Shown piece after piece: positions 1-28,460 of a stretch of 28,460 nucleotides of DNA. The notes under the pieces were generated by a model that was not told the DNA's origin, ran no database searches, and was given only the letters and a program-made list of their open reading frames with translations. The stretch covers positions 1-28,460 of the forward strand of contig JBJKSP010000051.1 of assembly GCA_046703865.1 (NCBI GenBank), written 5' to 3'. This DNA is from Thiobacillaceae bacterium (lineage in GTDB: Bacteria; Pseudomonadota; Gammaproteobacteria; Burkholderiales; Thiobacillaceae). Position 1 is the first letter of the stretch; each line of letters starts with the position of its first letter. The position numbers were made by a program, and so were the translations under genes.

Positions 1-733
1 CCTTGAAATAGTAGATGGACTGGGCCGCGACCCGCGCCCAGTTGATCGTATTGACCGCGCCGATGCGATGGTGCTGCTTGAATTCCAGGTCGTTGGAAAC
101 GGCCTTGACGATGTCCTGGCAATCGTCGAACACGCCGCGCACCACCAGGTTGTGGATGTTGTCGTCCTGCAGGCTGTACATCTGGGCCTGCTGGAAGCGG
201 GTCATGCCCCGCTCGGGGGAGAGCATGAACACCCGCACGTGGTGCTTGCCCCGCATGGCGTATTCGGCGGCGGAACCGGTGTCCCCCGAGGTGGCCCCCA
301 GGATGTTCACGTCCCGGCCGGCACGGTCCAGGGCGTACTCGAACAGGTTGCCCAGGAGCTGCATGGCCATGTCCGTGAAGGCCAGGGTCGGGCCGTTGGA
401 CAGCTCCAGAAGATGCAGGCCCGGCTCCAGGGTGCGCACCGGAGTGATCTGGCCGAAGTCGGAATCCGGCCGGCCGTGGCTATAGGCCTCCCGGGTATAG
501 GTCCGGTCGATCAGGGCCTTCAGGTCTTCCGCAGGGATGTCGTCGATCAGGCGTGAAAGCACGGTGAAGGCCAGCTGCCGATAGTCCATGCCCCGCATGG
601 CCGCCAGATCGCCGGCGGAGAACCGTGGATAGGCCTCGGGCACGTACAGCCCGCCGTCCGGGGCCAGCCCGCCCAGGAGGATCTCCAGGAAACTCTGCGT
701 GGGGGCCCGGCCCCGGGTGCTGACGTATCTCAT
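1..733 (-). CDS. thrC: Threonine synthase, N-terminal 244 codons (runs off the window start)
   Basis: Manual translation from ATG at 733 gives MRYVSTRG...GGLAPDGGLYVP...ELSNGPTLAFTDMAMQ...GATSGDTGSAA...VNTINWARV. The start overlaps the hom stop (TGATG). It is missing from the ORF track because no stop lies in the window. The PLP motif reads FTD, not FKD. Confidence 0.95.
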   Translation of the reverse strand, partial: MRYVSTRGRAPTQSFLEILLGGLAPDGGLYVPEAYPRFSAGDLAAMRGMDYRQLAFTVLSRLIDDIPAEDLKALIDRTYTREAYSHGRPDSDFGQITPVRTLEPGLHLLELSNGPTLAFTDMAMQLLGNLFEYALDRAGRDVNILGATSGDTGSAAEYAMRGKHHVRVFMLSPERGMTRFQQAQMYSLQDDNIHNLVVRGVFDDCQDIVKAVSNDLEFKQHHRIGAVNTINWARVAAQSIYYFK

Positions 734-2049
734 CAGCGGTTCAGCTCTTCCAGCCGGATGCGGGTCACCTTTCCGGCGATGCCCGGCAGGGCTTCGATCT
801 TGGCGATGGCCAGATTGACCGCCTTCTCCCGGGCCAGGTGGGTGAGCAGGACCACGTCGGTCCGGTCCTCGCCCTCGGCCGGCTCCTTCTGGATCACCGC
901 GTCGATGGAGATGTCCAGGTCGGCCAGGATGCGGGTCACGTCGGCCAGCACCCCGGGTTTGTCCAGAGCGCGCATGCGCAGGTAGTAGGCGGTTTCCACC
1001 TCGTCCATGGACATGACCAGAAGGTCGGAGATCTGGTCGGGCTGGAAGGCCAGATGGGGCACCCGGTGGTTGGGGTCGGCGGTATGCAGCCGGGTCACGT
1101 CCACCAGGTCGGCCACCACGGCGGAAGCGGTGGGTTCGGCCCCCGCACCGGCACCGTAGTACAGGGTGGCACCCACCGCGTCGCCCTTCACCAGGACGGC
1201 GTTCATGACCCCTTCCACGTTGGCGATGAGCCGCCGGGCGGGGATCAGGGTGGGATGCACGCGCAGCTCGATGCCTTCGGCCTGGCGCTTGGTGATGCCC
1301 AGCAGCTTGATCCGGTAGCCCAGCTGCTCGGCGTACTGGATGTCCTCCCTGGTCAGGTTGGCGATGCCCTCGATGTAGGCACGGTCGAACTGCATGGGGA
1401 CGCCGAAGGCGATGGCCGAGAGGATGGTGATCTTGTGGGCGGCGTCGATGCCCTCGATGTCGAAGGTGGGGTCGGCCTCGGCATAGCCCTTTTCCTGGGC
1501 CTCCTTGAGCACCTCGGCGAAGGCCTTGCCCTTCTCCCGCATCTCCGAGAGGATGAAGTTGCAGGTGCCGTTGATGATGCCGGCCAGCCACTGGATGCGG
1601 TTGGCGGACAGGCCCTCGCGCAGGGCCTTGATGATGGGTATGCCGCCCGCCACGGCGGCCTCGAAGGCAACCATGACGCCTTTCTCCTGGGCCCTGGCGA
1701 AGATCTCGTTGCCGTGCTTGGCGATCAGGGCCTTGTTGGCCGTGACCACATGCTTGCCGTTGTCGATCGCCTGCAGGACCAGTTCCCGGGCCGGGCTGAT
1801 GCCGCCGATGAGTTCCACCACGATGTCGATCTGGGGATCGTCCACCACCTTCCCGGTATCGTCAGTGATGGTCAGGCCGTCGCCGGCATACCGCCCGGCG
1901 GCCTTTTCCACGTCGCGTACCGCGGCGGCCACCACCCGGATTTCCCTGCCGGCGCGGCGGGCGATCTCACCCTGGTTGCGGCGCAGGACGGTAAGCGTCC
2001 CCCCGCCTACGGTCCCCAGGCCCAAGAGTCCAACATTGATCGGTTTCAT
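733..2049 (-). CDS. hom: Homoserine dehydrogenase with C-terminal ACT domain
   Basis: Rossmann GLLGLGTVGGG, VVTANKA, FEAAVAGGIP and EADPTFDIEGIDAAHK motifs; ACT-like DKPGVLADV; lies directly upstream of thrC. Confidence 0.97.
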   Translation of the reverse strand: MKPINVGLLGLGTVGGGTLTVLRRNQGEIARRAGREIRVVAAAVRDVEKAAGRYAGDGLTITDDTGKVVDDPQIDIVVELIGGISPARELVLQAIDNGKHVVTANKALIAKHGNEIFARAQEKGVMVAFEAAVAGGIPIIKALREGLSANRIQWLAGIINGTCNFILSEMREKGKAFAEVLKEAQEKGYAEADPTFDIEGIDAAHKITILSAIAFGVPMQFDRAYIEGIANLTREDIQYAEQLGYRIKLLGITKRQAEGIELRVHPTLIPARRLIANVEGVMNAVLVKGDAVGATLYYGAGAGAEPTASAVVADLVDVTRLHTADPNHRVPHLAFQPDQISDLLVMSMDEVETAYYLRMRALDKPGVLADVTRILADLDISIDAVIQKEPAEGEDRTDVVLLTHLAREKAVNLAIAKIEALPGIAGKVTRIRLEELNR

Positions 2050-2072
2050 GAGTCGCTTTGCTCTCCGAGTTT

Positions 2073-2138
2073 GCAGTTAGCAGTTGGCAGTTCGCAGCAT
2101 GCAGTTGAGGCCGGACCGCCTACTGCCTACTCCCTACT
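2073..2138. repeat. Heptamer tandem repeats: 5 x GCAGTTN-like, then 3 x (G/C)CCTACT as a partially inverted partner
   Basis: Period-7 units start at 2073, 2080, 2087, 2094 and 2101; GCCTACT at 2118 and 2125; CCCTACT at 2132, containing the alaC stop. Confidence 0.8.
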
Positions 2139-3321
2139 TGATCAATCCGTCCTTGCGGAACATGTCCCGCAGCCCGCGTATGGCCTGCCGTGTGCGAAGT
2201 TCGTTCTCGATCAGCGAAAACCGCACGTGGTCGTCGCCGTACTCGCCGAAGCCGACGCCGGGGGACACGGCGACCCAGGCATCCTCCAGCAGCTTCTTGG
2301 AAAACTCCAGGGACTTGAGGTGGGCATAGGGTTCCGGAATGGGCGCCCAGATGAACATGGTGGCCTTGGGAGGCTGGACCTTCCAGCCCACCTCGTTCAG
2401 GCCCTTGGCCAAGGCGTCACGCCGCTTCCGGTACATGTTGCAGATGTCGCGCACGCACTCCTGGGGGCCTTCCAGGGCGGCGATGGCCGCCACCTGGATG
2501 GGGGTGAAGGTGCCATAGTCGTGGTAGCTCTTGATACGGGCCAGGGCCGCGCACAGTTTCGGGCTGCCCACCATGAAGCCCACCCGCCAGCCGGGCATGT
2601 TGTAGCTCTTGGACAGGGTGAAGAACTCCACCGCCACGTCCTTGGCCCCCTTCACCTGCAGGATGGATGGGGCCTGGTAGCCGTCGAAAACGATATCGGC
2701 ATAGGCCAGGTCGTGCACCACGAAGACACCGTATTCCTTCGCGATGGCCACCACCTTCTTGAAGAATTCCAGGTCCACGCACTGGGTGGTGGGGTTGGAC
2801 GGGAAGTTCAGGATCAGCATCTTGGGCCGGGGCCAGTGGTTCCTGATGGCCTTGTCCAGTTCCTCGAAGAAGTCCACACCCGGCGTCATGGGGAGGTGGC
2901 GGATGTCCGATCCCGCGATGACCGGCCCATAGATGTGGATGGGATAGCTGGGGTTGGGCACCAGCACGATATCGCCCCGATCCAGGGTGGCCAGGGAAAG
3001 GTGGGCGATGCCCTCCTTGGAGCCGATGGTGACGATGGCCTCCTTCTCGGGGTCCAGGTCCACGTCGTAGCGGCGCTTGTACCAGTTGCAGATGGCCTTC
3101 CTCAGACGCGGGATACCCTTGGACATGGAATAGCGATGGGTGTCGCCCCGGCGCACCGTCTCGATCAGCTTGTCCACGATGTGCTTGGGGGTGGGCTGGT
3201 CCGGGTTGCCCATGCCGAAGTCGATGATGTCCTCGCCTCGCCGCCGGGCGGCCATCTTCAGGTCGCCGGTGATGTTGAAGACGTAAGGTGGCAGGCGCTT
3301 GATCCTGGGGAAATCGTCCAT
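2134..3321 (-). CDS. alaC: PLP-dependent class I/II aminotransferase (AlaC/YfdZ type)
   Basis: [13 protein letters not shown]-terminus, [17 protein letters not shown] and [17 protein letters not shown] with the PLP Lys intact. This gene commonly precedes hom in betaproteobacteria. The ATG at 3321 is preferred over the GTG at 3324. Confidence 0.92.
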
Positions 3322-3396
3322 CACTGACAGGCTGGCATAAAAGTGTGTAATCTTACCCGAACCCCGATTCCACGGGCACCAGCCCGGAACACGGAC

Positions 3397-3768
3397 ATGA
3401 AGCTACACCTCTCCGACACCTCCGGGGTCAACATGATCACCGGATACGGCGACGGGTTCGTTCAGGTCAACGGACAGCGGCACGAATCCAGCGTCGTCGT
3501 CCTGCCCGACAGTCAGCCGGCCGCTTGGGAAGTCTCCGGTTTTTCCGCCCTGAGCACGGTCCATTTCCAGGCCCTGGCCGCCCAGCGGCCGGAGCTGGTA
3601 ATCCTGGGGACGGGAAGACGACAACGCTTTCCCCCGCCCGCCCTCTACGCGGCCCTGATCCAGGCCGGCATCGGCTTGGAGGTGATGGACACCGGCGCGG
3701 CCTGCCGCACTTACAACATCCTTGCTTCGGAAGGGCGCCGCGTGAGCGCGGCCCTGATCGTCGAGTAG
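3397..3768 (+). CDS. Mth938-like domain protein (DUF498/NDUFAF3 family)
   Basis: MKLH...[13 protein letters not shown]...PELVILGTG...[29 protein letters not shown]; divergent from alaC. Confidence 0.9.
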
Positions 3769-3846
3769 CAACCCGCGCCCAGCATGTGGCGAGCGTGACA
3801 TGGGATGCCGACCGCATTCCGATTTTGAATTTAAGGGATGTCCCGA

Positions 3847-3875
3847 TTCAATGAACGCCGACCCATTGATAGCAT
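3847..3875 (+). promoter_or_regulatory. Putative sigma70 promoter: TTCAAT-N17-TAGCAT with extended -10 TGn
   Basis: TTCAAT at 3847-3852, a 17-nt spacer, TG at 3867-3868 and TAGCAT at 3870-3875. Confidence 0.5.
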
Positions 3876-3878
3876 TCT

Positions 3879-3938
3879 GTTACCTCCCTGACCGCCGCAA
3901 CGGCGGTTTTCAACCCCGGCCATGAGCCGGGGTTTTTT
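3879..3938 (+). ncRNA. Candidate small RNA: 5' anti-SD-like seed, one hairpin and an intrinsic terminator
   Basis: GTTACCTCCCTG, then hairpin ACCGCCG-CAA-CGGCGGT (3891-3907), then AACCCCGGC-CATGA-GCCGGGGTT+TTTT (3912-3938), starting just downstream of the promoter-like motif. Confidence 0.5.
3912..3938 (+). terminator. Rho-independent terminator
   Basis: 9-bp stem, 5-nt loop, followed by a T tract. Confidence 0.85.
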
Positions 3939-3991
3939 ATCTTCTCGGCATCGGCGGGCCTCCGGCCTATTGCCGCCGTAATGAATGAATG

Positions 3992-4023
3992 AAGGCCGGG
4001 GGACTCGCGCCCTCCCGGCCTTT
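3992..4023 (-). terminator. Probable terminator hairpin for the glycine-zipper gene
   Basis: AAGGCCGGGGG...CCTCCCGGCCTT imperfect stem about 30 nt past the stop at 4052; only a weak U tract. Confidence 0.4.
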
Positions 4024-4051
4024 CGTCTGGGCAGCTACGGCTTACCAGGGC

Positions 4052-4486
4052 CTACCAGCCGCGATGTTCCCCGTGCCCGTAGCGGTCTCCCCAGCGCCTT
4101 TCATGGTGGTCGCGCCATTCTTCACGCCAGCCGTAATAGACCGGCCGGGGCGCCACCATGACCGGCGGCGGGGCATAGACGACCCGGGGTCTTTCATGGA
4201 CCACGGGCGGTGGACCGTATACGACAGGCGGCCGAGGTCCGTAGGCCGGTTCCGAGTAGACCACCACATGCCGGTCGCGCTCGCTTGCGGAGACCGCCCC
4301 CACCGCGGCACCCAGGGCACCGCCCACCACCGCGCCGTCATGGCCGCCGATGGCATGGCCGACAACGGCACCGGTGGCACCGCCCAGGATCGCACCGAAT
4401 ACCTCGTCCGAGGCCGAAGCGGTGTTGGCGAAGGCGGCGAAACCCGCCACCAGGACGACCGGGATTGCAAATCTGGCTTTCATCAT
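4052..4486 (-). CDS. Secreted glycine-zipper protein with a Pro-rich (PxPV-like) C-terminus
   Basis: Signal peptide ending ASA; GAILGGATGAVVGHAIGG...GGALGAAVGA; VYAPPPVMVAPRPVYYG; SD GGAG upstream. Confidence 0.8.
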   Translation of the reverse strand: MMKARFAIPVVLVAGFAAFANTASASDEVFGAILGGATGAVVGHAIGGHDGAVVGGALGAAVGAVSASERDRHVVVYSEPAYGPRPPVVYGPPPVVHERPRVVYAPPPVMVAPRPVYYGWREEWRDHHERRWGDRYGHGEHRGW

Positions 4487-4620
4487 CTCACTCCTATCGG
4501 GTTGACACGATTGCAGCCTAACTGCCCCGTGTTCCGGCGCGGTTGCTGACCGGTAAGCATGTGTTACCGGATGTGACAGAAGCCGGGTATCCGGAAAGGT
4601 CCGGATGGCGAATGCGGTTG

Positions 4621-5193
4621 TCAGTCGGTGTACTCGAAGACCTTCACCACCCGCTTGACCCCCGAGGTGTGGGCAGCCGCCTCTACGGCCGCGCTCGCCT
4701 CGGCGTGCGTGACCAGACCCATGAGGTAGACCACCCCGTCCTCGGTGACCACCTTCACGTGGTTGGCGTCGAAGCGCTTGTCGCCCAGGAACCGGGTCTT
4801 GACCTTGGCGGTGATCAAGCTGTCGTTGCTGCGGGTTCTGAAATCGATGGGCTTGCCGACGGTCAGCTCATTGAACACCTCCCGCACGCCGGGCACCCCC
4901 CGTGCGATCTCGCCGACCTTGTCCTTGAGCGCCTCGGTGGAGGCCTGGCCGGTGATGAGCAGGCGGTGGTCGAAGGAGGTGAAGCCGGCGTGGACCCCGT
5001 CCAGTCTGGCACGGTGGAATCGATCGAAGGCCTTGAGCTCGACCACCTCGTCATCCAGATAGGTGCCGGCGGATCGGCGGTCGTCAGCCATCATGGCCCC
5101 CACACCGACGCCGGCGGCCACCACCGGAAAGCAACCGGCCAACGGGAGGGTGGCACCGAGGCCCAACAGGGTTACGAGTAATAGTTTGCGCAT
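4621..5193 (-). CDS. Double BON-domain lipoprotein (DolP/YraP/OsmY family)
   Basis: AGGAG SD before ATG 5193; lipobox LAGC; DRRSAGTYLDD, DSLITAKVK and VKVVTEDGVVYLMGLV motifs. Confidence 0.9.
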   Translation of the reverse strand: MRKLLLVTLLGLGATLPLAGCFPVVAAGVGVGAMMADDRRSAGTYLDDEVVELKAFDRFHRARLDGVHAGFTSFDHRLLITGQASTEALKDKVGEIARGVPGVREVFNELTVGKPIDFRTRSNDSLITAKVKTRFLGDKRFDANHVKVVTEDGVVYLMGLVTHAEASAAVEAAAHTSGVKRVVKVFEYTD

Positions 5194-5959
5194 GAGCAGG
5201 CTCCTAAAATACCGGGGCGTGTTGACATCGTTTCTTGGTTGAGCCGAGGAAGACCGGCACGGGCCTCGGGCCTCGACGACGGTGAATTGGACCATGCCCT
5301 GCCGGACTGGTTGCTCGCGCTGAGACTAGCATCAAAAAGATGACGAATTCGCTATTGCAAGGGAGGCCCGGAAAGAGTGCAGCATCAAAGGCAGACCCGA
5401 CCAGACGGATGAAATGCCTCGCCCGGCAGGGATCAAACAAGCCTGGTACAGGCTGACTGGAGAAGCTGGGCAGCCGACTCTGCGTGGCCTCGGCTGGCTC
5501 GACTCACTGCCGTGGCTTCCTGCCAGTCAGTGGTCTTTCCTGAATGATCGCTTCCTCACTGGATGAACGAGCGCAATCGCCTCGTTTGGGATAGTCGGGG
5601 TTGGGGCCGAGATAGGCGGCCACGGGTTGTAACCGGCCGTTCAGAGTCGTGGAAGGCCAATGTTTAAGCCGCTGTTTATACCGGTGCCTGCATGTCCAGG
5701 GGTTACATGACCTGACCGCGGGGCTACCCGTGGGCAACCTGCGTCGGGTAGATACGCCAGCCGTGTGCCGGGTTCGCTTCCAGACTCAAGGTTTCGTTCT
5801 CCCCTCCGATATATGCCCTAAATTAGCGCGATCTGATCTCGCCCCGCAGCCTCGGTCCGCACCGGGTCGGGGCACGAACCCGGGGCCTTGCGCAGGGCCT
5901 GGCCGCCTTCGGGGCGATGGGTACGCCGGGTTGGCAGACAACGACAAAGGAGGCTCACG

Positions 5960-8725
5960 CTGTTCTTGCTTGGACGATCCTACACGAGCGTTGCCCTGGC
6001 GGTTGCCGGCTGGGTTGCCCTCGCCTGGCTGGGCGCTGATTACTACTATGACCGTCTCGCCCACCACCTGTACCTGCAGGATGCTCAACTCGCCAGGCAG
6101 GAGGTGGAGCAGGTGGCCGACAGCGTCGGCCAGGGCATACAGCTGTTCAAAGCCATTGCACTGATGGTCTCCAGGGATGCCGGGGTTCATCGGGCGCTGC
6201 AGCGCTTCGGCCCGGATGCGGTGGCTTCAGGCCTGCCTTACCAGGCACGCAAACAGGGCTGGACATCGGACAGTACACTGCATGCACTGGACAAAACCCT
6301 GGGGCGCGTGGCCACTGATCTCGACGCCGACGTGGTGTGGGTCATGAATGCTGCGGGTGACTGTATCGCCTCCAGCAACGCGCATGAGCGCGACAGCTTT
6401 GTGGGTGCCAATTTCGCCTTCCGTGAGTACTTCCGTCAGGCCCGTGCCGGACGACGCGGCCATCAGTATGCTATCGGGAGGGTGAGCAAGGTGGCCGGCC
6501 TGTACTTTTCGGCCCCCATCTTCCAGAACGGGCGATTCCTCGGCGCCGCCATTGTCAAGCGCGACATCCGGGAATTCGCTGCCTGGACCAAACCGGCCAG
6601 CGCATTTATTTCCGATACCAACGGCGTCATCGTCCTGGCCCCGGACCCACGCCTCGAATTCCACACCCTGCCCAACGCGCCGGCGACCAGGATGTCGGTC
6701 CCGGCACGGGAATTGCAGTACCGGCGTCAGTCATTGGAACCCTTGGAAATCACCCCTTGGCTCGGCGGGCAGTTCCCCGGCGCCGTTCGTATCGGGGATG
6801 GACAGGTCCCGGTCGTATTTGCCTCCAAGGGCCTGCCCGAGGATGGCATCACATTGCATGTGGCGCACCCCCTGGGTGAACTGGTGGGCCTCGGCCGGGA
6901 ACGGGACCGAGCCTTCATCCTGCTCGCCTGCGTAGGGAGCGTGCTGATCGTGGCGGCGTGGATGCTCGTGCGCCACCGGCTCCGCCAAGCCCACCTGGTG
7001 GAAACCGATTTGCGTATCGCCGCCGCCGCGTTCCAGGCCCAGGACTCCATCGTCATCACCGACAGTCGTGGCGTGATCCAGCGGGTCAATCAGGCCTTCA
7101 CCGAGATGACGGGCTACACGGCCACGGACGCTCTGGGACAAACACCTCGCCTGCTGCGCTCCGGCCGCCACGATGGGCCCTTTTACGCCGCGATGTGGGA
7201 CTCGCTCAATCGCACCGGCGCATGGGCTGGCGAAATCTGGAACCGGCGCAAGGACGGCGAGGTATATCCCGGCTGGCTCAGCATTACCGCGGTGAAGGGC
7301 AGCAGCGGCGAGATCACCCACTACGTGGGCACGATCAACGACATCAGCCAGCGCAAGGCGGCGGAAGAGGAGATCAGAAATCTCGCCTTCTATGACCCCC
7401 TCACCCGCCTGCCCAACCGGCGACTGCTGACGGACCGGCTCAATCATGCTTTGGCCGCCAGCGCACGCAGTGGACACAGCGGGGCGCTACTGTTCATCGA
7501 CCTGGACAACTTCAAGACCCTCAACGACACCCTAGGCCACCCCACGGGTGACCTCCTGCTCGAGCAGGTGGCCGAGCGCCTGCTCGGCTGCGTCCGTGAA
7601 GACGATACGGTGGCCCGTTTCGGCGGCGACGAGTTCGTCGTCATCCTCGAAAGACTGAGTGCACATGCCGACGAGGCTGCTACCCAGACCAGAACGGCAG
7701 GCGAAAAGATTCTCGCCACGCTCAATCAGCCCTACCAGCTCGCCGGGCACAAGAAGTACAGCACCAGCAGCATCGGCGCCACCCTGTTCCTGGCGCACCG
7801 GGCCACCGCTGAAGAATTGCTCAAACAGGCCGATCTGGCCATGTACCAGGCGAAGACCGCAGGTCGCAACGTCCTTCGCTTCTTCGATCAGGGCATGCAG
7901 TCCATGGTCAACGCCATGGCCGCCATGGAGGCAGACCTGCGCCAGGCGTTACAGCATCATCAGTTCGTCCTGTACTACCAGCCCCAGGTCGACCAAGACG
8001 GCCGACTGACGGGGGCCGAGGCGTTGGTGCGATGGCGGCATCCGGAACGCGGCCTGGTCTCGCCAGGCGAATTCATGCCCCTGGCCGAGGACACCGGGCT
8101 CATCCTGCCACTGGGCCAATGGGTATTGGAGAGCGCCTGTGCCCGACTGCTGGACTGGGCCGGCCGGCCGGAGACGGCCCATCTCACCCTTGCGGTCAAC
8201 GTAAGCGCCCGCCAGTTCAGACAGCCGGATTTCGCGCCCCAGGTGCTGGCCGCGCTGGATCACGCAGGGGCCGATGCGCGAAGGCTAAAGCTCGAACTCA
8301 CGGAGAGCCTGCTTTTACACGATTTCGAGGACGTTATCGCCAAGATGACGGCCCTGAAGATCCGTGGCGTTGGCTTCTCGTTGGATGATTTCGGTACCGG
8401 CTATTCTTCGCTCGCCTATCTCAAGCGCCTACCCCTGGATGAGGTGAAGATCGATCAGTCGTTCGTGCGCGATGTGCTCACCGACGCGAACGATGCAGCC
8501 ATCGCCCGTACTATCGTTGCCTTGGCTCGCACGCTGGGGCTGTCGGTGATCGCGGAGGGGGTGGAAACCGAGGCCCAGCGGGATTTCCTGGCCCGCGAGG
8601 GCTGCCATGCCTACCAGGGCTATCTGTTCGGTAAGCCAGTTCCGGTTCAGACCTTCGAGGCGTACCTGAGTGGAGGACCAGACAGGTTCGAGACCGTGCG
8701 TAGGCGACCAGCGGCGTCTGCATAA
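5960..8725 (+). CDS. Membrane diguanylate cyclase/phosphodiesterase (TM-Cache-TM-PAS-GGDEF-EAL); start uncertain
   Basis: Two hydrophobic helices flank a Cache-like domain. PAS motif ITDSRG..VNQAF..EIWNRRKDG; REDD I-site plus RFGGDEF; EALVRW, DDFGTGYSS and EGVET. The ORF is open from 5888, but the SD AAGGAGG (5947-5953) points to CTG 5960 or TTG 5966. Confidence 0.92.
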   Translation: MFLLGRSYTSVALAVAGWVALAWLGADYYYDRLAHHLYLQDAQLARQEVEQVADSVGQGIQLFKAIALMVSRDAGVHRALQRFGPDAVASGLPYQARKQGWTSDSTLHALDKTLGRVATDLDADVVWVMNAAGDCIASSNAHERDSFVGANFAFREYFRQARAGRRGHQYAIGRVSKVAGLYFSAPIFQNGRFLGAAIVKRDIREFAAWTKPASAFISDTNGVIVLAPDPRLEFHTLPNAPATRMSVPARELQYRRQSLEPLEITPWLGGQFPGAVRIGDGQVPVVFASKGLPEDGITLHVAHPLGELVGLGRERDRAFILLACVGSVLIVAAWMLVRHRLRQAHLVETDLRIAAAAFQAQDSIVITDSRGVIQRVNQAFTEMTGYTATDALGQTPRLLRSGRHDGPFYAAMWDSLNRTGAWAGEIWNRRKDGEVYPGWLSITAVKGSSGEITHYVGTINDISQRKAAEEEIRNLAFYDPLTRLPNRRLLTDRLNHALAASARSGHSGALLFIDLDNFKTLNDTLGHPTGDLLLEQVAERLLGCVREDDTVARFGGDEFVVILERLSAHADEAATQTRTAGEKILATLNQPYQLAGHKKYSTSSIGATLFLAHRATAEELLKQADLAMYQAKTAGRNVLRFFDQGMQSMVNAMAAMEADLRQALQHHQFVLYYQPQVDQDGRLTGAEALVRWRHPERGLVSPGEFMPLAEDTGLILPLGQWVLESACARLLDWAGRPETAHLTLAVNVSARQFRQPDFAPQVLAALDHAGADARRLKLELTESLLLHDFEDVIAKMTALKIRGVGFSLDDFGTGYSSLAYLKRLPLDEVKIDQSFVRDVLTDANDAAIARTIVALARTLGLSVIAEGVETEAQRDFLAREGCHAYQGYLFGKPVPVQTFEAYLSGGPDRFETVRRRPAASA

Positions 8726-9051
8726 AGGGGCTTGAACGCGAAGCATCTTCACTGACTGAATTGAACCCTGCTTTCAATTGTTGTCGATCCACCGACCATC
8801 GCGGTCGCGATCGTGCAGCACTATCGCATCGGGCCTGGTGCGCCGATGAATACGATGTAATCGGCAAGTTGAATCGTGACGGTTCTCACTGGTGGTTCGG
8901 GCGCCGCCAGGCGTACCTCTGGAGATGGGGCGAAGGTGATACGGGAGATGATTGCGAGAACACTACAACAGGGGACAGAGGGGACGCCCGCACAGGTCTT
9001 AGGGCATGATCTCCGGCAGGTCAGGCGCACCTTATGCAAACCCCACCTCGC

Positions 9052-9069
9052 TGTTGCCCGCGGGCAACA
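9052..9069. promoter_or_regulatory. Perfect 18-bp palindrome TGTTGCCCGCGGGCAACA, possible operator
   Basis: The sequence equals its own reverse complement and lies intergenically about 180 nt upstream of ATG 9251. Function is unknown. Confidence 0.3.
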
Positions 9070-9250
9070 TCTTGGATGTGTCCCCGGGCGGACTGGGCTC
9101 GCGCGCGGAGACGAGAAGTTCGTAAGATTATACTGAAATTGTAATGTTTACGAGGAGCGCCACCTCCTCGGCAGGTTGGGGAACGTGGCGGCCATGGCTC
9201 CATCGCGGTCCGATTGTGCGCTGTGACCGCCCATCGATGAGGAGTGAACC

Positions 9251-9532
9251 ATGCATACCCTTGAATTAGCTCTCTCACACATCACCCATGGCACTGCCTA
9301 TTCATGGGACTTGACCACGTTGGTCGGCCTCGGCGTACCGGTCTCGGTCGAGCTGCGCCGGAGAATGCTGGCGGGGACGACCACGCAAGAGGATGCCGAT
9401 CATCTGCGGATCCTATTGCCCGGGAAGGCGGGGCGACCACGCATGGACCCTGATGGGGTGTTCAGCGGTGACTGGGACTCGCCTCCCTTAGATTATCCCT
9501 ATCTGGAATCCGAGATCGGAGTGAATACTTGA
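9251..9532 (+). CDS. Hypothetical 93-aa protein
   Basis: GAGGAG SD 6 nt before the ATG; the stop overlaps the TTG of the next ORF (TTGA). No family recognised. Confidence 0.5.
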   Translation: MHTLELALSHITHGTAYSWDLTTLVGLGVPVSVELRRRMLAGTTTQEDADHLRILLPGKAGRPRMDPDGVFSGDWDSPPLDYPYLESEIGVNT

Positions 9533-10584
9533 AGCCAATGCCCTGGACACAGGGCGGCCCATTCTCCGGGGTCGCACCGGGTGTTCGGCTTCACCAGGCA
9601 ACCGCCATGTGCAAGCGCATCGATGTTCACAAGGAACCTGCAGTGGGCCACAGCGCCGCGACCTGCAGCTTCCTGTGTCAGCATATGCCCTATGGCGTGG
9701 CGTATGGCCGCATGCGGTTCAGGGCCGCCCGCCCGTCCGACTTCCACTTTCTGGACGTCAACCCGGCATTCGGGGTTCAGACCGGTTTGACGGGCGTGGT
9801 CGGCCGGTGCGCGAGTGAGGTTCTGCCAGGCCTGCGGGAGAGCAACCCCGAGCTGCTGGAAAGCTTCGGCCGCGTCAGCTCGGGTGGGCTGCCGGAACGC
9901 TTCGAGACCCGCCTCCCGGCCCTGGATCTGTGGCTTGCCATCTCGGTCTACAGCCCCGAGCCTGAACACGTCCTCGCGGTAATCGAGAACATCACCGAGC
10001 GCAAGCGCCGCGAGGACCGGCTTGAGCATGAGGCGCATCATGATTCCCTCACCCAGCTGCCCAATCGCACGCTGGCTCTTGCCCGCGCCGAGCATGCCCT
10101 GGCGCGGGCCAAACGCAGGGGTGGCATGGTCGCCGTCCTCTTTTTGGACCTGGACGGCTTCAAGTACGTCAACGACGCCTACGGCCACCCAGAGGGTGAC
10201 CGGTTGCTTAAGCAGGTGGCACAGCGCCTCAAGGGCCGTGTCCGTGCCGAAGACACCTTGGCGCGGATGGGAGGCGACGAGTTCGTGGTGGTGATGGAGA
10301 CCCTGGCTCGGGAGCAGGATGCGGCGATTCTGGCCAATGGGCTTAACGAGGCCCTGCGCACCCCGTTTGTCGTGCGCAAACGCGAGGGCTTCGTCACCGC
10401 CAGCATCGGCATCGCGCTGTATCCGCAAGACGGGAAGGATATCCGCGCCCTTTTCAGGCACGCCGATGACGCCCTTTACCGAACCAAGCGCGCAGGCGGC
10501 GACCACTTCCGCTTTTACCGGCAGAGGGACGCCGCCTTGCTCTTGGGCCCAACCGGCAACCAGACGAAACGGGTCACACAGTAG
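9529..10584 (+). CDS. PAS-GGDEF diguanylate cyclase (start uncertain)
   Basis: PAS-like DFHFLDVNPAF...ENITERK; HDSLTQLPNR, FLDLDGFKYVNDAYGH, RAED I-site and RMGGDEF. Confidence 0.88.
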   Translation: MKPMPWTQGGPFSGVAPGVRLHQATAMCKRIDVHKEPAVGHSAATCSFLCQHMPYGVAYGRMRFRAARPSDFHFLDVNPAFGVQTGLTGVVGRCASEVLPGLRESNPELLESFGRVSSGGLPERFETRLPALDLWLAISVYSPEPEHVLAVIENITERKRREDRLEHEAHHDSLTQLPNRTLALARAEHALARAKRRGGMVAVLFLDLDGFKYVNDAYGHPEGDRLLKQVAQRLKGRVRAEDTLARMGGDEFVVVMETLAREQDAAILANGLNEALRTPFVVRKREGFVTASIGIALYPQDGKDIRALFRHADDALYRTKRAGGDHFRFYRQRDAALLLGPTGNQTKRVTQ

Positions 10585-10710
10585 ACAGAGTTCTCAGCTC
10601 ACTCCTTCGGCAGCGATCTTTTAGAAATAGGACTCTAAGCGTCGAACGGCTCTTGTGGGCAAAGCACAACATTTCGAGGTGAAGGCGATATCTGAATCTA
10701 GACAGGGCCG

Positions 10711-11490
10711 TTATAACCCCTCGTATGCTCGCTTAACCTCTTCCGGACCATGAAGGCGCTCCAGCCTGCGGACAATAAAGTGTCCCTTCCCCATATCCTG
10801 GAAGTGGCCCATGAATAATGTGTTTATCATTGCGCCCCCCAAGGCGCCGACGATGGGCACGGCTTGGGCGGCCGCCTTTTCAGACACAACAATCGAGAAA
10901 CGGGAGGCAATTTGAGCAATCAGGCGAACAATGGCGGGCGCGCCCGTGTCCGATAAACCTGTCTTGGCCAAGTAGGTCGCGGCCTCGGAGACGGCTTTGG
11001 CCATGGCCGCTCGCGCGGCAAAATATCCCGTCTCCGCCGCATCGTCGTTTATTGAGCGACCGCCCAGCGCGAAAACTTGGACACACTGCAGTCTTGCGTC
11101 TGGCGTTCCCAGATTCTCACCTTCACTTCGAGCGATATCGGCAATTGACCTGAGCATGATCGTCGTCGACACAGGCAACTCAATCGCGAGAGCGGGCAGC
11201 CCGAAGGCACCTCCGGCCGCCCCGGTTGTTCCCACCATCAATTTATGCCACCGGTTTGACGGCGCTTCAGGCTGGCTACGATCCATCGTCCACAAGGCCA
11301 CATCGAGTGCTCTTTGAATGGATTTTGTCGCTGCCTCCTTCATCACACGATTCCAGTTCTTGGGCAGCATCGCGAACCCCTTCTCGATCGGTGAACCGAC
11401 AAAGTCGCTGATCTTCGCGGCAAGCCCAGGATTTTCAAGAATATTCTTGGCTATCTTAAGGTCTTCAATTTCTGAGGTAGACAGCGCCAT
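10711..11490 (-). CDS. EcsC family protein
   Basis: AAGGA SD before ATG 11490; GAAGGAFGLPALAIELPVSTTIMLRSIADIARSEG and AQAVPIVGALGGAMINTLF match EcsC-family proteins. Confidence 0.85.
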   Translation of the reverse strand: MALSTSEIEDLKIAKNILENPGLAAKISDFVGSPIEKGFAMLPKNWNRVMKEAATKSIQRALDVALWTMDRSQPEAPSNRWHKLMVGTTGAAGGAFGLPALAIELPVSTTIMLRSIADIARSEGENLGTPDARLQCVQVFALGGRSINDDAAETGYFAARAAMAKAVSEAATYLAKTGLSDTGAPAIVRLIAQIASRFSIVVSEKAAAQAVPIVGALGGAMINTLFMGHFQDMGKGHFIVRRLERLHGPEEVKRAYEGL

Positions 11491-11589
11491 TGAATGTTCC
11501 TTCAGGTTGATATGACTATCGGGCAGCACCGGGCTTCTTTGTCCTGAGACGGGCACTGATCCGGCTCGAAAAGGCCGAGGATAGCCGAC

Positions 11590-12806
11590 ATGCCAATACC
11601 CGGGTTACCAAGACTGTTGCTTGTCACCTTGGCCCTTGCGCTCTTCGCTACGGTGGGTTACGAAGCTCAGCGCCTGGCGGGACTGGGCAGCGCCTTCACG
11701 GCCAAATATATGTGTTCCGAGGTCTTTGTGGGAGGGAGCGATGCCGATACGGTGGCCCGAGTCGATCTACCCGCTTTCCACTCCTTCATCCTGAGTTTGG
11801 CGGACTGGCACCTCGACAAGGCAGGCGATACCGTGAGCGCCGACATCTTCGGCGCCGGCCGGCACAGGGCCGTCTATCGTCCCGGACTGGGATGCACCCT
11901 GGTCTTCGACCGCCCGCCCGTCCCCGTGCGGGTGCCGCAGCCCCACGCATCGGGGCGGCCGGATGACTTTCCCCCGCCCGCCCTGAGAAAGGTGAGTATC
12001 CTGATTGAATGGGGACGTCTCAGGCTCACGGCACCGGCACCGGCACCGGTCCCGGTCCCGGTCCCGGAATGGTCAAGCCCGACTGACCCTCGCCATGCCA
12101 TCACTCTGGACGAGTTGCTGCACATGTCGTCGGGCCTGGAATTCGACGAGAGTTACGACGATCCGCTCTCGGACGTAGTGCAGATGCTCTATGGAACGGG
12201 TGACAGCGCGGCCTACGCGGCTGCCGAACCCCTCGCCACACGCCGGAGAGGCACTTCAGCTATTCCACGGGCACCACTGCCGTCCTGTCCCGCCTCATCG
12301 CCCGATCGCCGGGCGAGACCTACCCGGTGTTCGCCCGGCGTGTCTTGTTCGCTCCCCTGGGGATGACCAGCGCCCTCATCGAGCCCGATGCCACCGGGAC
12401 GCCCATGGGCTCGTCTTACGCCTGGGCCACCGCGCGCGATTGGGCACGCTTCGGGCTGTCATACCTCAACGATGGCGTATGGCGTCATCAGCGCATCCTG
12501 CCTGCAGGGTGGGTACGCTACAGCCGCACACCGGCACCCTCCGATGGGAAGGAGGAATACGGCGCCCATTTCTGGGTCAAGGTGCCGTCCCCCGACCGTA
12601 CCGAACCGGGCAGGCCCTATCTGGTTTCCCCCGATGCCTTTCATGTCGCCGGCCATGGCGCCCGGTATGTCACGGTCATCCCCTCGCTTGATCTCGTAGT
12701 GGTTCGCCCGGGCCTCACGCTGGACCCCGAAGCCTGGGATCACGAGGCGTTCCTGCACGACGTGGTGGAGGCCTTGGGCAAGACGCCAGTTCCCGTTCGA
12801 CCGTAG
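11590..12806 (+). pseudogene. Serine hydrolase (beta-lactamase class C/NylB-like) with an internal deletion of SxxK and a 1-nt frameshift
   Basis: AKYMCSEVF, YRPGLGCTL and ITLDELLHMSSGL lie in frame 1. Restoring one C at about 12236 gives LAHTPERHFSYSTGTT...LFAPLGM...ATARDWARFG...YGAHFW. No SxxK motif is present in either part. Confidence 0.85.
12031..12066 (+). repeat. In-frame hexamer repeat (GCACCG)3(GTCCCG)3 encoding APAPAPVPVPVP
   Basis: Read directly from the sequence. Confidence 0.9.
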
Positions 12807-12819
12807 CGGAGGGAAAACC

Positions 12820-13155
12820 ATGAAAGCATCGGTCATCCTGATTCTTGGGCTCGTGTCAGCTTCATCGGCCTACTCAGACGTTCATCGGTGTGTGGTGAAG
12901 GGATCTGTGGTCCGCCGTAAGCACCACTCCAAGCCGTTGCCAACCGTTGAGAGTCATTTGAATCTCCTGGGGGGACCTAACGAAGCCGTTCATGAGAGCA
13001 CAGTGGCACAGTTGTTCGGTCATGAGCGGCATGTACGATGGCCGGCAGTTTCAGACGTTCTTGGATTCGGCCGGTCTGAAGTCTGTCGTGTATGGAGCAG
13101 GTCAACTCGAACGGTCGGCGACGCTGGACTTTACATCGACTTGCCCGTCTGGTAA
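12820..13155 (+). CDS. Hypothetical secreted protein, possibly a degraded DUF4124-like gene
   Basis: GGAGG SD, a signal-peptide-like MKASVILILGLVSASSAYS and DVHRCV. The rest is unrecognisable. Confidence 0.35.
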   Translation: MKASVILILGLVSASSAYSDVHRCVVKGSVVRRKHHSKPLPTVESHLNLLGGPNEAVHESTVAQLFGHERHVRWPAVSDVLGFGRSEVCRVWSRSTRTVGDAGLYIDLPVW

Positions 13156-13268
13156 GCCGCTGGCACAACACAGGACGGAAAAGGGCTGGCCTTTTCTCGT
13201 CAGATGCGGCTCGGCCTTTATGAAGCCGAAAGCTGAGAAATGTTGGAGACCAAGCGAGGACCCATGGG

Positions 13269-15962
13269 ATGAAGGTGGTGCATGTCAGTGCCAGTGACCG
13301 GCAAGGCGGAGCGGCGATTGCGGCCTATCGCTTGCACCAGGCGCTCCGTGCCCACGGCGTCGGTTCCCAGTTTCTGGTCCTGAGGAAGCAGTCTCAGGAT
13401 GAGACGGTCGAAGAGGTTAAGCCTGAGCCGCTTCATGAGCCCCGTTTGGTCCAGTCCGTCGCGGCGATTGAGAGCAGGTATGTTCATCGCAACCGTACGG
13501 AACTCAGCAATACTCATTTTTCGCTTTCCCTGCTGGGGTGCGACCTTTCCGCACACCCGGCGATTCAGTCCGCGGACGTGATCCACCTGCACTGGGTTTC
13601 GTCCTTTCAGACTCCCGCGACCCTGGGTCATCTCTTGGCAATCGGCAAGCCCGTGGTCTGGACATTGCACGACCTGGCGTCTTTCACGGGAGGGTGCCAT
13701 TTCCCGTCGAGCTGCCACCGTTACTGCTCCACTTGCTCGGCGTGTCCCCAGTTGCGGTCGGATAGCATGTGCGTTCCCGCGGCCGTGCTGCGTGATAAGC
13801 GGGAGCTTTGGTCGATGGAGAATCTGACTCTGGTCGCGCCTTCCCAATGGATGGCTGACCGGGTTCGCGGAAGTGCCCTCTTTCGAGCCGTATCGCGGGT
13901 GGCAGTGATTCCGCACGGGATCGACTCGCGCGTCTTTTCCCCTGTTCCTCGAAGGGAAGCGCGGGCGGCGCTCGGCATCCCCCTGGACGGCACGGTTCTG
14001 CTTGCCGGTGCCGACCACGGAGAAGAAAAACGCAAGGGTTTCCCCCTACTCGAACGCGTCTTCAGCGACTGTATTCAGGATCCGCGGTTCAAGTCGGCCG
14101 ATGGAAAGGTGCTCTGGGTGGGAGCCATGCCAGACCATTGGGCGGAACGAGATTGGCCAATGGCCCACTTAGGCAGAGTGGAAGAAGAACGCCGGATGGC
14201 GCTGGTCTACTCGGCTGCGGATATTTTTGTGTTGCCTTCGCTGGAAGACAATCTCCCCAACATGTTGCTCGAATCGCTTGGCTGTGCGATCCCTGTGGTT
14301 GCCTTTGGGGTGGGGGGGATACCGGAAGTGCTTCGGGACGGATGGAATGGCCACGTCGTTTCGGTCGGAGACGAGGGGCGATTGCAGCAGGCCATTCTCT
14401 CGCTGGCGTCTGGCCCGCTCGCGCGCAGAACCCTTGGCCAGAATGGCCGGGACATCGTCGCGACGGAGCATTCCTACTCGACGTTCGCCGCGCGCCACTC
14501 CGAGCTTTACCATGATTTGCTCGCCGACACCGAACGCAAAACGATTCGCCCGAAGCATTCCGTTCCCGTCACAGACGCCCAAACCGGGGCTGCGGCAATG
14601 GCCATGGACCCCGGCCCCGCTATCAGCGCGCTCTTTACGAGTCTGGCAAACCGATGCATGAACGAGAATGCCGATCGCCTGCAATTCGAGTTGCAGGCGT
14701 CCCAGGCGGAGTCCGAAGCGCGACAGAGAGTGATCGAGCAGCTACAGGCGCACTGCGGTCGGCTCGATGCCGAATGCGGCGCCAGGCTGGATCTGATTCA
14801 CCGCTTGGAAGCGGAATGCGTGGCTCGGTTGGACATCATCCACCGTTTAGAGGCAAGGTCTGCCCGGCGATTGGACGCAGACGAGGAACCTGGCTCATCG
14901 CCCTCGCAAAGGAATCGCCTAGCACGGGGCTTGGGGTGGATCCGATCAGTATTTCGAGTGAACAATTGGTGGTTTTCCAAACTGCCGCCGCTGCTGGCCA
15001 CGGCCTGCGTGCAGATTCTCCTATTGGGGATCACGGTTAGCCAGGGGGCCCTGTTGCTGGGCTGCGTCTTCTTCTCGATTGTCTGCGTCGCCTCGTATGG
15101 CCATGTCGTGAATGATCTCTTCGATGTGGATACAGACGCCCGTGCCGGAAAGCCCAATGCCGTGGCCCGGTTGGGCCGGCGACGGGCAGCAGCGATCTGC
15201 GTTGCCCTGGTTGGCGCCGGTTTTCTGCCCACTGCGGCCGTCGATTACTCGCCGTGGGGATTCCTGCTACTGTCGCTCAACTATTTGTGGCCGACGATCT
15301 ATTCTCTGCCCGGCATCCGCTTGAAGGAACGTGGCATCTGGGGAGTTCTCTGCGATGCGGCAGGCTCGCACGTCACGCCGACACTGTTCGTGCTGACGGT
15401 CTTTGCCCGCGCCGTGCCGTCCTTGGGCACCATCGCCATCGCCATCGCCCTAGTCGGGTGGTCCTGCGTTCTGGGGATCAAGGGGATCCTGAATCATCAG
15501 GCGGCTGACCGCGAGTGTGACGCTGCGTCGGGAACAACCACTCTTGTCGGAACCCTGTCGCCGGCAAGGCTGGAGCGATTCATGCCGCGGTACAATGTCG
15601 GCCTAGAATTCCCTTACAGCCTGGCGGTGGTTCTCGCCGTGCTGGAATGTTGTCCCCTAGCCGCCGTCGGCCTGCTGTTTTACGGCACGGTAGAATTAAT
15701 CAAGTATCGACTCGGTTTCCAGTTCGCCCTGAACGACGATCCGCGCAATACCAGAGCCAGCGTTCCGTTCGCAAATGACTTCTTCTACGAGATCTGGTTT
15801 CCTCTGGCAGTGACGACACAGTTGGTGCTTGCCAATCGAAACTGGGCCTGGTTCCCAATCTTGTGCGTCCTGCTCTTCTTTCGCAACTTTCGCGTCCAGG
15901 CAGGCGATCTCCTGGCCGTGGTCATGGCGTTGCGTTGCCGCCTGGCCCATCAATATCGGTAG
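13269..15962 (+). CDS. Fusion protein: GT4 (WcaC-like) glycosyltransferase + coiled coil + UbiA-family prenyltransferase
   Basis: GT4 motifs GGAAIAAYRLH, DVIHLHW, KPVVWTLHD..FTGGCH and DNLPNMLLE (D-x7-E). A 14-aa repeat coiled coil follows. The multi-TM C-terminus has NDLFDVDTD (15111-15137) and NHQAADRECD (15492-15521). One uninterrupted 897-aa frame. Confidence 0.88.
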   Translation: MKVVHVSASDRQGGAAIAAYRLHQALRAHGVGSQFLVLRKQSQDETVEEVKPEPLHEPRLVQSVAAIESRYVHRNRTELSNTHFSLSLLGCDLSAHPAIQSADVIHLHWVSSFQTPATLGHLLAIGKPVVWTLHDLASFTGGCHFPSSCHRYCSTCSACPQLRSDSMCVPAAVLRDKRELWSMENLTLVAPSQWMADRVRGSALFRAVSRVAVIPHGIDSRVFSPVPRREARAALGIPLDGTVLLAGADHGEEKRKGFPLLERVFSDCIQDPRFKSADGKVLWVGAMPDHWAERDWPMAHLGRVEEERRMALVYSAADIFVLPSLEDNLPNMLLESLGCAIPVVAFGVGGIPEVLRDGWNGHVVSVGDEGRLQQAILSLASGPLARRTLGQNGRDIVATEHSYSTFAARHSELYHDLLADTERKTIRPKHSVPVTDAQTGAAAMAMDPGPAISALFTSLANRCMNENADRLQFELQASQAESEARQRVIEQLQAHCGRLDAECGARLDLIHRLEAECVARLDIIHRLEARSARRLDADEEPGSSPSQRNRLARGLGWIRSVFRVNNWWFSKLPPLLATACVQILLLGITVSQGALLLGCVFFSIVCVASYGHVVNDLFDVDTDARAGKPNAVARLGRRRAAAICVALVGAGFLPTAAVDYSPWGFLLLSLNYLWPTIYSLPGIRLKERGIWGVLCDAAGSHVTPTLFVLTVFARAVPSLGTIAIAIALVGWSCVLGIKGILNHQAADRECDAASGTTTLVGTLSPARLERFMPRYNVGLEFPYSLAVVLAVLECCPLAAVGLLFYGTVELIKYRLGFQFALNDDPRNTRASVPFANDFFYEIWFPLAVTTQLVLANRNWAWFPILCVLLFFRNFRVQAGDLLAVVMALRCRLAHQYR
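14763..14876 (+). repeat. Diverged 42-nt (14-aa) tandem repeat, about 2.7 copies
   Basis: LDAECGARLDLIHR / LEAECVARLDIIHR / LEARSARRLD. Confidence 0.8.
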
Positions 15963-15994
15963 TTTAAACTCCATCGGAGAAGTAGGAGAACCGC

Positions 15995-16720
15995 ATGAAA
16001 CAGGACGCTCTCTGGCGTCTCTATGATGACGCCTATGCAGAGGAATACGAGGCGAAGTTCCTGCTCTCTCCTGCGACGCGGTTGCACAGCGATTTCGAAC
16101 TGGAATGGTTGCGTCGTTTCTTACACCCGACGGCGAGGTGGCTGGACGTGGCTTGCGGCACGGGTTATTTCTTGCGGCATTTTCCGGGTATCGAGCGAGC
16201 CGGTCTGGATCTTTCACCCGCCATGTTGCGATTGGCACGCCGGGGCAATCAAGATATTCCTCTGATTGAGCACGATTTTCGTGAGCCGCTGCCGGAATGG
16301 GATAACCAGTGGGACCTCGTCTCGTGCATGTGGTACGCCTACAGCCTGGTCGAGTCGATCGCCGAGTTGCAGCAGGTGATTCGCAACCTTTGGTCGTGGA
16401 CTTCGCCGTCGGGAAGCTGTTTTGTACCGCTGACCGATCCCTCGCTGCTGGCGGGAGTCACGATTCCCTACCGACCGGCAACCCCGTGGGACGGAAAGGT
16501 CGTGATCACCGGCATCCTTTGGAGCTATGTGGAGAACGATGGCAGGAAGGTGCACGCGCACTTGGTTGCGCCCAATGTCGAGTGGATGGTGGAGCAGTTC
16601 GAGAGATGTTTCGAACAAGTGGAACTCGTTCACTATCCCCCAGAGTTCCCCGGCTGGGTGGGCCGACCGGCGATCATGGCGTCAAGAAAGAGGCCCGCAA
16701 TCGTGGACGACGCGTTCTGA
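15995..16720 (+). CDS. Class I SAM-dependent methyltransferase
   Basis: Motif I WLDVACGTG, GLDLSPAML and WDLVSCMW; AGGAG SD; 32 nt after the fusion gene. Confidence 0.9.
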   Translation: MKQDALWRLYDDAYAEEYEAKFLLSPATRLHSDFELEWLRRFLHPTARWLDVACGTGYFLRHFPGIERAGLDLSPAMLRLARRGNQDIPLIEHDFREPLPEWDNQWDLVSCMWYAYSLVESIAELQQVIRNLWSWTSPSGSCFVPLTDPSLLAGVTIPYRPATPWDGKVVITGILWSYVENDGRKVHAHLVAPNVEWMVEQFERCFEQVELVHYPPEFPGWVGRPAIMASRKRPAIVDDAF

Positions 16721-16750
16721 ACGGAAGAACCGGCTCATGCGAACCGGTTG

Positions 16751-17995
16751 CTACGCCGCTCGCAGCTCCATTCGTCGGAAGGCGACGCCCAGGGGCCGAT
16801 GATCCGTACTCTGGAGATGAAGTTCACTGGGACGGAAGCGTTTCGGCGTGTGAAAGCTTACCCGAAGACGATCCCGCCACCGAGTCAGCACGGCTGCCGG
16901 CACCCGTCCTTCCCAAACGATGCGCCCTTCTTCCTGTCGAAAGCTGCCAGCTACTGGCTGGTCATTCACGATCACTTGGAAGCCTGTCAGCACGTCGGCA
17001 TGAATCACGTGCGCAACCGCGCACGTCAGAATATGGTCGCCCTGCTGGGCTGGCGCCTGGAAGTCCAGCCAGCTTCTTTCGCTCGGGCCCGCCCAGCAAA
17101 AGCAACCCTGTGCATCGAATTCCCGTTCATGCCAACCGGCGCCATGCAGAGGCTGGTCGAAGCGAAAATCCTGGAGCGATGGCAAGCGACTCGGCACGGA
17201 CGGGCATCCAGGACGTCGTTCGGCGATGAGTCTCCGCCCGTGCTCGTAAAGTCGCAGGTCAAGCTGATTCCACTCGATCAGGATGGACTGCGAGTCGGAA
17301 TCGAGCGAATCAAACGATGGACGATTGCTCGTCCGATTATCGTGTCTCGCAGCGCCGAATTCGCTCCATCCCATGCGTTTCGCCAACCATTCCATTGAGG
17401 CGTCCATTTCTTCAACCAGGCCGATCACGTCGCATCGATCGAGGTTACGGAGCGCATCGTTGAGTTGCGTTTCTCCCAGCTCCGGCAATTCGTGCCACTC
17501 AAATTCCTGGTTCAGCAGAAAACGAGTTTGCATGTTGCTCAACGCGGCGCGAGCCAAGTCTGGCTCACGGTGCAAAAACTCGACCATTGACAGTTCCTTG
17601 CTGCGGCGACACAAAAGGTACAGCCAGTCCGCCGTCGGGCTGGGTAACGTGCCGGCCACCGCGGTAAGCCGGTGAAACTCCGCACGGACATAGGCCCAAG
17701 CCGACATCGCCCACTCCAGCGGATTGCGAAGAAACGTCAGGACCACGCAAGGCTCGCGCAACCTGTCGACATAAGCAAACGTCACGTGCCCACGAATGAA
17801 ATCGTAGTCGTTGAGGTCGACAACTTGTTTCTCGTGGATGTCAGCGTCCAAGAAGCAGCGGTGATGGTCGAAACGCTGCCTAAGCATATTGGTAACAGAG
17901 GTGCCAGCCGTCTTGGGAATGTGCAAGAACAACAGCGCCGGTGACCGGCGATCCTCGCCAGCCCAGTCTGGCCCATCGAATGAGTTCTGCTTCAT
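16751..17995 (-). CDS. Sulfotransferase family 2 protein with an extra C-terminal beta-rich domain
   Basis: 5'-PSB motif FLHIPKTAGTSV, GHV, 3'-PB-like TFLRNP..WAMSAW, and LNQLDLRLY-like WNQLDLRLY. Confidence 0.88.
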   Translation of the reverse strand: MKQNSFDGPDWAGEDRRSPALLFLHIPKTAGTSVTNMLRQRFDHHRCFLDADIHEKQVVDLNDYDFIRGHVTFAYVDRLREPCVVLTFLRNPLEWAMSAWAYVRAEFHRLTAVAGTLPSPTADWLYLLCRRSKELSMVEFLHREPDLARAALSNMQTRFLLNQEFEWHELPELGETQLNDALRNLDRCDVIGLVEEMDASMEWLAKRMGWSEFGAARHDNRTSNRPSFDSLDSDSQSILIEWNQLDLRLYEHGRRLIAERRPGCPSVPSRLPSLQDFRFDQPLHGAGWHEREFDAQGCFCWAGPSERSWLDFQAPAQQGDHILTCAVAHVIHADVLTGFQVIVNDQPVAGSFRQEEGRIVWEGRVPAAVLTRWRDRLRVSFHTPKRFRPSELHLQSTDHRPLGVAFRRMELRAA

Positions 17996-18500
17996 GGCGT
18001 CAATGGTTCCTTTCTCGCCACCTGTAACAATGCGGCTTCCAGAGTAAGTATCCCCGGGTTGAAAGTCTCTACGATGAACAACCCCTCAAACGTCAAACTC
18101 CTACTGTCTCCCTTGGGAGGCTAGGAGGTCGTATTCGTTTGTGGCCGCATATCCAGAATGTAAGCACTTTGTAACTGGATTTCGGTAATTCGGATAGGTA
18201 CGGGTAAGCGCTTTCCGCGAAGGAAGGATAGAGGTGGCCCAGGAAAACTGGACAGAGTGATAAGTGCCGGGGAAACACCGAAAAAGTCGGCAGTTTGACC
18301 CGAGATGATGCGGCCGGATCGCGGAATAGAGCCTTCGAATCCGGAGGTACCCAATATTTCAGCACTATCACCCTCGAATCGAGGTTTGGAAGGGCGGCTG
18401 CGGCCTGTATTTGGCCCTTTCGGTCGATCACGGACGCACCTTGGGCGTCTCCGGCAACAATGCCTTGGGCCCCATGTGCCCATTGGCCAGGGCAAACAGC

Positions 18501-18610
18501 GATGGTGCCGCTTCTGAACATCAGACCCCGCTCGCGCAGCCGGGCGTTGATCGTCTCCCGCACCTGTGGGGCCAGCGCGTGGGCTTCACGGCCGCAAAGG
18601 CCAGATCGAC
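18501..18610 (-). mobile_element. IS5-family transposase remnant (about 35 codons)
   Basis: The minus frame reads GLCGREAHALAPQVRETINARLRERGLMFRSGTI. This resembles, from memory, the IS5 segment ...LEAHDL..QIFETINAHL.E.GLML..GTIVDAT, and it breaks just before the first catalytic Asp. No terminal inverted repeats identified. Confidence 0.6.
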
Positions 18611-18768
18611 AAAACTCAGCCGGGCACTCATGGGGGGCTTCCTGGGTGCTGGTTCGCTTGCCGTCCTTGCGCCTCAGGCTCAGGTCTTTGGCAGGAACAT
18701 CCAGTGCGGTCAAGCGAAGATCGTTCTCTCCTGCGCTTGTGGAGGGGTGAGCGCCCCAAAGCATGGTG

Positions 18769-19968
18769 TCACTCAACCGCCCAGCCAGCCCACCAGATCA
18801 GTAGCCCGAGTAGTGGGTCGGTGATGTCCGGCACACGCCCTGGCAGGTATCTCTGGTACCACTCCAACGTGACCCACACGCTGAACAAGACACCGCCGCC
18901 CAGCAGACTGACTCTGCGTCGATGGCGCTCGCCGGTGGCTATCCGTGCAAATGCAGCGAGCCCCAGGCTGAGCCAGAGCGTTTCGAGGATGTCGTGCATG
19001 CCGGCAAGGCTGCCCACGTGCGCGGCGAAGGGTATCCAGTTGAAGGGGAGATACCCGAAGAGGCTGTTGCCGGGTTGAACCTCCTCCATCACCTTCGCCA
19101 GGGCAATGGCTGCCAGGCCCAACGTGGCCAAGCCGCGCCGGTTCTGCCAGGTCAGCCGGGAGACGATGGCCAGCGACACCAAGGCTGCGCAGAAGAATTC
19201 CAGGGACAGTATCTGGTAGGCAACGACGACCTTGAGAAATGTCACGCCAAGGACCAGCGCCGCAAGTGGCGGCATCACCGGCTCCAGCATGACGCTGCGG
19301 GCAAGCATCCCGATGCTGAAGATCGATAAGCCATCCACGAGGGCCAGGTCGAAATTGAACAGTTCGGGATGACGCAGGGTGTGGGCGAAGGGGTACAGCT
19401 CAGCCCGGATGAGGCGCCAACTCGTGGCGGGGGCGTAGGGGAACAGTTCCGTAGTCGCCCATAACAGCATGGCCACCAAGCCCAGCATGGGCTGTGTGCC
19501 AGGGAGAAAGTATCGCTCCCGCCAAGTATACAGACGGCGTCCGATGGGGCTTTCGGATGACAGGCCAAGGGCCATCAGTGCGCCGATGAGGGTGCCCAGG
19601 GTGTTGTTGAAGATGTCCGCTACGGAGGAAACGCGGCGGGGTAGGGCCTCCTGAAGCAATTCCATGCAAAAACTGAGGGCGAAGCCCGTCATCATTGCGA
19701 GCGCCAACCCGGCAAACCGGTTGGATCGCTTCCAGAAACGACTCAAGAGAAAACCCAGGGGCAGATAGGCGAGAACATTGATGAGAATGTCCGAACCCGG
19801 CTCATAGGGCGGCCATGGCATAAAAAGGGGGTTGGTCCAGGGATGTGGCGCCCGCCAACCCCTGAATGGCAATAGGCTGGCGTAAACGATGAGCAAAACG
19901 TAAAGAACGACCGACCACTTGAGTCTGATGAAAGCTCTATGAACGGAATCAGGCTCTGGTGATGTCAT
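18769..19968 (-). CDS. VanZ-family polytopic membrane protein
   Basis: YVLLIVYASLLPF, DILINVLAYLPLGF and MELLQ..LPRRVSSVADIFNNTLG; a second VanZ-like unit LEWYQRYLPGRVPDITD. Confidence 0.85.
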   Translation of the reverse strand: MTSPEPDSVHRAFIRLKWSVVLYVLLIVYASLLPFRGWRAPHPWTNPLFMPWPPYEPGSDILINVLAYLPLGFLLSRFWKRSNRFAGLALAMMTGFALSFCMELLQEALPRRVSSVADIFNNTLGTLIGALMALGLSSESPIGRRLYTWRERYFLPGTQPMLGLVAMLLWATTELFPYAPATSWRLIRAELYPFAHTLRHPELFNFDLALVDGLSIFSIGMLARSVMLEPVMPPLAALVLGVTFLKVVVAYQILSLEFFCAALVSLAIVSRLTWQNRRGLATLGLAAIALAKVMEEVQPGNSLFGYLPFNWIPFAAHVGSLAGMHDILETLWLSLGLAAFARIATGERHRRRVSLLGGGVLFSVWVTLEWYQRYLPGRVPDITDPLLGLLIWWAGWAVE

Positions 19969-20327
19969 GGTTAAAAATTGAGCATGGCCGGGCGTTGTTG
20001 AAATCAGGGATGCTTGGATCGAGATGTGGCCGGAATTCTAAGGGTAGCGCCTCCATGGCGAATCCCCCTTTTGTGCACCCGATGCGCCGCCTTACCCATG
20101 GGTCGCTGCATCTCGATGAGCCGTGACAGGGCATCCGCACCGAACCACACCCGTATGCCCTGGGAGCGGGGCACGACATCCGTTGGCGGGCCGGACCATG
20201 CTCAAATACTTTCACCTCCTGCGTTTTCGAACTTGTGATAGGCACCCGAGCCTGCCCTTCACGATCTGAACCGGTCATCCTCCCGGTGGTCTCAAACATT
20301 GAGTATTACTGACAAGGAGGTTGATTG

Positions 20328-21155
20328 ATGAAGTATCGAATACTTGCAGTTTCCATCGCTTTGGCGCTGACCGCACCCCTGGCAGCCACAACCGCCTCGG
20401 CGGCCGACACGACCACGCCGGCGACGCCGCCCCAGGTTCAGATGCAGACCACCGGTGGCTACCTTGGGGTGCTGCTGGGGCCGGTTCCCGACGTGTTGCG
20501 TGCACAGTTGGGGGACATCCTGCCATCCGGTCAGGGTGTGCTGATCCGTGAGGTCGAAGCCGGTTCGCCGGCAGCCAAGGCGGGGTTGAAGGCCTACGAT
20601 ATCCTGATCGGCTACAACGATCAGAAGCTGTATTCGGCGGACCAGTTGAGCCATCTGGTCCGGGCGGACAGCCCCAACACGACGGTGACGCTGAGCCTGG
20701 TGCGGGCCGGCGCGGTGCAGCACATCCAGGTCACGCTCGGCCAGATTCAGGGGCAGCCTGAAACTGTCGTTCCGCAGTTGGGGATGCGCATGCATCGGCA
20801 TCATCCCGGTCCTTACGCTACACCGCCAAGCCCTTACGCAACTCCCCCGGGCCTGACCGAGGGCAACTGGGCAAGCTTCGACTCGCTCTCGCTCAAGAAG
20901 CTGGAAGACGGGAGCTTCAAGGCCGAGATCCACTATCGCGGCGACAATGGCAAACTGGTGAAGCAGTCGTTCACCGGCAGCCTGGATTCGATCCGGGAAC
21001 AGGTCACGGACCAACAAAACCTGCCGCCCATTGAGCGCCATCAGCTCCTGGAGGCGCTGAGTGCGAGGGACGAATTCTTCATCCCGCCCCCCGGCCAATG
21101 GTTTGCGCCGCGCTTCTACATGCCCCAGTGGTTCTACTGGCAACCCGGCTTCTGA
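20328..21155 (+). CDS. Secreted PDZ-domain protein without a protease domain
   Basis: AAGGAGG SD; signal peptide; GYLGV...GVLIREVEAGSPAAKAGLKAYDIL PDZ motifs. Confidence 0.85.
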   Translation: MKYRILAVSIALALTAPLAATTASAADTTTPATPPQVQMQTTGGYLGVLLGPVPDVLRAQLGDILPSGQGVLIREVEAGSPAAKAGLKAYDILIGYNDQKLYSADQLSHLVRADSPNTTVTLSLVRAGAVQHIQVTLGQIQGQPETVVPQLGMRMHRHHPGPYATPPSPYATPPGLTEGNWASFDSLSLKKLEDGSFKAEIHYRGDNGKLVKQSFTGSLDSIREQVTDQQNLPPIERHQLLEALSARDEFFIPPPGQWFAPRFYMPQWFYWQPGF

Positions 21156-21196
21156 GAAGTCGCCGCAGGGCTGCAGCCGACGGCCCCGACAGTTGA

Positions 21197-21227
21197 GAAA
21201 ACGGGCACCATCCAGGTGCCCGTTTTC
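21197..21227. terminator. Intrinsic terminator, potentially bidirectional
   Basis: GAAAACGGGCACC-ATCCA-GGTGCCCGTTTTC, a perfect 13-bp inverted repeat downstream of the PDZ gene. Confidence 0.8.
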
Positions 21228-21439
21228 ATTGGGCGCGATGCCGGATCTCCGAGATGATGGAGCCCGGTTGGAAGTCGGCATGCCCCCATGGAACGAGCTT
21301 AGCGCCCGGGTTACATTACGGGATCGATCCTGACCGTCGATCCGTCGAAGCTATCAGTATGATTGGCCCCCGGGGACGGATAGGTAGCGGGTCCTCTTTC
21401 CCGACACCGCCGACCGGCGCGGTTGTTCTAAGGATGCAA

Positions 21440-21853
21440 ATGGCTCAAGTCACGCTGAAAGGAAGTTGTTTGTGCGGGGCCGTTCACTATGAGGTGACCG
21501 GCGATCCGCAGCGCTTTTACCACTGCCACTGCTCACGTTGCCGCAAGGCCTCCGGGACCGGGCACGCGACCAACCTGATGATGACGAATGCGAAACTCGT
21601 CTTCACAGCGGGCGAGTCCCTGGTGAAAAGCTACAAGCTGCCTGAGGCCAAGCGCTTCACCCGGCAGTTCTGCGGCAACTGTGGGAGTTCCGTGGCACGC
21701 AACGTGCCGGAAATCGGCGCGGTGGTCATCCCCGCGGGATCGCTGGACGATGAGACCCCCATCAAACCCCAGGCACGGATATTCTGGGATTCGCGCACGG
21801 ACTGGTCCTGCGACGGCGACGCCCTCCCGCGCCAGTCGGAAAATCCGGCCTGA
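21440..21853 (+). CDS. GFA family (Mss4-like, Zn-binding) protein
   Basis: GSCLCG, CHCSRCR and FCGNCGS Cys motifs, plus GSLDD; AAGGA SD before ATG 21440. Confidence 0.9.
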   Translation: MAQVTLKGSCLCGAVHYEVTGDPQRFYHCHCSRCRKASGTGHATNLMMTNAKLVFTAGESLVKSYKLPEAKRFTRQFCGNCGSSVARNVPEIGAVVIPAGSLDDETPIKPQARIFWDSRTDWSCDGDALPRQSENPA

Positions 21854-21865
21854 CCACGACCGGGT

Positions 21866-22390
21866 TTGGTCACGCCCCGGCGCGAGGAACGGACATTGGC
21901 AGGTTATCTTTCCGCCCGGCTCGGTCCTGAAGAGCGCCTGCTTTACCTGGGCAGGCTCAGTCTGTGGACCCGCGTCCGCGCTGTCCTGCTGTCGGTGCTG
22001 CTGTGTTGCCTGTCCCTGGCCTGGCTGATGACCGGCTGGAAGCCCAGTATCCCCTTAGCCGTCAAGCTGCTGCCCTTCGGGTTGGGACTGCTGGTTGCCG
22101 TCTATGTCTATCTGAGCCTCCGATCCGTGGAGGTGGCCGTGACCGACCAGCGGATCGTGGTGAAGACCGGCCTGGCTCGCATCGACACCTCGGAAATGTT
22201 CCTAAATCGCGTGCAAGGCCTGGAAGTGGCCCAGAGCCTCGCCGGACGCATGCTGGGCTACGGAACGGTGAAGGTCCGGGGCGCGAGCAGCGACGTCTTG
22301 GCGGTGGAGGGGGTATCCAACCCCTCCGCGTTCCGCACTGCGTTCTATCAGGCGGCCCATGGCGCCCGGAAACGGCCGTGGTTGCTATAG
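21866..22390 (+). CDS. Membrane protein with a bacterial PH domain (bPH_2); start uncertain
   Basis: Two TM helices, then VTDQRIVVKTG...VAQSLAGRMLGYGTVKV. Confidence 0.8.
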   Translation: MVTPRREERTLAGYLSARLGPEERLLYLGRLSLWTRVRAVLLSVLLCCLSLAWLMTGWKPSIPLAVKLLPFGLGLLVAVYVYLSLRSVEVAVTDQRIVVKTGLARIDTSEMFLNRVQGLEVAQSLAGRMLGYGTVKVRGASSDVLAVEGVSNPSAFRTAFYQAAHGARKRPWLL

Positions 22391-22638
22391 CGCAAGATGC
22401 GGACGGATCGCAGTAACGGCCCCGGCGGGTACCGGGTTTTGTCTTCACCCATGCCCGGTGGATGCAAGCCGGAAGATCCCACGCACTGATCTCGGCGAGG
22501 CCATGAAAGCCGCATAGAATGCGGTTTCCGAACCGGATTCGGCAGGGCAAGACAACGGTGCAAGAGGGAACCGCACCGATGGCGCTTCTACCGTATCGCG
22601 CGTCTCCGGATCACCCGTCCATGATTGGGAGCAAGACC

Positions 22639-23082
22639 ATGAACCGCCTCGAAGTCACCGAATTGATCATCGCCAACAAGCTCAAGAAAGGCCTCAAGTG
22701 GGAGGACATCGCCAAGGCCGTGGGCCAGAGCAAGGAATGGGTCACCGCCGGCTGCCTGGGCCAGATGACCTTCAGCGCCGACCAGGCCAGGACCGTCGGC
22801 GACATGCTGGACCTGCCCGCCGACGCCGTCGCCCAATTGCAGGTGTCGCCCTACAAGGGCGCCCTGCCCGGCACCATTCCCACCGACCCGCTGATCTACC
22901 GCTTCTACGAACTGATCATGGTCTACGGCACCACCATCAAGGAGTTGGTCCACGAGGAATTCGGCGACGGCATCATGAGCGCCATCGATTTCTCCCTGGA
23001 CGTCTCCCGCCAGGCCGATCCCAAGGGTGACAGGGTCAAGATCGTGCTCAACGGCAAGTTTCTGCCCTACAAGATGTATTGA
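22639..23082 (+). CDS. cynS: Cyanate hydratase (cyanase), 147 aa
   Basis: N-terminal HTH-like region with GQMT; PTDPLIYRFYE (catalytic R and E), EEFGDGIMSAIDF (catalytic S) and GKFLPY. Confidence 0.96.
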   Translation: MNRLEVTELIIANKLKKGLKWEDIAKAVGQSKEWVTAGCLGQMTFSADQARTVGDMLDLPADAVAQLQVSPYKGALPGTIPTDPLIYRFYELIMVYGTTIKELVHEEFGDGIMSAIDFSLDVSRQADPKGDRVKIVLNGKFLPYKMY

Positions 23083-23437
23083 CCAGGCTTTCGGCCGAAC
23101 GCCGGTCACGGGACTGCCAGGCGGCTCCTCGGCCGGGGAGCGCTGCCTAAATTTGTTCTCGTGGATGGCCCGGGCCTGCCCACCCTCCCCTGCCAAGAAT
23201 TTCCGTTGAGTCGCCTATGGACGTGGTCGTTGTCGCTGCCGAAGCCATAGCGGCGGGCGTTCCTCGGAGACGATTTGCGCGCACGTGATCGCATCGTCGC
23301 AGGCATCGTCCCCAGGTGCCCAAATGCGCAAGAGATCACACAAGCCAGGCGCTGATCAGACAGGCTGCACGCTTCGTCCTAGCTATCGGTGCCAAGGGGG
23401 AAGAACCATGTGCGAAGAAATGTAAAGAACTGTATAT

Positions 23438-25180
23438 TTGCGCGCCTTTCCCCCCTGCCCGCCGACCGTGATAAGGACAATAGTCAAGCCATATCGTCTC
23501 CTGTATGGTCGACTTGCGGATCTAGTGCGGAGCCGTCCAGCCCGGACATCCGTGCTGCAACCACGCGATTTCACGCAACTGCCACATGCAGCACGCCCGC
23601 CAGAGGTGGCAGTCATTCCAGAAAGGCTCGCCGGACTGAGCGCTCAGGGTTGGTTCGCGCTGTTCTGTGCCGCCCATTTAGTGATCTGGGTTCTGGTGCC
23701 CAGCCTGATGTATCACAACCTCCCCCACGATACCCTCGAGGCCATTGCCTGGGGCAACATGTGGCTGGCAGGCTACGACAAGCACCCTCCTCTCGCCCCC
23801 TGGCTGAGTGCCCTTGCCTCTGATCTTGGCGGGACGGTCGGCTGGCCCGTGTTCGTGCTGTCCCAGTTCTCCGTGCTGGTGTGTTTCTGGGCCGTTTGGC
23901 GCGTTGCGCTCCGGATGGTGGACCCTTGGCTGGCCCTGGTCTCGGTGGTGCTGCTGGAGGGCATCAACTACTACAACCTCGCCGCATTCAATTACAACCC
24001 GAATGTGGCTATGCTGCCCACCTGGGGCCTTTTGAGCCTAGCCTTCTACCGTGCGCTGACCAGGCAGAACCTGTGGAACTGGGGCCTGGTCGGATTGTGC
24101 GCAGCGCTCGCTTTCCTGGCCAAGTAAGAAACGGCGGTATTGGTCGCCGTGTTGCTGGCGCTACTGGCCATGACCGGGGAAGGCAGGTGTTCCTTCAAGC
24201 GGCCGGGCCTCTATCTCGCCATCCTTGTGGCTGGCGTGGTGGTGACGCCGAACCTGATTTGGCAGGCCAAACACGATTTCATCGGCCTGCACTATGCCCT
24301 GGGGAACATGACGGTGGGTACGAGTCCCTACACGGAAGACGCCAGCTCCTTCTCCGACCGGCATCACTCCACGGGATTCATGATCGATCAGTTGCCGGCC
24401 TTATTGCCTATGATGCTGCTCTTTCTGCCCCTGATCCGAGGACGGGGGGAGAGGCCGGAAGTCGGAGATTTCGACCGCAGGTTCGTCCTCTTCCTGGCTC
24501 TGGGGCCACTATTCCTCACGCTTGCGGGCGCGGTTATTTTGAAGGCCGAACTGATTACGCGTTGGGCCTACCCTTACTTTTCCTTCGCCGGGCTGGCGCT
24601 GGTCGTGGTCTTCAAGCCTGTCCTGACACAAAAGAGACTCGCCACCTTTCTGCTGGCGACATCTGCCTTCTCGGCATTGCTGGTGTTCGCGTGCTACTGG
24701 GTCATCTACGTCAGGCCTTACCATACCGGCAAGCCCCCTTTTTCCATCACCTACCCCGGACGGGAAATCGCGGAGGAAGCCACCCGGGCCTGGCACCGCC
24801 AATATTACCGGCCCCTCAAATATGTCGTCGGGGAGAGAAATCTCGTCGCTGCCGTGGCGGCCTATTCTCCCGACAAACCTATCCCCTATTTCGACGGCAA
24901 CCCGCCCGAAAACCCCTGGGTGGACGAAACCGTCATGGCGCAGAAAGGCGCCTTGTTCATTTCAACTCTGCGCGGGGCTGCCCGGACCTCTCCGTTCATC
25001 CTGGATCTCAAGAAGCGCTTTCCCAACCTCGTGGACGATCAGACCTGGGTATTTGCCCAGGCCACCCGCGCACCGTTACCCGCCGTGCGCATCTGGTTTG
25101 CGTTCCTCCCGCCTCAGGAACCGGCTGCTTCACAGATTCAAGGTGTCGGAAAACATCTCCCCGCGACTGTGCAGAAATAG
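23438..25180 (+). pseudogene. GT39/ArnT-like membrane glycosyltransferase interrupted by one in-frame TAA (24125-24127); start uncertain
   Basis: DTLEAIAWG, GYDKHPPL and YNPNV; FLAK*ETAV continues in the same frame through PNLIWQ...TRWAYP to TAG at 25180. Confidence 0.82.
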
Positions 25181-25362
25181 GGCAATACGCATCAGCCCCA
25201 GCAAGGCGGCGTCATTCATGGGATTTCGGCACATAAGCGGTGTTCACCTCAGGTTCCGGGAACTCCGATGGTGCTGTTTATGTGTCCCCCCGGCGCGGCC
25301 GGGGGGTTGGGGATGCCGCCTTTTTGCCTCCGAGCAGGCAGGCCCAGAAAGGCGAAGCGGGC

Positions 25363-25776
25363 TTATTTCAAACCGGCGATATAGCTGGCCAGGGCCTTGA
25401 TCTCATCGTCGCTCAGGTTCTTGGCGTTAGGCGCCATCACCGCCGTCTGAGGGCCGACCTGCTTGCCGGCCTTGTAGTCTTGCAGCTTGGCTGCGATCTG
25501 ATCTGCCGTCATGCCGGTGAGTTTCGGGAAGGCAGCCACGCCCTGACCGTTGGTGCCGTGGCAGGTGGCGCAGACCGTCTCGTATTTGGTCTTGGCGGCA
25601 TCTTCGCCGCTGGCCATCGGCGCGGGGGCTGCGGGGGCGGCCATCGGTGCGGGGGCGGACTGGGACATGGGAGCCGGCGCAGGGGCTTCGGTGGGCTGAG
25701 GGGTTTGCTCCTTCTTGCTACAGGCGCTCAAGGCGGCGGCGAGGACCAGGGTCAGGATCAGGCTCTTGTGCTTCAT
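25363..25776 (-). CDS. Monoheme class I cytochrome c lipoprotein (c553/c4-like) with a Pro/Ala linker
   Basis: GGAG SD; lipobox LSAC; single CATCH heme motif; PKLTG and KQVGPQTAVM with a candidate axial Met. Confidence 0.9.
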   Translation of the reverse strand: MKHKSLILTLVLAAALSACSKKEQTPQPTEAPAPAPMSQSAPAPMAAPAAPAPMASGEDAAKTKYETVCATCHGTNGQGVAAFPKLTGMTADQIAAKLQDYKAGKQVGPQTAVMAPNAKNLSDDEIKALASYIAGLK

Positions 25777-26017
25777 GCAGGGGTCTCCATTCAAGGTTGG
25801 GAAGCAGCCGCACAACAGTGCGTGGTGCGGATAGTTAAACTCATAAAGTATATCAAGCGGAGCGAGCAACTGGCGTTAGCACGTTCGACATCAGGCCACG
25901 CCTCGCGGGTTTCGCCTGGGGCCCGAAGCTGAAATACCGGCGTCGGTCGATGCCAAAGCGGTAACCGACTCCGGCGGTCGGTCAGATACCGATATTCTTT
26001 CCATGAACCACCGTCGG

Positions 26018-26087
26018 ATATTGCCGATCAATATTAATGTATCAATTTAATAAAAATATATTTCTTATTGTTTTTAATAAACTTTCA
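26018..26087. promoter_or_regulatory. Extremely AT-rich segment with inverted repeat ATATTG-N5-CAATAT
   Basis: Only 4 G/C in 26031-26080; inverted repeat at 26018-26034. Confidence 0.4.
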
Positions 26088-26155
26088 TAGCCAAACCGTT
26101 CTTCAATCCTCCGCACGGGTACAAACCCGGCACTTGTCTGCGCATAATCAGCCAC

Positions 26156-26370
26156 TGATCCGGCTTGGTACCGTTCGTCGCTTAGCCTTCCCATGAAGTC
26201 GACAGCCCTGCCATCCATCAGTTCCTGGATGGCGATATGGGCCATGGCCATGGTAGTTGTGGCGCCATGCCAACACTTTTCACCGGGCGGAATTCGGACA
26301 ACGTGACCGGGCCGGATGTTCTCGACCGGCTTTCTGCCAAAGGACTGTGAACCGCTTCTTCGGATGTCAT
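26156..26370 (-). pseudogene. Cupin-domain gene remnant with an internal deletion
   Basis: ATG at 26370 is 1 nt out of frame with DIRRSGSQS. That segment is fused directly to PVENIRPGHVVRIPPGEKCWHGATTTMAMAHIAIQELMDGRAVDFMGRLSDERYQAG. The first cupin motif is absent. Confidence 0.75.
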
Positions 26371-26416
26371 TGCTAAACTTCTTCGTCTGATTCAAGCGGT
26401 CTCTCACAACTGAACC

Positions 26417-27817
26417 ATGGGGAAACCCGTCTCGACCGCCGGCGAGCTCCTGCACCTTGCCTGGCCGGTCTTCATTGCCCTGAGGGCCATCATGGGCAAC
26501 GCCTTCATCGACACCGTGATGGCGGGCAGGCTGTCCGCCATCGACCTGGCCTGTATCGGCATCGCCGCCTCGATCCAGGTGACGGTGCTCATGTCGGTGA
26601 TGGGCGTCCTGCTCGCCCTGCCGCCCCTCATTGCCCACCTTTACGGGTCGGGCCGTAGCGCCGATATCGGCCGGGAAATCCATCAAAGCATCTGGGTGTC
26701 CCTGGCGCTCGCCCCCGTTGCCATCGTGCTGCTCCGGCATCCGGGGCCGCTCATCGCGATTTCAAACTTGCAGCCCGCGCTGGAAGTCAAGGTGCGTGCC
26801 TACTTGAGCGCCTCAGCCTGGGGGGTGCCCGCCCTGTTCGCCTTCCGCCTGTTCTTCGGACTCTCCATGGGCATCGGCCGGCCGCGTCCGGTAATGCTGT
26901 TCAACCTCGTGGCCCTCGGGCTGAAGCTGCCGCTCAACGCGGTCTTCATGTACGGCCTGCTGGGTGCACCAGCCCTGGGTGCGCCCGGCTGCGCAGTGGC
27001 CACCGCCATCGATGCCTGGTTGCTGGCCGCTCTGGTCTGGGGCTGGTGCCTGCCCCATGCGGATTACGCGCGGTTTCGGCTGCGGACGCGCCTTGCCGCC
27101 CCGGACCGCGCGGCCATCGCAGCCTTCCTGCGCCTGGGCGCACCCATCGGCCTGACCTTTTTCGCCGACGTGACTGCCTTCACCTTCATGGCGCTGTTCG
27201 TCGCGCGGCTGGGTCCCGTGGTGTCTGCGGCGCACCAGATTGCGGCAAACCTGGCGGTGCTCGCTTACATGTTTCCGCTGTCATTGGGCACCGCGACCTC
27301 GGTCCTGGCCGGCCAGGCACTGGGCGCGGGCGAGGCCCATCGGGCGCGGCACATCTGTTGGCAGGCCGTCCGCCTGGGACTCGTCATGGCCTCGGTCGTC
27401 AGCCTGGTCCTCTGGACCGGCGCCCACAGGATCGCCGCCCTCTACACGCCCGACCTCCGGGTACAGGCCATCACCGTGCACCTCATCGTGCTGGTGGGCT
27501 TCTATCACCTGGCAGACGCCCTGCAGGCGGTCGCCGTCAATGCCTTGCGCGGGTACAAGAAGACCTCGGTGCCGATGGTGATCTACACCACGTCGCTGTG
27601 GGGGGTGGGTCTGGGAGGTGGAGTGGTGCTGGGGTTGACGAACGTGCTGGGACCCGCACGGGGCGTGGCCGGATTCTGGGCGGCGGCGGTCGCGAGCCTC
27701 GGCTTGGTGGCGGTGTTGGTCGGCCTTTACCTGAACGGGGTCAGTCGCGTGAAGTCGCCACCGAACGGATCGCCAAGCTTGATAGGCATCCAAGAGGGTG
27801 GCGAACGGCAGTTCTGA
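26417..27817 (+). CDS. MATE family efflux transporter (NorM-like)
   Basis: IDTVMAGRL, LRLGAPIG, AAHQIA, and DALQAVAVNALRGYKKT; about 12 TM segments. Confidence 0.92.
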   Translation: MGKPVSTAGELLHLAWPVFIALRAIMGNAFIDTVMAGRLSAIDLACIGIAASIQVTVLMSVMGVLLALPPLIAHLYGSGRSADIGREIHQSIWVSLALAPVAIVLLRHPGPLIAISNLQPALEVKVRAYLSASAWGVPALFAFRLFFGLSMGIGRPRPVMLFNLVALGLKLPLNAVFMYGLLGAPALGAPGCAVATAIDAWLLAALVWGWCLPHADYARFRLRTRLAAPDRAAIAAFLRLGAPIGLTFFADVTAFTFMALFVARLGPVVSAAHQIAANLAVLAYMFPLSLGTATSVLAGQALGAGEAHRARHICWQAVRLGLVMASVVSLVLWTGAHRIAALYTPDLRVQAITVHLIVLVGFYHLADALQAVAVNALRGYKKTSVPMVIYTTSLWGVGLGGGVVLGLTNVLGPARGVAGFWAAAVASLGLVAVLVGLYLNGVSRVKSPPNGSPSLIGIQEGGERQF

Positions 27818-28035
27818 GACCGCGACAGCTCGTCCCACTACACTGCCCCCTCGCCCGACCGGGCGAGATGTGGGCCGAAGTGGTGGTCCCACGCCGGTGC
27901 TGGGAATGGATTTGGCTGGCCGGTATCCCGTGACCGGGTCCGCACGCGACAGAAACGTGCCGAATGATGATGCGTTTTTCGCGGTCGCCGCTATCCTTGA
28001 CGCATCACACCATATCCAGATTGAGCGTACCCAAG

Positions 28036-28460
28036 ATGCAGGTCGACCCTTCCAGCCATGCCCATGCCCAGGCCGACAATTACAAGCTTCTGACCAACCT
28101 GATCGTGCCACGCCCCATCGCCTGGGTCACCAGCCTTAACAAGAACGGGGTGGTCAATCTTGCGCCATTCAGCTTCTTCAACGCCATCGGCGCCAACCCA
28201 CTCTATCTCATCATCAGCATCGGCACGAACGACGCGGGTGCACCCAAGGACACGGCGCGGAACATCCAGGAGCGGGGTGAGTTCGTGGTGAATCTGGTCA
28301 CGGAAGAGCTGTTCGAGGCCATGAACATCTCGGCCGCGGACTTCCCCCCGGACGAAAGCGAACTGGAGGCCGCCCATCTGCACACCGCACCCTCGGTCAA
28401 GGTCAGCGTGCCCCGTGTCGCGGAAGCCCAGGTCAGCCTGGAGTGCAGGCTGTTCCGTAC
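28036..28460 (+). CDS. Flavin reductase family (DIM6/NTAB) protein, runs off the window end
   Basis: Manual translation from ATG 28036: NYKLLTNLIVPRPIAWVTS...NLAPFSFFN...KDTARNI..RGEFVVN...LECRL. Confidence 0.92.
   Translation, partial: MQVDPSSHAHAQADNYKLLTNLIVPRPIAWVTSLNKNGVVNLAPFSFFNAIGANPLYLIISIGTNDAGAPKDTARNIQERGEFVVNLVTEELFEAMNISAADFPPDESELEAAHLHTAPSVKVSVPRVAEAQVSLECRLFR

Follow-up and report, generated by a model that had tools for sequence, protein, structure and literature searches.

A contig of a Thiobacillaceae bacterium carries, side by side, genes for a glycosyltransferase fused to a UbiA-like membrane domain, a methyltransferase and, on the opposite strand, a sulfotransferase. 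Do these genes belong to one pathway, and what would that pathway make? We analysed a stretch of 28,460 nucleotides, the window (contig JBJKSP010000051.1, positions 1 to 28,460), whose features are collected in Table 1. The gene calls bore out the arrangement given in a preliminary description made from the letters alone. The fusion gene is preceded, about 8 nt upstream of its start, by the Shine-Dalgarno sequence GAGGA. The methyltransferase gene follows after 32 nt with a Shine-Dalgarno sequence of its own (AGGAGA), and the sulfotransferase gene converges on it across a gap of 30 nt. No terminator had been seen in this gap, which agrees with our folding: the spacer contains a short inverted repeat and no T tract, and its fold is no more stable than those of shuffled sequences (z = -0.73). 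Within the window, no exporter or further glycosyltransferase adjoins the three genes; a PMT_2-type GT-C gene lies 5.4 kb from the sulfotransferase gene.

Table 1. Positions of the genes, domains and spacer in the window
Feature	Position	Strand	Length	Basis
GT4-linker-UbiA-like fusion P0001	13269-15962	+	897 aa	
GT4 (GT-B, retaining-type family) glycosyltransferase domain, P0001 aa 1-434	13269-14570	+		Pfam, alignment, PDB
P0001 linker, aa about 435-544	14571-14900	+		Length variability in homologues
P0001 UbiA-like intramembrane domain, aa 545-897	14901-15962	+		Pfam, AF2/Foldseek, motifs
Class I SAM methyltransferase P0002	15995-16720	+	241 aa	Pfam, adjacency, fusions
Convergent intergenic spacer	16721-16750		30 nt	No significant hairpin or terminator
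Sulfotransferase P0003	16751-17995	-	414 aa	
PAPS-type carbohydrate sulfotransferase domain, P0003 aa 1-262	17210-17995	-		Pfam marginal, motifs, Foldseek
C-terminal beta-sandwich, CBM6/CBM35-like, P0003 aa about 263-414	16751-17209	-		AF2, Foldseek
PMT_2-type GT-C gene	23438-25180			

Domains of the three proteins

Residues 13-420 of P0001 match GT4 domains of Pfam (Glyco_trans_1_4, E 1.8e-18; also Glyco_transf_4 and Glycos_transf_1), and the PDB entries matched by sequence are GT4 enzymes without exception. This domain carries a conserved Cys-rich insert and an acidic ED...E motif; E326, D327 and E335 are invariant in the alignment of P0001 homologues (A1). The linker contains a helical repeat of two 14-residue (two-heptad) units at about residues 500-530, a putative coiled coil. 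No other part of the GT4-UbiA-like family varies so much in length: in 13 full-length homologues the linker measures 51 to 181 aa, and units are duplicated. In the membrane domain, residues 577-834 match Pfam UbiA (44 bits, cut-off 34.2), and the predicted structure, of about 10 helices (AF2, pLDDT 89.1), confirmed a UbiA fold: its best Foldseek match is AfUbiA (4tq4, E 9e-6), with DGGGPS, Rv3806c and UBIAD1 among the top matches. The relation to the characterised UbiA enzymes is remote (TM 0.45-0.6), DGGGPS being the only one found by sequence (E 3e-6), and donor and acceptor are therefore guesses. The domain belongs to a large uncharacterised clade (650 clusters at E<=1e-30). The motifs NDxxDxxxD (N615-D623) and DxxxD (D747-D751), together with Y678, R684, K686, D696, H701 and H743, are 94-100% conserved among 132 domains of all architectures; with both Asp-rich motifs kept family-wide, the domain looks like a catalytic hub. 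GT4 is found N-terminal to it in the window and C-terminal to it in another locus (L089), so both termini of the hub should lie in the cytoplasm, in keeping with the roughly 10 helices of the model. Family members are also fused to CBM_4_9 and Nucleotid_trans domains.

P0002 is matched by Methyltransf_25/11/12 of Pfam (E 2e-10), and the solved structures nearest to it are those of TylM1, DesVI and CalS10, which are sugar N-methyltransferases (E 1e-9). For P0003 the Pfam match is marginal (Sulfotransfer_2, 23.1 bits, cut-off 22). The sulfotransferase call is supported because the PAPS-binding motifs are present, a 5'-PSB loop of the PKTxGT type (aa 27-33) and a 3'-PB motif, RNPxxxxxS (aa 90-98), both invariant or nearly so among 20 homologues (alignment A3). 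The best PDB matches of its AF2 model (pLDDT 89.9) are heparan sulfate 6-O- (5t05) and 2-O-sulfotransferases (4ndz, 3f5f), with E from 1e-7 to 1e-6. The C-terminal beta-sandwich, with modelled strands at aa 292-413, has no Pfam match; Foldseek relates it to CBM6E (8j3x) and CBM35 (2w47), and it is conserved in fusion proteins that join the sulfotransferase to the UbiA-like domain or to the methyltransferase. The model thus points to a carbohydrate sulfotransferase of the heparan-sulfate type that carries a CBM6/35-like domain. A search of the window MAG, which is 86.7% complete, turned up no APS kinase, the sole match being the P-loop of FtsY; the PAPS donor for P0003 is therefore putative.

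Fusions and recurrence in other genomes

Firstly, the activities occur fused in pairs. In metagenomic locus L061, a 914-aa GT4-UbiA-like gene is followed after 58 nt, on the same strand, by a gene for a methyltransferase-sulfotransferase fusion (P0124), whose methyltransferase part shares 61% identity with P0002 (E 2e-107) and whose sulfotransferase part shares 41% identity over 97% of P0003. Another protein, P0088, joins a sulfotransferase (34% identity to P0003 aa 14-411, E 1e-53, the BLASTP alignment reaching residue 411 and hence the C-terminal domain) to a UbiA-like domain with 50% identity to P0001 (E 1e-105). In P0238 and P0239, methyltransferases with 40-44% identity to P0002 are fused to the UbiA-like domain. 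These sulfotransferase- and methyltransferase-UbiA-like fusions have almost no spacer. L089 encodes a fusion in reverse order (UbiA-like-CBM_4_9-GT4), and in Eremiobacterota (L011-L014 and L074) the UbiA-like and GT4 genes are separate, in that order. The opposite orientation of the window sulfotransferase had been held to weaken its link to the other genes. We found it to be no weakness, because fusions join methyltransferase to sulfotransferase, each of these to the UbiA-like domain, and GT4 to the UbiA-like domain; in L061 the sulfotransferase is co-directional besides.

Secondly, the association recurs among 35 distinct UbiA-like loci (locus groups). A methyltransferase adjoins the UbiA-like gene in 19 of them and a GT4 in about 20. 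This methyltransferase is of the P0002 type (55-65% identity, in about 19 locus groups) and keeps company with the UbiA-like domain more faithfully than any other partner. Sulfotransferase or PAPS-synthesis genes lie beside the module in 12 of the 35. The sulfotransferases are drawn from four families (Sulfotransfer_1 in L008, L047 and L006; Stf0, PF09037, in L048, L050, L062 and L070; Sulfotransfer_2-like in the window, L052, L061 and L095; Sulfotransfer_3 in L089), and CysNC, CysD, CysQ and TauE adjoin the module in L006, L072 and L091. Several well-flanked loci (Cupriavidus, Eremiobacterota) have no sulfur genes, and sulfation is therefore optional in the module. Trans-polyprenyl-diphosphate synthases adjoin the UbiA-like gene in three of the 35 loci (L087, L088 and L089; Pfam 143-180 bits), whose UbiA-like proteins are more distant family members (33-40% identity). 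Wzm/Wzt(Wzt_C) exporters, orthologous and with 72-96% identity to one another, lie beside the module in four locus groups, with examples in L048, L050 and L062, in Cupriavidus basilensis OR16 and in a Rhodocyclales MAG. The setting ranges from a compact 5-gene form (L062) to modules inside larger clusters with GT2, GT4 and Gmd/Rmd (L006 and Cupriavidus). Neither a lack of co-occurrence nor different taxonomic origins of the three genes was found. These recurrent loci and pairwise fusions support the earlier proposal that three genes with four activities make up a single undescribed system, and hence the assignment of the window genes to one rare pathway.

A candidate pathway and its alternatives

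We consider it probable that the pathway, organised around a membrane hub, makes a prenyl-lipid-linked sugar chain, that is a glycolipid or lipid-linked glycan, which is methylated and sulfated. Between the envelope lipid and the small molecule proposed at the outset, the Wzt_C exporters, the CBM-like domains and the putative coiled coil point to a lipid-linked glycan or glycolipid over a small diffusible metabolite. Assembly would take place at the cytoplasmic face of the inner membrane. The UbiA-like hub, which retains the Mg2+/diphosphate-binding Asp-rich motifs of UbiA-type prenyltransferases, would most likely attach a trans-polyprenyl diphosphate to the first building block and so make, or hold, a lipid-linked primer. 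GT4, standing above the hub on a helical stalk of variable length, would add a sugar from a nucleotide sugar; the TylM1-like P0002 would methylate the sugar with SAM, and the heparan-sulfate-type P0003, with its own CBM-like domain, would sulfate the sugar chain with PAPS. Where the module has one, the Wzm/Wzt(Wzt_C) ABC exporter would flip the finished lipid-linked product outward; in the window genome, the Wzm/Wzt pair of a Gmd-Rmd-Wzm-Wzt-GT2 locus on contig C238 could do so. Whereas domains, motifs, folds, linkage and fusions are observed, we infer the chemistry, the product and the UbiA-like reaction, along with the substrate of that domain, the order of steps, the length of the glycan and its final location.

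P0001 might instead be the ruler-type terminator of an undecaprenyl-PP-linked O-polysaccharide, which we regard as possible though unlikely. [quoted passage not shown] A coiled coil in the terminator protein is a hallmark of ABC-transporter-dependent O-polysaccharides with chain-length control (E. coli O9a/K. pneumoniae O3 WbdD-WbdA, K. pneumoniae O12 WbbB, O7 ORF6; PMC11231755). As in those systems, a coiled coil of variable length (putative here) is tethered to the inner membrane and bears a cytoplasmic glycan enzyme at its distal end; in the module the length of this stretch changes by whole repeat units; the caps are small non-sugar groups (methyl, methyl-phosphate), and Wzm/Wzt with the Wzt_C carbohydrate-binding module adjoins several module loci. 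The multi-glycosyltransferase clusters with Gmd/Rmd and the C238 locus are likewise consistent with a terminator. However, the membrane end of P0001 is a domain of roughly 10 helices with the full catalytic motif set conserved across its family, not an amphipathic helix. The methyltransferase and sulfotransferase are separate, or fused to the membrane domain without spacer, which puts the capping enzymes at the membrane rather than the distal end. Sulfate is not an established cap, trans-prenyl-PP synthases lie beside some members, and no polymerising glycosyltransferase lies near the compact 5-gene modules or the stand-alone trios (window, L008, L047, L061).

It is improbable that the UbiA-like domain acts as a DPPRS/PPPRS. 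In that reading, polyprenyl phosphate would be coupled to a phosphosugar diphosphate, PRPP for example, and the resulting lipid-linked sugar would be glycosylated, methylated, sulfated and flipped for a periplasmic GT-C to decorate another glycan with it. PPPRS fused to a soluble enzyme is established in O-polysaccharide loci (the phosphatase-PPPRS fusion ORF15 of C. youngae O1/O2; PMC11127046). Like this protein and M. tuberculosis Rv3806c, the module would act on an isoprenoid lipid at the cytoplasmic face, and it combines a UbiA-fold membrane enzyme with a fused soluble sugar-pathway enzyme in surface-glycan loci. PMT_2-type GT-C genes occur in L006, L007 (there with GtrA) and the window, and the structural matches include Rv3806c (8j8j, E 8e-3). 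Against this, a specific sequence relationship is not detectable: a PDB search with the domain profile missed Rv3806c even at E<=1, the better NCBIfam matches include no DPPRS-type model, and AfUbiA and DGGGPS stand well above Rv3806c in the Foldseek ranking. Most loci have no GT-C and GtrA genes; the partners are GT4, methyltransferase and sulfotransferase rather than phosphatase, epimerase, GtrA and GT-C; and the synthases in some loci are of the trans-type diphosphate kind, unlike what a polyprenyl-phosphate acceptor pathway would need.

More improbable still is a specialised-metabolite cluster for a small compound (quinone-like or terpenoid) that is prenylated and methylated before it receives sugar and sulfate. 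Quinone pathways do follow a similar logic in pairing UbiA with a methyltransferase, fusions to PhyH dioxygenase or to weak prenyltransferase/terpene-cyclase-like alpha-alpha toroid domains occur in some family members, and L089 has radical SAM/SPASM genes. Yet the sulfotransferase fold is carbohydrate-directed and comes with a CBM-like domain, CBM_4_9 fusions and Wzt_C exporters occur, the nearest methyltransferase relatives act on sugars, and aromatic-precursor genes were seen in no locus. Chance adjacency, with the sulfotransferase belonging to a minus-strand run (97 nt downstream of a 227-aa ORF and a VanZ gene) unrelated to the plus-strand pair, is scarcely credible, being contradicted by the fusions with full-length homology to the window proteins, by the convergent sulfotransferase in the same place in L008 and L047, and by the absence of VanZ and of the 227-aa and 329-aa ORFs, of no assigned family, from every related locus.

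Relation to archaeal prenyltransferases and sulfated lipids

The hub also bears comparison with the archaeal ether-lipid prenyltransferases DGGGPS and AfUbiA (6m31, 7bpu, 4tq4), which are its best sequence and structure matches. They share the region of the first Asp-rich motif with it, and their prenyl transfer to a non-aromatic hydroxyl is the chemistry proposed here. In contrast to them, the hub is bacterial and fused to glycan enzymes, has extra helices and a beta-hairpin, and carries AGKPN in place of the canonical basic/Pro segment after motif 1; identity is only about 16-18%, with TM about 0.5. Sulfated envelope lipids are known in mycobacteria (sulfolipid-1, made with Stf0, and sulfomenaquinone, with Stf3) and in haloarchaea (sulfated diglycosyl diether lipids). 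The window sulfotransferase differs from these in being Sulfotransfer_2/heparan-sulfate-like with a CBM-like domain. In the module, as in those cases, PAPS would serve to sulfate a glycolipid or isoprenoid lipid of the membrane, and Stf0-family genes are present in its compact form.

The trio in the window and its predicted activities

The preliminary description had the methyltransferase (MT) gene following the GT4-UbiA-like fusion gene after 32 nt with a Shine-Dalgarno sequence of its own, and the sulfotransferase (ST) gene converging on it across 30 nt with no visible terminator. The three ORFs are intact, their coordinates and spacings agree with this layout, and the hairpin in the 30-nt spacer is not significant. 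Scanning 12800-18300 for promoters and terminators returned zero promoter-like sites, and terminator-like sites at chance level; G+C is level across all three genes.

Coordinates of the trio and of other genes in the window
Gene	Positions	Strand	Features
Beta-lactamase-like ORF, first	11590-12366	+	Beta-lactamase profile positions 67-135
Beta-lactamase-like ORF, second	12327-12806	+	Beta-lactamase profile positions 168-305; overlaps the first
P0001, GT4-(putative coiled coil)-UbiA-like fusion	13269-15962	+	897 aa, intact
P0002, SAM methyltransferase	15995-16720	+	241 aa, intact; 32 nt 3' of P0001; AGGAGA Shine-Dalgarno
P0003, sulfotransferase	16751-17995	-	414 aa, intact; converges on P0002, 30-nt gap
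227-aa ORF	18093-18776	-	no Pfam match
VanZ-domain protein	18769-19968	-	399 aa
329-aa ORF	20292-21281	-	no Pfam match
229-aa PMT_2 ORF	23438-24127	+	PMT_2 (GT-C, ArnT/PMT-like) match stops at ORF end
346-aa ORF	24140-25180	+	no Pfam match; 12 nt 3' of the PMT_2 ORF

The glycosyltransferase part of P0001 (aa 13-420) is matched by five Pfam GT4-clan models (GT-B, two-domain), and the acidic motif E326, D327, E335 of its C-terminal domain is invariant in the alignment of the fusions (A1). P0002 is a class I Rossmann-type MT (Pfam Methyltransf_25, 11 and 12) whose glycine-rich SAM segment, D51-x-A/C-C54-G-T56-G57, is invariant or nearly so in the MT alignment (A4); its nearest solved relatives are sugar methyltransferases. 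P0003 has a marginal Sulfotransfer_2 match (23.1 bits against a Pfam cut-off of 22), and a PDB sequence search with it returned no matches. In 20 homologues the residues of its PAPS-binding motifs, 5'-PSB (P27, K28, T29, A30, G31) and 3'-PB (R90, P92, S98), are either invariant or conserved at 90% or more. With its AF2 model (pLDDT 89.9), the best Foldseek matches are heparan sulfate 6-O- and 2-O-sulfotransferases at E 1e-7 to 1e-6 (sulfotransferase matches 5t05, 4ndz and 3f5f), and the C-terminal beta-sandwich resembles CBM6/CBM35 modules. The NCBIfam matches of all three proteins lie far below threshold.

The window spans an entire 28.5-kb contig, one of 466 in an 86.7%-complete MAG. The alanine transaminase encoded there shares 88-91% identity with Thiobacillaceae proteins. 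In the window, the trio has neither an exporter nor another GT beside it. The flanking genes (a 111-aa ORF, the beta-lactamase-like pair, EcsC, the 227-aa ORF, VanZ, the 329-aa ORF and PMT_2) were compared with related loci and excluded as parts of the module, none being conserved with it. Several deserve mention in their own right. The beta-lactamase-like pair lies a short way 5' of the module and resembles a serine hydrolase gene broken by a frameshift or by mis-assembly. The VanZ-domain protein, a type for which an action on the head groups of lipid carriers has been proposed (PMC12419801), is encoded on the ST strand between the 227-aa and 329-aa ORFs; these three genes are likewise not conserved beside the module in other loci. 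The PMT_2 ORF and the 346-aa ORF that follows it may together represent a single GT-C gene, interrupted by a frameshift or an assembly error; a PMT_2 gene is also present in a large related cluster, L006.

A divergent UbiA-like domain as the hub

Of the five UbiA (PF01040) matches in the genome, that of P0001 (aa 577-834; 44.0 bits, cut-off 34.2) diverges most. Its Asp-rich motifs, NDxxDxxxD (N615, D616, D619, D623) and DxxxD (D747, D751), are invariant in A1 and in the alignment of the UbiA-like domain (A2). Among 132 domains the residues of these motifs are 95-100% conserved; taken with a set of basic and His residues, the range is 94-100% across all architectures. Because this conservation is family-wide, we consider the hub catalytic, or at the least able to bind Mg2+-diphosphate, rather than a passive anchor. 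The AF2 model (pLDDT 89.1) has an all-helical intramembrane UbiA fold, matched with Foldseek probability 1.00 to 4tq4, 7bpu, 6m31, 8j8j, 4od5 and 8djk; AfUbiA and DGGGPS come closest in structure, ahead of Rv3806c, ApUbiA and UBIAD1. A PDB sequence search with the family profile (E<=1) recovered DGGGPS only. Since sequence retrieves DGGGPS alone and AfUbiA and DGGGPS are nearest in structure, the hub is predicted to be a remote, uncharacterised branch of UbiA, distinct from the polyprenyl-phosphate phosphoribosyltransferases (DPPRS/PPPRS).

An ESM Atlas feature search returned only generic 'UbiA family' clusters. Among 1.84 billion proteins, the UbiA-like profile found 2302 representatives, 650 of them at E<=1e-30 (clusters at 50% identity). 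Members stand alone (~340-370 aa), are fused to GT4, ST or MT, or take the forms MT-UbiA-like-PhyH(-TPR), weak prenyltransferase/terpene-cyclase-like toroid-UbiA-like-PhyH-TPR, UbiA-like-Nucleotid_trans and giant UbiA-like-(CBM_4_9)n of up to 2994 aa. In the giants P0223 and P0225-P0228 (1551-2994 aa) an N-terminal UbiA-like domain precedes the CBM_4_9 arrays. A sub-branch is fused to, or adjoins, PhyH-type Fe/2OG dioxygenases and TPR regions (P0239, P0260, P0266; loci L090, L092, L095); the weak toroid lies at the N-terminus of some of its members, and L092 holds two PhyH-UbiA-like pairs. At the more distant loci L087, L088 and L089 a trans-polyprenyl-diphosphate synthase gene adjoins the hub gene, which hints at a genuine prenyl-diphosphate donor for the hub. 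The first Asp-rich region of the synthase looks CrtE-like in L089 and IspB-like in L087 and L088.

Co-occurrence and fusion of the four predicted activities

The contexts of UbiA-like genes, scored by tblastn and Pfam, comprise 35 distinct locus groups, and in these the UbiA-like, MT and ST genes co-occur recurrently, as the proposed link between them predicts. Conservation is highest for the P0002-type MT (55-65% identity), which adjoins the UbiA-like gene in 19 groups; the pairing is found in several gene orders. A P0001-type GT4 is fused or adjacent in about 20 groups, and sulfur genes are present in 12. Full-length GT4-UbiA-like fusions at 38-50% identity number about a dozen metagenomic clusters, and relatives of the fusion occur in the genomes of Cupriavidus basilensis OR16 and of four Eremiobacterota/Vulcanimicrobiota MAGs. 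Eremiobacterota carry the UbiA-like and GT4-coiled coil parts as separate adjacent genes in the opposite order. In Cupriavidus (AHJE01000121.1) the GT4 (408 aa), a 113-aa ORF and the UbiA-like ORF (376 aa) are consecutive in different frames, which may be a true split or reflect sequencing frameshifts in the draft assembly.

The sulfotransferases are of several kinds. Sulfotransfer_1 genes lie convergent exactly like the window ST in L008 and L047 and upstream of the module in L006; Stf0-type genes (PF09037) occur in L048, L050, L062 and L070, Sulfotransfer_2-like genes in the window, L052, L061 and L095 (with weak candidates in L046, L076 and L085), and a Sulfotransfer_3 gene in L089. The PAPS genes CysNC-CysD-CysQ-TauE are immediate neighbours of the module in L006, L072 and L091. 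That four non-orthologous sulfotransferase families have joined the same partner is difficult to account for other than by a sulfated product in common.

The link itself is settled by fusions. The 652-aa protein P0124 joins an N-terminal half 61% identical to full-length P0002 (E 2e-107) to a C-terminal part with 41% identity over 97% of P0003; at its locus, L061, its gene lies 58 nt 3' of a 914-aa GT4-UbiA-like gene on the same strand. In P0088 (778 aa) a full-length P0003 homologue, CBM-like domain included, is combined with a UbiA-like domain, and a convergent P0002-type MT gene is also present at the locus. P0238, P0239 and P0260 each have a full-length P0002 homologue joined directly to the UbiA-like domain, and L089 encodes a fusion in reverse order, UbiA-like-CBM_4_9-GT4. 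The predicted GT4, UbiA-like, MT and ST activities are thus tied together by fusions somewhere (GT4-UbiA, ST-UbiA, MT-UbiA and MT-ST). The opposite orientation of the window ST had been held to weaken its link to the other genes; given these fusions and the co-directional MT-ST of L061, it is not evidence against the link.

The distant relative cluster in L089 (3985-14140) further contains three GT4 genes, the polyprenyl synthase gene, genes for two radical SAM/SPASM proteins, a 558-aa Sulfotransfer_3 protein and a Wzt-like ATPase, besides the reverse-order fusion.

The predicted product and competing readings

Carbohydrate signals dominate as to the type of product predicted: the fold of the ST and its CBM-like domain, the CBM_4_9 fusions, the sugar-methyltransferase relatives of the MT, ABC exporters (Wzm/Wzt) with the carbohydrate-binding module Wzt_C, clusters with Gmd/Rmd, and the ruler-like linker. 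Orthologous Wzm/Wzt with Wzt_C stand beside the system in L048, L050, L062, Cupriavidus (L043) and a Rhodocyclales MAG; when O-polysaccharide is exported in an ABC-transporter-dependent way, Wzt_C is the module that reads its terminal caps (PMC11127046). In a Rhodocyclales MAG (L009, 10001-17972) a GT4-coiled coil protein lacking the hub (49% identity) is followed by Wzm and Wzt, 74% and 78% identical to those of the module, and then by a UbiA-family gene of far greater divergence (26% identity). The extent of the loci differs: the module is embedded in multi-GT clusters with Gmd/Rmd in L006 and Cupriavidus, is a compact set of five genes that includes only one GT in L048, L050 and L062, and consists of the trio alone, with no other GT or exporter nearby, in the window, L008, L047 and L061. 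The five genes of L062 encode the fusion, MT, Wzm, Wzt and Stf0; the Cupriavidus contig carries GT4, the 113-aa ORF, UbiA-like, MT, two GT2 genes, a further GT4, Wzm and Wzt.

We consider it probable that these genes form a single pathway, organised around the membrane hub, whose product is a methylated and sulfated glycan or glycolipid linked to a prenyl lipid. The strongest competitor, to which we assign a minor share of the probability, is a pure ruler or terminator role on Und-PP-linked O-polysaccharide. The linker between GT4 and hub, a putative coiled coil with two-heptad repeats, varies from 51 to 181 aa across the family by whole two-heptad units, which would match the signature of the WbdD/WbbB-type coiled-coil molecular rulers used in ABC-transporter-dependent O-polysaccharide assembly (PMC11231755); the relatives L043, L048, L050 and L062 also share with those systems a partner Wzm/Wzt with Wzt_C. 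The trio-only and five-gene loci, however, point away from a simple accessory cap, and they fit a self-contained pathway in which the hub would supply the lipid-linked primer. A DPPRS-like lipid-sugar donor pathway is improbable. Candidate companions of the DPPRS type occur (PMT_2 in L006 and L007, GtrA in L007, and the possibly split PMT_2 5.4 kb away in the window) but are absent from most other loci; the hub has no detected DPPRS-specific sequence similarity, DGGGPS being the only PDB entry found by its profile, and Rv3806c is a weaker, structural match only (E 8e-3). A small prenylated metabolite, set against the carbohydrate signals, is more improbable again, and chance adjacency of the genes is very remote, given the MT-ST and ST-UbiA-like fusion proteins P0124 and P0088.

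A fuller version of the membrane-hub pathway is tentative at best. The clade would consist of new intramembrane prenyltransferases that put a trans-polyprenyl chain on a sugar or small polar primer by DGGGPS-like ether chemistry, making a dedicated anchor independent of undecaprenyl phosphate; the GT4 would build a short glycan on it, the coiled coil would set its length, methyl and sulfate would cap it, and CBM-type recognition and Wzm/Wzt would lead to export.

No description of the UbiA-like clade or of the module was found in the literature searched, in which the UbiA genes discussed for O-polysaccharide loci are of the DPPRS/PPPRS type. Those reported in Xanthomonas LPS cassettes belong to an arabinofuranose (DPPRS-type) system and not to this clade. 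We rate lipid-linked glycan assembly, small-group capping and ABC export as already known, and the undescribed UbiA-like hub organising them as new. The module links four predicted enzyme activities to one domain of a large clade with no studied member, whose fusion partners range over GT4, sulfotransferase, methyltransferase, PhyH dioxygenase, TPR, CBM_4_9 arrays and Nucleotid_trans. Surface-glycan assembly would have a novel mode of initiation or organisation here, should the hub make or hold a lipid-linked primer. The pathway, if true, would offer genetic access to sulfated glycans of bacteria, about whose biosynthesis little is known, and would test whether sulfate serves as a glycan cap read by ABC exporters. 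It is directly testable: Cupriavidus basilensis OR16 is a cultivated carrier, and the five-gene form is small enough for heterologous expression.

Neither the domain nor the module was found in 40 related genomes (24 belonging to the family and 16 to the order) or in 400 genomes sampled from the phylum; the module is rare and patchy, as expected of an accessory surface-structure cassette. An APS kinase was not found in the MAG, the sole, weak PF01583 match being rejected as the P-loop of FtsY; the kinase may be encoded in the portion of the genome that the assembly lacks. Some relatives carry PAPS genes of their own beside the module. Elsewhere in the same genome, a 7.2-kb contig (C238) holds a second locus for surface glycans, which is truncated by both contig ends and encodes Gmd (82% identical to that of L006), a Rmd/epimerase-like protein, Wzm, Wzt, two acyltransferases and a GT2. 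This Wzt, the only candidate in the genome, is 39% identical to the module Wzt and has a weak Wzt_C match (21 bits).
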